Virus record (IMG/VR): IMGVR_UViG_2690316148_000003
Source of the DNA: a virus
Taxonomy: Duplodnaviria; Heunggongvirae; Uroviricota; Caudoviricetes
Length of the DNA stretch: 14,938 nucleotides
Direction: 5' to 3' (one strand)
Under the pieces are notes generated by a model that was not told the origin of the DNA, did no database searches, and saw only the letters and a list, made by a program, of their open reading frames with translations. A program made the position numbers and the translations under genes. How positions within the stretch are numbered: position 1 is the stretch's first letter; each line of letters opens with the position of its first letter. This document shows positions 1-14,938 of the stretch, one piece after another.

Positions 1-60
1 GCAGGAGCTGCCCGGGGTGGGGCAGGAGCTGCCCTAGGGGGTGGGGCAGGAGCTGCCCCC
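1..60 (+). repeat. Three tandem direct repeats of about 21-24 bp (core GGGGCAGGAGCTGCCC), truncated by the window edge; iteron-like
   Basis: Seen directly: gcaggagctgccc (1-13), ggggtggggcaggagctgccc (14-34), tagggggtggggcaggagctgccc (35-58). Unit lengths are multiples of 3 and lie in frame with the partial ORF. Confidence 0.6.
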
Positions 61-480
61 AGAACCTATCACTCTTTTGAACCAGTCAATGAACCTAAAA
101 ACATTATGTTCGAACATGTCCGAACGGAGTGTGAAAAAACTCCTGACCGTCACGAAGAAACCGACAAGGCATTCGAGGAAATATTCTGGTGTGCAGGCAT
201 GCGGAAAGCCGGGAAGAAAAACGCAGCTTCGGCATTCAGAACACAGTTCAGGGAATGGCGTAAAACTACCAGGGGTACGGCAAGCGAGTTTGCCACGATG
301 CTGGCAGAAGACATCGCATGCAGGAATGGTAAGCAGTTCGGATTCGACAGGTTGTTACCGTCGAGCTACCTGAACGGTCAGCGCTGGAACGACGAGAAGC
401 CAGAAACCATTCAACCACAATCCAGACCATCATCCGCAATTACCGTATCGAAAACTGGCTACGTGTTTTTCGACAGGTGA
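1..480 (+). CDS. 5'-partial ORF; hypothetical replication-module protein with Gly/Ala-rich repeat region (internal ATG at 106)
   Basis: Frame 1 is open from the first base to the TGA at 478-480. The track ORF 106..480 is the same frame, with no stop between position 1 and 106. Frame-1 translation of 1-66 is AGAARGGAGAALGGGAGAAPRT. Position immediately upstream of the primase suggests a replication role; function not recognised. Confidence 0.4.
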   Translation, partial: AGAARGGAGAALGGGAGAAPRTYHSFEPVNEPKNIMFEHVRTECEKTPDRHEETDKAFEEIFWCAGMRKAGKKNAASAFRTQFREWRKTTRGTASEFATMLAEDIACRNGKQFGFDRLLPSSYLNGQRWNDEKPETIQPQSRPSSAITVSKTGYVFFDR

Positions 481-483
481 ACC

Positions 484-591
484 ATGAAATCAAAAATCAA
501 ATCGCTACTGGTCGCTGGTTATAACCACGGCTGGTTAAGTATTTCGTTTGTCGATTTCTGGTTTAAAAATCTCGACCTCAGCAGCCATTAG
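484..591 (+). CDS. Small ORF, 35 aa (MKSKIKSLLVAGYNHGWLSISFVDFWFKNLDLSSH), hypothetical
   Basis: ATG at 484 lies 4 nt after the upstream stop, with AGGTGA at 475-480 as a possible RBS. Below the ORF-track size cutoff. No recognisable family. Confidence 0.2.
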   Translation: MKSKIKSLLVAGYNHGWLSISFVDFWFKNLDLSSH

Positions 592-599
592 CTCCGTCA

Positions 600-617
600 A
601 TGGCGTTTAAACGCCAT
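600..617. promoter_or_regulatory. Perfect 18-bp palindrome ATGGCGTTTAAACGCCAT upstream of the primase-helicase gene
   Basis: Self-complementary as read; followed by an imperfect inverted repeat CAGACG...CGTCTG (about 618-652). Function (operator, terminator or origin element) not determinable from sequence. Confidence 0.5.
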
Positions 618-707
618 CAGACGCGCTGTAGTGCGATAAACGACGGTCTGACGAATACACAGGATAAAAAAATATTGCGTCAGAATGCGATTCAGGACGG
701 TTAAAGT

Positions 708-3614
708 ATGAGTCCATCAGAACTTAGCGACCTGCTTTGGGCGCAGGTTGACAGGGTGGCTCCGCACCTGTTGCCAAACGGCAAGAAAGAGGGGCATGAG
801 TGGGTTGCCGGTAACGTCAACGGTGACAAGGGAAACAGCCTTAAGGTCAACCTTAGCGGTAAGAAAAAATGGGCTGATTTCGCTGAGGGAGACGGCGGTG
901 ACATGCTTGATTTGTGGATGGCATGTCGTGGAATTAACCTGCATCAGGCTATGCAGGAAGCGAAAGCATTTCTCGGTATCAAGGATGACGATCACCATTT
1001 CGATGCCAGACGTGAGAAGAAATTCTCCAGACCTGATCGCAAGAAAATCGCCCACTACGTTACCAGAACAGAATCCCATCTTGAGTACCTGCAATCGCGT
1101 GGCATATCGCCAGAAGTCGTAAAGCGCTACGAGGTTGTCAGCGGCAAGGTGTGGAATGGAGAACGAGAACTGGATGCTCTGGTGCTTCCGTACAAACGCG
1201 ATGGTGAGTTGTTGCAGGTCAAGCGAATCAGCACTGAGCGCCCGGACGGGAAGAAAGTCATTATGGCAGAAGGTGATTGCGAACCTTGCCTGTTCGGATG
1301 GCAGGCTCTGGACGCTGGCGTGAGGGCGGTTGTGCTTTGCGAAGGCGAAATTGATTGTATGAGCTATGCGCAATACGGCATCTCGGCGTTATCCGTGCCG
1401 TTTGGTGGCGGGAAAGGCGCTAAGCAACAGTGGATTGAGTTTGAGTATCACAACCTCGACAGGTTTGAGGAAATATTCATCTCGATGGACGTTGATGATG
1501 TTGGTCGTGAAGCCGCAAGGGAAATCGCAAGCCGACTCGGTGAACATCGTTGCCGTCTTGTTACTCTGCCGTACAAAGACATCAACGAATGCCTGATGAA
1601 CGGTGTTACCGAGGATGAAATCTGGCAGTACATCGGCACGGCATCCTACTTCGATCCTGAAGAACTCTACAGCGCGCGCGAGTTTTACCAGGACACTATC
1701 AACGCTTTCTACGGCAAGCAGCAGTATCTGTTTAATCCACCGTGGGAATCTCTGGCAGATAAATTCCAGTTCCGTGAGGCAGAGTTGACGCTGGTCAATG
1801 GTGTGAACGGTCACGGAAAGGCATGCCCACTGAATGAGCCTATTCTTTTAGCTGATGGGACATGGACTACTCACGGGAATGTAAAAATTGGCGATCAGGT
1901 GGCGTCAGTAGACGGCAATCCGTCAACTGTCACTGGGATATTCCCGCAGGGTGTTAGAGATGTTTACCGAGTCACATTTGAAGATGGTCGTTATGTTGAT
2001 TGCGCAGGCGATCACCTATGGGAGGTCACTAGTCGTGGATTCACGAAAGGCGAGAAACGCCGCGTGATAGATACCTTCGGGTTGAAGCGGTTGAGTGAAA
2101 CGAAGAGGCACAAAAATGGCGTTAGGATTCCTGAAATAACTGGTGACTTTGGCGACCACTCAGAGCCATTAGCATGGGTTATCGGCTCCCTTCTCGGGGA
2201 TGGTAGTCTTAGCAATGGGAGCGTGAAGTTTTCAAACGTCGAGCCATACATGATCGAGCGTATGAAGGCTGAACTGCCTGATTACAACTTCTCTGGAGAT
2301 GGTAAGGACTGGCTGATATCAACGGCGCGTGGTCAGGTAAATCCACTCATGGAGACCCTGCGAGGTTATGGACTAATGGGGTGCACAGCAAAAAACAAAT
2401 TCATCCCTCGTGTGTTTTTTTCCGCAAATAAATCAACGCGTATAGGCATGCTGTGTGGTCTGCTTGAAACGGATGGGTATGTCGAGAAGGATGGAACGCT
2501 TGTTTTTTCCTCAGCAAGTGAAAAACTGCGCAATGGGGTTGTTCAACTGGTTAACTCACTCGGCGGGTCATGCCGGACGCGAGTTAAAACTGGCGTGACA
2601 TACACATACAAGGACGATAAGCGGCATGGGATGGATTCATACGAGGCAAGAATCAGACTGACAAGAGAAATCAGGGAGGCCATCCGTTCACCACGACTCA
2701 ATGGCAGATTAACTGCGCATCGATTCGAGGGCTGTGGGGTATTCGTCAGGAATGTTGAAAAAATCGGCAATGCAGAATGCTTGTGTATTATGGTCGATCA
2801 CCCTCGCCACCTGTATGTAACCAGGGGATATGTGGCGACGCATAACACCGAGGTTGTCGGGCATATGGCACTTGAGGCAATGCGTCAGGGTGTGAAGACG
2901 TGCATCGCGTCACTTGAGCTGAAGCCTGGTATTCTCCTTAAGCGACTTACCCGTCAGGCAACGTGCTGCAAGATGCCGCCAGTGCTGGAAATTGACTCTG
3001 CATTTAAATTTTATGACGAAAGACTTTGGGTGTTTGGCCTGACCGGAACGGCGAAAGCCGACAGGCTGATCGAAATATTCGACTACGCTCGCCGCCGATA
3101 CGGCATCCAGTTATTCATTATCGACAGCCTGATGAAATGCGGCATAGGTGACGATGACTATAACGGGCAGAAAGCGTTTGTTGACTCGATTTGTGACTTC
3201 AAAAACAAAACAAACTCCCACGTCATTCTCGTTACTCACTCCAGAAAAGGAGACAGCGAAGAAAAACCAACCGGGAAAATGGACGTGAAAGGCTCTGGAG
3301 CGATAACAGACCTGACAGACAACCTTTTCATCATCTGGCGTAACAAGGCTCGCGAGAGAGCGTTACAGAGAGTTCAGAGTGGTGAAAAGATGTCAGAGAA
3401 GGACGAACAGCTACTGGCGTCTCCTGCATCTGTTTTGATGCTTGAAAAACAACGTAACGGCGAAGGCTGGGAAGGTGGTGTTCCGTTGTTCCTTGACGAG
3501 CAATCGCACCAGTTCCTGCAACTTGAATCAGGATCGCCATATAGCTACATCGCCAATATGCCGAAATCGGAATATGACGAGGCGTGGCGACAGGAAAACG
3601 TGACGGAGTATTAA
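708..3614 (+). CDS. Bifunctional DNA primase / SF4 (DnaB-like, T7 gp4-type) replicative helicase, interrupted by an intein
   Basis: 968-aa ORF. N-terminal region has Toprim-like acidic motifs (LCEGEIDCMSYA, ISMDVDDVGREA). C-terminal half resembles the T7 gp4 helicase domain: Walker A GVNGHGK...T, then IIDSLMKCG and VTHSRKG-type motifs. In-frame stop at 702-704 fixes the start at 708. Confidence 0.9.
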   Translation: MSPSELSDLLWAQVDRVAPHLLPNGKKEGHEWVAGNVNGDKGNSLKVNLSGKKKWADFAEGDGGDMLDLWMACRGINLHQAMQEAKAFLGIKDDDHHFDARREKKFSRPDRKKIAHYVTRTESHLEYLQSRGISPEVVKRYEVVSGKVWNGERELDALVLPYKRDGELLQVKRISTERPDGKKVIMAEGDCEPCLFGWQALDAGVRAVVLCEGEIDCMSYAQYGISALSVPFGGGKGAKQQWIEFEYHNLDRFEEIFISMDVDDVGREAAREIASRLGEHRCRLVTLPYKDINECLMNGVTEDEIWQYIGTASYFDPEELYSAREFYQDTINAFYGKQQYLFNPPWESLADKFQFREAELTLVNGVNGHGKACPLNEPILLADGTWTTHGNVKIGDQVASVDGNPSTVTGIFPQGVRDVYRVTFEDGRYVDCAGDHLWEVTSRGFTKGEKRRVIDTFGLKRLSETKRHKNGVRIPEITGDFGDHSEPLAWVIGSLLGDGSLSNGSVKFSNVEPYMIERMKAELPDYNFSGDGKDWLISTARGQVNPLMETLRGYGLMGCTAKNKFIPRVFFSANKSTRIGMLCGLLETDGYVEKDGTLVFSSASEKLRNGVVQLVNSLGGSCRTRVKTGVTYTYKDDKRHGMDSYEARIRLTREIREAIRSPRLNGRLTAHRFEGCGVFVRNVEKIGNAECLCIMVDHPRHLYVTRGYVATHNTEVVGHMALEAMRQGVKTCIASLELKPGILLKRLTRQATCCKMPPVLEIDSAFKFYDERLWVFGLTGTAKADRLIEIFDYARRRYGIQLFIIDSLMKCGIGDDDYNGQKAFVDSICDFKNKTNSHVILVTHSRKGDSEEKPTGKMDVKGSGAITDLTDNLFIIWRNKARERALQRVQSGEKMSEKDEQLLASPASVLMLEKQRNGEGWEGGVPLFLDEQSHQFLQLESGSPYSYIANMPKSEYDEAWRQENVTEY
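1821..2846 (+). mobile_element. Intein (Hint domain plus LAGLIDADG homing-endonuclease domain) inserted in the helicase Walker A motif
   Basis: Insert lies between GVNGHGK and TEVVGHMALEAM. It begins ACPLNEPILLADG (Ala codon 1821-1823, Cys codon 1824-1826) and ends YVATHN (Asn codon 2844-2846), followed by Thr at +1. Two LAGLIDADG-type motifs: LAWVIGSLLGDGSL (about 2169-2210) and IGMLCGLLETDGYV (about 2442-2483). Block-B-like GRYVDCAGDHLW and block-F-like ECLCIMVDHPRHLY. N-terminal boundary uncertain by one codon (1821 or 1824). Confidence 0.7.
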
Positions 3615-3692
3615 ATGACCATCTACATCACTGAGCTAATAGCAGGCCTGCTGGTAATCGCAGGCCTTTTTATTTGGGGGAGAGGGAAGTGA
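3615..3692 (+). CDS. Small hydrophobic ORF, 25 aa (MTIYITELIAGLLVIAGLFIWGRGK); possible single-pass membrane peptide
   Basis: ATG at 3615 directly abuts the primase stop (TAAATG). Its stop overlaps the GTG start of the next ORF (GTGA at 3689-3692). Central stretch is uniformly hydrophobic. Confidence 0.3.
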   Translation: MTIYITELIAGLLVIAGLFIWGRGK

Positions 3693-3967
3693 ACGATAGC
3701 TACCGACAGTTTGAAAACTGGTGGTCAAAAGACAAAAGCCAGTTCACAGGAGACGATGAATTAAAAGAGTTTGCCTGGGTGATATGGCAGGCATCGCGAG
3801 CAGCTATTGAACTGGATATCGACTGGCCCGAATCGAATGACGACTTTTGGAAAGATGGTGAAGAAGGTGCTTATGCGATGGGTTATGAGGATGGGCGTGA
3901 CAAAACGGTAATTGCAGTAATGAAAGCCATCAGGGCCGCAGGAATCAAAGAAAAGAATTTCGATTAA
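3689..3967 (+). CDS. Hypothetical acidic protein (about 92 aa)
   Basis: Track ORF 3674..3967 uses a TTG start. GTG at 3689 is preceded by GGGGGAGAGGGAA (RBS-like). No family recognised. Confidence 0.5.
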   Translation: MNDSYRQFENWWSKDKSQFTGDDELKEFAWVIWQASRAAIELDIDWPESNDDFWKDGEEGAYAMGYEDGRDKTVIAVMKAIRAAGIKEKNFD

Positions 3968-4098
3968 GCAAATATCACTTCAATAAATCGCTTTTAAGGC
4001 ATCACAATCGCTCTGTAGCGAGGTAAACGCGTGCAAGGTATTTATATAGCAGCGAGAATGAAAAATGCGTCAGAATACGTTTGAGGAGGTTTTAAGAA

Positions 4099-4314
4099 AT
4101 GAGTTCGTTGACTGAGCTTGTCCGCGCCGACTTTCAGGAGAACATTGGTCGTGCAAAGCGGTACTGGTCTGCTTCCAGACTTCCGACTGGCGAGAGACAG
4201 AAAAACGCCCCTAAGCCACGGAGCTATCCGCGTGACCGCGTTCTTCGCCGGTTGGTTAAAATCGATAATGATTTTCAGTGTGACAGAATTATCCGGAGTC
4301 TGGATTTAAAGTGA
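4099..4314 (+). CDS. Hypothetical basic protein (71 aa)
   Basis: Strong RBS GAGGAGG at 4083-4089, 9 nt upstream of ATG 4099. No family recognised. Confidence 0.6.
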   Translation: MSSLTELVRADFQENIGRAKRYWSASRLPTGERQKNAPKPRSYPRDRVLRRLVKIDNDFQCDRIIRSLDLK

Positions 4315-4324
4315 AGGAGTGAGC

Positions 4325-4621
4325 ATGAGCAAAGTATCACGAGGAATGAAAATATCGCTTATTTTCATCCTTAATCCGCATCGTATCTTTTTGGCTTCAG
4401 CAGTATGGCTGTCATATTTTGTTTATTGGTTAGCAGATAAATTGGATGATTTTGCGAAATGGCTTGAGAATTTTGCGAATGCGAGGTTTGAGTCATGGCC
4501 GCTTATCGGAGAGAAGATGTCTGACGAATTAAACCGGTATTACGCGGATAAGCGCAAGGAGAAGAGCAGGAGGGCAAGTGAAGCAATTATTCCTGCTTCG
4601 CAACGAAGCAATCAGAAATAA
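4325..4621 (+). CDS. Hypothetical protein with hydrophobic N-terminal segment (about 98 aa)
   Basis: AAGGAG at 4314-4319, 5 nt upstream of ATG 4325 (track ORF starts at GTG 4319). 3' end overlaps the ninB start by about 44 nt. Confidence 0.5.
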   Translation: MSKVSRGMKISLIFILNPHRIFLASAVWLSYFVYWLADKLDDFAKWLENFANARFESWPLIGEKMSDELNRYYADKRKEKSRRASEAIIPASQRSNQK

Positions 4622-5024
4622 CGCCATAGACGCCATTCTCTCACTACCCATCGACGACAAGTCACCCCACGAAGTCCACGTTAGAGAACCCAAACGCAGC
4701 AAAGCGCAGAATGACCGTATGTGGCCGATGCTGAACGATGTTTCGCGTCAGGTGCTATGGCATGGTCAACGGCTGGCGCCGGAAGACTGGAAAGACCTGT
4801 TCACTGCCCTGTGGCTTAAGACCAAAAAACTGGAGCAACGAAGTGCGCCTGGTATCGGCGGTGGCGTTGTCATGCTTGGCGTGCGTACCAGCAAAATGCG
4901 AAAGGCCAGCATGACTGAGCTTATCGAAATCATGTTCTGGTTCGGCTCAGAGCGCAACGTGCGGTGGAGTGATAACTCCCGGCGAGAGTATGAATGGTCA
5001 CAACGAACAGGGAGGGCGGCATGA
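4578..5024 (+). CDS. ninB: NinB (Orf-family recombination protein)
   Basis: 148-aa product resembles phage lambda NinB as recalled ([32 protein letters not shown]-terminal GRAA). GTG start at 4578. Confidence 0.85.
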
Positions 5025-5197
5025 GGCGACAGCGACGAAGTATTACCGACATAATCTGTGAAAACTGCAAATACCTTCCAACGAAACGCTCCAGAAATAA
5101 ACGCAAGCCAATCCCAAAAGAATCTGACGTAAAAACCTTCAACTACACGGCTCACCTGTGGGATATCCGGTGGCTAAGACATCGTGCGAGGAAATGA
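5021..5197 (+). CDS. ninE: NinE-family protein
   Basis: ATG at 5021 overlaps the ninB stop (ATGA), with GGAGGG just upstream. Product [38 protein letters not shown] matches lambdoid NinE as recalled. Confidence 0.7.
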
Positions 5198-5238
5198 CTA
5201 TTTATCCGGTGCGCCGCCAGAATGACGGCGCGGTGTGG

Positions 5239-5547
5239 TTAAACGAAGCGGATCTGGAGTTTTTTTCCAGTAGCGCGGGCGAATTTTTTTAGGGTGGCAA
5301 ATGATGGGCCGCTGATACCTGATGCGAGATTACTTTCCATTCTGGTGATCGCGGTCGCTTTTGTTCCCATTCGCTCGGCAACTTCAGCCTGAGTTAAGCC
5401 AGCTTCTTTGCGTGCTGCCAGCATTTCATCAAGCAGTGCGAATTCGTCAGCGATAGCGTCGTATTCTGCTTTAAAAGCCGGGTCTTCCATCCATTTGGCT
5501 GCCATTTCGTCGTGTGTCATGGTGGGGAGAGTGCGTTTACCAGTCAT
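5239..5547 (-). CDS. HTH (XRE-type) antitoxin / addiction-module antidote protein, HigA-like
   Basis: 102-aa product has a C-terminal HTH (GLTQAEVAERMGTKATAITRMES). Strong SD GAAGGAGG upstream on the minus strand. Overlaps the upstream toxin ORF by 11 nt. Confidence 0.8.
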   Translation of the reverse strand: MTGKRTLPTMTHDEMAAKWMEDPAFKAEYDAIADEFALLDEMLAARKEAGLTQAEVAERMGTKATAITRMESNLASGISGPSFATLKKFARATGKKLQIRFV

Positions 5548-5866
5548 GCTTAACCTCCTTCATTCTGGTTTCAGCTTTCTTGCGTTCGGCTGGCGGTGTT
5601 TTCTGCGTTTTCTTTACAAAACTATGCAGCATGATGATGCGTTTCCCTGTCAGAGTGCAGTAAAAAACACGCGCGATCCCATCGTTGCCTTTAATTCTGA
5701 GTTCGAAAAGTCCGTCACCAAAGGCGCTGGTGTGAGGTTCTCCGAGATTGCTGCCATATATCTTCATACGTTCAACGAGATGTTGGTATCGGGCACGCAT
5801 ACTCAATGGAAGCCGATCGACTTCCAGCCTTACATCTTCACTGTAGTATTCGATAGTGTAGTTCAT
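5537..5866 (-). CDS. RelE/ParE-superfamily toxin (Gp49-like / HigB-like addiction-module killer protein)
   Basis: About 110 aa from the internal Met (MNYTIEYYSEDVRLEVDRLP...RVFYCTLTGKRIIMLHSFVKKTQKTPPAERKKAE). Toxin-first gene order, as in HigB/HigA modules. Start uncertain: ATG at 5866 or 5878; the track's longer N-terminal extension is unlikely. Confidence 0.75.
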   Translation of the reverse strand: MNYTIEYYSEDVRLEVDRLPLSMRARYQHLVERMKIYGSNLGEPHTSAFGDGLFELRIKGNDGIARVFYCTLTGKRIIMLHSFVKKTQKTPPAERKKAETRMKEVKHDW

Positions 5867-5876
5867 AGGTATCAAC

Positions 5877-5892
5877 ATAACAAAATTGTTAT
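5877..5892. promoter_or_regulatory. Inverted repeat ATAACAA-AA-TTGTTAT at the toxin start; candidate operator for antitoxin autoregulation
   Basis: 7-bp perfect arms with 2-bp spacer, seen directly. It overlaps the alternative toxin start codon and a TATAAC -10-like hexamer on the minus strand. Confidence 0.4.
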
Positions 5893-6001
5893 ATGCATTC
5901 AAGGCCTGTAGTTGACGACAACACATATCCGGGGCTATATTCCTCACGCGCCAGCAAAATCTGGCGTCGGGATTGGAACCCCGGATATCGAAACGGTGCA
6001 T

Positions 6002-6021
6002 ACCGCGCTGGCGGTTTTTTT
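6002..6021 (+). terminator. Candidate rho-independent terminator (plus orientation)
   Basis: ACCGC-GCTG-GCGGT hairpin followed by seven T (6015-6021). Short stem, so moderate confidence. Confidence 0.4.
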
Positions 6022-6184
6022 ATGCGCTAAGCACAGTCACATTCGCGATTTATGGCGGGCTGTGTGGGGGCACCGAAAGGTGCGCCGGATGTTTCGACCG
6101 GTAGTTCCAACCCTGCACAGTTCGCCACCCGATGATTGGAACCTGAAGGTGGTGAGGTAAAAATTATCGAAACGCGAGGTCGTT

Positions 6185-6871
6185 ATGACTGTTCAAGTTG
6201 CTGTCAAAAACCTTTCCCCTGTCACTTATAACCAGATTCCTGTAATCACAACTGAGTTACTCGCCCGCCTTTACGGAACAGAAGCAATCCGTATACAGCA
6301 GAATCACCATGAAAATAAATCTCGATTTATTGAGGGAAAACACTTCTTTAAAGCTGTTGGTGATGAGCTCAAAAATTTGCGACTAGTTTTAAACGAGTCG
6401 CAAAATGAGGTGAAAATTTCTCCAAAAACCCGCTCCCTCATCCTCTGGACAGAACGCGGCGCAGCTCGTCACGCGAAGATGCTCGAAACCGATCAGGCAT
6501 GGGACGTGTTCGAAAAACTGGAAGACTGCTATTTCAGCCAGACTTCGAAAAGCGCAGGTCATCACGAGAAGAAAACCAGCGAGCTTTCTGCAAAAGATGC
6601 AAACAGTCTGGTATGGTTGTGGGATTATGCCAACCGCTCACAGGCATTATTCCGCGAACTGTATCCGGCGCTAAGACAAATTCAGTCTAACTATTCCGGC
6701 AGATGCCACGACTACGGTCATGAGTTCTCGTATGTTATCGGAATGGCGAGAGACGTTTTAATCAATCACACACGAGATGTTGATATTAATGAGCCAGACG
6801 GACCAACGAATCTTTCTGCATGGGTAAGACTTAAGAACAAAGAATTACCTCCTTCACTACATCACTACTGA
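6185..6871 (+). CDS. ORF6N-domain (antirepressor-type N-terminal domain) protein with an unassigned C-terminal half
   Basis: GAGGT RBS 4 nt before ATG 6185. N-terminal region ([16 protein letters not shown]...[22 protein letters not shown]...[15 protein letters not shown]) fits the ORF6N pattern as recalled. C-terminal ~110 aa not recognised. Confidence 0.7.
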
Positions 6872-6889
6872 CAGATTGCCAACGCAACG

Positions 6890-6914
6890 ACCCAGCTTCG
6901 GCTGGGTTTTTTAT
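6890..6914 (+). terminator. Rho-independent terminator
   Basis: ACCCAGC-TTCG-GCTGGGT hairpin followed by TTTTTTATT, immediately after the 6185..6871 stop. Confidence 0.7.
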
Positions 6915-6945
6915 TGCTGAATTTTCAATATGAGAGGACATGACA

Positions 6946-7200
6946 ATGAACGAGCTGATAAATAGCAACGCCATCAAAATGACCAGCATTGAAATCGCTG
7001 AGTTGGTGGGTAAGCGTCATGACAATGTGAAACGTACCATCGAAACGCTGGTTAAAAGTGGAGTTATCCGGCTTCCTCAAATTGAGGTTTCCGAAAGAAT
7101 CAATAACTTAGGGTTCAATGTTCAGTACGAGCATTACGTCTTCGAAGGCGAACAAGGTAAGCGCGACAGCATTATTGTCGTTGAAGGAGGTGTTGCATGA
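6946..7200 (+). CDS. Rha-family phage regulatory protein (short, Rha domain only)
   Basis: MTSIEIAELVGKRHDNVKRTIETL matches the Rha N-terminal motif as recalled. GAGAGGA RBS favours ATG 6946 over the track's 6940. Stop overlaps the next start (ATGA). Confidence 0.75.
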   Translation: MNELINSNAIKMTSIEIAELVGKRHDNVKRTIETLVKSGVIRLPQIEVSERINNLGFNVQYEHYVFEGEQGKRDSIIVVEGGVA

Positions 7201-7967
7201 ATGCCGTAATTATTGCCAACGCAGAAATCGTGCCGATTGAGTTTAATGGCGAGCGTGTTGTTACGTATCAAATGATTGCTGATATTCACGGGGTTCCAGT
7301 AGCCACTATTCAAAATGGCTATGCGCGAAACTCTGAGTATTTCATAGACAGGGAAGATACATATTTTATTGATTTTCATGAAAATACCTTTAGAAGGGGT
7401 TTTGAAATTCCTCCTCGTGGCATGCGAGTTTTCACTGAATCAGGCTATTTGATGCTGGTTAAAACCCTGCGCGACGAGACGGCGTGGAGAGTGCAACGTG
7501 AGCTTGTTCGCAATTATTTTCGTGGCCAAAAAGAAGATAAGTCAGCCTTGCCCGACTTCACAAACCCTGCTGAAGCCGCCAGAGCGTGGGCAAACGAATA
7601 TGAGCAGAAAGTGAAGCTGGAGCAACAACTCGCGATTGCCGCACCTAAAGTTGAGTTTGCCGATCGCGTTGGCGAGGCCAGCGGAATTTTGATTGGAAAC
7701 TTTGCAAAGGTTGTTGGTATTGGCCCAAACAAACTGTTTGCGTGGATGCGTGATCACAAAATCCTTATTGCTTCAGGTTCCCGGCGCAATGTGCCAATGC
7801 AGGAATATATGGATCGCGGCTATTTCACAGTGAAAGAAACAGCGGTCAACACAAATCACGGAATACAGATATCGTTCACCACAAAAATCACCGGGCGTGG
7901 TCAACAGTGGCTGACCAGAAAGCTGCTCGATAACGGAATGCTGAAAGTAACAGGGGAGGCTGCATGA
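7197..7967 (+). CDS. Phage antirepressor: N-terminal ORF6N/AntA-like domain plus C-terminal KilA-C (ANT) domain
   Basis: 256 aa. N-terminal ARNSEYFIDREDTYFI-type motif; C-terminal LFAWMRDHKILIASGSRRNVPMQEYMDRGYF resembles KilA-C. Translationally coupled at both ends. Confidence 0.8.
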   Translation: MNAVIIANAEIVPIEFNGERVVTYQMIADIHGVPVATIQNGYARNSEYFIDREDTYFIDFHENTFRRGFEIPPRGMRVFTESGYLMLVKTLRDETAWRVQRELVRNYFRGQKEDKSALPDFTNPAEAARAWANEYEQKVKLEQQLAIAAPKVEFADRVGEASGILIGNFAKVVGIGPNKLFAWMRDHKILIASGSRRNVPMQEYMDRGYFTVKETAVNTNHGIQISFTTKITGRGQQWLTRKLLDNGMLKVTGEAA

Positions 7968-8326
7968 ATGAGTACAGATTCACGCTTCCATACCCACCAT
8001 CGCTGAATACCTACTGGCGAAGACGGGGAAGCCAATACTACATCAGCGATAAAGGCCAGAAATACCGAAAAGACGTTCAGCAAATCATCCGCCAACTCAA
8101 GTTAGATATTTTCACCAAAGCACGACTCCGCATCAAAGTCATCGCAGACGTTCCAGACTCCCGCCGCCGCGACCTCGACAACATCCTGAAGGGGCTACTC
8201 GACTCTCTTATCCACGCCGGATTTGCGGAAGACGACGAGCAATTCGATGACATTCGCGTAATTCGTGGTGTGAAAGTACCAGGCGGAAGGCTTGGAATAA
8301 AAATCACCGAACTGGAGAACGTATGA
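7964..8326 (+). CDS. rusA: Holliday-junction resolvase RusA
   Basis: 120 aa. PYPPSLNTYWRRRG, PDSRRRDLDNILKGLLDSL and RLGIKITE match RusA as recalled. Confidence 0.85.
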   Translation: MNEYRFTLPYPPSLNTYWRRRGSQYYISDKGQKYRKDVQQIIRQLKLDIFTKARLRIKVIADVPDSRRRDLDNILKGLLDSLIHAGFAEDDEQFDDIRVIRGVKVPGGRLGIKITELENV

Positions 8327-8511
8327 ACGCCACAATTCAAACGATACCAGAGCTTCTTATCCAGACACGAGGCAATCAGACCGAAGTGGCGAGGATGCTT
8401 TCCTGCGCAAGAGGAACAGTGCTCAAGTACAACCGAGACAGCAAAGGCGAGCGTCACGTAATAGTTAACGGCGTCCTGATGGTCAAACAGGGCAAGAGGG
8501 GAAGACGATGA
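8323..8511 (+). CDS. ninH: NinH-like protein
   Basis: 62 aa. GNQTEVARMLSCARGTVLKY...VIVNGVLMV resembles lambda NinH. Located immediately upstream of Q, as in lambda. Confidence 0.65.
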   Translation: MNATIQTIPELLIQTRGNQTEVARMLSCARGTVLKYNRDSKGERHVIVNGVLMVKQGKRGRR

Positions 8512-9131
8512 GACTCGAAAGCGTAGCTAAATTTCATTCGCCAAAAAGCCCGATGATGAGCGACTCACCACGGGCTACGGCTTCTGACTCTCTTTCCGGT
8601 ACTGATGTGATGGCTGCTATGGGGATGGCGCAATCACAAGCCGGATTCGGAATGGCTGCATTTTGCGGTAAGCATGAACTCAGCCAGAACGACAAACAAA
8701 AGGCTATCAACTATCTGATGCAATTTGCACACAAGGTATCGGGGAAATACCGTGGTGTGGCAAAGCTCGAAGGAAATACTAAGGCAAAGGTACTGCAAGT
8801 GCTCGCAACATTCGCTTATGCGGATTATTGCCGTAGTGCCGCGACGCCGGGCGCAAGATGCAGAGATTGCCACGGAACAGGTCTGGCAGTTGATATAGCC
8901 AAAACAGAGCAGTGGGGGAGAGTTGTCGAGAAAGAGTGCGGAAGATGCAAAGGTGTCGGCTATTCAAGGATGCCAGCAAGTGCAGCATATCGCGCTGTAA
9001 CGATGCTAATCCCAAACCTCACCCAACCCACATGGTCACGCACTGTTAAGCCGCTGTATGACGCTCTGGTGGTGCAATGCCACAAAGAAGAGTCAATCGC
9101 AGACAACATTTTGAATGCGGTCACACGTTAG
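8508..9131 (+). CDS. Q: Late-gene antiterminator Q (lambda-type)
   Basis: 207-aa product appears essentially identical to phage lambda Q as recalled (MRLESVAKFHSPKSPMMSDSPRATASDSLSG...CRDCHGTG...CGRCKGVGYSRMP...NAVTR). Confidence 0.9.
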   Translation: MRLESVAKFHSPKSPMMSDSPRATASDSLSGTDVMAAMGMAQSQAGFGMAAFCGKHELSQNDKQKAINYLMQFAHKVSGKYRGVAKLEGNTKAKVLQVLATFAYADYCRSAATPGARCRDCHGTGLAVDIAKTEQWGRVVEKECGRCKGVGYSRMPASAAYRAVTMLIPNLTQPTWSRTVKPLYDALVVQCHKEESIADNILNAVTR

Positions 9132-9173
9132 CGGCATGATTGCCACGGATGGCAACATCTTAACGGCATGATA

Positions 9174-9210
9174 TTGACTTTTTGAATAAAGTTGGGTAAA
9201 TTTGACTCAA
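9174..9210 (+). promoter_or_regulatory. pR'-like late promoter with overlapping qut-like region
   Basis: -35 TTGACT (9174-9179), 17-bp spacer, -10 TAAATT (9197-9202). Closely matches the lambda pR' region as recalled (TTGACTtattgaataaaattgggTAAATTtgactcaa). Confidence 0.7.
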
Positions 9211-9366
9211 GAATGGCAGGTTTATATCCGTTCACATTCTTTCGGTTTTTTACCCACCTCATCTTTAAGTTGTGACTGCTCCCCGCCCTGTCGGGCGAGG
9301 GTTTACGGCGTTTTTCGCTAAGCGCACTGACATGCGCATCATAAACTCGGGAGCACATAGGAATAG

Positions 9367-9390
9367 AGCCTGCTTTCGGGATTTTTTATT
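9367..9390 (+). terminator. Candidate tR'-equivalent (end of a 6S-like late leader transcript)
   Basis: AGCCTGC...TTTCGGGATTTTTTAT resembles the lambda tR' 3' end as recalled and lies about 180 nt after the pR' start site. I could not identify a clean hairpin stem. Confidence 0.3.
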
Positions 9391-9391
9391 T

Positions 9392-9466
9392 GGGTCAGTC
9401 GTATAAAGGTCATTACGGAAGGCTGTTAACCTTCTTATCGTTGTTCGAGTCCACGCTGTCCCGCCA
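9392..9466 (+). tRNA. tRNA-like gene, anticodon GUU (Asn), with mismatches in acceptor, D and T stems; possibly degenerate
   Basis: Hand-folded cloverleaf: acceptor GGGTCAG/CTGTCCC (one T-T mismatch), perfect anticodon stem GAAGG/CCTTC with loop CTGTTAA, T-loop TTCGAGT, discriminator G, encoded CCA. Confidence 0.45.
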
Positions 9467-9471
9467 AATAT

Positions 9472-9547
9472 GCTGGTTTAGCTCTAATGGTAGAGCAGTC
9501 GCCTTGTAAGCGAATGGGTAGCGGTTCAAGTCCGTTAACCAGCACCA
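9472..9547 (+). tRNA. tRNA, anticodon UGU (Thr)
   Basis: Hand-folded cloverleaf: perfect 7-bp acceptor stem GCTGGTT/AACCAGC, D-stem GCTC/GAGC, anticodon loop CTTGTAA, T-arm AGCGG-TTCAAGT-CCGTT, discriminator A, encoded CCA. 76 nt. Confidence 0.75.
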
Positions 9548-9663
9548 TAACTGAGCCGTAGCCACTGGCTATCCTGAATTCATCAGTGACAGTTACGCTG
9601 CGGCCTTCTTTTCCCCTTCCCAATATAAGAACTACGCCATCCGTTATTTGCGGAGGTGAGGCT

Positions 9664-9879
9664 ATGAAATCCATGGACAAAATTTCAACGGGCATTGCCT
9701 ACGGCACCTCCGCCGGCAGTGCCGGCTACTGGTTTTTGCAGTGGTTGGATCAGGTCAGTCCGTCACAGTGGGCTGCGATTGGTGTGCTGGGAAGTCTGCT
9801 TCTGGGGCTTCTGACTTATCTGACAAATCTGTATTTCAAAATAAGAGAAGATAAGCGTAAGGCTGCGAGAGGTGAATAA
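9664..9879 (+). CDS. S: Class II holin (phage 21 S-type pinholin) with dual start
   Basis: [30 protein letters not shown]...[15 protein letters not shown] closely matches phage 21 S holin as recalled. Two in-frame starts (Met1 and Met4). RBS GGAGGTGAGG upstream; the track ORF begins further upstream at 9586. Confidence 0.85.
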
Positions 9880-10376
9880 TGTCGCCATCATTACGCAAGG
9901 CTGTTGCAGTTGCTATTGGTGGCGGGGCTGTTGCTATAGCATCTGTGTTAATCACTGGCCCAGGTGGTAACGATGGTCTGGAAGGTGTCAGCTACATACC
10001 ATACAAAGATATCATTGGTGTATGGACTGTATGTCACGGACACACCGGAAAAGACATCATGCCTGGTAAAACGTATACCGAAGCAGAATGCAAAGCTCTC
10101 CTGAATAAAGACCTTGCCACTGTCGCCAGACAAATTAACCCGTACATCAAAGTCGATATACCGGAAACAACGCGCGGCGCTCTTTACTCGTTCGTTTACA
10201 ACGTGGGCGCTGGCAATTTCAGAACATCGACGCTTCTTCGCAAAATAAACCAGGGCGATATCAAAGGCGCATGTGACCAGCTACGTCGCTGGACATATGC
10301 TGGCGGTAAGCAATGGAAAGGGCTGATGACCCGTCGTGAGATTGAGCGTGAAGTCTGTTTGTGGGGGCAGCAATGA
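9879..10376 (+). CDS. R: SAR endolysin (phage 21 R-type lysozyme with N-terminal signal-anchor-release domain)
   Basis: 165 aa. Gly/Ala-rich N-terminal hydrophobic segment ([20 protein letters not shown]) followed by a lysozyme-like body; matches phage 21 R as recalled. Start overlaps the holin stop. Confidence 0.85.
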
Positions 10377-10822
10377 GCAGAGTCACCGCGATTATCTCCG
10401 CTCTGGTTATCTGCATCATCGTCCGCCTGTCATGGGCTGTTAATCATTACCGTGATAACGCCATTACCTACAAAGAGCAGCGCGACAAAAACGCAAGAGA
10501 ACTGAAGCTGGCGAACGCAACCATTACTGACATGCAGCAGAATGCACTCGATGCTAAATACACGAAGGAGTTAGCTGATGCGAAAGCTGAAAATGAAACT
10601 CTGCGCGCTGATGTTGCCGCTGGTCGTCGTCGGTTGCACATCAAAGCAGTCTGTCAGTCAGTGCGTGAAGCCACCACCGCCTCCGGCGTGGATAATGCAA
10701 CCAGCCCCCGACTGGCAGACACCGCTGAACGGGATTATTTCACCCTCAGAGAGCGGCTGATGACGATGCAGATGCAACTGGAAGGGGCACAGGAGTATAT
10801 CCGCACTCAGTGCATTAAGTAG
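10373..10822 (+). CDS. Rz: Rz inner-membrane spanin (i-spanin)
   Basis: ATG 10373 overlaps the R stop. N-terminal transmembrane segment then a coiled-coil-like body; near-identical to lambda Rz as recalled. Confidence 0.8.
10578..10760 (+). CDS. Rz1: Rz1 outer-membrane lipoprotein spanin (o-spanin), embedded in the +1 frame of Rz
   Basis: Internal SD AAGGAG at 10564-10569 upstream of ATG 10578. Signal peptide with lipobox (LPLVVVGC), then a proline-rich mature part (PPPPPAW). Confidence 0.75.
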
Positions 10823-10864
10823 CCTTTTTATCGTGGTAAACATTTCGCAGGGTATGAGGTATTT

Positions 10865-11215
10865 ATGCCATCACTAATCCCACGTGCCTGCCGTAAGCGT
10901 GGATGTGCAGGTACAACCACAGACAGTTCGGGTTACTGCGATAAACATCGCGGTGAAGGCTGGGTGCAGCACCAGCGCGGACTGAGCCGCCACCAGCGTG
11001 GCTATGGCTCAAAATGGACGGTGATTCGTGCCCGTATTCTGAAGCGCGATAAAGGTCTGTGTCAGTTGTGTCTGCGTGTCGGTGTGGTGAGCGAGGCGAA
11101 AACCGTCGACCACATCATCCCGAAAGCGCATGGCGGAACAGACGCAGACAGCAACCTGCAGAGTCTGTGCTGGCCCTGCCATAAAGCGAAAACAGCGCGC
11201 GAACGAATCCGGTGA
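10865..11215 (+). CDS. HNH endonuclease (packaging-associated, HK97 gp74-like)
   Basis: 116 aa with Cys pairs and an HNH motif (VDHIIPKAHGG...NLQSLCWPCHKAKT). Positioned directly upstream of the small terminase. Confidence 0.85.
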   Translation: MPSLIPRACRKRGCAGTTTDSSGYCDKHRGEGWVQHQRGLSRHQRGYGSKWTVIRARILKRDKGLCQLCLRVGVVSEAKTVDHIIPKAHGGTDADSNLQSLCWPCHKAKTARERIR

Positions 11216-11235
11216 TAATTATTCTCACTTGTAGG

Positions 11236-11300
11236 GAGGGGCGGGGCAAATCCCTGTGACCTGACGTCTTCCGGACTGCCCGCCCCATCGTTTTTTTATA
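11236..11300. other. Candidate cos region or terminator: G-rich inverted repeat with ~26-nt spacer followed by a T-run
   Basis: GGGGCGGGGCA (11238-11248) and TGCCCGCCCC (11275-11284) are near-reverse complements; then ATCGTTTTTTTATA. Sits in the HNH to terS intergenic gap. Confidence 0.3.
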
Positions 11301-11336
11301 CCCGCGAAAAATGAAATTTAACCAGGAGTGCCGCAT

Positions 11337-11831
11337 ATGGCTGGAACGGCGGGGCGTTCCGGGCGTCGCCCCAAGCCAACGGCGCGCAAGGCGCTGGCCG
11401 GAAACCCCGGCAAGCGAGCCCTGAACAAAGATGAACCTGTTTTTACGCCCATCAAAGGTGTTGAGCCACCAGAGTGGTTCGCTGAAGAAGATCTCCCTCT
11501 CGCCACGATCATGTGGCAACTGACAACCAAAGAACTCTGCGGTCAGGGCCTGCTGTGCGTGACTGACCTGGCGGTACTTGAGCGGTGGTGCGTGGCCTAT
11601 GAGTTCTGGCGACGTGCCGTGAAAAATATTGCCATACAGGGCAACACCATCACCGGTGCAATGGGCGGCAGGGTCAAAAATCCGGAGCTGACCGCCAAAA
11701 AAGAACAGGAGTCCGAGATGAGCAGCACGGGGGCAATGCTCGGACTCGACCCCAGCAGCCGCCAGCGTCTGATTGGCCTGGCGGGGCAGAAGAAAGCCAC
11801 TAACCCGTTTCTGAAAATTATCGAATCATGA
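11337..11831 (+). CDS. Terminase small subunit (P27 family)
   Basis: AGGAG at 11323-11327, 9 nt before ATG 11337 (track ORF starts at GTG 11328). Basic N-terminus [14 protein letters not shown] typical of P27-family TerS. Stop overlaps the terL start. Confidence 0.8.
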
Positions 11832-13561
11832 GCCGGAAATCTTACCCCAACGTAAATGCTGCAAATCAGTATGCCCGGGATGTCGTGCGCGGAAAGATTG
11901 TTGCCTGCCAGTTTGTGATTCAGGCCTGCCAGCGCCATCTTGATGACCTGATGGCGGAAAAAAGTAAGTCGTTTCGTTACCGCTTCGACAAGGACCTGGC
12001 TGAACGGGCCGCGAAATTTATTCAGCTGTTGCCGCACACCAAGGGGGAGTGGGCATTCAAACGGATGCCCATCACGCTGGAGCCGTGGCAGCTATTTGTG
12101 ATCTGCTGTGCGTTTGGCTGGGTCAATAAAGGCACCCGGTTGCGCCGCTTCCGGGAGGTGTACACCGAAATCCCCCGTAAGAACGGCAAATCAGCAATCT
12201 CTGCCGGTGTTGCCCTGTATTGTTTTGCCTGTGATAACGAGTTTGGCGCGGAAGTGTATTCCGGTGCCACGACAGAGAAACAGGCGTGGGAAGTCTTTCG
12301 CCCGGCGCGACTGATGTGTAAACGCACACCCATGCTGACGGAAGCGTTCGGGATTGAGGTTAACGCCTCAAACATGAACCGTCCGGAGGATGGCGCGCGG
12401 TTTGAACCGCTGATCGGCAACCCAGGTGATGGTTCATCACCCCACTGTGCCGTGGTTGATGAATATCACGAGCATGCCACCGATGCGCTTTATACCACAA
12501 TGCTTACCGGGATGGGGGCGCGACGTCAGCCACTGATGTGGGCCATCACCACCGCCGGGTACAACATTGAGGGGCCGTGCTACGACAAGCGGCGGGAAGT
12601 CATCGAGATGCTCAACGGCTCGGTGCCTAACGATGAACTGTTCGGGATCATCTATACCGTTGATGAAGGTGACGACTGGACCGGCCCGCAGGTGCTGGAA
12701 AAAGCCAATCCAAATATTGGCGTGTCGGTTTATCGCGAATTTTTGTTAAGTCAGCAGCAGCGTGCGAAAAATAACGCCCGTCTGGCAAACGTCTTTAAAA
12801 CAAAACACCTCAATATCTGGGTGTCGGCGCGTTCGGCGTATTTCAACCTGGTGAGCTGGCAGAGCTGCGAGGATAAATCACTGACCCTTGAGCAGTTCGA
12901 GGGGCAGCCGTGCATTCTGGCCTTTGACCTGGCGCGTAAGCTGGATATGAACAGCATGGCGCGACTTTATACCCGCGAGATTGACGGTAAAACGCATTAC
13001 TACAGTGTGGCCCCGCGTTTCTGGGTACCGTATGACACGGTGTACAGCGTCGAGAAAAATGAAGATCGACGGACAGCCGAACGCTTTCAGAAATGGGTGG
13101 AAATGGGCGTTCTGACCGTTACCGATGGTGCGGAGGTGGATTATCGCTACATCCTCGAGGAGGCCAAAGCGGCGAACAAAATCAGCCCGGTCAGTGAGTC
13201 ACCCATCGACCCCTTCGGGGCGACCGGGTTGTCACATGACCTTGCTGATGAAGACCTGAATCCCGTCACTATCGTCCAGAACTTCACCAATATGTCCGAT
13301 CCGATGAAAGAGCTGGAAGCAGCGATTGAATCGGGACGTTTTCATCATGACGGCAATCCCATCATGACCTGGTGTATCGGCAACGTGGTCGGCAAAAACA
13401 TGCCGGGTAACGATGATGTGGTGAAACCCGTCAAAGAGCAGGCGGAAAACAAAATCGATGGTGCAGTTGCGCTGATTATGGCGGTTGGCAGAGCCATGCT
13501 GTACGAGAAAGAAGACACGCTGTCTGACCACATTGAGTCCTACGGGATCCGCTCGCTTTAA
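11828..13561 (+). CDS. Terminase large subunit
   Basis: 577-aa ORF in the expected position, with ATPase-like motifs ([18 protein letters not shown]) and a C-terminal nuclease-like region. Confidence 0.9.
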
Positions 13562-13572
13562 CTGAGGTAATT

Positions 13573-13755
13573 ATGATCATGCTGATTCTCGCGCCTCTGG
13601 TGGGCGTGCTGGGTGCGCTTTTGCTGGCGTATGGTGCCTGGCTGATTTATCCCCCGGCGGGTTTTGTTGTTGCCGGGGCGCTGTGCCTGTTCTGGTCGTG
13701 GCTGGTGGCGCGATATCTCGACCGTACACGGCAGTCTGTCGGCGGAGGTAAATAG
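13573..13755 (+). CDS. Small hydrophobic protein (60 aa, two predicted transmembrane segments)
   Basis: GAGGT RBS before ATG 13573. Product [26 protein letters not shown]...[14 protein letters not shown]. Stop overlaps the portal start. Confidence 0.5.
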
Positions 13756-14912
13756 TGTTCTTTTCGGGATTATTTCAACGAAAAAGCGATGTGCCGGTGA
13801 CCACGCCAGCAGAACTGGCTGATGCTATCGGGCTGTCATACGACACCTATACCGGAAAGCGGATCAGTAGCCAGCGGGCCATGCGCCTGACGGCGGTCTA
13901 TTCTTGCGTCAGGGTGCTGGCAGAGTCTGTTGGTATGCTGCCCTGCAGTCTCTACAAAATCAGCGGTACCCTGAAAACACGGGCGGTGGATGAACGACTG
14001 CATAAGTTGGTTTCGGCAAAACCTAATGGCTACATGACACCGCAGGAATTCTGGGAGCTGGTTATTGTCTGCCTGTGTCTACGGGGGAATTTTTACGCCT
14101 ACAAGGTAAAGGCACTGGGAGAAGTGGTGGAGCTTCTTCCGATAGATCCGGGCTGTGTGGAACCGAAGCTGAACAGCCAGTGGCAGCCGGTTTATCAGGT
14201 GACGTTTCCGGATGGTTCCGTGGATGTGTTGACCCAGAATGAAATCTGGCATGTGCGCACCCTGACGCTGGATGGACTTGTCGGGCTGAATCCCATTGCG
14301 TATGCGCGTGAGGCCATTTCACTGGCAGCGGCAACCGAGGAGCACGGTGCCAGGTTGTTTAGTAATGGTGCGGTGACATCCGGTGTGTTGCGTACGGAAC
14401 AAAAGCTCACGCCGGATGCTTACGAGCGTCTGAAGAAAGATTTTGAGGAGTGTCACACGGGGCTTGGCAATGCTCACCGCCCGATGATTCTGGAAATGGG
14501 GCTGGACTGGAAGTCGATGGCGCTGAACGCCGAGGACAGTCAGTTCCTGGAAACCCGCAAGTTTCAGCTGGAAGAAATCTGTCGTCTGTTCCGGGTGCCG
14601 TTGCACATGGTGCAGAACACCGATCGCGCCACCTTCAACAATATCGAAGAGCTGGGGCTGGGATTTATCAACTATTCACTGGTGCCGTATCTGACCCGCA
14701 TCGAACAGCGGATCAACACCGGACTGGTACGAAAAAGTAAGCAGGGCGTTTATTACGCCAAATTTAACGCCGGGGCGTTACTGCGCGGGGATATGAAGTC
14801 CCGTTTTGAAGCCTACGCCACCGGGATCAACTGGGGAATTTACTCTTCCAATGACTGCCGCGACCTGGAAGATATGAATCCGCGTCCCGGTGGTGTAATG
14901 CCGATCAGTTAA
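13755..14912 (+). CDS. Portal protein (HK97 family)
   Basis: 385 aa. GTG start preceded by GGAGGT. Position after terL and overall resemblance to HK97-type portal proteins. Confidence 0.85.
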   Translation: MFFSGLFQRKSDVPVTTPAELADAIGLSYDTYTGKRISSQRAMRLTAVYSCVRVLAESVGMLPCSLYKISGTLKTRAVDERLHKLVSAKPNGYMTPQEFWELVIVCLCLRGNFYAYKVKALGEVVELLPIDPGCVEPKLNSQWQPVYQVTFPDGSVDVLTQNEIWHVRTLTLDGLVGLNPIAYAREAISLAAATEEHGARLFSNGAVTSGVLRTEQKLTPDAYERLKKDFEECHTGLGNAHRPMILEMGLDWKSMALNAEDSQFLETRKFQLEEICRLFRVPLHMVQNTDRATFNNIEELGLGFINYSLVPYLTRIEQRINTGLVRKSKQGVYYAKFNAGALLRGDMKSRFEAYATGINWGIYSSNDCRDLEDMNPRPGGVMPIS

Positions 14913-14938
14913 GGATCAGTTGACCGATCCAGTGGCTG

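Follow-up and report, generated by a model that had tools for sequence, protein, structure and literature searches.

A probable replication origin inside the HTH_36-type initiator gene of a lambdoid prophage

The window analysed here is a stretch of 14,938 nucleotides of Caudoviricetes DNA (IMG/VR record IMGVR_UViG_2690316148_000003). Comparison with related loci indicates that its positions 1–125 are very probably the replication origin of a lambdoid prophage, situated in its own initiator gene, where this codes for the linker. The arrangement is that of a known origin type, in which direct repeats within the coding sequence of the initiator separate its DNA-binding domain from its C-domain. 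The sequence-only reading had proposed an origin here, and had named a frame closed just upstream and an unrelated product as the findings that would speak against it. On both points, the outcome favours the origin.

Results

Initiator gene

The window opens in the 3' part of a replication-initiator gene (positions 1–480, plus strand; 159 codons and a stop), the 5' part of which, coding for the HTH_36 domain, lies outside the window. Frame 1 is open from position 1 to the TGA at 478–480, and the product consists of AGAARGGAGAALGGGAGAAP followed by a 139-residue non-repetitive part. The sequence was extended upstream, as the sequence-only reading had advised, by means of relatives that are 95–99% identical. 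These relatives keep frame 1 open to an ATG about 290 nt upstream. Complete initiators in relatives are 258–286 residues long and consist of a winged-helix N-domain, three to seven repeats, a linker, and a C-domain. In particular, the full ORF has 258 residues and three repeats in E. coli FDAARGOS_943 (99% identical to the window), 279 residues and six repeats in E. coli UTME-3, and 286 residues and seven repeats in Stx2_EH2085.

The N-terminal 95 residues of full-length homologues (L086, L087, and L002) match HTH_36 (PF13730) with an E value of 5e-14. A full-length relative compared with PF04492 and TIGR01610 gives no match and is recognised by HTH_36 alone, whereas lambda O and ES18 gp59 do match PF04492 or TIGR01610. 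The PHROGs label is 'replication initiation protein / O-like', and the annotations in relatives are 'replication protein O' or 'helix-turn-helix domain-containing protein'. The product is a winged-helix replication initiator and neither a structural protein nor one of unrelated function. Two families, PHROGs 345 and 678, are matched both by the window-type N-domain and by the N-domain of lambda O; by themselves, these shared PHROGs suggest a remote kinship of the N-domain to the lambda O family. In addition, PHROG 391 is matched by the window-type N-domain and by the C-domain of lambda O. Therefore, proteins that join an HTH_36-type N-domain to a lambda O C-domain exist.

In the AlphaFold model, made with 43 homologues, the N-domain is composed of four helices (H1–H4) and a β-hairpin wing, with a pLDDT of about 90. 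The truncated model is disordered past residue 94 (pLDDT below 50), that is, in the repeat-encoded segment and the partial C-domain. A sequence search of the PDB with the full-length initiator returned nothing below E = 0.27. A fold search returned weak winged-helix matches, including 4pql, 4pt7 ('Structure of initiator'), and 5kbj ('Structure of Rep-DNA complex'), with E values of about 1e-3 and TM scores of 0.3–0.4, which are barely better than those of generic MarR/Fur winged-helix matches; the matches to initiators are thus suggestive at most. We take these three entries to be RepA_N proteins of staphylococcal plasmids, the iterons of which presumably also lie inside the rep gene.

Iteron array

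Positions 1–59 contain three copies of GGGGCAGGAGCTGCCC(C), the first of which is truncated by the edge of the window. Copy 1 (1–13) is represented by GCAGGAGCTGCCC and is complete in L086 and Min27. Copy 2 (19–35) has the core GGGGCAGGAGCTGCCC(T), with 7-bp inverted arms around GAG. Copy 3 (43–59) is a perfect 17-bp dyad, GGGGCAGGAGCTGCCCC. The start-to-start distances are 21 and 24 bp. Tandem repeats of about 21–24 bp had been noticed at the window edge, in frame with an ORF that stays open to position 480, and both observations hold. At 1–58, Tandem Repeats Finder counts a 21–24 bp unit 2.6 times, and the 16-mer GGGGCAGGAGCTGCCC matches exactly at 19–34 and 43–58. It has no further match in the 14.9 kb with up to three mismatches allowed, where shuffled sequences lead one to expect 0.10. 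The 14.9 kb contains no second repeat array, the remaining Tandem Repeats Finder rows being about two copies of 7–10 bp. The GC content is 78% in 1–60 and 33% in 61–105, compared with 50.6% for the whole window.

Every iteron in the window is itself palindromic (GGGGCAG-GAG-CTGCCCC), with the 7-bp arms GGGGCAG and CTGCCCC flanking GAG, a feature that is absent from the sequence-only reading. Such dyad symmetry is what a binding site for a dimer would be expected to show. In class A relatives, the GGGGCAGGAGCTGCCCC version of the iteron always adjoins the invariant element described below. The central triplet is inverted (GGGGCAGCTCCTGCCCC) in some iterons (in L011 and in L037, there the first iteron), which gives the same dyad in the opposite orientation and suggests that the iteron centre is not orientation-critical.

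The number of copies varies among relatives that are 95–99% identical: three in Min27 and E. coli FDAARGOS_943, six in UTME-3, and seven in Stx2_EH2085. Some relatives known from draft assemblies have no more than one or two copies. These short arrays may result from assembly collapse, and we do not accept them at face value as true copy numbers; if real, they would mean that few sites are enough. The array is the end point of many public contigs (L006, L007, L008, and L010) and of 'partial' proteins (P0001–P0017). The window, too, begins inside the array. Evidently, the iterons cause short-read assemblies to break or collapse, and copy numbers taken from draft genomes are therefore unreliable. 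The array thus explains a practical nuisance. The same facts, a window that starts inside the array and many contigs and proteins that end there, could be read as signs that the repeat at the edge is an assembly artefact. However, complete genomes and finished phage records hold three, six, or seven copies with the same flanks, and an artefact is extremely improbable.

In L088 (E. coli FDAARGOS_944; 56–1500), the IS110-family element ISEc20 lies inside the iteron array and splits the initiator gene. The insertion point is between ...CCCTAGGGGGTG and GGGGCAGGAGCTGCCCCC, and a second contig (L011) has the identical point, with the adjacent iteron centre flipped.

Repeats in related loci

The repeats were compared in two samples, one of 80 viral loci with relatives of the N-domain (99–66% identity) and one of a further 120 viral loci obtained by a scan for the downstream element, about 200 loci together. 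Tandem repeats of 21–25 bp lie directly 3' of the HTH domain in most of the 80 loci (in about 14, Tandem Repeats Finder reports none). In 117 loci of the element scan, a repeat-filled gap of 42–144 nt separates the HTH_36 domain from the element. The repeat classes include GGGGCAGGAGCTGCCC, GGGGCAGGAGATAACC, TGCCACCAGATGGCA/TGCCGTCAAAAAGCA, GTGCAGGAGTTGCAC, and GTAGGCCCAGAAAGCAC; the repeat of Vibrio phage D77 is TAGTGACAAAATGTCAC, and units resembling CCCCGCAGATCCTGCAC are found in Aeromonas and Pseudomonas phages. All iteron classes are dyad-symmetric (e.g., TGCCA..TGGCA, GTGCA..TGCAC, and GTGAC..GTCAC) and spaced by 21–25 bp.

The repeats could in principle be slippage-prone, low-complexity code for a Gly/Ala linker with no role as DNA sites. 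In accordance, the region is predicted to be disordered, the spacing in the closest relatives, only ever 21 or 24 bp, leaves the frame intact, and the copy number is free to vary from three to seven, possibly down to one. However, in L028 and L032 the window's unit GGGGCAGGAGCTGCCC is spaced by 17, 21, 22, and 24 bp and is read in two frames, as GGAGAA and as GQELPE, and the repeat spacing of 25 and 23 bp in L062 also leads to two frames. The same unit translated in two frames is a DNA element, which a peptide repeat cannot explain. In addition, dyad symmetry is kept in every sequence class, and lambda iterons are located at the equivalent place in ES18 and epsilon34. Finally, when the adjacent DNA-binding domain has another recognition helix and wing, the sequence of the unit is different as well. 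Taken together, these observations make the linker explanation very improbable.

The last point concerns the N-domain itself. Its residues 1–45 are nearly invariant, and the recognition helix (residues 51–63) and the wing vary between classes. Helix and wing change with the repeat, reading …RSTVKxHIRxLE…REFRRKGELNQSN in the GGGGCAG class and …SKSAVRxHIxAL…KENRxGxNNGKGNTSN in the TGCC..GCA class; the comparison is between these two classes, and the GTGCA..TGCAC, GTAGGC.., and TAGTGA.. types are known from the repeats alone. This co-variation is the pattern expected if the N-domain reads the repeats.

Invariant element

The element CCAGAACCTATCACTCTTTTGAACCAGTCAATGAACC (59–95) contains three GAACC repeats, has a GC content of 33%, and encodes the linker peptide RTYHSFEPVNEP. 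It is nearly invariant in the related loci, where its consensus is CCAGAACCAGTCACTCTTTTGAACCAGTCAATGAACC. In 59 unique relatives, 10 of the first 11 codons of RTSHSFEPVNE never show a synonymous alternative. Where the amino acid is conserved, the codon is the same with a frequency of 0.95 in the element, compared with 0.61 in the N-domain, where only 1 of 60 codons exceeds 0.95. The fixed synonymous codons indicate that the element is under purifying selection at the DNA level.

At least 120 viral contigs contain an exact 28-mer of the element. HTH_36 is encoded upstream on the same strand in 117 of them, and in the other three the upstream sequence is too short. With up to two mismatches, the element is found in GenBank phages of Escherichia, Salmonella, Klebsiella, Vibrio, Aeromonas, and Stenotrophomonas, always inside a replication-protein gene where the record is annotated. 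A literature search for the element found no paper containing CCAGAACCTATCACTCTTTTGAACCAGTCAATGAACC or the iteron sequences. The distant relatives L214 (Pseudomonas phage MD8, 1280–1330) and L215 (phiP27, 1182–1230) lack the invariant element; after their iterons, GAACC recurs every 11–15 bp (AGAACCGTAATAGAACCTACAAGGGAACCATCAGGAGAACC in MD8).

An AT-richer segment had been noted after the repeats. It is present, but it is modest (67% A+T in 61–105, compared with 78% in the lambda tract) and is not a unique minimum, other nearby 40-nt windows being equally low in GC. Its notable trait is the near-invariant sequence. The position of the element matches that of the unwinding tract of lambda, and positions 59–95 are a candidate unwinding or loading site. 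A broader reading, which we put forward tentatively, is that 59–95 is the sequence-specific core of a very large phage origin family, which stays fixed while everything around it is exchanged: iterons, recognition helix, C-domain, and helicase partner. If so, the element would be a strand-opening site, or the site of action of a conserved host factor or of a single-strand-binding mode of the initiator, and the unwinding element would be defined by its sequence and not merely AT-rich.

Junction

Positions 96–125 form the junction where homology to ES18, Sf101, and epsilon34 starts. They contain the palindrome TGTTCGAACA (107–116) and the direct repeat ATGTTCGAAC/ATGTCCGAAC. The sequence-only reading had counted the palindrome and the near-repeat at 117–125 among the features of the origin. 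Both are present, but the palindrome is neither significant nor conserved. The window has 9 perfect 10-bp palindromes where about 14.6 are expected. In relatives, the site reads AAGTTCGAACG (two E. coli prophages), is altered by a 1-bp deletion (Min27), or is replaced by a different inverted repeat (ES18, epsilon34, and Sf101). On these grounds, TGTTCGAACA was ruled out as an origin feature, and a function of TGTTCGAACA as a palindrome is improbable. In 1–760, scans for promoters and terminators gave counts at chance level, and an Rfam scan of 1–720 found no RNA family.

The 1-bp deletion, which turns TGTTCGAACA into TGTCGAACA, is shared by Min27 (L001, 4106–4372), phi24B, F403, F451, and Xuzhou21. 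It shifts the frame just past the origin, so that the annotated O protein has 222 residues with an out-of-frame tail. As a consequence, the C-domain could be made only separately, e.g., from the ATG at window position 199. Given this frameshift in Min27 and phi24B, a single fused initiator polypeptide may not be essential.

C-domain and partner genes

The region coding for the initiator C-domain (126–480, plus strand) has 92–97% DNA identity to phages with a lambda-type N-domain and belongs to PHROG 33384. BLASTP of the C-domain against lambda O found no similarity. We infer that it is the partner-recruiting domain. It is followed by a 35-residue ORF of the ES18 gp60 type (484–591, plus strand; PHROG 21848, E = 1e-24), which is annotated in ES18, epsilon34, and Oslo. 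The DNA of this small ORF is nearly invariant in the alignment and is co-inherited with the C-domain and the helicase.

The next gene (708–3614, plus strand) encodes a primase-helicase with a Toprim domain and a DnaB-like ATPase, as had been suggested in place of a P-type loader. It matches Toprim_2, AAA_25, LAGLIDADG_3, and Hint in Pfam, and its PHROG is 'DNA primase/helicase'. The 968-residue product contains a 342-residue intein (Hint and LAGLIDADG; nt 1821–2846) inside the Walker A motif, between GHGK and T. The intein apparently starts with Ala-Cys and closes with His-Asn, followed by Thr. Intein-less alleles have 626 residues (EH2085, ES18, and many prophages), and the Min27 record shows two CDSs. 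A spacer of about 120 bp (575–705) lies between the 35-residue ORF and the primase-helicase and contains a perfect 18-bp palindrome, ATGGCGTTTAAACGCCAT (600–617; about 0.06 expected). This spacer is found in only 2 of 5426 complete E. coli genomes; elsewhere, the small ORF abuts the helicase start codon.

Several partner genes are found 3' of the same N-domain, repeats, and element: lambda P (five cases), a DnaC/IstB-like protein (two), DnaB, a DUF968 protein (L062), and the primase-helicase. The initiator gene is directly 5' of a helicase or helicase-loader gene in all relatives except L062, where the DUF968 protein follows. Judged by gene order, this exchange of partners is the classic shuffling of lambdoid replication modules. 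The pairing of C-domain and helicase is not absolute, as the primase-helicase of L025 goes with another C-domain. By alignment, the gene is a mosaic of two cassettes, one made of the DNA-binding domain and the repeats, the other of the C-domain, the 35-residue ORF, and mostly the primase-helicase.

These partner genes bear on another explanation, in which the repeats bind the initiator mainly for autoregulation, copy control, or incompatibility and replication starts elsewhere, e.g., at a primase-helicase site as in P4. The large, multidomain primase-helicase would fit such a scheme, as would the frameshifted initiator of the Min27 lineage, which includes the viable phage phi24B. However, in profile searches not aimed at DNA-binding domains, the 626-residue intein-less helicase gives only Toprim, AAA_25, and DnaB_C matches, leaving it with no detected DNA-binding domain. 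In addition, the array at the window edge is the only one in the 14.9 kb, and the cassette of N-domain, iterons, and element occurs with partners as different as lambda P, DnaC-like proteins, and DnaB, just as lambdoid origin cassettes shuffle. A start elsewhere is therefore improbable on these points. An origin served by a self-sufficient primase-helicase of the P4 alpha type was considered separately and rejected, as a separate initiator gene precedes the helicase and the helicase has no DNA-binding domain detected in those searches.

Remainder of the window

Beyond these genes, the window has the usual content of a lambdoid right arm, with nin genes, Roi/Ant antirepressors, a C4-type antisense RNA, Q, two tRNAs, and lysis, terminase, and portal genes. 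A C4 antisense RNA, a1/b1 targets, and isrK (Rfam) are located at 5935–6132, directly 5' of the antirepressor genes at 6185–7967 (ORF6N/P22_AR_C and ORF6N/ANT). Together, they look like a P1/P7-style antisense-controlled antirepressor locus. The genes for tRNA-Asn(GTT) and tRNA-Thr(TGT) (9392–9547) lie between Q (8508–9131) and the holin gene (9586–9879). This interval is the stx site of related Stx phages, and the window has no stx there.

Discussion

The reading of positions 1–125 as an origin leads to a mechanism modelled on lambda O (PMC7466680 and work cited in it). Initiator dimers would bind the 17-bp dyad iterons, which are spaced by approximately two helical turns, through the N-terminal winged helix, and the nucleoprotein complex would then destabilise the adjoining GAACC-repeat element at 59–95. 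By the same analogy, the C-domain, perhaps together with the 35-residue protein, would bring in the phage primase-helicase instead of lambda P and host DnaB, and transcription across the gene may assist. As the iterons lie in a coding region that is predicted to be disordered, their copy number can change in frame-preserving steps.

Parts of this picture are already known, namely the lambda ori architecture, the primase-helicase-coupled version annotated in ES18 and epsilon34, and the Eru5 module. The literature searched, including the Eru, SfV, and ES18 papers, contained no binding, unwinding, or origin-function data for an HTH_36-type initiator. As far as this literature goes, three things are undescribed: the sequence of the iterons, the pairing of these iterons with a domain of the HTH_36 type, and the invariant element. 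The family would be an unusually clean case in which the recognition helix, the wing, and the iterons, which together set the specificity of the origin, move as a single cassette, whichever helicase-recruiting half they are combined with. The placement of the origin, the iterons, and the invariant core provide concrete targets for binding assays, origin plasmids, incompatibility typing, and the blocking of replication.

Among known systems, the iteron-binding winged-helix initiators of plasmids resemble the window-type initiator in fold, by a weak structural match; the initiator shows no sequence similarity to any solved structure.

Megablast matches include the Stx2 phages Min27, phi24B, F403, F451, and EH2085, Klebsiella phage phiKp_30, and many E. 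coli prophages; the best are E. coli FDAARGOS_943 (99.0%) and Klebsiella phage phiKp_30 (95–97%). Judged by DNA identity, the module of the window is the Eru5 replication region of Stx phages (Stx2a_F403, Min27, and phi24B). Positions 1–566 are 94–95% identical to Eru5 phages, with 94.7% for AP012529 (Stx2a_F403), which over all aligned pieces has 95.5% identity, covering 37% of the window within 1–7970. The Eru5 type is defined by an HTH_36 protein and a primase, and its module is found in outbreak O157:H7 strains (PMC8951638). That paper does not contain the word 'iteron' and uses 'origin' four times, never for a replication origin. In Stx phages, toxin gene dosage is driven by phage replication; the papers defining Eru5 do not place its origin. 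Eru5 phages have the 1-bp deletion that frameshifts the initiator, and the window differs from them in having no stx genes.

The lambda origin in gene O and the six-iteron origins of the lambdoid Stx phages 933W and P27 resemble the window in having iterons inside the initiator gene, between the DNA-binding and partner-binding domains. They are alike also in their dyad iterons, in a spacing of about 20–24 bp, and in an A+T-richer tract on the promoter-distal side. The N-domains differ, being Phage_rep_O (PF04492)/TIGR01610 in the lambda type and HTH_36 in the window. The iteron sequences, GGGGCAGGAGCTGCCCC in the window and ATCCCTCAAAACGAGGGA in lambda, are unrelated. The tract of the window is an invariant GAACC-repeat element, whereas that of lambda is an A-run with 22% GC. 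In addition, the C-domain of the window is unrelated to that of lambda O, and its partner is a primase-helicase, whereas the partner in lambda is P. Lambda and Stx phages also differ in the number of iterons, four and six, respectively, with an O protein that is longer to match (PMC7466680). The 'P27' O protein of that paper was set aside as an informant on the HTH_36 family; it is lambda-type and has no bearing on it.

The link between the two designs is provided by the Salmonella phages ES18 (gene 59/ori/gp60/gp61) and epsilon34 (gp50–52) and the Shigella phage Sf101, which have the same C-domain, 35-residue ORF, and primase-helicase as the window. Together with mEp043 and others, they are 92–97% identical to the window in DNA from position 96 on. 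ES18 and epsilon34 differ from the window in having a lambda-type N-domain and four lambda iterons. Sf101 has an N-domain of the Phage_rep_O type and, at the same place, a third type of iteron, GGTGACA..TGTCACC. All three have a lambda-like AT-rich tract and, in place of the direct repeat of the window, an inverted repeat of 7 bp, GTCCGAAagtgTTCGGAC. The depositors of ES18 and epsilon34 marked an origin, 'similar to lambda ori', within the initiator gene, immediately 5' of the segment shared with the window. After the initiator gene come the small ORF (gp60) and a primase-helicase described as 'similar to T7 gene 4'. The sequence-only reading had described the resemblance to lambda as an analogy. 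The analogy in layout holds, but analogy is not the whole of the relation, which is partly one of homology, as seen in the C-domain, small ORF, and primase-helicase common to the window, ES18, epsilon34, and Sf101.

Follow-up and report, generated by a model that had tools for sequence, protein, structure and literature searches.

The 14-nt motif that recurs upstream of two start codons appears, from comparison of related phages, to be the best-kept 3' end of a non-coding cassette of ~115-130 nt that is reused before early genes. The window, as we call the whole 14,938-nt stretch analysed here, is part of a lambdoid genome, a mosaic of Stx-phage and P22-like parts that runs in the direction of the early-right operon. 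Two of its blocks, 592-707 and 3968-4098, derive from a single intergenic cassette of that operon and have since diverged. From the 5' side the window codes for the end of an O-like initiator (to 480), a 35-codon ORF and a primase/helicase, followed by a tR2-type terminator, the phrog_343 ORF, the DUF7301 ORF, a Lar-like gene, a NinB gene and a methyltransferase gene. An isrK/C4-ant immunity region, Q, two tRNAs, lysis genes and terminase genes come after these. Both cassettes and all the genes concerned are transcribed from the + strand in a single operon (Table 1).

Table 1. Coordinates of the two cassette copies, their parts and the adjoining genes in the window.
Feature	Position	Strand	Basis
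35-codon ORF, conserved, at the O-like gene/primase junction; its stop is followed by cassette copy 1	484..591	+	translation
Cassette copy 1 (site 1), non-coding, from the small ORF to the primase start	592..707	+	homology to 3968-4098
Box 1 of copy 1, perfect 18-nt palindrome ATGGCGTTTAAACGCCAT, predicted mRNA hairpin	600..617	+	
Box 2 of copy 1, CGCGC-UGUA-GUGCG hairpin; conserved CTGT.G.G	622..635	+	
TCTGACG, complement of the motif's CGTCAGA, in the variable centre of copy 1	647..653	+	minimum-free-energy fold
A-rich tract ATAAAAAAATAT upstream of motif copy 1	664..675	+	
Motif copy 1, TGCGTCAGAATGCG; universally conserved part CAGAATGCG at 681-689	676..689	+	
Shine-Dalgarno AGGA of the primase gene	694..697	+	invariant columns in the three-family alignment A3
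Primase/helicase gene, 968 aa, downstream of copy 1	708..3614	+	
Lambda tR2-type terminator hairpin	3644..3667	+	terminator scan; near-identity to lambda spacer
phrog_343 ORF, GTG start; its stop is followed by cassette copy 2	3689..3967	+	
Cassette copy 2 (site 2), non-coding, from the phrog_343 ORF to the DUF7301 gene	3968..4098	+	
Box 1 of copy 2, AATCGCTTTTAAGGCATCA, degenerate counterpart of the copy-1 palindrome	3986..4004	+	
Box 2 of copy 2, CGCU-CUGU-AGCG	4009..4020	+	
Hypervariable centre of cassette copy 2	4021..4058	+	nucleotide diversity 0.10
Motif copy 2, TGCGTCAGAATACG	4066..4079	+	
Shine-Dalgarno GAGGAGG of the DUF7301 gene	4083..4089	+	
DUF7301 gene, 71 aa, downstream of copy 2	4099..4314	+	

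Other features of the window were recorded in their own right. Tandem 21-24-nt repeats (GGGGTGGGGCAGGAGCTGCCC) at 1-58, within the O-like gene, are probably origin iterons. The primase/helicase carries an intein-like insert (residues ~364-731) between its Toprim and AAA/helicase parts; in the insert, a Hint domain occupies aa 379-424 and a homing endonuclease of the LAGLIDADG type aa 576-634. In relatives the enzyme is 626 aa long and the insert is absent. P1/P7-type immunity RNAs (c4 a1b1 targets, isrK and C4 antisense RNA), all exceeding Rfam gathering scores, lie at 5935-6132 with an antirepressor-like ORF (6185-6871) downstream. A tRNA-Asn (GTT) and a tRNA-Thr (TGT) are encoded at 9392-9547, downstream of ORF 8508-9131, which we take to be Q-like. 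At the matching position 933W has a tRNA-Ile and two tRNA-Arg before stx2.

The original prediction placed TGCGTCAGAATGCG 18 nt before the primase ATG and TGCGTCAGAATACG 19 nt before the ATG of ORF 4099-4314, each motif preceded by an A-run and the two 13/14 identical. All of this was confirmed. The argument that a 13/14 match is unlikely by chance fails for the 14-mer alone, as the window yields 23 distinct direct 14-mer pairs that differ at one position or none, and dinucleotide shuffles yield 15.7 +/- 3.9. It is the flanks that set the pair apart. Local alignment of 591-707 with 3968-4098 joined ~105 nt with a score of 38, compared with a shuffle maximum of 30 (0/2000). The parts upstream of the motif by themselves scored 30, a value reached in 1/2000 shuffles. 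The spacer from motif to start codon by itself had no significant similarity (394/2000 shuffles reached its score). The two blocks are near-equal in length, align almost gap-free and were also detected as repeat family D4. A chance repeat is therefore ruled out for the pair by flanking homology exceeding that of the shuffles, and the motifs are equally distant from their start codons because the whole blocks are homologous. Judged from these alignments, the similarity reflects shared descent of the whole ~115-nt intergenic cassette and not an independently kept 14-nt site.

A profile HMM was built from block-1 and block-2 variants. With nhmmer the profile matched 592-707 at E = 1.4e-22 and 3968-4098 at E = 6.6e-33. 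Block 1 is rare, being found in two of 5426 complete E. coli genomes, Klebsiella phage phiKp_30 and a handful of IMG/VR contigs; a search of metagenomes for additional site-1 variants found none. Block 2 is common, with 221 phage records and 633 places in 465 of the 5426 E. coli genomes, and in the examined loci its context is constant (phrog_343 ORF, block, DUF7301). In EDL933, a 933W-type lysogen, the cassette occupies NZ_CP008957.1 1349312-1349442.

Both copies are optional, since relatives lack copy 1 or copy 2. Where copy 1 is missing, the 35-codon ORF and the primase overlap by their stop and start codons (ATGA in L135; TAATG in L001/Stx2a_F451). The gap between small ORF and primase is 119-121 nt in the carriers L002 and L004 and 116 nt in the window (591 to 708). 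L134 has the same replication module with a NUMOD4 HNH endonuclease gene at the junction of the 35-codon ORF and the primase. The 35-codon ORF (MKSKIKSLLVAGYNHGWLSISFVDFWFKNL...) is normally coupled to the primase through overlapping stop and start codons. The O-like/primase junction is an insertion hot spot, and L288 has another HNH gene after the primase. In one site-1 allele (L244, 7960-8020) the stop of the ORF is changed from TAG to TAT, with readthrough of box 1 and box 2 to a TGA. Many lambdoid phages are without copy 2; their DUF7301 lies directly behind tR2 and only GGAGGCTTTAAGAAATG/GGAGGCTTTAAGAAATGAGT is common with the window. GGAGGYTTTAAGAAATG is the DUF7301 gene's own leader in these cassette-free phages. 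As they share only GGAGGCTTTAAGAAATGAGT, that leader begins ~20 nt before the ATG, and by this comparison the motif belongs to the upstream spacer and not to the DUF7301 gene.

A third, more diverged cassette was found by profile HMM match in the interval from a degenerate tR2 to the GTG with which ninB starts, with E = 5e-11 to 6e-12 in phiKp_30 and L127. It is also present in L246, L247, L252, L287 and E. coli N32; the loci listed for the tR2-ninB family are L004, L127, L246, L247, L252, L287 and L288. Like site 1, this site 3 is rare (3/5426 E. coli genomes). At the positions of the motif's TGCG it has TCAC, TTAG, TTCG or TTAC, and one allele carries GCAGAATGCG, while the sequence from CAGAATGCG through the Shine-Dalgarno (SD) is retained. 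The 5' part of site 3 is site-2-like and its 3' part, GCGATTCAGGA, is site-1-like. Loci L245 and L289 (E. coli SW070919) are hybrids of another kind: site-3-like on the 5' side up to the core, they continue beyond it as site-2-type sequence (TTT.AGGAGG.TTTAAGAAATG) into DUF7301. The structure of these hybrids and of site 3 indicates that crossovers fell repeatedly at the core.

The same junction sequence thus stands before three downstream genes (primase, DUF7301 and ninB) and behind three upstream contexts (the small ORF, the phrog_343 ORF and tR2). Its conserved non-coding core adjoins the SD, the cassette begins at the upstream stop codon or the tR2 tail, and in the recombinants L245 and L289 the crossover maps to the conserved patch. 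The adjoining tR2 leader seems, from its sequence, to follow the same principle of reuse. Window positions 3615-3690 are nearly identical to the lambda ren-ninB spacer, tR2 hairpin included, and the lambda-type tR2 with its GGGGGAGAGGGAAGT leader, which in lambda stands before ninB, stands before the phrog_343 ORF in the window. Within 3615-3692 the tR2 hairpin is part of a 25-codon hydrophobic ORF (MTIYITELIAGLLVIAGLFIWGRGK), the stop of which overlaps the GTG of the next ORF (GTGA); aligned lambda keeps that ATG before ninB.

We also examined which parts of the cassette are kept. In the three-family alignment (A3), 37% of the 117 columns are invariant. They cluster in AAT.G..TTTAA, in CTGT.G.G...TAA.C, in a few A's and above all in TCAGAAT.CG.TT.AGGA.G.TT, where 17 of the 22 columns are invariant (permutation p = 0.00075 against the overall 37%). 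Only CAGAATGCG-WTT-N-AGGA(G/C)G, which runs into the SD, is kept in all three families; conservation of the motif's 5' TGCG does not extend to the third. In each of the three contexts, 17-19 nt separate the core from the start codon. Most site-2 phages carry TGCGTCAGAATGCG (...AATGCG), identical to site 1, the exceptions being the window's lineage (AATACG) and three loci with AATGTG. Divergence inside each cassette family is low, so much of the invariance within families is uninformative. The 9-10 nt upstream of the SD are conserved beyond the need of a generic leader, leaving room for a specific binding partner.

The reading that we tentatively favour, possible rather than firm, is that motif and cassette are a portable leader and recombination linker. 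Diverged paralogues of the cassette occupy gene junctions in the rightward early (replication-nin) operon of lambdoid phages, each ending at the SD of whichever gene comes next. As the cassette ends there, CAGAATGCG-WTT-N-AGGA(G/C)G would be the 5' part of that gene's ribosome-binding region. The cassette would supply a self-contained translation-initiation leader made of a strong SD, an A-rich tract and possibly a weak hairpin, and with this leader the downstream gene would no longer be coupled to the ORF or terminator before it. The conserved end of the cassette may double as a short homology patch for re-assorting cassettes and downstream genes. Two papers describe Red/Rad52-type recombinases as using short or diverged homologies (PMC2327257, PMC3945230). 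Reuse of the cassette is an ordinary outcome of modular phage evolution, and nothing shows a switch.

Of the common regulatory site first proposed, one part stands: the two sites are related and the motif is kept in related phages. The other part, an independently retained 14-nt site, does not. As to further copies, relatives do carry the motif, and the window has only the two at 0-1 mismatch, the next-best match having two mismatches (11033-11046, minus strand). The proposal is partly supported in that the sites are related and relevance to the mRNA leader is probable, and among the options first named (promoter element, operator or RNA-level control) a role in translation initiation at the RNA level is the most plausible.

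The alternative of a neutral relic, in which leftover spacer DNA was spread by recombination and the core is a functionless chance survivor, is rather unlikely, and it survives best among the rivals. It would agree with 13/14 repeats occurring at chance frequency in the window, with both copies being dispensable in related phages and with the rarity of sites 1 and 3 (two and three of 5426 genomes). By our own estimate, a run of 14 identities in ~105 positions at ~62% identity has a probability of only ~0.05. However, the core is common to three families that otherwise differ by 35-40%, the clustering of conserved columns is significant, and site 2 has been maintained, its flanks almost unchanged, in hundreds of phages.

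Structure predictions bear on how such a leader might act. RNAalifold predicted a hairpin, AWUGCGU-CAGA-AUGCGWU, around the motif, in which 84% of the cells of the three-family alignment pair (helix 2). Compatible changes include an A-U/U-A swap between site 1 and site 2, U.G to C-G in L004 and L244, and G-C to G.U in the AATGTG allele. The covariation score of the motif and box-2 helices taken jointly was reached by 15 of 500 shuffles. Whole-block folds gave z-scores of -2.6 for site 1, +0.8 for site 2 and -0.8 to -2.2 for site 3, and in the minimum-free-energy fold of copy 1 TCTGACG pairs with the motif. A search of Rfam with 592-707 and 3968-4098 gave no match at E <= 1. On the other side, the motif hairpin is weak (-4 to -5 kcal/mol), a G-to-A change breaks it in site 2 of the window, and it is absent from site 3, so that the structure of the leader stands as a prediction.

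In the box 1 and box 2 hairpins, allelic transitions stay G.U-compatible on the plus strand only, as with a C->T allele of box 1 that retains a G.U pair. These transitions, few as the events are, would fit a constraint at the mRNA level. A minus-strand terminator or antisense RNA was rejected, as the plus-strand G.U pairs would there be C.A mismatches and the terminator scan was negative.

A/U-rich, S1-dependent translational enhancers and ompA-type 5' hairpins are known from bacterial mRNA leaders. The cassette resembles them in having an A-rich tract and a small predicted hairpin directly 5' of a strong SD. Unlike ompA-type leaders, its hairpin has little stability and does not occur in all families.

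The leader model leaves the hypervariable centre of the cassette unexplained. Across 69 loci collected independently of the motif, the 38 nt at 4021-4058 have a nucleotide diversity of 0.10, compared with 0.002-0.02 in adjacent spacer parts and genes. Almost all changes in the site-2 centre are transitions, and its alternative alleles are often palindromic (ACGCGT/GCACGTGC, GGCATGCC/GGTATACC). In sites 1 and 3 the equivalent position is a predicted hairpin with allele-specific stem and loop; in the site-1 alleles L127, L004 and L244 such a local hairpin replaces TCTGACG. A sigma-28-like GCCGATAA in the site-2 centre was discarded, as it falls in the hypervariable zone and is missing from the window's allele.

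A more ambitious version of the leader reading would make the cassette an undescribed family of portable cis-acting RNA leaders, multi-hairpin and intercistronic, in which a factor (protein, sRNA or RNase) would recognise CAGAAUGCG at the conserved 3' end beside the SD, the hypervariable central hairpin would encode allele-specific information, and the element would be at once regulatory unit and dedicated linker, corresponding in lambdoid phages to the PeSL cassettes of T4. We regard this combination as doubtful. No published description of the cassette sequence was found in a literature search.

It is also improbable that the motif is the common binding site of a trans-acting factor, be it a DNA operator, a translational repressor site or an sRNA target, which would co-regulate the primase and DUF7301 and, in other phages, ninB. 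The invariance of CAGAATGCG in three diverged families exceeds what an SD needs, in site 2 the motif region repeats ATGCGT exactly, in direct orientation and at a 10-bp period (ATGCGT-N4-ATGCGT), and translational operators typically lie where the motif does, immediately before the SD. However, site 3 has TCAC, TTAG, TTCG or TTAC in place of the first repeat unit, which is also altered in site-1 alleles (TCGCG). The motif has no dyad symmetry, and no candidate regulator was identified. With no third copy at <=1 mismatch in the window, a regulon-like operator was rejected. Exact motif matches in viral contigs outside the cassette families were unrelated sequences in about the number expected by chance, and so were matches to a longer pattern (with the downstream TT and AGGA) in genome contigs outside these families. 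As for an RNA target, no sequence complementary to the motif is present in the window, which also disposes of its own C4/isrK RNA as a partner. The terms 'ninB', 'ren' and 'replication' do not occur in the text of the Hfq-CLIP paper, and the subject of the HnrS sRNA paper is late genes.

The activator sites of lambda CII, TTGC-N6-TTGC across the -35 region of pRE, pI and paQ, offer a partial likeness. Site 1 reads TTGC-GTCAGA-ATGC with the same 10-bp period and, as in the geometry of pRE, a -10-like TAAAGT follows after 13 nt. The likeness fails in that site 1 has ATGC as its second half-site, ATGC makes up both half-sites of site 2, whose -10 is too poor to be usable, and the transcript would start inside the primase ORF. 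The sole TTGC is thus the first half-site of site 1, which reads TCGC in alleles L004 and L244; site 3 is without a first half-site. Two other candidates were set aside. A leader peptide (uORF MRQNA...) would begin at a TTG of site 1 that is lost in L004 and L244 (TCG), and the frames differ between sites 2 and 3. A nut/boxA-like CGCTCT in box 2 is lost in site 3.

Equally hard to sustain is a promoter borne by the cassette, weak or activator-dependent, with the motif as an initial transcribed or promoter-proximal element through which nin genes or the primase would be expressed independently of read-through from pR. A non-coding gap of 116-131 nt is unusual for a tightly packed operon, and tR2 stands upstream of copies 2 and 3. 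Site 2 has a -10-like GAGAAT 7 nt before the motif and a GTGCAA 17-18 nt further upstream, and the hypervariable zone covers the putative spacer while both hexamers are nearly invariant. But a sigma-70 consensus scan of both blocks gave no site at the threshold of 9 of 12 hexamer matches, and the promoter element originally considered possible has no sigma-70-like counterpart at either motif. The best candidates, GTGCAA-18-GAGAAT in site 2 and CTGACG-17-AATATT in site 1, reach 7-8 of 12. The candidate hexamers are conserved neither from family to family nor from allele to allele, and their spacing varies: the -10-like hexamer is GATAAA in site 1 and GAGATG in site 3, and site 1 is without a -35. 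The upstream boxes are 32-37 nt from the motif by our own count, and a 14-nt deletion in L252 and L288 shifts this distance.

Set beside known systems, the cassette end of the portable leader and linker reading appears, as far as sequence goes, to be a known kind of lambdoid boundary or linker sequence. The modular-evolution model of lambdoid phages is attributed to Susskind and Botstein, and Clark et al. reportedly described nin-region boundary sequences from a comparison with HK620 in 2001. Like lambdoid linkers, the cassette end is a short conserved non-coding sequence at early-right and nin gene boundaries that stands before different genes, and hybrids have their crossover at the conserved patch. 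Unlike them, it belongs to a complete cassette of ~115-130 nt in which several boxes are conserved and the centre is hypervariable, the cassette is present twice in one genome, and its linker role is putative. The nearest functional analogue may be PeSL (promoter-early stem-loop), the mobile regulatory cassettes of T4-type phages that Arbiol et al. are said to have reported in 2010. Both are repeated intergenic cassettes that flank optional genes and have stem-loops, predicted ones in the lambdoid case, and PeSL combine expression signals for the downstream gene with shuffling, two roles that are proposed for the lambdoid cassette as well. In contrast to PeSL, the cassette is without a promoter consensus, belongs to another phage group and has no sequence relation to them.

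These results carry a caution, namely that a repeated motif before two genes of a mosaic phage can be inherited spacer DNA and not an operator. Their practical value is modest: a common 131-nt "empty" gap in Stx prophages can be annotated, and there is a defined element for testing the expression of primase and nin genes. If the portable leader and linker reading is true, the cassette would illustrate, at the level of sequence, how lambdoid phages (Shiga-toxin phages among them) shuttle replication-nin genes, with recombination at a short conserved leader also giving the incoming gene its ribosome-binding region.

Follow-up and report, generated by a model that had tools for sequence, protein, structure and literature searches.

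The stretch of DNA we analysed (referred to here as the window, 14,938 nucleotides in length) carries what is very probably a class 3 intein, full-length and with a LAGLIDADG endonuclease nested in it, located at 1821–2846 in the P-loop of the Toprim primase/putative SF4 helicase of a lambdoid prophage. This identification draws on an insertion polymorphism, a set of signature residues, the predicted fold, a divergence of the intein that is decoupled from that of the exteins, and purifying selection. The intein is not new: it was already known from Shiga-toxin phages that are close relatives, its class is well described, and current understanding is unchanged by the finding.

The host gene is an open reading frame on the plus strand (708–3614) that translates into a 968 aa protein with a Toprim primase and a probable DnaB/gp4-like helicase, in which the extein/insert/extein junctions read LTLVNGVNGHGK/ACPLNEPILLADG ... 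LYVTRGYVATHN/TEVVGHMALEAM. The N-extein (708–1820, plus strand, 371 aa) covers the Toprim primase domain together with the first part of the helicase domain, up to GVNGHGK, and the C-extein (2847–3614, plus strand, 255 aa plus stop) contains the remaining SF4 helicase domain, with the first codon (2847–2849, plus strand) encoding a Thr which is at once the Walker A Thr and the predicted +1 splicing nucleophile. Pfam Toprim_2 was matched clearly above the cut-off (45.9 bits, residues 209–296 of the ORF), and in-silico excision of the intein restores GVNGHGKT in the P-loop, the resulting protein scoring 27.9 bits against AAA_25 (cut-off 27) and 23.8 bits against DnaB_C (cut-off 27), with the latter match spanning profile positions 16–253. 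Source names amongst the homologues of the host protein include 'bifunctional DNA primase/helicase' and 'Twinkle protein', and public records name the protein 'toprim domain-containing protein', 'bacteriophage protein' or 'replication protein P', with the intein mentioned in none of them. The gene is called 'P' in Stx phages, and the exact protein of the prophage in our window is on record from Shigella sonnei. The predicted sizes of the precursor, ligated exteins and intein are 109, 71.1 and 38.0 kDa, and the last two match the ~70 and ~38 kDa products proposed in an earlier note made from the sequence alone. There is a mild difference in composition between the intein and exteins (GC content of 49.0% vs 49.5–51.8%, and GC3 of 48% vs 56–58%) which is not diagnostic on its own.

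That note had the Walker A motif GVNGHGK split by an insert at 1821–2846, and this is exactly what is found in the translation and from the empty alleles. The insert separates Lys from Thr (GVNGHGK/T, or GxxGxGK/T), and the intein-less alleles of Sf101, mEp043 and epsilon34 read GVNGHGK/TEVVGH with a gap of exactly 1026 bp, leaving the N-extein directly contiguous with the C-extein; the Sf101 and mEp043 phage alleles are ~98% identical without precisely these codons. Because the empty alleles read GHGK/TEVV, the insert runs in frame on the plus strand from Ala1 to Asn342 (protein residues 372–713, 1026 bp or 342 codons where about 341 aa had been suggested) with Thr at +1, and the resemblance to an intein is not a matter of chance. 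The intein proposed earlier is real, but it begins with the Ala (GCA, 1821–1823) and not with the Cys that follows. An alignment of 13 sequences shows a single contiguous gap from A372 to N713 when compared with the nine intein-less homologues, at the very position anticipated, and the intein is missing from ~115 of the 120 best homologue clusters, which contain proteins of 624–629 aa. No homologue carries the segment as a conserved, non-excised domain, the case the note had raised against itself. It should be noted that an intein-alone, word-indexed homologue search gave six proteins, and a full-length query and an exhaustive search of representatives were used instead.

Intein blocks A, B, F and G were all found on the plus strand. 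Block A (ACPLNEPILLADG, 1821–1859), the start of which is set by the empty alleles, comprises Ala1 followed by Cys2 (1824–1826), and block B (GDHLWEV, 2007–2027) includes His65 (B:10, 2013–2015) and Trp67 (B:12, the W of WCT, 2019–2021). Block F (ECLCIMVDHPRHLYVTRG, 2775–2828) includes Cys322 (F:4, 2784–2786), the predicted initiating nucleophile, and the adjoining Cys320 (2778–2780) which gives a C-x-C in this block. Block G (YVATHN, 2829–2846), followed by the nucleophilic Thr+1 just as the first reading of the sequence had it, contains Thr340 (G:5, 2838–2840), His341 and Asn342 (2844–2846). Residue 1 is non-nucleophilic (not Cys, Ser or Thr), the WCT triplet of Trp67, Cys322 and Thr340 is present, and the class 3 signature is complete, consisting of Ala1, His65, Trp67, Cys322, Thr340, His341, Asn342 and Thr+1 (the criteria for this class, that of Tori et al. 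2010, are given in PMC2807308 and PMC3196547). At B:7 there is Ala62, where characterised class 3 inteins have Asp or Thr/Ser, and this position is dispensable in MP-Be (PMC2807308). The best sequence matches amongst solved structures are class 3 inteins (6RIX, E = 2.9e-11; 6BS8, E = 9e-8) with the catalytic Cys, HxW and THN columns matching one-to-one, such that Trp67/Cys322/Thr340 align with W67/C124/T143 of Mch DnaB1 (6RIX) and W67/C118/T137 of Msm DnaBi1 (6BS8), and His65 and Trp67 align with the residues of the same number in the M. chimaera DnaB1 and M. smegmatis DnaBi1 inteins. Judged by its sequence, the insert should be a class 3 intein in which splicing is expected to start from the internal Cys322 and not from Cys2, much like in the inteins of mycobacteriophage Bethlehem and mycobacterial DnaBi1.

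We counted residues in the 149 nearest 50%-cluster representatives, with totals differing between columns. Ala is found at residue 1 in 117 of 147 relatives that were aligned, block B has H in 185/185 and W in 183/185, the F:4 Cys is found in 182/182, block G has T in 178/181 and N in 181/181, and a Thr or Ser follows at +1 in 180/181. At position 2 the relatives have Gln or Leu and never Cys, making Cys2 specific to the lineage of our window, where it is kept along with the C-x-C (Cys320/Cys322) in all four diverged primase-helicase alleles. GK is present at -2/-1 in 136–137 cases among the nearest representatives, which share both the signature and the P-loop site, and the same site is occupied in four other phage helicases by relatives that are 31–50% identical; the hosts of further relatives are DnaB, PhoH and SNF2 proteins.

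The LAGLIDADG homing-endonuclease domain (2136–2720, plus strand, approximately intein residues 106–300) was identified by Pfam LAGLIDADG_3 with 34.1 bits (cut-off 22.5). Hom_end_hint scored 25.5 bits (E = 1.5e-5), under the gathering cut-off of 32.1, and the profile search advised in the earlier note does find Hint/LAGLIDADG similarity. Both of the LAGLIDADG-type motifs it had picked out are present on the plus strand: motif 1 (LAWVIGSLLGDGSL, 2169–2210, intein residues 117–130) has the core SLLGDGSL with Asp127 (2199–2201), and motif 2 (IGMLCGLLETDGYV, 2442–2483, intein residues 208–221) has the core GLLETDGYV with Asp218 (2472–2474), these Asp being the catalytic acidic residues. The motifs and both Asp residues are kept in all four diverged primase-helicase alleles, and amongst relatives the Asp is found in 153/180 for motif 1 and 181/186 for motif 2. 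A PI-SceI-like active-site Lys (K191) was rejected as the column is not conserved among relatives. The endonuclease domain was matched by phmmer to the PI-SceI endonuclease core, and PI-SceI was also the best Foldseek match (E = 3.7e-17, TMq 0.72–0.74, chains covering both domains) for an AF2 model of the intein, a predicted and not a solved structure built from nine sequences only (pLDDT 83, pTM 0.83). Other top matches were TliVMA and PI-PfuI, with I-DmoI and I-OnuI found too, and the HINT part of the model matched the class 3 Mch and Msm DnaB inteins with TMt values of 0.77–0.86. According to the model, the intein has a HINT fold plus a LAGLIDADG alpha/beta fold inserted between blocks B and F, which is the mobile-intein architecture with a nested endonuclease that had been proposed from the sequence.

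The intein is found in 79 of the 296 E. coli genomes with the gene, always with at least 99% identity, and complete phage genomes on deposit (phi24B, Min27, phiKp_30 and several Stx2a phages) also have the intein-bearing allele. Genomes of phages isolated as viable contain intein alleles that are 98.8% (amino acid) and 99.3% (nucleotide) identical to the copy in our window, which is in a non-Stx lambdoid prophage. Split copies of the gene in S. flexneri consist of fragments that end at intein residue ~237 and resume at ~324, but a Shigella cluster member we had considered as a decayed gene (P0008, 727 aa) is merely a partial protein which ends at a contig end.

Between alleles whose exteins are 60–86% identical the intein is 82–88% identical, with an intein dS of 0.6–1.4 and a saturated extein dS, and in the comparison of Min27 with Stx2_16002 the inteins are identical and the N-exteins have 15 differences. 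The dN/dS values are 0.06–0.13 for the endonuclease domain and 0.05–0.17 for the HINT parts. An intein less diverged than its host gene, with an endonuclease under purifying selection, is consistent with homing, though the lower divergence could partly come from inter-phage recombination and not endonuclease-driven homing. Extein SNPs are mosaic across the intein-plus and intein-minus alleles, and dS within the intein is uneven when the window is compared with phiKp30 (HINT-N 0.216 vs HE 0.014).

It is possible, though rather unlikely, that the intein splices but the endonuclease is dead, with the patchy distribution resulting from lambdoid recombination and vertical inheritance without active homing. 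Recombination is heavy among lambdoid phages, the extein SNPs are mosaic, the contrast in dS between HINT-N and HE shows recombination breakpoints inside the intein, and a near-clonal intein within E. coli could mean one recent lineage. A dead endonuclease should, however, drift or shrink to a mini-intein as in Msm DnaBi1, whereas Asp127 and Asp218 are retained in the diverged alleles and most relatives, the endonuclease dN/dS is as low as that of the splicing domain, and the intein is far less diverged even in those alleles with exteins only 60–67% identical. We regard it as quite improbable that the intein is a relic which can no longer splice and has stayed on as a permanent domain; the precursor would then work unexcised, or the prophage would be defective, with a helicase that does not function. 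Many Shigella prophages are decayed, and S. flexneri carries this gene as fragments. The single documented inactive class 3-like intein, Arth_1007, is also in a prophage remnant (PMC3196547), but it is without the B:10 His and F:4 Cys, while in our window the ORF is intact and the known essential residues H65, W67, C322, N342 and T+1 are all present. Against a relic there is also the strong purifying selection on the HINT parts and the near-identical alleles in viable phages, and a P-loop broken by 342 residues would not be expected to bind ATP (see the discussion of RadA and DnaBi1 in PMC6195587).

Scarcely credible is a canonical class 1 intein with Cys2 as the N-terminal nucleophile and the Ala as an extein residue. 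It is suggested by the Cys directly after Ala (the earlier note wrote the start as '(A)CPL') and by the conservation of Cys2 in all four primase-helicase alleles, but Thr directly follows Lys in the intein-less alleles, which assigns the Ala to the insert and speaks against a start at Cys2, and with splicing there the junction would read GHGKAT, so that the Walker A motif GK[ST] would be lost. Moreover, ILLADG aligns at residues 8–13 of both this intein and the Sce VMA intein, and the Sce VMA-type block A register, with VLMADG at residues 8–13, presumably fits only with Ala as residue 1. A complete WCT triplet goes with a non-nucleophilic residue 1, and the relatives are uniformly without Cys at position 2.

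For the class 3 intein we favour, we infer that it splices, which residue serves as nucleophile and that the endonuclease is active, along the following lines. A 109-kDa precursor would be made without a functional P-loop, in which Cys322, helped by His65, Trp67 and Thr340, would attack the Lys371–Ala1 peptide bond to yield a block F thioester branched intermediate. The N-extein would then move to the Thr+1 hydroxyl, cyclisation of Asn342 would free the 38-kDa intein, and an O–N shift would give the 71-kDa helicase with the GVNGHGKT loop restored. The endonuclease of the free intein would cleave alleles that lack the intein, within the conserved sequence encoding the P-loop (...GGTCACGGAAAA/ACGGAGGTTGTC...), and repair off the intein-bearing allele would copy the intein into the cut allele during co-infection or in polylysogens. 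Given the broken Walker A motif, it is a sound inference that replication of the prophage needs splicing. A doubtful extension, by analogy with the P-loop class 3 intein Msm DnaBi1 for which a block of splicing under oxidative or zinc stress has been shown, is that Cys2, which lies beside the N-terminal scissile bond, and the C-x-C (Cys320-Leu-Cys322) could form a reversible disulfide or metal site which blocks splicing under such stress and acts as a conditional replication switch. If so, active helicase and hence phage genome amplification would be gated post-translationally in DNA-damage-induced Stx/lambdoid phages.

The expected real products of the gene, to be considered in annotation, are a 626-aa helicase-primase and a free 38-kDa endonuclease. 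Phage helicases with an intein in the P-loop are textbook material for class 3, and this one, full-length and still with an endonuclease, is a clear example from enterobacteria. We found no published splicing test of this intein in the literature, and the natural ~98% identical intein-plus and intein-minus alleles in phi24B, Min27, Sf101 and mEp043 make for a convenient and genetically easy host system in which to investigate class 3 splicing and homing between co-resident lambdoid prophages. The system would also allow us to ask whether splicing limits the replication of Stx-type phages.

The closest known system is the gene P intein of phi24B (vB_EcoP_24B) and Min27, which is the same intein in the same gene and insertion site (98.5–98.6% DNA identity over the whole gene and 98.8% for the intein protein), differing in that these are Stx phages and our window is from a non-Stx lambdoid prophage. 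Smith et al. 2012 (PMC3430580) wrote of P of phi24B that it 'carries an intein' whose HintN domain is intact, and listed an S. flexneri orthologue with 955/968 identical residues, but placed the boundaries at residues 372–702 with the endonuclease and class unmentioned; the true C-terminus is residue 713. Tori et al. 2010 referred to Shigella prophage primase inteins without an N-terminal nucleophile, and the InBase S. flexneri prophage 'primase' inteins (ShP-Sfv ... Primase) are also the same intein, although ours is complete and the copies from S. flexneri 2a to which Tori et al. refer are truncated.

Also close is the class 3 prototype, the MP-Be DnaB intein of mycobacteriophage Bethlehem, which is of almost the same length (341 aa vs 342 here) with H65, W67, C320, T339 and N341 in place of our H65, W67, C322, T340 and N342, and which shares the non-nucleophilic residue 1, Thr+1 and a phage helicase host, in this case a DnaB-like helicase of an actinobacteriophage. 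Biochemical work has established how MP-Be splices, and the same mechanism would apply to our intein. As the MP-Be intein was not found in AY500153 25000–52000 by tblastn or motif scan (the annotated DnaB-like gene is 822 bp), the crystallised class 3 inteins were used for alignment in its place. These, Msm DnaBi1 (6BS8) and Mch DnaB1 (6RIX/6RIY), are also helicase P-loop inserts, but are mini-inteins of 139–145 aa which have lost the endonuclease and are hosted by cellular DnaB; in Msm DnaBi1, B:7 is Asp62 and there is a regulatory Cys48, where our intein has Ala62 along with Cys61, Cys2 and Cys320. PI-SceI, TliVMA and PI-PfuI have the same combination of HINT and a two-motif LAGLIDADG endonuclease, and the second motif and flanks of PI-SceI align by sequence with our intein. 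PI-SceI is nonetheless a class 1 intein (Cys1, Cys+1) of a eukaryotic V-ATPase with an extra DNA-recognition region, 454 aa in length compared to 342 and with an identity of only ~16%. Finally, other Stx2a-converting phages (e.g. LC616031.1) have a sister class 3 intein that is 339 aa long and 50% identical, is also placed after the P-loop GK, and has Ala1, ECLCIMV, THN and Thr+1 but not Cys2, with a classical DnaB (…AARPGMGK/TELALK…) as host instead of the Toprim-helicase fusion seen here.

The primase-helicase gene (708–3614, +) is an intact ORF of 968 codons in the window, and an identical protein of 968 aa has been recorded in Shigella sonnei. Pfam places a Toprim primase domain at residues 209–296, and matches the P-loop helicase domain of the unexcised protein as a C-terminal fragment only. 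The protein around the insert reads ...LTLVNGVNGHGK ACPLNEPILLADG ... LYVTRGYVATHN TEVVGHMALEAM..., and every sequence string quoted in the earlier note was found at its coordinates when 708–3614 was translated, with the LAGLIDADG-like motifs at intein residues 117–130 and 208–221. A megablast search of phage genomes covered the whole gene at 98–99% identity in nine records, including Min27, phi24B, several Stx2a phages and Klebsiella phage phiKp_30, and returned two-piece matches with 64–65% coverage from Sf101, mEp043, APC_JM3.2 and Stx2_EH2086 (~98% identical) and from epsilon34 and its relatives (~87% identical). These short alleles read GVNGHGK/TEVVGH and show a clean 1026-bp gap when compared with the window, and the insert is therefore 1821–2846, i.e. 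342 codons from Ala to Asn, followed by Thr.

Where the window is aligned at the protein level with three other insert-bearing and nine insert-less homologues, the single contiguous gap that the earlier note anticipated is at A372–N713. The alternative given in that note as refuting the intein, in which homologues retain the segment as a conserved domain, is contradicted: of the 120 clusters (90%) with the best scores, about 115 consist of proteins of 624–629 aa and do not have it. In silico excision of the 342 residues gives a P-loop of GVNGHGKT; it also lifts the Pfam AAA_25 match over its gathering threshold and brings out a DnaB_C match to nearly the whole profile.

Profile searches bore out the proposed LAGLIDADG similarity (Pfam LAGLIDADG_3, 34.1 bits against a cut-off of 22.5) and the proposed Hint similarity, for which the Hom_end_hint match was significant (E = 1.5e-5) but scored under the Pfam cut-off. 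All of the NCBIfam matches are to intein-containing proteins. In a comparison with PDB sequences, DnaB inteins matched the two terminal parts of the insert, and the endonuclease core of PI-SceI matched its central part. The intein was modelled with AlphaFold2 together with five flanking residues on each side, from a shallow alignment of nine sequences, giving a pLDDT of 83 and a pTM of 0.83. The top Foldseek matches of this predicted fold are to PI-SceI (E = 3.7e-17, TM 0.72–0.74), followed by the TliVMA, PhoVMA and PI-PfuI inteins, and the modelled splicing domain is best matched by the Mch DnaB1 and Msm DnaBi1 inteins (TMt 0.77–0.86). We identify 1821–2846 as an intein with a predicted LAGLIDADG endonuclease.

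Relatives of the intein are numerous: 1.84 billion cluster representatives were searched exhaustively with HMMER, which yielded 2,806 relatives at E ≤ 1e-30, and the sampled host proteins are DnaB, PhoH and SNF2-type helicases. Four phage relatives (31–50% identical) are found at the equivalent GK/(T or S) site in four different helicases, and the P-loop of DnaB-type helicases is a recognised intein hotspot (PMC4760082). We note that 49 further records of Stx2a-converting phages, represented by Stx2_EH0505 (LC616031.1; L005 2501–3517), contain a second class 3 LAGLIDADG intein, 50% identical to the window intein, within the P-loop of a helicase of the classical DnaB type. Two types of Stx-phage replication module thus each carry a related intein at the equivalent site.

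Amongst complete E. coli genomes carrying the gene, 79 of 296 have the intein, always with at least 99% identity. Intein-bearing alleles differ at 0–7 of 1026 intein sites, compared with 4–17 of 1113 sites in the N-extein, and Min27 and Stx2_16002 have identical inteins and N-exteins with 15 differences. In the distant alleles from Cronobacter and two metagenomic contigs, the inteins are 82–88% identical and the exteins 60–86% identical; by the Nei-Gojobori method, dS is 0.6–1.4 for the intein and saturated for the exteins, with distant-comparison values near saturation. The dN/dS of the endonuclease domain (0.06–0.13 by the same method, again with dS near saturation in distant comparisons) is similar to that of the HINT parts, and the LAGLIDADG aspartates D127 and D218 are retained in all alleles. 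The predicted endonuclease target in Sf101 and mEp043 is GTGAACGGTCACGGAAAA/ACGGAGGTTGTCGGGCATATGGC (the slash marks the insertion point), and shows no variation from ~18 bp before this point to 32 bp after it, also in the epsilon34 allele (87% identical), with the sole exception of the Thr(+1) wobble base (ACG; ACT in APC_JM3.2). The Lys codon before the intein (1818–1820) is AAG in intein-bearing alleles except phiKp30 and AAA in empty alleles, and the Thr codon after it (2847–2849) is ACC in the former and ACG or ACT in the latter; these wobble differences may be a short co-conversion footprint. Taken together, these observations are consistent with transfer of the element between diverged alleles and with selection acting on its endonuclease, but do not prove present-day activity. 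Synonymous divergence is uneven along the intein, with dS values for HINT-N and the endonuclease of 0.216 and 0.014 between the window and phiKp30, and of 0.148 and 0.82 between the window and Cronobacter, which suggests recombination breakpoints inside the intein.

Other copies of the gene vary in their integrity. In many Shigella flexneri assemblies (protein records P0001, P0132, P0136–P0138 and P0128) it is found in fragments ending at about intein residue 237 (...SSASEELR), and intein residue 324 is the start of a separate ORF of 274 aa (MVDHPRHLY...) that occurs on 194 contigs; in these assemblies the gene thus seems to be broken within the endonuclease domain. The Min27 record (EU311208.1; L004 1501–4409) has a gene 2 bp longer than elsewhere (2909 compared with 2907), and its annotation divides this into the CDSs 'P' and 'ORF31 putative DNA primase'; a frameshift or sequencing error in the C-extein is the probable explanation.

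The window covers the early-right and late region of a lambdoid prophage, where a partial O-like initiator precedes the P-like primase-helicase. This is followed by NinB (4578–5024, intact here), a Gp49/HigB-like toxin (PF05973) with an overlapping HTH_3 partner in the nin region (5242–6001, −), two antirepressors, RusA, the Q antiterminator (8508–9131), tRNA-Asn(GTT) (9392–9466) and tRNA-Thr(TGT) (9472–9547) between Q and holin, the holin (9586–9879), lysozyme, Rz, an HNH endonuclease (10865–11215), TerS (Terminase_4), TerL and portal. No stx gene was found in the window, and none accompanies the tRNAs between Q and holin, which is the position of both tRNAs and stx in Stx phages. The Gp49/HigB-like and HTH_3 pair is probably a toxin-antitoxin module, and a RelE/ParE-HTH pair occupies the corresponding place in the closest E. 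coli prophage. The free-standing HNH endonuclease immediately upstream of TerS, TerL and portal, an HK97-type packaging arrangement, is a second nuclease gene in the window and unrelated to the intein endonuclease. In the closest complete genome, E. coli FDAARGOS_943 (L009 14485–16192; gene 99.2% identical), an IS600 splits ninB downstream of the helicase and a second IS600 flanks the early-left region of the prophage.

Gene P of the Stx phage phi24B has been described as one that 'carries an intein' with a HintN domain, and a S. flexneri prophage orthologue as sharing 955 of 968 residues with it (Smith et al. 2012, PMC3430580). Given this report, the mention by Tori et al. 2010 of Shigella prophage primase inteins with no N-terminal nucleophile, and the recognised P-loop hotspot, the intein finding is correct but already known. 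The limits given by Smith et al. (372–702) place the C-terminus 11 residues short of the present boundary, and neither an endonuclease nor a class is mentioned; our literature searches returned no experiments on this intein itself. Our analysis adds the precise limits of the insert, its explicit assignment to class 3 with the residues mapped, and evidence that the endonuclease is under selection and that intein and extein divergence are decoupled.

Class 3 inteins are defined by a first residue that is not a nucleophile, by the triplet of Trp at B:12, Cys at F:4 and Thr at G:5, in which the block F Cys initiates splicing, and by a +1 residue that is either Ser or Thr (Tori et al. 2010, PMC2807308; PMC3196547; PMC5222942). 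The junction set by the empty alleles places Ala rather than Cys at position 1, and the intein therefore lacks the canonical N-terminal nucleophile. In aligned columns of the 149 nearest relatives, where one protein can contribute several domain fragments and gapped columns are counted too, residue 1 is Ala in 117/147 (Ser in only 3, Cys and Thr in none), B:10 His in 185/185, B:12 Trp in 183/185, F:4 Cys in 182/182, G:5 Thr in 178/181, G:7 Asn in 181/181 and +1 Thr or Ser in 180/181, with G in 136/139 and K in 137/146 at −2 and −1.

The 109.1-kDa precursor should be inactive as an ATPase with its Walker A loop interrupted, as has been argued likewise for P-loop inteins of RadA and DnaB (PMC6195587). 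In the proposed pathway, Cys322 would attack the Lys371–Ala372 bond, the N-extein would be transferred from Cys322 to Thr+1, and cyclisation of Asn342 would release the intein, giving a 71.1-kDa primase-helicase and a 38.0-kDa intein-endonuclease (computed masses). Viable phages with the same gene have been isolated, and these have no helicase other than the one with the split P-loop, which strongly implies that the protein is spliced in vivo. Cys2 (1824–1826), directly after the N-terminal scissile bond, is kept in all four primase-helicase alleles and absent from all 149 nearest relatives, which have Gln or Leu instead, and the predicted catalytic Cys322 belongs to a C-x-C motif, Cys320-Leu-Cys322 (2778–2786), with F:2 being Cys in 46/182 relatives. 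By analogy with the C48–C118 disulfide of Msm DnaBi1, Cys2 and the C-x-C motif may have a bearing on redox or metal control of splicing.

The residues of the window intein (Ala1, His65, Trp67, Cys322, Thr340, His341, Asn342 and Thr+1, with Ala at B:7) show each class 3 feature for which a sequence can be checked. Its His65, Trp67, Cys322, Thr340 and Asn342 correspond to H65, W67, C320, T339 and N341 of the class 3 prototype, the MP-Be DnaB intein (PMC2807308). When splicing domains were aligned with phmmer, Cys322 fell opposite Cys124 of Mch DnaB1 and Cys118 of Msm DnaBi1 (residue roles from PMC7664689 and PMC6195587), and HLW and THN of the window intein aligned with HQW and THN of these crystallised class 3 inteins.

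Follow-up and report, generated by a model that had tools for sequence, protein, structure and literature searches.

The window, by which we mean the whole 14,938-nt stretch of DNA analysed, carries a 968-codon open reading frame (708..3614; this and all features below lie on the plus strand) coding for the replication protein 'P' of a lambdoid prophage, in which a Toprim primase is combined with a gp4/DnaB-like helicase. Pfam matches in the precursor are Toprim_2 (E = 8e-12) and AAA_25, and across the gene the nucleotide identity to P of phages Min27 and phi24B is 98.5%. A search for stx genes in the 14,938-nt window found none. The N-extein, Met1-Lys371 (708..1820), is collinear with the intein-less Sf101 protein and ends with the first part of a Walker A motif, GVNGHGK (1800..1820). 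It is followed by an insert of 342 residues, Ala1 to Asn342 (1821..2846), and then by the C-extein (2847..3614), which runs from TEVVG to the stop codon and whose first residue is the Walker A Thr. By its HINT and LAGLIDADG matches, the insert is identified as an intein in the ATP-binding loop of a lambda-like prophage primase-helicase. These similarities exceed chance expectation: Pfam LAGLIDADG_3 matches with E = 4e-7 (30.6 bits; cut-off, 22.5), Hom_end_hint with E = 5e-5, and phmmer comparison with solved intein chains gives E = 6e-11.

Intein boundaries and insertion site

The boundaries can be read from five intein-less alleles, namely Sf101, three E. coli prophages, and epsilon34. As expected of an intein, the 1026-nt in-frame insert is missing from otherwise collinear alleles, those of Sf101 and the E. 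coli prophages being ~98.5% identical to the present gene at the nucleotide level. All five encode GVNGHGK|TEVVG, and each falls short of the present gene by exactly 342 codons; GKAT, the product of removing Cys..Asn, is encoded by none of them, and excision of Ala..Asn is the only removal that yields the intein-less protein. Because the intein-less alleles read GVNGHGK|TEVVG, the Ala (codon 1821-1823) belongs to the intein and the Cys (codon 1824-1826) is its residue 2. The sequence-only reading had proposed that the true N-terminal boundary lies at Ala 1821, one codon before Cys 1824, and that splicing from this Ala would restore a canonical Walker A; at the level of sequence, the intein-less alleles bear out both proposals. 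At the other end, Asn342 is encoded at 2844-2846 and Thr+1 at 2847-2849. The junction strings, GVNGHGK-A-C on the N side and VATHN-T on the C side, are both in the frame of the 708..3614 reading frame.

At the insertion site the intein-less P gene (Sf101, mEp043) reads ...GGTCACGGAAAA|ACGGAGGTTGTC..., and the intein-containing junction is AAG...ACC. Shifting the insert by one base leaves the mismatch count the same (2), so that the DNA alone leaves the frame undecided; it is the protein level that gives Ala..Asn. When the flanks of all four intein-containing alleles are set against those of all five intein-less ones, the third bases of the two junction codons are the only sites of consistent difference. 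Among the intein-containing alleles themselves 7 nucleotides vary, 4 of them amino-acid-changing, which are too few for demonstrating purifying selection. From these comparisons the intein boundaries are placed at Ala1..Asn342 (1821..2846), with the insertion between the Walker A Lys and Thr, GVNGHGK|T.

Splicing blocks and mechanistic class

When the insert is aligned with solved inteins and the Bethlehem intein, blocks A, B, F, and G can be recognised, as well as the C-terminal His-Asn followed by Thr. Block A (ACPLNEPILLADG; 1821..1859), with Ala taken as residue 1, falls without a gap into register with Cys1 of PI-SceI, with 6BS8, and with Pro1 of the Bethlehem intein; the proposed boundary thus also holds in alignment with characterised inteins. 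Block B (GRYVDCAGDHLWEV; 1986..2027) comprises Ala62 (B:7), His65 (B:10; 2013-2015), and Trp67 (B:12; 2019-2021). The last of these stands two residues past His65 and aligns with the Trp of 6RIX, 6BS8, and the Bethlehem intein. Block F (ECLCIMVDHPRHLYV; 2775..2819) contains Cys320 (F:2) and Cys322 (F:4; 2784-2786), the latter being the proposed class 3 nucleophile, which aligns with the block F Cys of 6RIX and 6BS8 and with Cys320 of the Bethlehem intein. Block G (GYVATHN|T; 2826..2849) supplies Thr340 (G:5; 2838-2840), His341, Asn342, and Thr+1. The strings GRYVDCAGDHLW (intein residues 56-67) and ECLCIMVDH (residues 319-327), in which the sequence-only reading had recognised a block B Trp and a block F Cys, are in the frame of the gene, and these two residues and the Thr that it noted before the terminal His-Asn correspond to Trp67, Cys322, and Thr340.

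Class 3 inteins were defined by sequence criteria in Tori et al. 2010 (PMC2807308), and each of the features concerned is found here: a non-nucleophilic residue 1, Trp at B:12, Cys at F:4, Thr at G:5, and Thr+1. As an alanine, residue 1 is incapable of acting as a nucleophile. The assignment to class 3 is based on this signature and on similarity to characterised members. A protein homology search with the intein at E<=1e-10 returned five proteins, not enough to survey the family or to build a structure alignment; the family survey therefore covers 90 relatives from a scan of viral contigs. Residue 1 is Ala in 58 of the 90 and Cys in a single one, residue 2 is Cys in 4/90, and residue -1 is Lys in 80/90. 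By comparison, B:10 His is present in all 90, B:12 Trp and F:4 Cys in 89/90 each, and G:5 Thr in 89/89, while at residue +1 there are 76 relatives with Thr and 13 with Ser (total 89). The rarity of Cys2 beside a near-invariant Trp/Cys/Thr set supports a class 3 reading. With the full signature, class 3 structures as the closest matches, and near-invariance among the relatives, the class suggested earlier stands at the level of sequence. We consider it highly probable (about 0.88) that we are dealing with a mobile class 3 intein that harbours a LAGLIDADG homing endonuclease and is inserted at GVNGHGK|T.

It is improbable that the prophage is instead defective and its intein decayed and no longer able to splice, which would leave the helicase non-functional. 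One inactive intein, Arth_1007 of Arthrobacter (PMC3196547), does keep most of the class 3 signature, and damaged alleles of the present gene exist: HH97 is frameshifted, the Min27 record is split into two CDSs, and truncated copies occur in Shigella flexneri. However, the 968-codon frame is intact with all of the catalytic intein positions kept, the Arth_1007 intein lacks the F:4 Cys and B:10 His that are both present here, and the same allele is found in the isolated phages phi24B and Min27 and in 79 complete E. coli genomes. As the insert splits the Walker A motif, helicase function would need splicing; since the isolated phages phi24B and Min27 have this same split allele as their replication gene, splicing would have to occur there.

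A class 1 intein of 341 residues beginning at Cys (1824) would splice through an N-S acyl shift and retain the Ala, giving a mature GHGKATEVVG. In its favour, a Cys stands no more than one residue from the junction, the C-terminal junction is an ordinary His-Asn|Thr, and a few inteins with the Trp/Cys/Thr signature do start with Cys or Ser (PMC2807308), the relative Spud gp208 being an example. This reading is nevertheless very hard to credit. Class 1 inteins have Cys, Ser, or Thr at residue 1, and here that residue is Ala followed by a non-conserved Cys, which is present in only 4/90 relatives and replaced by Met in the closest paralogue. The intein-less alleles (5/5) have GK|T without the Ala, an additional Ala would shift the Walker A Thr, and block A would have to be one residue shorter than in PI-SceI, 6BS8, and the Bethlehem intein. 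In addition, B:7 is Ala62 where class 1 has Thr, and F:4, usually Asp, is Cys. Equally implausible is a class 2 (KlbA-type) route, with a direct attack of Thr+1 on the N-terminal junction and no covalent role for Cys322: Ala1 also begins class 2 inteins (PMC2807308), but members of that class by definition lack the Trp/Cys/Thr triplet and have been found only in archaeal KlbA (PMC3196547), whereas here the triplet is complete and near-invariant in relatives, and the nearest characterised relatives are class 3.

Predicted splicing and spread of the intein

For a class 3 intein the splicing steps can be predicted from characterised members of that class. With help from His65, Trp67, and Thr340, the Cys322 (F:4) thiol would attack the Lys371-Ala1 peptide bond, placing the N-extein on Cys322 as a branched thioester. 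The hydroxyl of Thr+1 would then receive the N-extein, cyclisation of Asn342 would free the intein, and an O-to-N acyl shift would yield an active helicase with its P-loop, GVNGHGKTEVVG, intact. Cys2 would be a lineage-specific passenger residue and not a nucleophile. Its position adjoining the scissile bond is unusual, and it might conceivably take part in the reaction: it lies directly beside the Lys371-Ala1 bond and close in sequence-space to Cys322, with Cys320 and Cys61 nearby. A larger part for this residue, either in a reversible disulfide with Cys322 that would render splicing and phage replication redox-sensitive or as a minor alternative nucleophile generating some mis-spliced GKAT, seems distinctly unlikely and finds no support here.

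Two LAGLIDADG motifs, each with an acidic residue, are present within the intein: LLGDGS (Asp127) and LLETDG (Asp218). The first (LAWVIGSLLGDGSL; 2169..2210) is matched by Pfam LAGLIDADG_3 and Hom_end and aligned to PI-SceI; its residues G126-D127-G128 are invariant or nearly so in alignment A1. The second (RIGMLCGLLETDGYV; 2439..2483) is likewise covered by Pfam and aligned to PI-SceI, and in alignment A1 D218 is nearly invariant and G219 invariant. Among the E. coli genomes that carry the gene the intein is polymorphic, being present in 79/296. The predicted endonuclease presumably cuts intein-less alleles at the P-loop codons, whereupon recombination would spread the intein among lambdoid phages; such homing would account for its patchy presence. 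Cleavage and the homing site are thus putative; they agree with the finding that near-identical alleles either have or lack the intein at a single site.

With respect to annotation, the boundaries are fixed at Ala1..Asn342 and the mature helicase sequence has an intact GVNGHGKT P-loop. Both matter when the replication protein of lambdoid or Stx-type phages is to be named or modelled. The element is otherwise a textbook case, a class 3 intein at the 'classic' P-loop Lys|Thr site that is polymorphic among near-identical alleles, and it raises no new question. Its location at Lys|Thr in the P-loop fits the proposed phage origin of class 3 inteins.

Comparison with known inteins

The intein itself is already known, having been reported in Min27 and phi24B, and its class was described earlier (Tori et al. 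2010). The P intein of phi24B (vB_EcoP_24B) and Min27 is found in the same gene at the same insertion point and is 98-99% identical, with 1 to 4 amino acid differences, whereas the present copy belongs to another lambdoid prophage backbone than those of the Stx phages phi24B and Min27. There is presumably an InBase entry for this element, the 'EP-Min27 Primase' intein. Smith et al. 2012 (PMC3430580) put the start of the intein at residue 372 of P, which is the Ala, and its end at residue 702, in contrast to residue 713 by comparison with the intein-less alleles. Shigella prophage primase inteins without an N-terminal nucleophile (ShP-Sfv-2a) are mentioned by Tori et al. 2010 (PMC2807308), who defined class 3. 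Related S. flexneri prophage primase inteins are listed in InBase, and a truncated S. flexneri protein shows 100% identity over the part of the intein that it covers. Among the papers covered by our literature search, no explicit filing of the full-length Min27 or Shigella primase intein under class 3 was found.

The class 3 prototype from mycobacteriophage Bethlehem, to which the sequence-only reading had likened the element, is of almost the same length (341 vs 342 residues) and shares the F:4 Cys, G:5 Thr, HN|T terminus, LAGLIDADG domain, and a non-nucleophilic residue 1, which is Pro in Bethlehem and Ala here. In block B the corresponding residues are S62/H65/W67 in the Bethlehem intein and A62/H65/W67 in ours (PMC2807308). 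Pairwise tblastn gives E = 3e-20 at 26% identity. The likeness in signature and register is therefore upheld; the description of the Bethlehem element as a DnaB intein is not. That 'DnaB' intein sits in the large terminase at site TerL1-c and not at the P-loop Lys|Thr (PMC5050341), and we located it in gp11 (large terminase). The right arm of the Bethlehem genome, with the DnaB-like gp62, was considered as the intein site and rejected, as no match was found there. The Bethlehem mechanism has been shown experimentally, whereas that of the present intein is read from its sequence.

Among solved structures, 6RIX and 6RIY (E = 6e-11) and 6BS8 (E = 8e-8), all of them DnaB inteins of class 3, match best, and the His, Trp, Cys, and Thr are all aligned; the class 3 status of these is confirmed in PMC7664689. 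Class 3 is reported to be monophyletic; in pairwise scores, the top three, all class 3, reach 45.8, 44.1, and 35.5 bits and the native class 1 gp41-1 intein 27.7 bits. The mycobacterial DnaB intein 1, represented by 6BS8 (M. smegmatis) and 6RIX/6RIY (M. chimaera), occupies the same P-loop GK| site in a replicative helicase. These are, however, mini-inteins of 139-146 residues without an endonuclease domain, and their host is the chromosomal dnaB rather than a phage primase-helicase. Closer to the present element is the class 3 intein that Stx2a phages such as TL-2011a carry in their DnaB-type helicase, with 50% identity over the whole intein and junctions reading ARPGMGK|AMALSE...THN|TELAL. 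It likewise begins with Ala1, bears the Trp/Cys/Thr signature, is followed by Thr+1, is inserted at GK|T, and contains a LAGLIDADG domain, but its residue 2 is Met and not Cys, and it resides in an unrelated host helicase, which is DnaB-type and has no Toprim domain.

Host gene and intein boundaries

The intein lies within a 968-residue primase-helicase ORF (708..3614, + strand). According to Pfam, residues 209-296 of the protein form a Toprim domain, and a region close to the C-terminus weakly matches a P-loop ATPase. The stretch separating the two holds a LAGLIDADG_3 match exceeding the cut-off (E=4e-7) and matches to Hom_end_hint and Hom_end. The "P" replication/primase-helicase gene of Stx phages, Min27 and phi24B among them, is 98.5% identical to this ORF at the nucleotide level. 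The Min27 record (NC_010237; locus L003, 501-3409) splits the gene into an overlapping pair of CDSs, "P" and "DNA primase," implying a frameshift or an error in sequencing close to the gene's 3′-end; the intein-less allele of E. coli HH97 (L017) also carries a frameshift annotation.

In frame, the junctions read GVNGHGK-A-C-PLNEP and VATHN-TEVVG, with Ala1 at 1821-1823, Cys2 at 1824-1826, the terminal Asn342 at 2844-2846, and Thr+1 at 2847-2849 (all + strand). The strings quoted in the sequence-only reading, including GRYVDCAGDHLW and ECLCIMVDH, are all found in this frame, and its positions for the Ala and Cys agree with the translation. Many intein-less alleles, from the phage collection and from complete E. 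coli genomes, share 97.5-98.8% nucleotide identity over only ~64% of the query. The Sf101 protein, the junction of which reads ...LVNGVNGHGKTEVVGHMALEAM..., possesses 626 residues versus 968 in the window, a gap of exactly 342, and global alignment reveals it to be collinear throughout with the window protein after intein removal; excision of Ala..Asn (1821..2846, 1026 nt) therefore gives a product identical around the junction to the intein-less protein, whereas excision of Cys..Asn would yield GKAT. This comparison settles the predicted boundary, and does so in favor of the earlier proposal that the intein starts at the Ala preceding the Cys.

The flanks of four intein-containing alleles (window, Min27, FDAARGOS_943, and ATCC 35150) were compared with those of five intein-less ones (Sf101, three E. 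coli prophages, and the 87%-identical Salmonella phage epsilon34). The junction codons (window 1818-1820 and 2847-2849) are AAG...ACC in 4/4 of the former and AAA/ACG in 5/5 of the latter, both differences being synonymous third-position changes; no other difference fixed by intein presence was found in the remaining 240-nt flanks of these alleles. The junction-codon difference could stem from co-conversion over a very short tract; alternatively, it could give protection from the intein's own endonuclease.

Block register and splicing class

Alignment with PI-SceI and 6BS8 (the M. smegmatis DnaB intein) is ungapped in block A when Ala is counted as residue 1, as is that with the class 3 prototype, the intein of mycobacteriophage Bethlehem. 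Val8 of the PI-SceI chain, which begins at the nucleophilic Cys, pairs with Ile8, and residues 4-69 of 6BS8 pair with residues 4-69 of the window intein. The register gives A62 (B:7), H65 (B:10), W67 (B:12), C322 (F:4; 2784-2786, + strand), T340 (G:5), H341 (G:6), N342 (G:7), and Thr at +1, so that the previously suspected signature of a block B Trp, a block F Cys, a Thr before the terminal His-Asn, and a non-nucleophilic residue 1 falls into place. As far as sequence can define it, every hallmark of class 3 is present (PMC2807308, PMC3196547): residue 1 is no nucleophile, the triplet of Trp, Cys, and Thr is complete, and the +1 residue is one of the two expected, Thr or Ser. Searched against all solved protein chains, the intein matches class 3 DnaB inteins best, namely 6RIX and 6RIY of M. 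chimaera (E=6e-11, mini-intein query) and 6BS8 (E=8e-8), each confirmed as class 3 (PMC7664689) and each with its His, Trp, Cys, and Thr aligned with those of the window intein.

Relatives were detected by tblastn in 603 phage-collection records, the host proteins being mainly helicases, DarB-like proteins, and terminases. A ten-sequence alignment reveals that H65, W67, C322, T340, H341, and N342 are invariant, and the two LAGLIDADG aspartates invariant or nearly so. This was extended to 90 relatives with 80 IMG/VR loci found using that alignment, which, being recruited by similarity to the window intein, represent one family and not a random sample. His occurs at B:10 in 90/90, Trp at B:12 and Cys at F:4 in 89/90 each, and Thr at G:5 in 89/89; the intein is preceded by Gly (-2, 81/90) and Lys (-1, 80/90) and followed by Thr (76) or Ser (13). 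Residue 1, the assignment of which hinges on automatic alignment, is Ala in 58, Glu in 10, Ser in 7, Gly in 4, Pro in 2, and Cys in 1, while residue 2 is Gln in 56, Leu in 17, and Cys in only 4. Two IMG/VR loci deviate from the signature, L092 with Thr at F:4 and a C-terminus of ...TQ/S in place of HN, and L090 with Asn replacing Trp at B:12; decay of these inteins, or an artefact of the alignment, may account for this. Extra Cys residues of the window intein are found at residue 2, B:6 (residue 61, 2001-2003), and F:2 (residue 320, 2778-2780); across the family, Cys clusters near the active site, at B:7 in 39/90 and F:2 in 32/90 relatives.

That the window carries a decayed intein seems unlikely, because the ORF is intact, all catalytic positions are kept, and the allele is common. 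At the sequence level, a class 1 intein starting at the Cys (1824) is contradicted by the intein-less alleles and the block A register, as well as by the poor conservation of that Cys among relatives and the absence of Thr at B:7. A class 2 mechanism would be at odds with the complete Trp/Cys/Thr triplet. For the predicted class 3 intein, the chemistry can be drawn by analogy from characterized members (PMC2807308, PMC3196547, PMC7664689): Cys322 would attack the Lys371-Ala1 peptide bond to form the block F branched thioester, Thr+1 would receive the N-extein, Asn342 would cyclize, and an O-to-N shift would give the product GVNGHGKTEVVG. Efficient splicing of the precursor would be expected, given that the insert divides the Walker A motif and that isolated phages, phi24B and Min27 for example, have this allele as their replication gene.

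Putative mobility and prophage context

The LAGLIDADG domain possesses both motifs, LLGDGS (Asp127) and LLETDG (Asp218). The intein is carried by 79 of the 296 complete E. coli genomes that have the gene, and phage records are likewise divided between the two forms; the motifs and this polymorphism fit a putative homing element. The P-loop site between the invariant Lys and Thr is a "classic" intein insertion site (Kelley et al. 2016, PMC5050341).

The window represents part of a lambdoid prophage. Its first gene, of which only the end is included, encodes a replication initiator; then come the primase-helicase gene, an intact ninB (4578-5024), a toxin-antitoxin-like pair (5239-6001, - strand), two antirepressor genes, a RusA gene, a Q-like antiterminator gene (8508-9131), tRNA-Asn(GTT) (9392-9466), tRNA-Thr(TGT) (9472-9547), lysis genes (holin and lysozyme, 9586-10376), an HNH endonuclease gene (10865-11215), the small and large terminase genes (11328-13561), and a 385-aa ORF that is a likely candidate for the portal gene. 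The putative toxin-antitoxin pair, in the nin region, consists of an HTH regulator (5239-5547, -) and, upstream of and overlapping it, a 154-aa ORF (5537-6001, -). Its homologue in E. coli FDAARGOS_943, the prophage of which is the closest match (99.2%; L014), is annotated as a RelE/ParE-family toxin and HTH protein; there, an IS600 element interrupts ninB (L014, 8985-10692) downstream of the intein-containing gene. In Stx phages, tRNAs and then stx occupy the position between the Q-like antiterminator and lysis genes, where both tRNAs of the window are located; no stx genes were found within the window. An HNH gene directly upstream of the terminase genes, as here, is the usual layout for HNH-dependent cos packaging.

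Relation to described inteins

A full-length primase intein of this kind is probably listed in InBase and may be explicitly filed there as class 3. The class has been defined since 2010 (PMC2807308), and Smith et al. 2012 (PMC3430580) described an intein in phi24B P whose first residue, number 372, corresponds to the Ala. The partial "ShP-Sfv-2a ... Primase" inteins of Tori et al. 2010 end before block F (PMC2807308); a truncated S. flexneri protein (P0001; 203 aa, partial), recovered by protein search and 100% identical to intein residues ~35-237, is probably one of them. As far as sequence shows, the sequence-only reading was correct and soundly argued, but both the intein and its class had been reported before.

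The closest paralogue of the window intein, at 50% identity, is the intein of a DnaB-type helicase of Stx2a phages, with junctions ARPGMGK/AMALSE...ECLCIMVSHPSHLYVTTDYIVTHN/TELAL and hence Ala1 and Met2 compared with Ala1 and Cys2 here; a metagenomic DnaB (P0002) likewise has Ala1 and Met2. Because Cys2 is rare among relatives and the paralogue has Met2, the Cys is, judged from these sequences, lineage-specific. This paralogue, found in Escherichia phage TL-2011a (L004, 1501-2517) and also in 49 Stx2a-converting phage records, bears the class 3 signature (Ala1-Met2...THN/T) and occupies the same GK/T site, but in a DnaB-type replicative helicase unrelated to the window host protein. With inteins of this identity at the GK/T site of two unrelated helicases, one lineage has therefore come to occupy helicases of two different families in the lambdoid phages of E. 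coli.

The Bethlehem intein is found in gp11, the large terminase gene, of the GenBank record (PLALNTEV...ILTHN/T) and, when numbered from Pro1, displays S62, H65, W67, C320, T339, H340, and N341, exactly the residue numbers of Tori et al. 2010 (PMC2807308). The window intein differs in having Ala rather than Pro as residue 1 and Ala rather than Ser at B:7, whereas its His, Trp, Cys, and Thr occupy the corresponding block positions, congruent with the likeness to Bethlehem that had been recognized at the outset.

Follow-up and report, generated by a model that had tools for sequence, protein, structure and literature searches.

The nin region of a lambdoid prophage contains two overlapping genes that are read against the direction of their neighbors, and the locus raises the questions of what the two genes encode, how they are controlled, and whether they are connected with the regulatory RNA genes beside them. 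The DNA analyzed, hereafter the window, is a stretch of 14,938 nt from the IMG/VR record IMGVR_UViG_2690316148_000003 (Caudoviricetes). We consider a self-repressing, Gp49-like toxin-antitoxin (TA) operon carried on a prophage cassette to be the best explanation of the whole locus, and a highly probable one. The toxin-antitoxin pair as such is real but ordinary; it belongs to a well-known family and was annotated automatically beforehand in RefSeq, where the identical proteins carry the labels RelE/ParE-family toxin and HTH protein. It carries little weight as a pair because the family, with more than 2,800 protein clusters, is a large one and the biochemistry of its relatives is established, and our literature search found no published experiments on this exact module (including the module in POCJ13 and 75/02 Stx, and TA pairs with isrK). 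What is new is a family-wide pattern, implied by sequence comparison across about 90 loci, in which the operator is situated in the promoter spacer and the toxin mRNA would be leaderless.

The gene pair and its products

The toxin gene (5537–5866, minus strand, 109 aa) and the antitoxin gene (5239–5547, minus strand, 102 aa) overlap by 11 nt, as a first-pass annotation of the window had stated and as can be read from the antitoxin ATG at 5547–5545 and the toxin stop codon at 5539–5537. The annotation had also described them as the sole gene pair on the minus strand, which holds: every other credible gene lies on the plus strand according to the list of open reading frames (ORFs), the domain scan and the RefSeq annotation of the E. 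coli VL40 locus, which is near-identical to the window. The order of toxin followed by antitoxin is kept, with an antitoxin homologue directly 3' of the toxin in 80 of 81 species-level loci, and both ORFs are full-length in 7/7 enterobacterial contexts.

The toxin matches the Pfam family Gp49 (PF05973, DUF891) at 90.3 bits (E = 8.3e-26, gathering score 23.9 bits) over profile positions 3–90 of 90, and the antitoxin matches HTH_3 at 43.5 bits (cut-off 23, E = 3.4e-11). The best PDB match of the antitoxin is HigA of Streptococcus pneumoniae (6af3_B), and the two proteins independently match different chains, A (toxin) and B (antitoxin), of a single HigBA crystal structure, 6AF3. The profile search that had been proposed as a check on the pair therefore agrees with both assignments made from the sequence, a RelE/ParE-like toxin of the Gp49/HigB type and an HTH antitoxin. 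The Pfam scan at E ≤ 0.01 returned Gp49 alone for the toxin, with no match to HigB-like_toxin (canonical HigB), and the score against NCBIfam TIGR02683 (upstrm_HI1419 RelE/ParE toxin) was 21.1 bits, under the curated cut-off of 62.85. From these comparisons the pair very likely forms an intact type II toxin-antitoxin operon belonging to the Gp49-like family (Tad-Ata, or "reverse-order HigBA"). Membership in a catalogued anti-phage defense system was considered and rejected, as PADLOC-DB yielded partial-domain matches only: there was no full-length component match, the toxin giving a 50-residue local match to the C-terminal end of NsnC and the antitoxin generic HTH matches.

An AF2 model of the toxin (pLDDT 89.8) has an alpha/beta fold of the RelE type, with a sheet of four strands, two helices at the N terminus and a long one at the C terminus (residues 92–108). 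The best Foldseek match of this model is S. pneumoniae HigB (6AF4, TM 0.74–0.77), followed by M. tuberculosis HigB1 (7NBU, TM 0.70) and then by YafQ, RelE and HigB2. In the phmmer alignment to S. pneumoniae HigB, residues E55, R57, F83 and K85 stand opposite E66, R68, F90 and K92, Q88 and K89 are also recovered among the catalytic positions, and R66 is the probable counterpart of R73, where a gap shifts the alignment. The motif F83-x-K85-x-x-Q88-K89 has the same spacing as F93, K95, Q98 and K99 of M. tuberculosis HigB1, which are listed as catalytic and mutation-sensitive (PMC9098466, the source of the roles of the residues compared in both proteins). Seven toxin residues (E55, R57, K59, R66, F83, K85 and K86) are invariant among 53 homologues, in which Q88 and K89 are invariant or nearly so. 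Judging from the fold and the catalytic residues, the toxin is predicted to be a ribosome-dependent mRNA endonuclease of the HigB/Tad type.

We place the toxin start at the ATG at 5866 (MNYT...), the start that RefSeq (PGAP) also assigns in E. coli VL40. The family comprises 2,873 homologous clusters with members of 109–111 aa, so that 109 aa is a typical length and a 154-aa ORF extending to 6001 was rejected. An in-frame ATG at 5878 was rejected as well: the codon falls within the conserved -10 element and operator, a stop codon comes after that ATG in E. coli TUM9812, and the four codons between the two starts vary freely (LIP, IIT, FTL). Phage PhiR5_2 has ATA in place of the toxin start codon, which indicates that the toxin can be lost while the cassette stays.

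Relation to characterized systems

Several characterized systems resemble the pair to different degrees. The likeness to Tad-Ata (pAMI2 tad-ata, N15 gp49/gp48 and SXT s045/s044) is at the family level only: as in the window, the gene for a Gp49/DUF891/COG4679 toxin precedes that for an Xre-type HTH antitoxin, and the system is part of a prophage or another mobile element. The window pair, however, resides in the nin region of an integrated lambdoid prophage rather than on a plasmid-like replicon. Precedent for stabilization by members of the family, carried by prophage N15, SXT and pAMI2, comes from Dziewit et al. 2007 (as cited in PMC2701414 and PMC5906591). HigBA of S. pneumoniae (6AF3/6AF4) is the best PDB sequence match for both proteins (E = 1.5e-5 and 1e-3), and its toxin has the catalytic E, R, F and K, the KxTQKTP motif and the long C-terminal helix in common with that of the window, but the sequences are only about 20% identical, and the system is chromosomal and comes from a Gram-positive host. 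To our knowledge, the operator sequence of the S. pneumoniae system is unrelated to that in the window.

HigB1 of the M. tuberculosis TAC system (7NBU/7AWK), a ribosome-dependent mRNase (PMC9098466), has the Gp49-like RelE fold and the F-x-K-x-x-Q-K motif in common with the toxin described here. However, TAC includes a third gene for a SecB-like chaperone, whereas in the window a hairpin and the convergent ninE gene come after the antitoxin gene and there is no chaperone gene. HigB2-HigA2 of V. cholerae (5JA8) also has the toxin gene first, and its antitoxin combines an N-terminal neutralizing region with an operator-binding C-terminal HTH (PMC11006873); HigB2 is a weaker structural match (TM about 0.55, E about 0.05), with no sequence match at E ≤ 1. 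The antitoxin in the window consists of an N-terminal extension of about 40 residues and a C-terminal Xre/Cro HTH, and by analogy with V. cholerae HigA2 and S. pneumoniae HigA it would neutralize the toxin, probably through the extension. Canonical HigB (Proteus Rts1, E. coli K-12) is similar in belonging to the RelE superfamily and in preceding an HTH antitoxin, although Gp49-domain toxins share little similarity with canonical HigBs (PMC5906591).

Promoter, operator and translation start

The first-pass annotation had noted an inverted repeat at the toxin start and interpreted it as a likely autoregulatory operator. The repeat ATAACAAAATTGTTAT is exact at 5877–5892 (7+2+7, arms ATAACAA and TTGTTAT around AA), but it is not located at the start codon itself; it ends 10 nt upstream of it. 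It falls in the spacer of a putative minus-strand promoter, which consists of a -35 element TTGAAT (5897–5902) and, after 17 nt, a -10 element TATGTT (5874–5879) that is overlapped by the repeat and lies 7 nt before the toxin ATG. A simple promoter scan did not call this promoter, which has 8/12 matches to the sigma-70 consensus.

The significance of the arrangement becomes apparent from a comparison of about 90 (93) loci from about 80 species, whose flanks are otherwise unrelated. The palindrome is conserved in 85/93 loci and ends 10–11 nt before the start codon in 75 of these 85, its core TAAC-N6-GTTA being placed within the 17-nt spacer of a TTG/TAttAT promoter, and the family consensus can be written TTGnnn-N3-AATAACATATTTGT-TATTAT-N6/7-ATG/GTG. 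The last T of the -10 consensus TAttAT is present in 99% of loci, with the element 6–7 nt ahead of the start codon; the TTG of the -35 is kept at the matching register in 74–82%, and the -35 spacing is identical across all E. coli, Shigella and Salmonella contexts. These data bear on the possibility that both the ORFs and the repeat arose by chance on the minus strand of a phage early region. Antisense ORFs are generally frequent in the ORF list of the window, which would favor such a reading, but the core ATAAC-N6-GTTAT, expected 0.01 times per window, occurs once, and the pair, its promoter and its operator are conserved. Together with the profile E-values (8e-26 and 3e-11) and the number of homologous clusters, this conservation refutes the chance reading, to which we assign a negligible probability.

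Symmetric changes in both half-sites are found in three loci only (TACC..GGTA twice and TAGC..GCTA once), and these same loci are the only ones in which the recognition-helix region of the antitoxin is altered (MGST...SR, MGVS...SR). Antitoxins with canonical operators, about 72 in number, keep MGT[KQH]A..A[VI][AT]R, so that the helix is altered in 3/3 variant and 0/~72 canonical loci. Both this covariation and the fixed register support the autoregulatory role suggested in the first-pass annotation, and the reading of the palindrome as the operon's own control site, recognized by the antitoxin, is strongly supported by the comparative data. The specificity variants are natural ones, and operator and recognition helix could be swapped between them as a test of the model.

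No Shine-Dalgarno sequence precedes the toxin start codon, and its absence is family-wide. A start codon 6–7 nt past the -10 element implies a leaderless or nearly leaderless toxin mRNA, and translation from a leaderless mRNA is the most likely mode for this toxin as judged from the promoter geometry. Weighing against a leaderless-promoter model are the weak promoter score and the first codon, which is GTG in about a third of the toxin family members; GUG on leaderless mRNA is poorly translated in E. coli. The antitoxin gene, in contrast, has a Shine-Dalgarno sequence AGGAGG, read from the sequence at 5554–5559 (minus strand), 6 nt before its ATG and within the toxin gene.

The missing Shine-Dalgarno sequence could also be taken as a sign of a decayed or domesticated remnant, in which the toxin is catalytically dead or unexpressed and transcriptional regulation is the sole function left to the HTH protein. 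Such a reading would fit the lost start codon in PhiR5_2 and the existence of non-toxic Gp49-type toxins, namely HigB2 and HigB3 of M. tuberculosis (PMC9098466). HigB2 and HigB3, however, are without the catalytic residues that the toxin in the window keeps, these residues being invariant across the family, and the ORFs are intact in all seven enterobacterial contexts. Since the absence of the Shine-Dalgarno sequence is family-wide and tied to the conserved position of the -10 element, it appears to be a feature of the design rather than of decay, and we regard a remnant as very unlikely.

The mechanism that we propose for a functional, self-repressing operon is as follows. The toxin would cleave mRNA on the ribosome, and the antitoxin, as a dimer, would bind the palindrome at 5877–5892 through its C-terminal HTH. 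As the bound palindrome overlaps the -10 of the sigma-70 promoter, the operon would repress itself, a step with strong support from the comparison of loci. A leaderless toxin mRNA as opposed to a perfect AGGAGG for the antitoxin may result in antitoxin excess despite the toxin-first gene order. If true, this family-wide regulatory model (operator in the promoter spacer, leaderless toxin mRNA and strong antitoxin ribosome-binding site) would explain how a toxin-first operon can yield an excess of antitoxin. Owing to its own promoter and its orientation against the PR-driven early transcription, the operon should be expressed in the lysogen, where it would most likely act as a selfish addiction or stabilization cassette and possibly in defense against superinfecting phages.

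A mobile cassette in the nin region

The first-pass annotation had delimited the module at 5239–5892. The gene pair and the repeat do fall in this range, but the unit that appears to move is a cassette of about 720 bp at 5211–5929 (minus strand), comprising a hairpin, the antitoxin and toxin genes, the operator and promoter, and an outward-facing TTGACG. In JLK-2012 and many Stx phages the ant cassette comes directly after ninE, with 23 nt in place of the 731 nt of the window, and the pair is consequently an insertion relative to that backbone. The empty site of JLK-2012 aligns to window positions 5011–5194 and 5926–6283 only. Conversely, the 719-bp block is found at another genomic position in the Shigella phages POCJ13 and 75/02 Stx, POCJ13 sharing it at 92% in a different context. 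The earlier suggestion of an acquired moron that is not part of the lambda backbone is thus borne out, and sequence alignments support the view that the cassette is an add-on acquired in the nin region of a lambda-like prophage. Among 5,426 complete E. coli genomes only 31 carry it, as do three phages.

The 3' end of the cassette is a GC-rich hairpin, an inverted repeat at 5211–5231 (minus strand), 8 nt past the antitoxin stop codon at 5239; the convergent ninE gene ends beyond it, at 5197. On the TA transcript the hairpin has dG of -18 kcal/mol and z = -2.9, compared with z = -1.0 on the plus strand, and it is found at the cassette end in 7/7 related loci. It is possibly a terminator or a 3' stabilizer without a U-run. 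A canonical intrinsic terminator was rejected, as the terminator scan did not call one and the U-run is missing.

The block is flanked by a direct repeat TATCCGG at 5203–5209 and 5926–5932. We rejected this repeat as a target-site duplication because the window contains 7 copies of the 7-mer and the empty site reads TATTCGG; the flanks weakly suggest microhomology-mediated recombination.

The neighboring isrK/C4/antirepressor unit

Upstream of the toxin gene there is a divergent gap, as the first-pass annotation had it, but the region is not simply intergenic; it holds a plus-strand promoter, isrK and a C4 antisense RNA. That this is the isrK/C4 control region of an antirepressor gene was absent from the earlier description. 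The promoter of the unit (TTGACG-18-TATATT, 5912–5941, plus strand, 10/12 in the promoter scan) is back-to-back with the TA promoter, and junction alignments place its -35 inside the cassette and its -10 in the backbone. Rfam matches above the gathering scores cover 5935–6132 on the plus strand and consist of c4-a1b1 targets (5935–5987, 50 bits), isrK (5948–6021, 72 bits, with a terminator at 6002–6021 in the terminator scan) and the C4 antisense RNA (6048–6132, 75 bits). They are followed by the antirepressor gene ant (6185–6871, plus strand), which encodes ORF6N and P22_AR_C domains. The succession of C4, c4-a1b1 and isrK and then an ant gene corresponds to a P1-type immI, and the isrK and C4 RNA genes control the downstream antirepressor.

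This proximity raises the question of whether the TA cassette is functionally coupled to the antirepressor unit. The HTH protein might also control the isrK/ant promoter, as Mnt does in the mnt/ant arrangement of P22, or, in a variant that we weigh jointly with it, toxin activation might feed into antirepressor expression and prophage induction. The isrK promoter takes its -35, TTGACG, from the cassette, and the -35 hexamers of the two promoters are only 9 bp apart. Moreover, the TA operon is divergent from a C4-type RNA and antirepressor gene, at a distance of about 50–350 bp, in several enterobacterial prophages (the window, VL40, PhiR5_2, G1/2, A34, TUM9812, Salmonella and Edwardsiella), and the RNA units differ in sequence type among these contexts. 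Against coupling, 39 of 40 species-level loci scanned, all but that of Edwardsiella ictaluri, are without a C4-type RNA, but the operator and promoter do not differ across the species-level set, which argues that the operator serves the TA operon itself. A family-wide coupling of the TA pair to C4/isrK-ant was rejected on these grounds, POCJ13 has the cassette without an adjacent isrK unit, and coupling in either form is in our estimation unlikely.

TA cassettes nevertheless recurrently adjoin C4/isrK-antirepressor units in Stx-type and other lambdoid prophages, and the slot upstream of C4/isrK-ant is repeatedly taken by toxin-antitoxin cassettes in enterobacterial prophages. One could envisage this slot as a dedicated TA site whose occupant is wired to the antirepressor switch, where the wiring could consist of the antitoxin or the TA complex modulating the isrK/ant promoter, or of toxin activation biasing induction; we hold this to be improbable. 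The recurrence itself matters for the stability and induction of prophages in pathogenic E. coli and Shigella. In PA2-like Stx phages the slot holds an unrelated ParD-type pair beside a 69-nt relic of the antitoxin gene, and this pattern points to a hot spot of recombination or insertion rather than to specific coupling.

Gene organization and family assignment

The toxin ORF, which ends at 5537, and the antitoxin gene (5239-5547, 102 aa) both lie on the minus strand. As the first-pass annotation had proposed, they are the only credible minus-strand genes of the window, and all listed context genes, which mark the window as part of a lambdoid prophage, are on the plus strand: from the left, a Toprim/helicase replication gene split by a Hint and LAGLIDADG element, ninB (4578-5024), ninE (4994-5197), an antirepressor gene with ORF6N and P22_AR_C domains (6185-6871), a Rha fragment followed by an ORF6N-ANT antirepressor gene, rusA, ninH and Q (8508-9131), and, right of Q, two tRNAs, lysis genes, and genes for an HNH endonuclease, terminase and portal. 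The claimed 11-nt overlap of the two genes agrees with the ORF list and the sequence, which place the antitoxin ATG at 5547-5545 and the toxin stop codon at 5539-5537.

The description of the pair as a Gp49/HigB-type toxin with an HTH antitoxin was borne out by profile searches, where the toxin matched Pfam Gp49 (PF05973) with 90.3 bits (cut-off 23.9, E=8e-26) and the antitoxin matched HTH_3 with 43.5 bits; NCBIfam gave only sub-threshold matches for the pair. The top PDB sequence matches are HigB (6af3_A, E=1.5e-5) and HigA (6af3_B, E=1e-3) of Streptococcus pneumoniae, partner chains, so the two proteins independently indicate one solved complex. An AlphaFold model of the toxin (53 homologues as input, pLDDT 89.8) resembles, according to Foldseek, S. 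pneumoniae HigB (TM 0.74-0.77) and Mycobacterium tuberculosis HigB1, both free and on the ribosome (TM 0.70), followed by YafQ, RelE and Vibrio cholerae HigB2. Residues E55, R57, F83 and K85 align opposite E66, R68, F90 and K92 of S. pneumoniae HigB, and the stretch F83-V-K85-K-T-Q88-K89 has the same spacing as F93, K95, Q98 and K99 of HigB1. These HigB residues are catalytic or determine toxicity, and several are absent from the non-toxic M. tuberculosis paralogues HigB2 and HigB3 (PMC9098466). Because they are kept here, and E55, R57, K59, R66, F83, K85 and K86 are invariant in the alignment of 53 toxin sequences, the toxin looks catalytically competent.

Toxins with a Gp49 domain form the Tad-Ata or reverse-order HigBA group of toxin-first systems, which have an Xre-type HTH protein as antitoxin; the founding examples are on plasmid pAMI2, prophage N15 (gp49/gp48) and SXT (PMC2701414, PMC5906591). 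RefSeq labels the present proteins "type II toxin-antitoxin system RelE/ParE family toxin" and "helix-turn-helix domain-containing protein", and the record of phage PhiR5_2 names the pair HigB/HigA. The pair is an uncharacterised, already automatically annotated member of a well-known toxin-antitoxin (TA) family, a molecular assignment in which we have high confidence.

Three starts were considered for the toxin, namely ATG 5866 (MNYTIEYY..., 109 aa), ATG 5878 (MLIPMNYT...) and an ORF reaching 6001, and seven loci were compared (the window, E. coli VL40, POCJ13, PhiR5_2, G1/2, A34 and TUM9812). The two longer versions are disfavored by the free variation of the four codons separating the ATGs (LIP, IIT, FTL), by a stop within these codons in TUM9812, by the usual family length of 109-111 aa, and by the RefSeq (PGAP) annotation of VL40, which uses the 109-aa start; on this comparative basis, ATG 5866 is taken as the start. 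PhiR5_2 (L004, ~3159-3161) has ATA in place of the toxin ATG, with the remaining ORF and the antitoxin intact, meaning that expression of the toxin can be lost; the toxin may have been silenced in this phage, which was propagated on K-12.

The divergence between the window and two related loci (L004 and L005) is mosaic: the first 60 toxin residues and residues 14-24 of the antitoxin differ strongly by lineage, and the toxin C-terminus and antitoxin HTH are near-identical. The divergent segments may be co-evolving interaction surfaces.

Operator and promoter

The chief new evidence of this analysis comes from comparison of the putative operator and promoter across the family. The sample consists of 80 loci from a one-genome-per-species collection, mostly Beta- and Gammaproteobacteria plus Nitrospira, with toxin identity of 58-89%. 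At 80 of 81 loci the toxin gene is immediately followed by an antitoxin homologue; the other locus is truncated at the end of its contig. The upstream sequences are unrelated apart from one block with the consensus TTGnnn-N3-AATAACATATTTGT-TATTAT-N6/7-ATG or GTG. Of 93 loci, 85 have its palindromic core, TA[AC]C-N6-G[GT]TA, which in 75 of the 85 ends 10-11 nt upstream of the start codon; the TTG of the -35 element is found in 74-82% of loci, the last T of the -10 element in 99%, and the spacer measures 17 nt. The window agrees with this arrangement, with a -35 TTGAAT (5902-5897) and, after a 17-nt spacer, a -10 TATGTT (5879-5874) on the minus strand, 7 nt from ATG 5866. The inverted repeat ATAACAA-AA-TTGTTAT noticed earlier is located exactly at 5877-5892, and its core, ATAAC-N6-GTTAT, is found a single time in the window, where 0.01 occurrences are expected.

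The operator occupies the promoter spacer and overlaps the -10 element, a placement expected for autorepression in which RNA polymerase would be sterically excluded. Three loci carry symmetric half-site changes (TACC..GGTA in Methylotenera and Glaciimonas, TAGC..GCTA in a second Methylotenera locus), and these alone depart from MGT[KQH]A..A[VI][AT]R where the recognition helix of the antitoxin begins, having MGSTAPAVSR or MGVSAPVVSR instead. This covariation points to the palindrome as a dimer site that the antitoxin HTH reads and, along with the frequency and fixed register of the core, strengthens the earlier proposal of a likely autoregulatory operator.

The -10 element and the start codon are only 6-7 nt apart, which leaves no space for a Shine-Dalgarno sequence in front of the toxin; its mRNA is most likely leaderless or almost leaderless. 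The antitoxin has a Shine-Dalgarno sequence AGGAGG (5559-5554, minus strand) 6 nt upstream of its ATG, a combination that could yield an excess of antitoxin despite the toxin-first operon.

A HEARO (IS605-type) RNA and a c-di-GMP-I riboswitch (L019 1584-1797 and L016 2059-2137) lie within ~1 kb upstream of homologous toxin genes in two unrelated species; their proximity is probably incidental.

The cassette and its insertion site

That the pair was acquired, as first suggested, is supported by empty sites and by a displaced copy. In many phages (JLK-2012, YYZ-2008, 24B, Min27 and numerous Stx2a phages) ninE is directly followed by the control region of the antirepressor gene ant, and JLK-2012 has 23 nt in place of window 5195-5925. 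The block 5211-5929 is also found in two Shigella phages, POCJ13 and 75/02 Stx, with 92% identity and at another position, upstream of ninB. One end of the cassette is a GC-rich hairpin (5211-5231), the other a TTGACG hexamer (5912-5917). In the TA transcript the hairpin has a dG of -18 kcal/mol with z = -2.9, and it lacks a U-run. A 7-bp sequence, TATCCGG, is repeated on both flanks and is given little weight since it occurs seven times in the window. The cassette is rare, being present in 31 of 5,426 complete E. coli genomes, every time chromosomal, and in three distinct phages.

The divergent intergenic region described by the first-pass annotation does lie upstream of the toxin, but it is not a simple promoter region. 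It holds, on the plus strand, a promoter TTGACG-18-TATATT (5912-5941), c4-a1b1 targets (5935-5987), isrK with an intrinsic terminator at its end (5948-6021) and the C4 antisense RNA just upstream of ant (6048-6132). Window 5912-6132 is a complete control unit of the P1-immI/Gifsy-1-IsrK type in front of the ORF6N/P22_AR_C antirepressor gene. The -35 element of the isrK/ant promoter is within the cassette and its -10 element in the backbone, and the TA and isrK/ant -35 hexamers are 9 bp apart. The TA genes are divergent from an isrK/C4-type unit also in VL40, PhiR5_2, G1/2, A34, TUM9812, Salmonella and Edwardsiella ictaluri, where the RNA unit varies in sequence type (isrK and C4, or sRNA-Xcc1).

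Specific coupling of the TA pair to the isrK/C4/ant unit is nevertheless a minority possibility, because outside the enterobacterial prophage clade a C4/isrK-type RNA lies near the pair in only 1 of 40 species-level loci, the family operator and promoter are unchanged whatever the neighbour, and an unrelated pair can occupy the same slot. The last is seen in PA2-like Stx phages (45 Stx1a/Stx2a records), where the intergenic gap contains a 69-nt relic of the antitoxin 3' end with ~90% identity (2001-2068 in phage vB_EcoP_phi346, L094) adjoining a ParD-type antitoxin and a 93-aa partner, again divergent from an isrK-C4-ORF6N unit. This suggests replacement of TA cassettes at a fixed slot, and we read the site beside isrK/C4/ant as a recombination or insertion slot where such cassettes replace one another.

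Two or three tandem isrK-C4 units are found in E. coli A34 (L006 3204-4133, period ~370 nt) and TUM9812 (L007 3237-4414), inside CDSs annotated "ash family" or "Rha family"; either these annotations are in part spurious or coding sequence here contains RNA units. In the E. ictaluri prophages (L008-L010), the homologous cassette has, within a few kb, another Gp49/HTH pair as well as one resembling ParE/ParD, and TA pairs are dense in the nin-equivalent region.

Possible role and other features of the window

The computed support covers family, fold, catalytic residues, conservation of the pair, cassette mobility, and the conservation of promoter and operator, including covariation between protein and DNA. 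In the proposed mechanism, the pair would be expressed in the lysogen from its own promoter, opposite to early transcription, with leaderless translation of the toxin; the toxin would cleave mRNA in a ribosome-dependent manner, the antitoxin would neutralise it via an N-terminal extension of ~40 residues, and the operon would repress itself. A PADLOC search of the pair gave no system-level match. The pay-off could be prophage stabilisation or addiction, exclusion of other phages, or neither; the first has precedent in N15, SXT and pAMI2 (Dziewit 2007 as cited in PMC5906591, PMC2701414).

Elsewhere in the window, the interval from Q to the holin gene carries tRNA-Asn(GTT) and tRNA-Thr(TGT) (9392-9547, plus strand). 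In Stx phages, tRNAs precede the stx genes at this position; no toxin genes are present there in the window. The plus-strand replication gene (708-3614) encodes a 968-aa protein of the Toprim/AAA_25 primase-helicase type, in which residues ~379-634 correspond to a Hom_end-associated Hint domain and LAGLIDADG_3; the insert resembles an intein that carries a homing endonuclease. An 86-aa ORF (6940-7200, plus strand) covers the Phage_pRha domain just up to position 27 and abuts the ORF6N-ANT gene (7197-7967); it looks like a truncated Rha gene, and its counterpart in E. coli VL40 is annotated as a pseudogene.

Follow-up and report, generated by a model that had tools for sequence, protein, structure and literature searches.

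The structured gap upstream of the antirepressor gene in this 14,938-nt stretch of viral DNA (the window, meaning the whole stretch analysed) is a copy of a known phage RNA switch, a C4 antisense RNA with its proposed decoy, IsrK; it is real, ordinary and already known. Positions 5912-6184 very probably form an RNA control module of the phage P1 immI type. The module serves as the leader of the gene at 6185-6871, lies in the nin region of a lambdoid prophage and would hold the downstream antirepressor untranslated. The first-pass annotation had suggested a small RNA divergent from the toxin-antitoxin operon; the module is not simply that, but the leader of the gene that follows it. What the analysis established directly is the family membership, the anatomy, all six complementarities with their covariation among relatives, and what the gene after the module encodes (Table 1).

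Table 1. Positions of the module's features and of the gene that follows it in the window.
Feature	Position	Strand	Details
Sigma-70-type promoter-like site (predicted)	-35 TTGACG 5912-5917; -10 TATATT 5936-5941	+	18-nt spacer; 10/12 consensus matches
5' arm of 10-bp inverted repeat, ATATCCGGGG	5925-5934	+	in promoter spacer; unique in window
IsrK-like small RNA (predicted)	5948-6021	+	Rfam isrK RF01394; carries a1/b1; also predicted 5' part of read-through transcript
Hairpin 1	5948-5967	+	loop CAAAAU; CGCCAG-CAAAAT-CTGGCG at 5949-5966
Hairpin 2	5968-5983	+	CGGG/CCCG; a1 in loop
a1, UUGGAAC	5973-5979	+	loop of hairpin 2; complementary to a' of C4; equals P1 'putative a1 target site'
3' arm of 10-bp inverted repeat, CCCCGGATAT	5979-5988	+	overlaps last a1 nucleotide, 3' strand of hairpin 2 and a1-b1 linker; unique in window
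b1, UCGAAAC	5988-5994	+	inside 10-mer TATCGAAACG (5986-5995); complementary to b'; corresponds to P1 b1
Intrinsic terminator (predicted)	6002-6014, then 6015-6021	+	terminator-like hairpin ACCGC-GCUG-GCGGU, then U7 (T7)
C4-type antisense RNA	6054-6129 (76 nt)	+	mature ends predicted from alignment to 77-nt P1 C4
b', GUUUCGA	6091-6097	+	9-nt loop of second C4 hairpin; same position as P1 b' (UCACUAAC)
a', GUUCCAA	6104-6110	+	single-stranded C4 junction; same position as P1 a' (CUGUCAA)
a2, UUGGAAC	6136-6142	+	6 nt past predicted C4 3' end; complementary to a'
b2, UCGAAAC	6167-6173	+	inside TATCGAAACG (6165-6174); complementary to b'
Regulated gene	6185-6871	+	228-aa antirepressor; ORF6N and P22 antirepressor C-terminal domains

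Three Rfam families matched the plus strand above their curated cut-offs and in the right order (c4-a1b1, isrK, C4). C4 (RF01695) scored 75.2 bits against a cut-off of 45, with a full-length match (1-87 of 87) at 6048-6132, and isrK (RF01394) scored 72.1 bits against 50, with model positions 1-77 of 77 matched at 5948-6021. The margin was narrow for c4-a1b1 (RF03163; 50.1 bits against 46.7) at 5935-5987. We observed two hairpins presenting a1 and then b1 upstream of the C4 RNA, as in c4-a1b1, and two 5' hairpins with a Rho-independent terminator, as in IsrK. The isrK and C4 pair was also present in ten phage homologues (lambdoid, Stx and Uetakevirus phages); P1 itself scored as c4-a1b1 plus C4, not isrK, on the Rfam models. 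The earlier description of the region as unusually structured was borne out by the RNA fold of 5920-6200 (-122 kcal/mol; z = -5.9 versus 200 dinucleotide shuffles).

The C4 RNA comprises a long tRNA-like stem, the hairpin GCACC-GAAA-GGUGC, a second hairpin (GCCGG/CCGGU, 6084-6102) and a 3' ACC tail. The first of these hairpins had been noticed before, but at about 6078-6092; it lies at 6070-6083 and is part of C4. The minimum free energy (MFE) fold of 6054-6129 showed the architecture of P1 C4, with a closing stem, two internal hairpins and a single-stranded junction. Among 30 diverse relatives, compensatory changes occurred at 15 of the 25 predicted pairs and almost none were broken, and both the UAU|GG flank and the 3' ACC tail were conserved. 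We rejected a tRNA as the identity of this RNA, as neither ARAGORN nor the Rfam tRNA model detected a cloverleaf with an anticodon arm. No tRNA or tmRNA was called by these tools in 5900-6200, and the window's only tRNAs are at 9392-9547.

The motif TTGGAAC occurs three times in the window, as the first-pass annotation had reported. The copy on the minus strand (GTTCCAA on the plus strand) is at 6104-6110 and not 6103-6109, and the third copy is at 6136-6142 and not 6137-6143. Three occurrences in 14.9 kb are not unusual (2.2 expected), and all three lie within 170 nt. Copies 1 and 3 do share their flanks, with GATTGGAACC common to 5971-5980 and 6134-6143. The parallel b set (the two TATCGAAACG copies and their complement GTTTCGA at 6091-6097) and the second RNA, C4, had been overlooked. 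We found a2 in the loop of a hairpin (CGCCACC 6123-6129 / GGUGGUG 6148-6154) whose closing stem covaries across modules. The b2 element is 2 nt before the Shine-Dalgarno sequence GAGG (6176-6179) and 11 nt before the ATG at 6185. In 89 of 93 related modules, b2 ended 6-12 nt (median 10) ahead of the start codon.

We assessed covariation in 123 unique modules, drawn from 131 fetched phage loci and the window. The a and b elements varied in sequence across these modules (for a, at least 25 distinct 7-mers; for b', 64 distinct loops), and complementarity was kept three ways. The longest exact complement of a' with its own a1 or a2 had a median of 7 nt; for b' the median was 7 nt with b1 and 9 nt with b2. 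Non-cognate a/b pairs reached 5 nt. MFE co-folding of C4 with its targets did not return the a/b contacts, as expected for loop-loop pairing, so that the contacts rest on complementarity and covariation. The TTGGAAC copies had been put forward as footprinting sites for adjacent regulators; judged by their covariation, they are the RNA-RNA pairing elements a1, a' and a2, not protein sites.

The product of the downstream gene matched P22_AR_C (2.2e-28) and ORF6N (2.6e-20) in Pfam. Because it has these two domains we call it a putative antirepressor, a function taken from the family name; in homologous phage records the gene at the corresponding position is annotated as antirepressor. We did not find a leader ORF of the icd or orf45 type coupled to this gene: b2 stands directly before the antirepressor's own Shine-Dalgarno sequence and ATG, and lambdoid homologues have no ORF between b2 and the antirepressor start either. 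The two relatives that have been studied by experiment, P1 and Gifsy-1, each have such a leader ORF, with translation coupled to the antirepressor; it is lacking here, and the details of repression may therefore differ.

Upstream of the RNAs, the promoter-like sequence pointed out in the first-pass annotation is present and was the sole such site in a scan of 5800-6250. It predicts a transcription start near 5948, and its position with respect to hairpin 1 is that of P1c4/P51b, the promoter annotated in P1. Neither upstream of 5912 nor in the stretch from the terminator to C4 did a second promoter reach the scan threshold. The perfect hairpin and the terminator described earlier are also there. 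Over 92 related sequences, pairing reached 91% for hairpin 1, where each position showed several pair types, and 100% for hairpin 2; a run of at least five T between a1 and C4 was present in all 97 well-parsed related modules. Two further candidates in this part of the region were rejected. An anti-terminator formed by the hairpin-1 arm CGCCAGC (5949-5955) and GCTGGCG (6007-6013) loses its complementarity in the terminators of relatives, as judged by eye. A LexA-box-like CTGT-N8-ACAA (5906-5921) was a weak match by eye, and its CTGT is missing in a close homologue.

We infer transcription, processing, repression and a decoy role for this particular prophage as follows. Transcription would start near 5948 from the promoter at 5912-5941, and most transcripts would end at the terminator (6002-6021), giving an IsrK-like RNA of ~74 nt that displays a1 and b1. 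Read-through would give the C4 precursor and the antirepressor mRNA. The tRNA-like C4 (~6054-6129) would be excised, its 5' end probably generated by RNase P by analogy with P1. Mature C4 would expose b' in a hairpin loop and a' in the junction, and may pair with a2 and b2 on the mRNA of its own operon. As b2 abuts the Shine-Dalgarno sequence, we propose that this pairing keeps ribosomes off the antirepressor gene. Bearing the same two sites, the a1/b1 RNA could, we propose, draw C4 away from the mRNA, either in cis while still part of the precursor or in trans once it is a separate short RNA, turning the antirepressor on.

The order of elements in P1/P7 immI (c4-icd-ant1/ant2; RF01695, RF03163) is the same: promoter, a1, b1, terminator-like hairpin, C4, a2, b2, antirepressor. 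In both modules C4 is tRNA-like and carries b' in a loop and a' at the junction, b2 is at a ribosome-binding site, the a contact spans 7 nt and the b contact 7-8 nt, and a single promoter serves target and antisense RNA alike. The spacings are close. The a1-b1 gap is 8 nt here and 7 nt in P1, C4 is 76 and 77 nt long, C4 ends 6 and 3 nt before a2, the a2-b2 gap is 24 and 22 nt, and b2 ends 11 and 10 nt before a start codon. All six pairing sequences, however, are unlike those of P1 (UUGGAAC / UCGAAAC here, UUGACAG / GUUAGUG(A/C) in P1), which would mean a different specificity. P1 b2, annotated 'repression of icd ant translation', lies at the ribosome-binding site of the small gene icd, whose translation ant requires, whereas here there is no icd and b2 lies at the antirepressor's own site. 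The regulated product is an antirepressor in both, of the ORF6N/P22_AR_C type here. P1 is also a plasmid prophage with a second, C1-controlled upstream promoter, whereas this module is in the nin region of a lambdoid prophage and our promoter scan detected no such second site.

Two other phage systems are similar in part. In satellite phage P4, the CI RNA is a small RNA processed from a leader transcript that pairs with two target copies (seqA/seqC), upstream and downstream, and so holds immunity. A processed RNA with one target copy on each side is common to P4 and this module, whereas CI causes premature transcription termination of the replication genes and not occlusion of an antirepressor ribosome-binding site; a P4-type RNA had no Rfam match in the region. 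P22 immI (sar, Mnt/Arc, ant) shares an antisense RNA that limits antirepressor synthesis, and the P22_AR_C domain. The P22 sar RNA is transcribed from the opposite strand across the ant ribosome-binding site and is a true cis-antisense RNA. Unlike sar, C4 is on the same strand as its target and upstream of it, and would pair by two short loop contacts.

The lambdoid counterpart is the Salmonella Gifsy-1 locus isrK-orf45(STnc1160)-anrP (RF01394; PMC4825925). It shares the lambdoid prophage context and a terminated small RNA with two hairpins and the loops CAAAAU and UUGGNNN. Also common to both are a read-through that continues into a structured RNA, an antirepressor gene after it, and complementarity of the short RNA to the downstream structured RNA. 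Gifsy-1 differs in having a 45-codon ORF overlapping the C4-like RNA, with its stop fused to the anrP start as AUGA (translational coupling); the equivalent frame here opens at the ATG at 6052, closes after 27 codons with a stop at 6133-6135 and leaves 50 nt to the ATG at 6185. In Gifsy-1, supplying IsrK in trans increased translation of anrP 139-fold. STnc1160, a stable processed RNA encoded downstream of IsrK, required the isrK promoter, and the inactive structure was regained in the compensatory mutants G28A/C162U and G31A/C159U (PMC4825925). Mapped on a Salmonella-phage homologue, these four positions appear to fall in a1 and a'. Hfq binding and trans activation of antirepressor translation are known only for Gifsy-1 IsrK (PMC4825925), and even there it is unsettled whether IsrK acts as a C4 decoy or by direct remodelling of the mRNA. 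The same study discusses the P4 CI RNA as a parallel to the Gifsy-1 system and does not name P1 c4 (PMC4825925). Salmonella IsrK scores as the a1/b1 portion of a c4 module like that of P1; by homology, the orf45/STnc1160 RNA most likely corresponds to C4.

Mutational and native-gel data from the isrK locus led to a different scheme there (PMC4825925), which would make 5948-6184 a self-inhibiting leader. The leader would be translationally silent through pairing of a1 and b1 in cis with the C4-like domain, the short terminated RNA would only be an activator that opens this fold, and processed C4 would be no repressor. We consider this possible for the window, if on balance unlikely. The a1:a' and b1:b' complementarities that it requires are present, and the MFE structure of the long transcript encloses C4 with a helix between 6033-6047 and the Shine-Dalgarno and start-codon region (6174-6192). 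That helix was not conserved (median z = -0.67 in 88 modules; -1.9 here), and we rejected sequestration of the antirepressor ribosome-binding site by 6033-6047 as a mechanism. The scheme also leaves unaccounted for the a2 and b2 elements, which duplicate a1 and b1 and covary with a' and b' in the 123 modules, and the position of b2 at the ribosome-binding site. P1 C4 is moreover annotated as a trans-acting repressor at a2/b2, and the window has no orf45-type coupled ORF. The cis scheme and repression by C4 as in P1 are not mutually exclusive.

The reading that starts from the first-pass annotation has an independent small RNA of ~75 nt beside the toxin-antitoxin operon, with TTGGAAC as operators for neighbouring regulatory proteins and the 10-bp stem inside the RNA. 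Its promoter, terminator and predicted small RNA agree with the isrK match, and TTGGAAC is indeed confined to the region. However, one copy is antisense within a structured RNA, at the position of P1 a', and in relatives the three copies change jointly to at least 25 other 7-mers with RNA complementarity always kept. The b set behaves in the same way, and one arm of the 10-bp stem, the 5' one, precedes the predicted start and falls within the promoter spacer. As a whole, this reading is very improbable. A protein-coding region, as the track ORF 5912..6160 (82 aa) or the smaller ORFs 5893..6030 and 5973..6104, has next to no chance of being correct. Open frames do exist, some phage records annotate short 'hypothetical protein' genes here, and long open frames cross the module in some relatives. 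Yet the annotated ORFs of relatives are inconsistent in position and frame, and the frame from the conserved ATG at the C4 5' flank is 27 codons long here, compared with 14 in P1 and over 68 in other modules. The C4 loops of relatives show indels of 1-5 nt, not confined to triplets, together with paired compensatory changes, and two RNA genes, along with a promoter and a terminator, would all fall inside the 82-aa ORF. The Gifsy-1 authors likewise found orf45 conserved in nucleotides and not in amino acids (PMC4825925). The earlier doubt about ORF 5912..6160 was thus well placed.

The P1-type module does not account for the 10-bp inverted repeat. The repeat is an exact match where it had been reported, and its 5' arm is between the -35 and -10 elements, upstream of the predicted start at ~5948, so the stem cannot belong to the proposed small RNA. 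Covariation had been suggested as a check on the stems: the C4 stem and hairpin 1 do covary, but the 10-bp stem was not conserved as aligned columns over the family as a whole. We rejected it as a conserved RNA helix, as 54% of cells paired compared to 43-44% in shifted controls (92-sequence alignment), and it competes with hairpin 2. In an alignment-free test, complementarity between spacer and linker was above that of shuffles (median z = -2.1; 52% of modules below -2), with a modest plus-strand G.U bias. Several promoter families showed complementarity of the promoter spacer to the a1-b1 linker with differing sequences (ATATCCGGGG/CCCCGGATAT here, AATTCCGGGACGT/GCGTCCTGGAATT and TAGTAATC/GATTACTA elsewhere), and the P1 counterpart is TTCAGGCT / AGCCTGAA. 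The cross-family complementarity matrix was only partly diagonal because CCGGG/CCCGG cores are shared. That the repeat marks an undescribed layer of control in C4/IsrK modules is a distinctly doubtful idea. If true, only transcripts entering from upstream would hold the 5' arm, such as those from the C1-controlled P51a of P1 or read-through from a lambdoid early operon. The stem would replace the a1 hairpin in such transcripts and could alter the ability of a1/b1 to act as a decoy, which would link control of the antirepressor with whether upstream genes are being transcribed.

Among the RefSeq and GenBank records that we examined, RNA annotation was absent both from the region and from its near-identical counterparts in many E. 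coli prophages and Stx phages, and some records instead carry spurious small or over-long ORFs here. Seeing the module there explains the "empty" 300 bp and marks the gene after it as a probable prophage-induction switch, an antirepressor under tight control. What is already known about the working of such modules is unchanged by the present analysis. The comparison joins the IsrK and P1 c4 literatures, which the papers examined keep apart. The relatives reveal a large set of mutually distinct a/b sequences, and we propose that these 7-nt elements may serve as an address code, which would make each phage module specific to itself.

The structured stretch between the toxin and ORF6N genes had been correctly singled out, and the system it belongs to is already known: a P1 immI-type C4 antisense RNA with an IsrK-type a1/b1 partner, controlling an antirepressor. 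An Rfam scan of the whole window at curated cut-offs returned c4-a1b1, isrK and C4 matches here (see table), and no tRNA was called in the module region. The isrK match spans the small RNA predicted by the first-pass annotation and bears that prediction out. We found the 10-bp inverted repeat (exact-match check), the promoter-like hexamers, the CGCCAG-CAAAAT-CTGGCG hairpin and the terminator-like hairpin with its T-run where they had been placed. The GCACC-GAAA-GGTGC hairpin, which is the first hairpin of C4, and all three TTGGAAC copies are also present, with corrected positions for the hairpin, the antisense copy (GTTCCAA) and the third copy. The RNA fold of 5920-6200 was much more stable than shuffles (z = -5.9).

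Features of the RNA module and its neighbourhood in the window
Feature	Coordinates	Strand	Basis or detail
NinB	4578-5024		Pfam
HTH antitoxin	5239-5547	-	Pfam
Gp49/HigB-type toxin	5537-5866	-	Pfam
Promoter-like TTGACG / TATATT	5912-5917 / 5936-5941		18-nt spacer
10-bp inverted repeat ATATCCGGGG / CCCCGGATAT	5925-5934 / 5979-5988
c4-a1b1	5935-5987	+	Rfam, 50.1 bits (cut-off 46.7)
isrK	5948-6021	+	Rfam, 72.1 bits (cut-off 50)
Hairpin CGCCAG-CAAAAT-CTGGCG	5949-5966
a1 (UUGGAAC)			Loop of second hairpin, IsrK part
b1 (UCGAAAC)
TATCGAAACG, two copies	5986-5995, 6165-6174
Terminator-like hairpin, then T7	6002-6014, 6015-6021
C4 antisense RNA	6048-6132	+	Rfam, 75.2 bits (cut-off 45)
C4, tRNA-like, predicted mature ends	6054-6129		76 nt
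GCACC-GAAA-GGTGC hairpin	6070-6083
GTTTCGA	6091-6097		Complement of the TATCGAAACG motif
b'			Loop of second C4 hairpin, as in P1
a'			C4 junction, as in P1
TTGGAAC, antisense copy	6104-6110
TTGGAAC, third copy	6136-6142
ORF6N + P22_AR_C, antirepressor	6185-6871		Pfam
Second antirepressor, ORF6N + ANT	7197-7967		Pfam, 256 aa
RusA	7964-8326		Pfam
Antiterminator Q	8508-9131		Pfam

The total TTGGAAC count in the window is unremarkable (3 vs 2.2 expected), and all three copies lie inside 170 nt. A second motif set, TATCGAAACG and its complement, had been overlooked. The P1 reference genome annotates the immI operon with promoters, a1, b1, a 77-nt C4 RNA, a2, b2, icd and ant. In such modules a1/b1 are the proposed decoy sites, b'/a' the pairing sites of C4, and a2/b2 its targets downstream. 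The a/b sequences of the window are unlike those of P1 (a1 UUGGAAC vs UUGACAG; b1 UCGAAAC vs GUUAGUGC). The layout is closely similar: the a1-b1 gap is 8 nt in the window and 7 nt in P1, C4 is 76 and 77 nt, the C4 3' end lies 6 and 3 nt from a2, the a2-b2 gap is 24 and 22 nt, and b2 lies 11 and 10 nt from the start codon. Between b1 and C4, the window has a terminator and P1 a terminator-like hairpin. On this part-by-part agreement, we assign the three TTGGAAC copies at sequence level to a1, a' and a2 of a P1-type module; their earlier reading as candidate sites for adjacent regulators was mistaken. The leader ORF coupled to the antirepressor (icd in P1, orf45 in Gifsy-1) has no counterpart in the window, where GAGG and the ATG at 6185 follow b2 directly, as in the lambdoid homologues. 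The frame that starts at a conserved ATG flanking C4 on its 5' side is 27 codons long in the window (stop 6133-6135). No second upstream promoter was detected in the window, unlike in P1.

The isrK and C4 pair also occurs in 10 phage homologues (Stx phages including VT2-Sakai, other lambdoid phages and Uetakevirus); P1 scores as c4-a1b1 and C4, not as isrK. A pattern search of IMG/VR for the C4 core added 120 loci, giving 123 unique modules with the phage homologues. Across these, the longest exact complement had a median of 7 nt for a' against its own a1 or a2, and of 7 and 9 nt for b' against its own b1 and b2, compared to 5 nt for non-cognate a/b combinations. We observed at least 25 a 7-mers and 64 b' loops, with the TTGGAAC type in 7 unique modules; a1, a' and a2 co-vary in nearly every case. 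Of 25 pairs in the C4 fold, 15 showed compensatory changes and almost none were broken. In the IsrK part, hairpin 1 was 91% paired and its positions each used several pair types; hairpin 2 was 100% paired. A T-run separates a1 from C4 in all 97 well-parsed modules (97/97), and b2 ends 6-12 nt upstream of the start codon in 89 of 93. The first-pass annotation would have given up its reading had the stems not been conserved or covarying in relatives; they are kept and covary, so the reading stands on this point. Tandem arrays of complete modules at 656-bp spacing occur in three IMG/VR contigs (L058, three copies; L036 and L037, two each). The L058 copies differ in a specificity, which suggests stacked, mutually independent switches.

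For the window, the analysis shows that the module belongs to the family, that it has six complementary sites which covary in relatives, that b2 lies at the ribosome-binding site (RBS) and that the gene downstream is of the antirepressor type. In P1, according to Citron, Biere, Hartmann and Schuster and to the annotation, C4 is reportedly released from the operon transcript by processing, its 5' end being generated by RNase P, and is said to pair with a2/b2 and block translation at b2; through this block it reportedly also lowers downstream transcription. By analogy, the module's own promoter would yield a short a1/b1 RNA, and read-through would yield C4 and the antirepressor mRNA. C4 would shut the antirepressor RBS through a2/b2, and the a1/b1 RNA would compete for C4 and could lift the block.

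In Gifsy-1, the whole operon is transcribed from the isrK promoter, the IsrK terminator stops most transcripts, and that promoter is also required for a stable processed RNA encoded further downstream than IsrK (PMC4825925). The long transcript is translationally silent, antirepressor translation rises 139-fold with IsrK in trans, and combining G28A with C162U, or G31A with C159U, brings the silent fold back (PMC4825925). When mapped onto a Salmonella-phage homologue, G28 and G31 lie in a1 (UUGGCGU), and two C residues three apart fall in a' (ACGCCAA). By this mapping, made through the homologue rather than the Gifsy-1 sequence, the published helix most likely includes a1:a' pairing.

The 10-bp stem had been placed in the small RNA. 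The 5' arm sits in the spacer that separates the -35 and -10 hexamers, ahead of the point where transcription is predicted to begin. The 3' arm takes in the final nucleotide of a1 and overlaps the 3' strand of hairpin 2, which does not vary among relatives. This position excludes the stem from the IsrK-like RNA. Scored by aligned columns, the stem was not conserved across the family (54% paired vs 43-44% in shifted controls). In an alignment-free test, the promoter region and the a1-b1 linker were more complementary than shuffles (median z = -2.1; 52% of modules < -2). The pairing sequences differ between promoter families, P1 included (TTCAGGCT / AGCCTGAA), and stems were longer with plus-strand G.U pairs allowed than with the opposite-strand equivalent (47 vs 32 sequences). 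The cross-family energy matrix was only partly diagonal because CCGGG/CCCGG cores are common to the families. The stem is real in the window and possibly functional in transcripts entering from upstream. In many E. coli genomes the match to the window (96-98% identity) begins only at 5926 and extends rightwards; left of that point, just 13 E. coli genomes cover the sequence, at ~91%. A mosaic recombination junction therefore falls within the promoter spacer, where the repeat's 5' arm starts.

Other pairings were also considered. A conserved GGUGGUGA at 6148-6155, between a2 and b2, is complementary as GGTGGTGA to the C4 3' end (CGCCACC at 6123-6129 in the window, TCACCACC in most relatives) and covaries with it (GTGGCGGAC/GTCCGCCAC and GGTGATGG/CCATCACC). 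The resulting hairpin would hold a2 in its loop and could form only if the base of the C4 stem opened, which suggests that the precursor takes alternative folds. A helix between leader 6033-6047 and the RBS, present in the MFE structure, was rejected as not conserved in relatives. The 5' arm of hairpin 1 (CGCCAGC, 5949-5955) is complementary to the terminator loop and 3' arm (GCTGGCG, 6007-6013) and could act as an anti-terminator; no conservation was apparent in relatives inspected by eye.

The window is a lambdoid prophage nin region. Between the toxin start (5866, minus strand) and the IsrK promoter lies a perfect palindrome, ATAACAA-AA-TTGTTAT (5877-5892), which probably serves the antitoxin as operator at the divergent toxin-antitoxin promoter. 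Directly downstream of the C4-controlled antirepressor, 6940-7967 holds a truncated Rha-like ORF (86 aa, first 27 profile positions only) 5' of the second antirepressor. A third plus-strand copy of the b-site 9-mer ATCGAAACG, at 7039-7047, falls within the Rha-like ORF, away from any a site, and is probably chance. Further away, a 968-aa Toprim/AAA_25 primase-helicase-like protein (708-3614) has a central LAGLIDADG_3 match above and a Hom_end Hint match below the Pfam cut-off, which suggests an intein with a homing endonuclease. Adjacent tRNA-Asn(GTT) and tRNA-Thr(TGT) genes lie at 9392-9547; P1 (L011, 29349-29502) has the same pair in the same order, only ~68% identical.

A match was found in ~950 of 5426 complete E. 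coli genomes, and window 3914-7183 is matched by one IMG/VR contig at 99.8% identity. In phage records the module precedes genes named antirepressor, Ant or Rha, and the SfV and Ayreon records call the stretch 'immunity region'. RNA annotation was absent from all phage and RefSeq E. coli records examined. In public phage records, protein-coding genes are annotated across the IsrK or C4 RNAs (L009 744-1886, L010 1029-1574, L001 1499-1621, L004 1291-1464), under labels including 'putative antirepressor', 'transcriptional regulator' and 'hypothetical protein'; these are likely mis-annotations. One subfamily keeps a frame open for >68 codons through the module. What the finding contributes is annotation, together with the demonstration that the work on IsrK and the work on c4 deal with a single type of module.

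Follow-up and report, generated by a model that had tools for sequence, protein, structure and literature searches.

Known antirepressor systems

Close homologues of the gene described here have already been studied experimentally as P22 Ant, Φ24B Ant and Gifsy-1 AnrP, and what is reported below therefore carries little weight as a discovery. In P22 the 300 aa Ant protein, which is composed of the domains P22_AR_N and P22_AR_C, is described as binding to and inactivating the repressor protein, and it also inactivates the heterologous λ repressor. The P22 ant gene sits in the late operon and is controlled by Mnt, Arc and the sar RNA (PMC2629481). In Φ24B the ant gene is found in the nin region with a roi-type gene behind it; in lysogens from which ant has been deleted (Δant), pR' activity following norfloxacin treatment is only 27-56% of that in the wild type, a defect that is complemented by pBAD-ant, and superinfection is unchanged in the same mutant.

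Antirepressors can also be controlled by antisense RNA. In the immI region of P1 and P7 (c4 RNA - icd - ant1/ant2) a C4-family antisense RNA lies upstream of the antirepressor gene that it controls and on the same transcript; its targets are duplicated, with the a1/b1 pair upstream and the a2/b2 pair downstream near the ribosome binding site, a few loop bases set the specificity, and the c4 RNA of P1 is processed by RNase P. Pairing of the c4 RNA around the ribosome binding site represses Ant synthesis (PMC8546580, PMC12197685). In the Gifsy-1 prophage of Salmonella the order is isrK-orf45(STnc1160)-anrP-isrJ; transcription of anrP is driven by PisrK, the isrK-anrP mRNA that arises by read-through goes untranslated, translation of anrP rises 139-fold when short IsrK is provided in trans, and expression of AnrP induces Gifsy-1 and raises antQ mRNA (PMC4825925). 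The 45 codons of orf45 start at an ATG inside C4 and its stop codon overlaps the ATG of anrP, translation of anrP being coupled to that of orf45.

The window, by which we mean the whole stretch of 14,938 nucleotides that was analysed, is a segment of a lambdoid prophage. The gene of interest occupies 6185-6871 on the + strand, to which all coordinates below refer unless stated otherwise, and lies between ninB and Q in the nin region, with NinB (4578-5024) on one side and the Rha/ANT genes (6940-7967), RusA, NinH and Q (8508-9131) on the other. It belongs to a known antirepressor family, is already annotated and comes under RNA control of a known type. We consider it highly probable that this is ant from a lambdoid prophage, encoding an antirepressor of the Φ24B/933W type that acts against a CI/C2-type repressor and is gated by an IsrK/C4 RNA cassette. 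The host of the ant-bearing prophage is most likely Shigella or E. coli.

The ant gene and its two domains

The ORF begins with an ATG at 6185, ends with a stop codon at 6869-6871 and encodes a product of 228 aa, with a Shine-Dalgarno sequence, GAGG, at 6176-6179, 5 nt ahead of the ATG. The ORF and its own ribosome binding site had both been proposed in an earlier, sequence-only reading of this DNA, as had an antirepressor-type N-terminal domain, and all three are borne out, a Pfam scan placing ORF6N (PF10543) at aa 12-99 (6218-6481) with E=2.6e-20. This is not a chance ORF, because the identical protein is present on 55 public contigs; at NCBI it is entered as "phage antirepressor Ant [Shigella flexneri]".

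The same reading held the C-terminal ~110 aa to be without any recognisable relative and proposed profile searches and structure prediction as the check. In this it was mistaken, as P22_AR_C (PF10548, "P22AR C-terminal domain") matches aa 128-200 (6566-6784) over the complete profile (1-73/73) with 98.6 bits against a cut-off of 22.4 (E=2.2e-28), and aa 125-228 share 88% of their residues with the C-terminal end of P22 Ant. The finding is in substance the one that the sequence-only reading had named as counting against itself, namely a known KilA-C/ANT domain in a conventional antirepressor; P22_AR_C is a Pfam family distinct from KilA-C/ANT, and its homologues behave as antirepressors. The whole of Ant (1-228) aligns to the full profile (1-213/213) of PHROG 377, "anti-repressor Ant", with E=4e-79, and the C-terminal half by itself still matches this profile with E=5.7e-34. 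Scans of Ant and of its C-terminal half against NCBIfam gave no match, the family being covered by Pfam and PHROGs instead.

Hundreds of full-length relatives of Ant carry both domains, and both Pfam domains are present in every one of the best 120 database relatives. Genes of this kind are named "phage antirepressor Ant" or "P22AR C-terminal domain-containing protein" by PGAP/RefSeq; indeed Pfam, PHROGs, Rfam and RefSeq already supply a name for the gene, for each of the two domains and for the RNA elements that control it. The module is also common, as a query covering 5900-6950 was matched in 1611 of 5426 complete E. coli genomes (~30%), in up to 7 places per genome, and coverage was at least 80% in 486 complete E. 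coli genomes. The outcome of the check is thus mainly corrective: the domain thought to be unassigned is P22_AR_C, and the transcription unit is longer than had been supposed and governed by an IsrK/C4 RNA switch.

Mosaic origin of ant

The closest relative over the full length is the ant gene of Φ24B, and with it those of 933W, VT2-Sakai and CP-1639 (PHROG 377), with which the protein shares ORF6N and P22_AR_C at 70% identity and without large gaps. The gene order is the same in Φ24B, including the position in the nin region ahead of a roi-type gene, and the a1b1-isrK-C4 leader is shared. There are however differences: the first ~75 codons at the locus represent a different allele from that of the Φ24B-type ant, the C4 specificity is likely to differ, a RelE/ParE-HTH pair precedes ant here and the roi-type gene behind it has undergone rearrangement.

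The two ends of the protein have separate affinities, AnrP having only the N-terminal domain in common with Ant and P22 Ant only the C-terminal one. The N-terminal module (aa 1-123; 6185-6553), which contains the ORF6N match, is 62% identical to aa 1-120 of Gifsy-1 AnrP (STM2616), whereas the C-terminus of AnrP is unrelated to Ant and is without a Pfam domain. The C-terminal module (aa 125-228; 6557-6868), which contains the P22_AR_C match and the core of the structural model discussed below, has 91 of 104 residues identical to residues 197-300 of P22 Ant (88%; BLASTP, E=5e-71), and a tblastn search of phage genomes gives 87.5% identity to P22 ant and 91% to ε34 ant. Similarity to P22 Ant in BLASTP is limited to aa 125-228, an ORF6N domain standing in place of P22_AR_N, and the two proteins are thus not full-length orthologues. 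The genes also differ in their setting, that of P22 being in the late operon and the one here in the nin region, and scans with Pfam and Rfam found neither an arc or mnt gene nor a match to sar at the locus, the neighbours being RelE/ParE, HTH_3, Rha and ORF6N-ANT genes.

At the DNA level homology to P22 ant is ~90%, starts abruptly near 6565 (codon ~127) and, in the alignment, extends beyond the ant stop codon and through an identical terminator hairpin and U-run. This intrinsic terminator, GACCCAGC-TTCG-GCTGGGTT followed by a T-run, was located by a terminator scan at 6889-6914 and has 8 stem pairs and a TTCG loop; the sequence-only reading had placed it, correctly within a nucleotide, at 6890-6914. 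As the P22 homology crosses the identical hairpin, the terminator at 6889-6914 is that of P22 ant and came along with the 3' half of the gene. In addition to this junction at codon ~125 there is another near codon 76, since matches of at least 84% identity to the DNA of the phage database begin only at nt 227 of ant.

Judged from these alignments, Ant combines an AnrP-like ORF6N N-terminal domain with a P22 Ant C-terminal domain, a mosaic produced by domain shuffling within the "Bro network". The swapping of domains in this network has been described before (PMC10111431), and the locus makes a textbook case of modular recombination, in which a Gifsy-like leader and N-terminal domain are joined to the 3' half of P22 ant and its terminator. 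The view that antirepressor N-terminal domains are fused to variable C-terminal domains, which had been put forward from the sequence alone, holds in the form of such shuffling, as P22_AR_C is found in combination with Bro-N, AntA, KilA-N, ORF6C, P22_AR_N and ORF6N. In the Pasteurellaceae P22_AR_C is joined to Bro-N, AntA, KilA-N and ORF6C and is also present by itself, as a protein of ~100-140 aa; identity with the domain of enterobacteria is only ~23%, but the K..W-L-W..R..F core is kept.

The RNA leader of ant

The RNA leader (5912-6184) has no place in the description given by the sequence-only reading. It falls within a gap of 318 nt between the toxin gene and ant in which three Rfam elements score above their gathering thresholds (c4-a1b1, isrK and C4). 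A consensus scan finds a σ70-like promoter site, TTGACG-18 nt-TATATT, at 5912-5941 (10/12 match) which is homologous to the isrK promoter of Gifsy-1, both the -35 and the -10 hexamer being conserved in the alignment of the leaders, and the isrK model begins 7 nt past this -10. The c4-a1b1 element (RF03163), which represents the upstream target hairpins for C4 RNA, covers 5935-5987 (50.1 bits against a gathering threshold of 46.7, full model). The IsrK-type sRNA (RF01394) covers 5948-6021 (72.1 bits against 50, full model) and ends in an intrinsic terminator, detected by the terminator scan, with its stem at 5994-6015 and a U-run to 6021. A C4-type antisense RNA (RF01695) follows at 6048-6132 (75.2 bits against 45, full model 1-87/87), and folds at -46 kcal/mol into the Rfam topology. 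The earlier claim of an independent transcription unit is therefore half right, as the gene does have its own ribosome binding site and terminator, but the unit begins ~270 nt upstream of the gene, at 5912-5941, and takes in two regulatory RNAs.

The two recognition elements of the C4 RNA are GTTTCGA (6091-6097), in a hairpin loop, and GTTCCAA (6104-6110), which is single-stranded. Exact 7-nt complements of both are found twice in the leader. Within IsrK these are TTGGAAC at 5973 and TCGAAAC at 5988, and in the leader of ant they are TTGGAAC at 6136 and TCGAAAC at 6167. Upstream and downstream targets lie inside exact 10-nt direct repeats, the upstream copies being GATTGGAACC at 5971-5980 and TATCGAAACG at 5986-5995, and the downstream pair, assigned from complementarity, the repeats and covariation and spanning 6134-6174, being GATTGGAACC at 6134-6143 and TATCGAAACG at 6165-6174. 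The last of these ends 2 nt before the Shine-Dalgarno sequence of ant. Two such doubly matched sites arose by chance with only 5 of 20000 shuffled C4 sequences.

Two further sequences in the leader deserve comment. Between the two downstream targets lies GGTGGTGA (6149-6156, +), which is conserved in 10 of 10 loci and complements the 3' arm of the outer stem of C4; this suggests a possible alternative cis structure that may compete with the folding or processing of C4. A 27-codon upstream ORF (6052-6135, +) starts at an ATG inside C4 and has its stop codon at 6133-6135, 52 nt before the ATG of ant. The equivalent ORF ranges from 10 to 64 codons among the phage loci, and as its length varies in this way the conserved feature is the RNA pairing and not the upstream ORF. 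Translational coupling of ant after the manner of Gifsy-1 orf45 was considered and rejected, given the distance of 52 nt and the lack of conservation of the upstream ORF.

Control by the SOS response was also considered, as a LexA box-like sequence with 1 mismatch, CTGTAGTTGACGACAA (5906-5921, +), overlaps the -35, and was likewise rejected: 6 such sites were found in the window where 5.0 are expected by chance, and the box is not conserved in Gifsy-1. In the Rfam scan there was no match to the sar RNA at the locus, nor was isrJ found downstream of ant.

Comparison with the leaders of other phages

The leader aligns with that of Gifsy-1 over its whole length with 80% column identity, isrK, a1b1 and C4 being present in both, and in both prophages the antirepressor locus adjoins Q. 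The two loci differ in the stop codon of the upstream ORF, which overlaps the start codon of the antirepressor gene in Gifsy-1 but not here, and in isrJ, which follows anrP but is absent behind ant; they differ also in the specificity of C4 and its targets (ACGCCAA/CGGTGAT in Gifsy-1 and GTTCCAA/GTTTCGA here). The arrangement of the antisense RNA and of its duplicated target pairs is that of immI of P1 and P7, however C4 and ant are not separated by an icd-like gene, the upstream ORF found in this position being neither conserved nor coupled.

The a1b1-isrK-C4 trio is found not only upstream of ant in Φ24B and anrP in Gifsy-1 but also upstream of eight other phage antirepressor genes. Comparison of ten phage loci reveals 6 different 'b' specificities (GTTCCAA, ACGCCAA, GTGCAAA, GTAGCAA, AGACCAA and GTTCGAA) and about 8 different 'a' specificities (GTTTCGA, CGGTGAT, TGGTTGAT, TCCTTTTTC, GTAGTCA, CCTTTGTAG, CCTTTTAG and CATGATGA), and the loop changes together with both of its targets. 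In all ten loci the downstream 'a' target abuts or overlaps the Shine-Dalgarno sequence or the start codon. Complementarity and covariation, like the domain identities, the homologies and the RNA family matches, are direct observations on the sequences compared; the covariation provides strong comparative evidence for a functional RNA-RNA pairing between C4 and its targets, which is itself predicted from complementarity, and on this comparison shows that the control circuit is under selection. The variation in C4 specificity across loci mirrors the loop specificity that underlies the heteroimmunity of P1 and P7 (PMC12197685).

It is tempting to see in the triad of IsrK, C4 and targets a programmable RNA address code, by which each prophage would keep its antirepressor shut off with its own C4 and release it with its own IsrK, whilst the shuffled protein modules (AnrP-like N-terminal and P22-like C-terminal domains) would choose the repressors that are hit. 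Many E. coli genomes do contain several copies of the module. We regard this idea as speculative and rather doubtful, but if it were true the code would form a combinatorial network through which co-resident prophages either cross-talk or are insulated from one another.

Proposed mechanism and alternatives

Under the favoured reading, most transcripts that start from 5912-5941 would stop at the IsrK terminator to give a short IsrK-type RNA, and those that read through would carry both the C4 RNA and the ant mRNA. Following the logic of c4 in P1 and P7, the two recognition elements of C4 would pair with the two targets in the leader of ant and occlude the region of the ribosome binding site, leaving ant untranslated. 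The short IsrK, with its identical decoy copies of both targets, would then titrate C4 and release the translation of ant, as IsrK does for anrP in Gifsy-1. Once made, Ant would most likely bind a CI/C2-type prophage repressor non-covalently and inactivate it, and in this way trigger the lytic switch or make it faster. That Ant binds a repressor, that C4 represses translation and that IsrK serves as a decoy are inferred for this locus from its homologues. The mechanism of Gifsy-1 can be transferred only in part, as the overlapping stop codon on which coupling depends is absent here. The cognate repressor gene of the prophage lies outside the window.

Other readings of the protein have to be set against this one. 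As its N-terminal domain belongs to the Bro/KilA-N/ORF6N/Rha network, and neighbouring genes drawn from the same network are annotated as DNA-binding protein Roi, Ant might be a DNA-binding regulator of transcription that acts through its ORF6N (Bro/KilA-N-like) domain directly on a phage promoter rather than by binding a repressor protein; Fogg et al. do indeed leave open whether CI is acted on by the Ant of Φ24B. This would seem unlikely given that the C-terminal domain is 88% identical to that of P22 Ant, for which binding and inactivation of the repressor have been described. The breadth of P22 Ant, which inactivates the repressor of λ as well, might instead point to an accessory effector, as the sequence-only reading had suggested, that is aimed not at the switch of its own prophage but at other elements, either as a trans-acting inducer of co-resident prophages or satellites or as a factor that interferes with superinfecting phages. 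Antirepressor crosstalk between Salmonella prophages has been documented (PMC3121763), genes of the Bro network and C4/isrK RNAs are found in PICI satellites too (PMC10111431), and C4 specificities differ from phage to phage. Nevertheless it was induction of the phage itself that was impaired in the Φ24B Δant mutant and superinfection that was left unaffected, and the site in the nin region is the canonical one for the ant of Stx phages. Defence-system models (PADLOC) moreover gave only weak matches, to the candidate PDC-S05 (E=3e-6), which are confined to the ORF6N region, with none for the C-terminal domain, and overall we hold such an effector to be very improbable.

That ant should be a non-functional relic of recombination in a decaying prophage is harder still to credit. 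Its mosaic structure, with junctions near codon 76 and codon 125, and the truncated remnant of Rha which is the next gene downstream could both be taken in this sense, but the ORF is intact, identical on its 55 contigs and accompanied by hundreds of full-length two-domain relatives. At least 80% of the module is retained in 486 E. coli genomes, the regulatory RNAs are intact, and loop and targets covary. An antirepressor that acts on a phage repressor under the control of IsrK and C4 thus continues to be the reading that we prefer.

The P22_AR_C domain

A sequence search for relatives of Ant in the PDB found none (best E=0.87, spurious). A model of full-length Ant made with AF2 from 17 close homologues had a mean pLDDT of 39 and was unusable. 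A second run of AF2 was confined to the C-terminal domain and used a more diverse alignment of 32 rows that included the homologues from Pasteurellaceae; it gave a mean pLDDT of 69, with a confident core only at aa 136-195 (pLDDT 80-96) which consists of two long antiparallel helices forming a hairpin. A Foldseek search of the PDB with this model returned generic helical matches only (best E=1.5) and no fold was assigned. P22_AR_C is therefore a recognised sequence family without a solved structure or a known fold relative, a gap that concerns the whole family and does not make the locus novel. P22_AR_C, with this helical hairpin, may itself be the part of Ant that binds the repressor.

Genomic surroundings

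The genes of the window follow one another in the order primase/helicase with an intein-like insert, NinB, a RelE/ParE-HTH pair on the minus strand, the ant cassette, the Rha remnant and an ORF6N-KilAC gene, and continue with RusA, NinH, Q, tRNA-Asn, tRNA-Thr, a P21-type holin, lysozyme, Rz, an HNH endonuclease, TerS, TerL and portal. The toxin-antitoxin moron that ant had been said to adjoin is there as described: it consists by Pfam of a RelE/ParE (Gp49-type) toxin and an HTH_3 antitoxin (5239-5866, - strand) and is divergent from the ant cassette. The 154-aa ORF listed there runs to 6001 and, in crossing IsrK and the isrK promoter, is drawn too long; its homologue in RefSeq has 109 aa. In related Stx phages ninE or a methyltransferase occupies the position of the RelE/ParE-HTH pair.

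Downstream of ant, the sequence-only reading had seen a split Rha/antirepressor pair, which is roughly right. The ORF at 6940-7200 (86 aa) is a remnant of a Rha-family (Roi-type) gene in which only the N-terminal 79 aa are left; an intact Rha/KilAC (Roi-type) protein of 240 aa, found in E. coli Z1323CEC0001 (L004:4021-4743), matches them over its aa 1-79 with 94% identity. The Phage_pRha match of the remnant in Pfam is limited to aa 14-40, and the equivalent fragment in E. coli VL40 is called a Rha pseudogene by PGAP. The ORF at 7197-7967 encodes a second antirepressor-type protein of 256 aa (Pfam KilAC/ANT, E=3e-33; ORF6N, E=2e-10), and overlaps the first by ATGA at 7197-7200. It retains, at 93% identity, the C-terminal 131 aa of the intact Roi-type protein, but these stand behind a different ORF6N N-terminal domain. 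The pair at 6940-7967 is a rearranged Roi-type gene with its middle replaced, and the ORF at 7197-7967 is a recombinant of this gene.

Finally, two other features of the window may be mentioned. Stx phages carry tRNAs and stx in the slot between Q and the holin, and in the window this slot, between Q and the P21-type holin (9586-9879), holds tRNA-Asn(GTT) and tRNA-Thr(TGT) (9392-9547, +) and no toxin gene. The primase/helicase (708-3614, +; 968 aa), which has Toprim_2 at aa 209-296 and AAA_25 at aa 787-849, contains an intein-like insertion with a Hom_end-associated Hint domain at aa 379-424 and LAGLIDADG_3 at aa 579-634. As the P protein of Φ24B has the same length, this insertion is probably a known feature of the replication genes of Stx phages.

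Follow-up and report, generated by a model that had tools for sequence, protein, structure and literature searches.

A phage 21/Sf6-type tRNA-Asn/tRNA-Thr cassette in the late leader of a lambdoid prophage

The late leader of the lambdoid prophage analyzed here carries a tandem pair of genuine phage-borne tRNA genes, tRNA-Asn(GUU) and tRNA-Thr(UGU), which belong to a known cassette. We favor, with a probability of about 0.7, the reading that this is the phage 21/Sf6-type tRNA cassette, that its expression is Q-dependent, that its tRNA-Thr acts as a nuclease-resistant replacement for a host tRNA with tRNA-Asn as its constant partner, and that the tRNA-Asn copy in this particular prophage was recently hit by mutation. 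The tRNA-Asn/tRNA-Thr pair is already annotated in phage genomes and covered in the literature, and the points added here are only mildly new: a private lesion in tRNA-Asn and a testable prediction connecting tRNA-Asn with the P2 nuclease OLD.

Two tRNA genes between tR' and the lysis genes

The window, by which we mean the whole 14,938-nt stretch of DNA analyzed, covers the region of a lambdoid prophage that runs from the nin genes through late regulation and lysis to packaging. Ahead of Q it encodes a primase, NinB, NinE, a Gp49/HTH gene pair, two Ant genes, RusA and NinH. The late antiterminator Q itself (8508-9131; like all features of the window given with coordinates here, on the + strand) is a 207-aa protein of lambda type that is identical to lambda Q at 205 of 207 positions (99%) and maps to PHROG 127 (anti-termination protein Q-like). 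It is followed by a late promoter pR' (9174-9202; TTGACT, 17-nt spacer, TAAATT) with a lambda-type Q-binding region, which aligns near base-for-base with lambda pR', and by the late-leader terminator tR' (9346-9388), composed of a hairpin at 9346-9380 and a subsequent U tract. The terminator aligns with lambda tR' (TAGAGCCTGC...TTTCGGGATTTTTTAT) and its hairpin is also present in the computed fold; a simple terminator scan did not flag it. On the other side of the tRNA genes, the lysis cassette opens with a class II (phage 21-type) holin (9664-9879), assigned to PHROG holin families and annotated as antiholin/pinholin in phage 21. Further downstream come an endolysin, an Rz spanin and an HNH endonuclease, and then both terminase subunits, small and large, and the portal. 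The placement of the two tRNAs between tR' and the holin in the initial annotation is thus borne out, with tR' ending at ~9388, the holin starting at 9664 and lambda-type pR' and Q lying upstream. The late-leader slot of the window holds no toxin or other moron.

ARAGORN identified two tRNAs in the window and no others, on the + strand with 5 nt between them: a 75-nt Asn(gtt) gene at 9392-9466 and a 76-nt Thr(tgt) gene at 9472-9547, at the same coordinates at which the two tandem genes had been drawn from inspection of the sequence. A covariance-model scan with Rfam RF00005, for which the gathering score is 29 bits, scored the first element at 45.8 bits (E = 3.4e-07) and the second at 63.2 bits (E = 5.3e-12), placing both calls far beyond chance. 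Sequence and model alignment show that the tRNA-Asn core is fully present (U8, A14, G18-G19, U33, A37, G53-U54-U55-C56, A58 and C61), and the gene retains the GUUCGAGUC T loop, the discriminator G73 and an encoded CCA. The tRNA-Thr, which also encodes its CCA, has a complete core except at position 14, where the window has U, the family consensus C, and A is the usual base.

Four stems across the two genes are not fully paired. Three of them are in tRNA-Asn (U4·U69, U13·U22 and U52·C62) and account for the mismatches previously noted in its acceptor, D and T stems, and the fourth (G27·A43) lies in the anticodon stem of tRNA-Thr. The earlier description of the UGU tRNA as well formed has to be qualified for this one non-standard pair and for the U14 that stands in place of A14. 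Single non-standard pairs are common in genuine tRNAs and do not exclude tRNA membership. In E. coli, aminoacylation identity is conferred by G34, U35, U36 and G73 for Asn, and by G1-C72, C2-G71, G35 and U36 for Thr. All of these bases are present in the corresponding window tRNAs, suggesting that the pair would be charged with Asn and Thr, respectively.

A cassette of non-host origin in a lambda-like leader

One alternative is that the module represents an integration-site remnant or a recent duplication of host tRNA genes, as the initial annotation had contemplated. Many lambdoid phages do integrate in tRNA genes and carry partial copies at attP (e.g. thrW, argU). The two genes in the window, however, are both full length and are located between Q and the holin, not beside an integrase, and they occupy the same mid-genome place in packaged phages such as phage 21 and Sf6. 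Comparison with E. coli genes yielded only ~57% identity between tRNA-Asn and asnT and ~70% between tRNA-Thr and thrU, which speaks against a host copy. Full length, mid-genome place and low host identity together rule out this origin, and we consider its probability negligible.

The initial annotation had also viewed the tRNAs as an insertion in a leader that otherwise matches lambda. They are indeed absent from the lambda leader, but between the shared flanks the 159-nt tRNA module of the window is swapped against an unrelated 163 nt in lambda, and we therefore interpret the module as a replacement or alternative cassette and not as a plain insertion. The lambda 163-nt spacer gave no tRNA match even at E-values up to 10, and the notion that it could be a decayed version of the tRNA pair was discarded, since the local alignment score between both sequences (18) is not significant against shuffled sequences (15.1 ± 2.0), a fraction of 0.12 of which equal or exceed it. 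The lambda-like character attributed to the downstream leader (9548-9660) applies to its first portion, ~9548-9607: a segment of ~60 nt after tRNA-Thr is common to lambda, phage 21 and Sf6, and beyond it the window follows phage 21, not lambda, up to 9664.

This shared segment contains a conserved leader hairpin (9555-9604), likewise common to lambda, phage 21 and Sf6 and followed in the window by a U-rich tail (CCUUCUUUUCC). The hairpin has a minimum free energy (MFE) of -23.4 kcal/mol (z = -4.1), with 97.6% of cells paired across 29 variants. Together with the fact that tR' abuts tRNA-Asn, this strong, conserved hairpin and its U-rich tail would fit an explanation in which the cassette operates mainly as an RNA element, either because tRNA excision leaves the lysis mRNA with a new 5' end or because the tR'/hairpin bracket allows leaky read-through from the constitutive pR' to yield tRNAs in the lysogen without lysis. 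Several results point in the opposite direction. Covariation in the hairpin is not significant, with the observed score being reached by 76 of 500 shuffles; modules joined to lambda-type holins lack the U-rich tail; the hairpin went unflagged in the simple terminator scan; and lambda manages with an unrelated spacer at the same position. We hence regard a primary role as an RNA element as improbable.

Constraint on tRNA-Asn and a private mutation in the window

The first tRNA had been described as degenerate. We examined a family set of 103 modules from IMG/VR and reference records, 89 of which could be cleanly aligned. The U13·U22 mismatch is present in all 30 distinct alleles, and 28 of the 30 lack a pair at 4-69, the family containing single U4G and U69G variants that give wobble pairs. 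The third mismatch has a different distribution. In the dominant tRNA-Asn allele, represented by 82 copies, the T stem (CGUGG/CCACG) is perfect, and U52·C62 is created in the window by a G-to-T substitution at 9442 (tRNA-Asn position 52) that is absent from 5,426 complete E. coli genomes. None of these genomes contains an exact match to the 156 nt spanning both tRNAs (best match, 99.4%), and the substitution constitutes the sole difference over 501 nt with respect to the closest complete genome, that of E. coli FDAARGOS_944. Within IMG/VR, the only other record to have it, L122, duplicates positions 1-9724 of the window (99.99% identity). G52U is therefore private to this lineage, and represents either a very recent lesion or a sequencing error.

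The predicted effect of G52U is substantial. It lowers the Rfam score from the 55.3 bits of the family allele to 45.8 bits, a cost of 9.5 bits, and, in free-energy models that leave out tertiary contacts and base modifications, it raises the cloverleaf energy from -19.1 to -12.5 kcal/mol (6.6 kcal/mol) and reduces the computed cloverleaf fraction from 0.18 to 0.0003. The minimum-energy fold of the window's tRNA-Asn loses the T arm, whereas the family allele folds as a cloverleaf. G52U thus probably weakens or disables this copy of tRNA-Asn, and the damaged look of the gene in the window arises mainly from this single, lineage-specific mutation.

Across the family, the evidence points to constraint. 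Among the 89 alignable modules, nucleotide diversity is lowest in tRNA-Asn, at 0.0078 over the 48 positions that the search pattern left free, and rises to 0.013 in tRNA-Thr and 0.041 in the adjacent leader. The 5-nt inter-tRNA spacer (AATAT in the window, 9467-9471) is the most variable segment of the module, at 0.11. Furthermore, tRNA-Asn is present in all 104 family loci with a tRNA call, while the second slot is occupied by Thr in 92 loci, Gly(UCC) in eight, Thr plus Gly in one and no tRNA in three; in ST160, it holds a degenerate Leu-like gene (42.1 bits) that receives no ARAGORN call. Compensatory changes are apparent within the family in tRNA-Thr, at pairs 5-68 (25 GC, 3 UA and 2 GU) and 49-65 (28 AU, 1 GC and 1 GU), and no compensatory double changes were detected within the family in tRNA-Asn. 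More diverged relatives of tRNA-Asn were considered as a source of covariation and set aside; the candidates derive from the large tRNA arrays of big lytic phages, a different locus.

With two of its mismatches fixed across the family and a gene sequence more conserved than its neighbors, tRNA-Asn is, at the family level, the locus's constant member, with the lowest variability, and not a decaying pseudogene. The competing explanation, that the first element is a pseudo-tRNA, a decaying and non-functional copy, draws on the three non-standard pairs, on a score of 45.8 bits against 72.6 for host asnT, and on the disruption of the T arm and the collapse in cloverleaf fraction predicted for G52U. 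This can be true at most of the one copy in the window. The window copy still scores above the Rfam threshold and retains the core bases U8, A14, GG, U33, A37, the T loop, G73 and CCA; the folding argument is derived from energy models blind to modified bases and tertiary contacts; the family allele, at 55.3 bits, adopts the cloverleaf fold; and this least variable segment of the module is kept in the viable phages 21, Sf6 and SfI. We therefore deem the pseudo-tRNA explanation doubtful, though it retains appreciable weight for the window copy. The degeneracy initially attributed to tRNA-Asn consequently breaks down into two family-fixed mismatches in a conserved gene, which do not denote decay, and the private U52·C62, which may indeed impair this copy. 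The locus offers in this regard a clean example in which one degenerate-looking feature is a private mutation and the remaining ones are fixed family traits. The invariance of tRNA-Asn alongside a freely swapped second slot argues, moreover, that the less-understood of the two tRNAs is the one that matters more to the phage.

tRNA-Thr, tRNA-Asn and the P2 OLD nuclease

The unusual anticodon stem of tRNA-Thr has a published counterpart. In lambda-infected cells, the P2 prophage nuclease OLD exerts its lethal effect mainly through cleavage of the host tRNA-ThrU(UGU) at paired CNG motifs. Phage tRNA-Thr(UGU) genes rescue cells from OLD, and that of phage 21, whose product resists the nuclease, is named among them (PMC12445682; NAR 2025). 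Protection was traced to changes in the CNG motifs (nt 28-30 and 40-42) and to a shortened anticodon stem (PMC12445682). The tRNA-Thr of the window differs from the phage 21 allele at D-loop nt 14 alone, and the anticodon arm (GUCGC/GCGAA) is identical: it has UCG/CGA where the host has CUG/CAG, lacking both CNG motifs, and G27·A43 leaves four of the five anticodon-stem pairs. Given this identity, the sole defect of an otherwise well-formed tRNA-Thr corresponds to the published resistance feature.

The absence of the OLD motif does not extend to every tRNA occupying the late-leader slot. The phage tRNA-Gly(UCC) keeps CAG/CUG, and a chimeric tRNA-Thr (allele A) keeps CUG/CAG, so that a generalization of this kind proved false. 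Predicted OLD resistance is likewise not general in the tRNA-Thr lineage, since the tRNA-Thr of P7 retains its two CNG motifs along with an unshortened anticodon stem. HepS, encoded by Gifsy-1, has also been described as targeting Thr tRNAs, the UGU species among them.

The OLD substrate pattern, a paired CNG motif plus A37 (PMC12445682), also bears on tRNA-Asn. Host asnT has CGG at positions 28-30, CCG at 40-42 and A37, whereas the phage tRNA-Asn has AAG and CUU at the same positions. As the phage gene lacks the OLD cleavage motif present in host tRNA-Asn, it could conceivably provide a second nuclease-resistant replacement paired with the anti-OLD tRNA-Thr, and its family-wide defects, with the invariant U4·U69 of the acceptor stem, and its anticodon stem would then be adaptations. 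We put this forward as a tentative idea, and a rather unlikely one. In the main text of PMC12445682, host tRNA-Asn appears only within a comparison of cleavage kinetics, which does not state the efficiency with which it is cut. If correct, the Asn-Thr cassette would amount to a two-tRNA kit against the tRNA-cutting defenses of rival prophages, such as P2-OLD or other tRNases.

Expression and proposed function

A consensus scan of positions 9000-9900, which may miss weak promoters, detected pR' (9174-9202) as the only promoter-like site and thus no separate promoter for the tRNAs. With pR' as the sole such site, and with the end of tR' lying 3 nt upstream of tRNA-Asn, production of the tRNAs would require read-through of tR'. 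The anatomy of the locus suggests that transcription from pR' reaches them exclusively when Q-modified polymerase reads through tR' during lytic growth, and that both tRNAs would then be excised from the long late transcript, with RNase P acting at their 5' ends and endonuclease or exonuclease trimming at their 3' ends, where CCA is already encoded in both genes. We found no expression data for these tRNAs in the literature.

Once released, tRNA-Thr(UGU) would serve as a nuclease-resistant stand-in for the single tRNA-Thr(UGU) of the host, and would also supply decoding of ACA, a codon about twice as frequent in the phage as in the host. The tRNA-Asn(GUU), carrying the Asn identity elements (GUU anticodon and G73) and under stronger constraint than its neighbors, would be the constant partner in the locus.

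Codon usage partially supports a role in decoding. ACA accounts for 23.7% of the Thr codons used by the genes of the window, compared with 10.2% in 42 K-12 genes, a 2.3-fold enrichment (odds ratio 2.7, p = 3e-6). The share of ACA reaches 31% in early genes and 17% in late genes (late vs host, p = 0.06), and this tilt toward the early genes is a poor fit for tRNAs supplied by late transcription. Asn codons are unbiased, with 58% AAC and 43 Asn codons per 1000 in the window against 63% and 38 per 1000 in K-12. The paper on SfI describes the same ACA bias and no Asn codon bias (PMC3636060).

These data delimit the alternative that the tRNAs provide codon supply only, topping up codons favored by the phage, chiefly ACA, with no anti-defense role. 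The ACA enrichment in the window and its recurrence in SfI (PMC3636060) favor such a role, as does the use of AAC in 24 of the 25 Asn codons of the phage L capsid gene (PMC8022706). The altered anticodon stem of tRNA-Thr across the family, however, is explained by nuclease resistance (PMC12445682) and not by decoding. Moreover, the window has no Asn codon bias, and the ACA enrichment is weaker in the late genes, precisely those translated when the tRNAs would be made. The host, finally, already has several tRNA-Asn genes: E. coli K-12 carries four. We conclude that codon supply is only partly supported and, as a complete explanation, unlikely, and that the anti-nuclease function of tRNA-Thr is better supported.

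Several observations run counter to the favored reading of a Q-dependent cassette with a nuclease-resistant tRNA-Thr, among them the early-gene bias of ACA, the unbiased Asn codons and the CNG motifs kept by the P7 tRNA-Thr. OLD is triggered early, by Gam, and the cassette would be expressed late. The window tRNA-Thr has U14 where the allele used in the published experiments has C14. The anti-OLD result, in addition, was obtained with tRNA expressed from a plasmid.

Comparison with known systems

The tRNA-Asn/tRNA-Thr pair is present in 369 of 5,426 complete E. coli genomes, in which the NCBI pipeline annotates it as tRNA-Asn and tRNA-Thr, and the same pair occurs in phage 21, Sf6, SfI, BTP1, HK446, Kapi1, mEp506 and others. 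Its location is constant, directly 3' of the late-leader terminator and 5' of the lysis genes. A scan of one genome per species returned only five hits: Escherichia sp., E. albertii, Shimwellia and a pair of gut MAG contigs, assigned to Segatella and Collinsella but probably misbinned.

The closest described system is that of phage 21 (OL657228, 39591-39746), which shares 98.1% identity with the window over 156 nt, with the same gene order and the same 5-nt spacing. In phage 21, the pair begins on the first base beyond the annotated late terminator and is followed by the same leader hairpin and, further downstream, by the same pinholin and SAR-endolysin lysis genes. The two differ in that the cassette of the window is joined to Q, pR' and tR' of lambda type instead of phage 21 type, in the G52U substitution in the window tRNA-Asn, and at position 14 of tRNA-Thr (U14 in the window, C14 in phage 21). 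As regards tRNA-Thr function, the window gene resembles tRNA-Thr21 in its UGU anticodon, the loss of both CNG motifs and the stem shortening caused by G27·A43, but the published test relied on plasmid expression of the phage 21 allele and not on the native late-transcript context. In Sf6, the pair again follows the late terminator directly and is annotated as 'similar to phage 21'.

Several reports document tRNA genes at this position. The SfI paper records the pair in Sf6, ST64T, PS3 and phage 21 (PMC3636060), the phage L paper describes some P22-like phages as having tRNA genes here and gives their mode of expression as unknown (PMC8022706), and the epsilon34 paper marks these tRNAs in P22-like prophages (PMC2629481). 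Phages L, ST64T and ST160 resemble the window in carrying tRNA genes between the Q-dependent late promoter/terminator and the lysis genes, but differ in combining Asn with a Leu-like gene. JLK-2012 uses the same late-leader slot with a different content: Asn, Thr and Gly. The slot is presumably also the one in which 933W-type phages carry ileZ-argN-argO upstream of stx.

The pairing of Asn and Thr anticodons recurs in an unrelated phage group, P1/P7. Like the window, P7, a member of the P1 family, harbors a tandem Asn(GUU)-Thr(UGU) pair with the same order and the same short spacing, and its tRNA-Thr is ~80% identical to that of the window, with compensatory stem changes. Its tRNA-Asn, in contrast, is much more divergent from the window's than its tRNA-Thr is. 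Unlike those of the window, the two tRNAs of P7 are canonical throughout (74.5 and 74.9 bits), and the P7 tRNA-Thr keeps both CNG motifs and a 5-bp anticodon stem. The tandem of P1 and P7 also differs in its regulatory setting, being located in the ban operon under the control of the C1 repressor and not of Q.

A mosaic junction within the late leader

The region spanning positions 8508-10822 of the window contains a mosaic junction, located within the late leader. The lambda-type side of this junction comprises Q (99%), pR' and tR', and its phage 21-like side comprises the tRNA cassette together with the tail of the leader. The left junction of the module lies inside the terminator U tract. 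The order of the holin, endolysin and Rz genes is that of phage 21. The late leader also harbors a strong hairpin (window 9555-9604; -23.4 kcal/mol, z -4.1), whose conservation extends to lambda, phage 21 and Sf6 as well as approximately 40 variants, with no significant covariation detected in it. A U-rich tail follows the hairpin on its 3' side in the window and in phage 21, and is missing where lambda-type holins come next. This element may function either as an additional terminator of the leader or as a site of processing. Our scan of genome contigs also located the enterobacterial tRNA-Asn module on two short contigs (L128 and L131) that had been assigned to metagenome-assembled genomes of Segatella copri and Collinsella sp.; both contigs probably derive from phages or prophages and were misbinned.

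Chimeric genes and turnover in the tRNA-Thr slot

Chimeric tRNA-Thr genes were identified in 11 of the collected loci (L117, L011, L130, L034, L086, L088, L098, L105, L106, L118 and L135, the last being phage JLK-2012). In all of them, the 5' segment of approximately 25 nt corresponds to the phage allele and the remainder of the gene is host-like. The most frequent chimera carries CUG/CAU at positions 28-30/40-42 of the anticodon arm and retains only three of the five anticodon stem pairs. Because the 3'-terminal 59 nt of the L117 gene match E. coli K-12 thrU at 100% identity, sequence comparison suggests that phage and host tRNA-Thr genes have exchanged sequence by recombination or gene conversion.

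The second slot of the cassette, where tRNA-Thr normally resides, is labile. In phage ST160 it is occupied by a 72-nt Leu(UAA)-like gene (L134 681-749) that shares its 5' end with tRNA-Thr, scores 42.1 bits and yields no ARAGORN call. Phage JLK-2012 harbors an extra tRNA-Gly(UCC) gene (L135 760-834), nearly identical to host glyT, the exceptions being A38G, which falls in the anticodon loop, and pair 6-67, which has changed in a compensatory manner.

Position 14 of tRNAs is an almost universal A, which pairs with U8. At the corresponding position of the lambdoid tRNA-Thr (window 9485; column 94 of family alignment A5), most alleles carry C, and U is found in the window and a small number of further alleles. 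Phage 21 tRNA-Thr, which has C14, is reported to be functional despite lacking A14 (PMC12445682).

Nin-region elements and the phage P7 tandem

Members of three RNA families, the c4-a1b1 target, isrK and C4 antisense RNA (Rfam, 50.1, 72.1 and 75.2 bits, respectively), lie consecutively at window 5935-6132, just upstream of the antirepressor gene ant (6185-6871). As judged from sequence, this arrangement is a putative P1 immI-style antisense control of Ant, set within a lambdoid nin region. A short ORF between the two Ant genes (6940-7200) matches the Rha regulator family solely over the first 27 positions of the family, and the annotation of the closest complete E. coli genome, FDAARGOS_944, treats its counterpart as a pseudogene of Rha that is truncated. 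Overlapping minus-strand genes encoding Gp49-like (PF05973) and HTH_3 proteins (5239-6001) resemble a HigB/HigA-type toxin-antitoxin pair in their overlap; the equivalent position of FDAARGOS_944 is occupied by two genes whose annotations are RelE/ParE-family toxin and HigA-family antitoxin.

The tRNA cassette itself has a counterpart in the P1-family phage P7 (L136 1425-1575), where tRNA-Asn(GUU) precedes tRNA-Thr(UGU) by 5 nt, a pair and spacing identical to those of the window. The P7 pair lies downstream of annotated Op(ban) operators, which are under C1 control. Its tRNA-Thr is approximately 80% identical to the lambdoid tRNA-Thr, whereas the tRNA-Asn genes have diverged far more.
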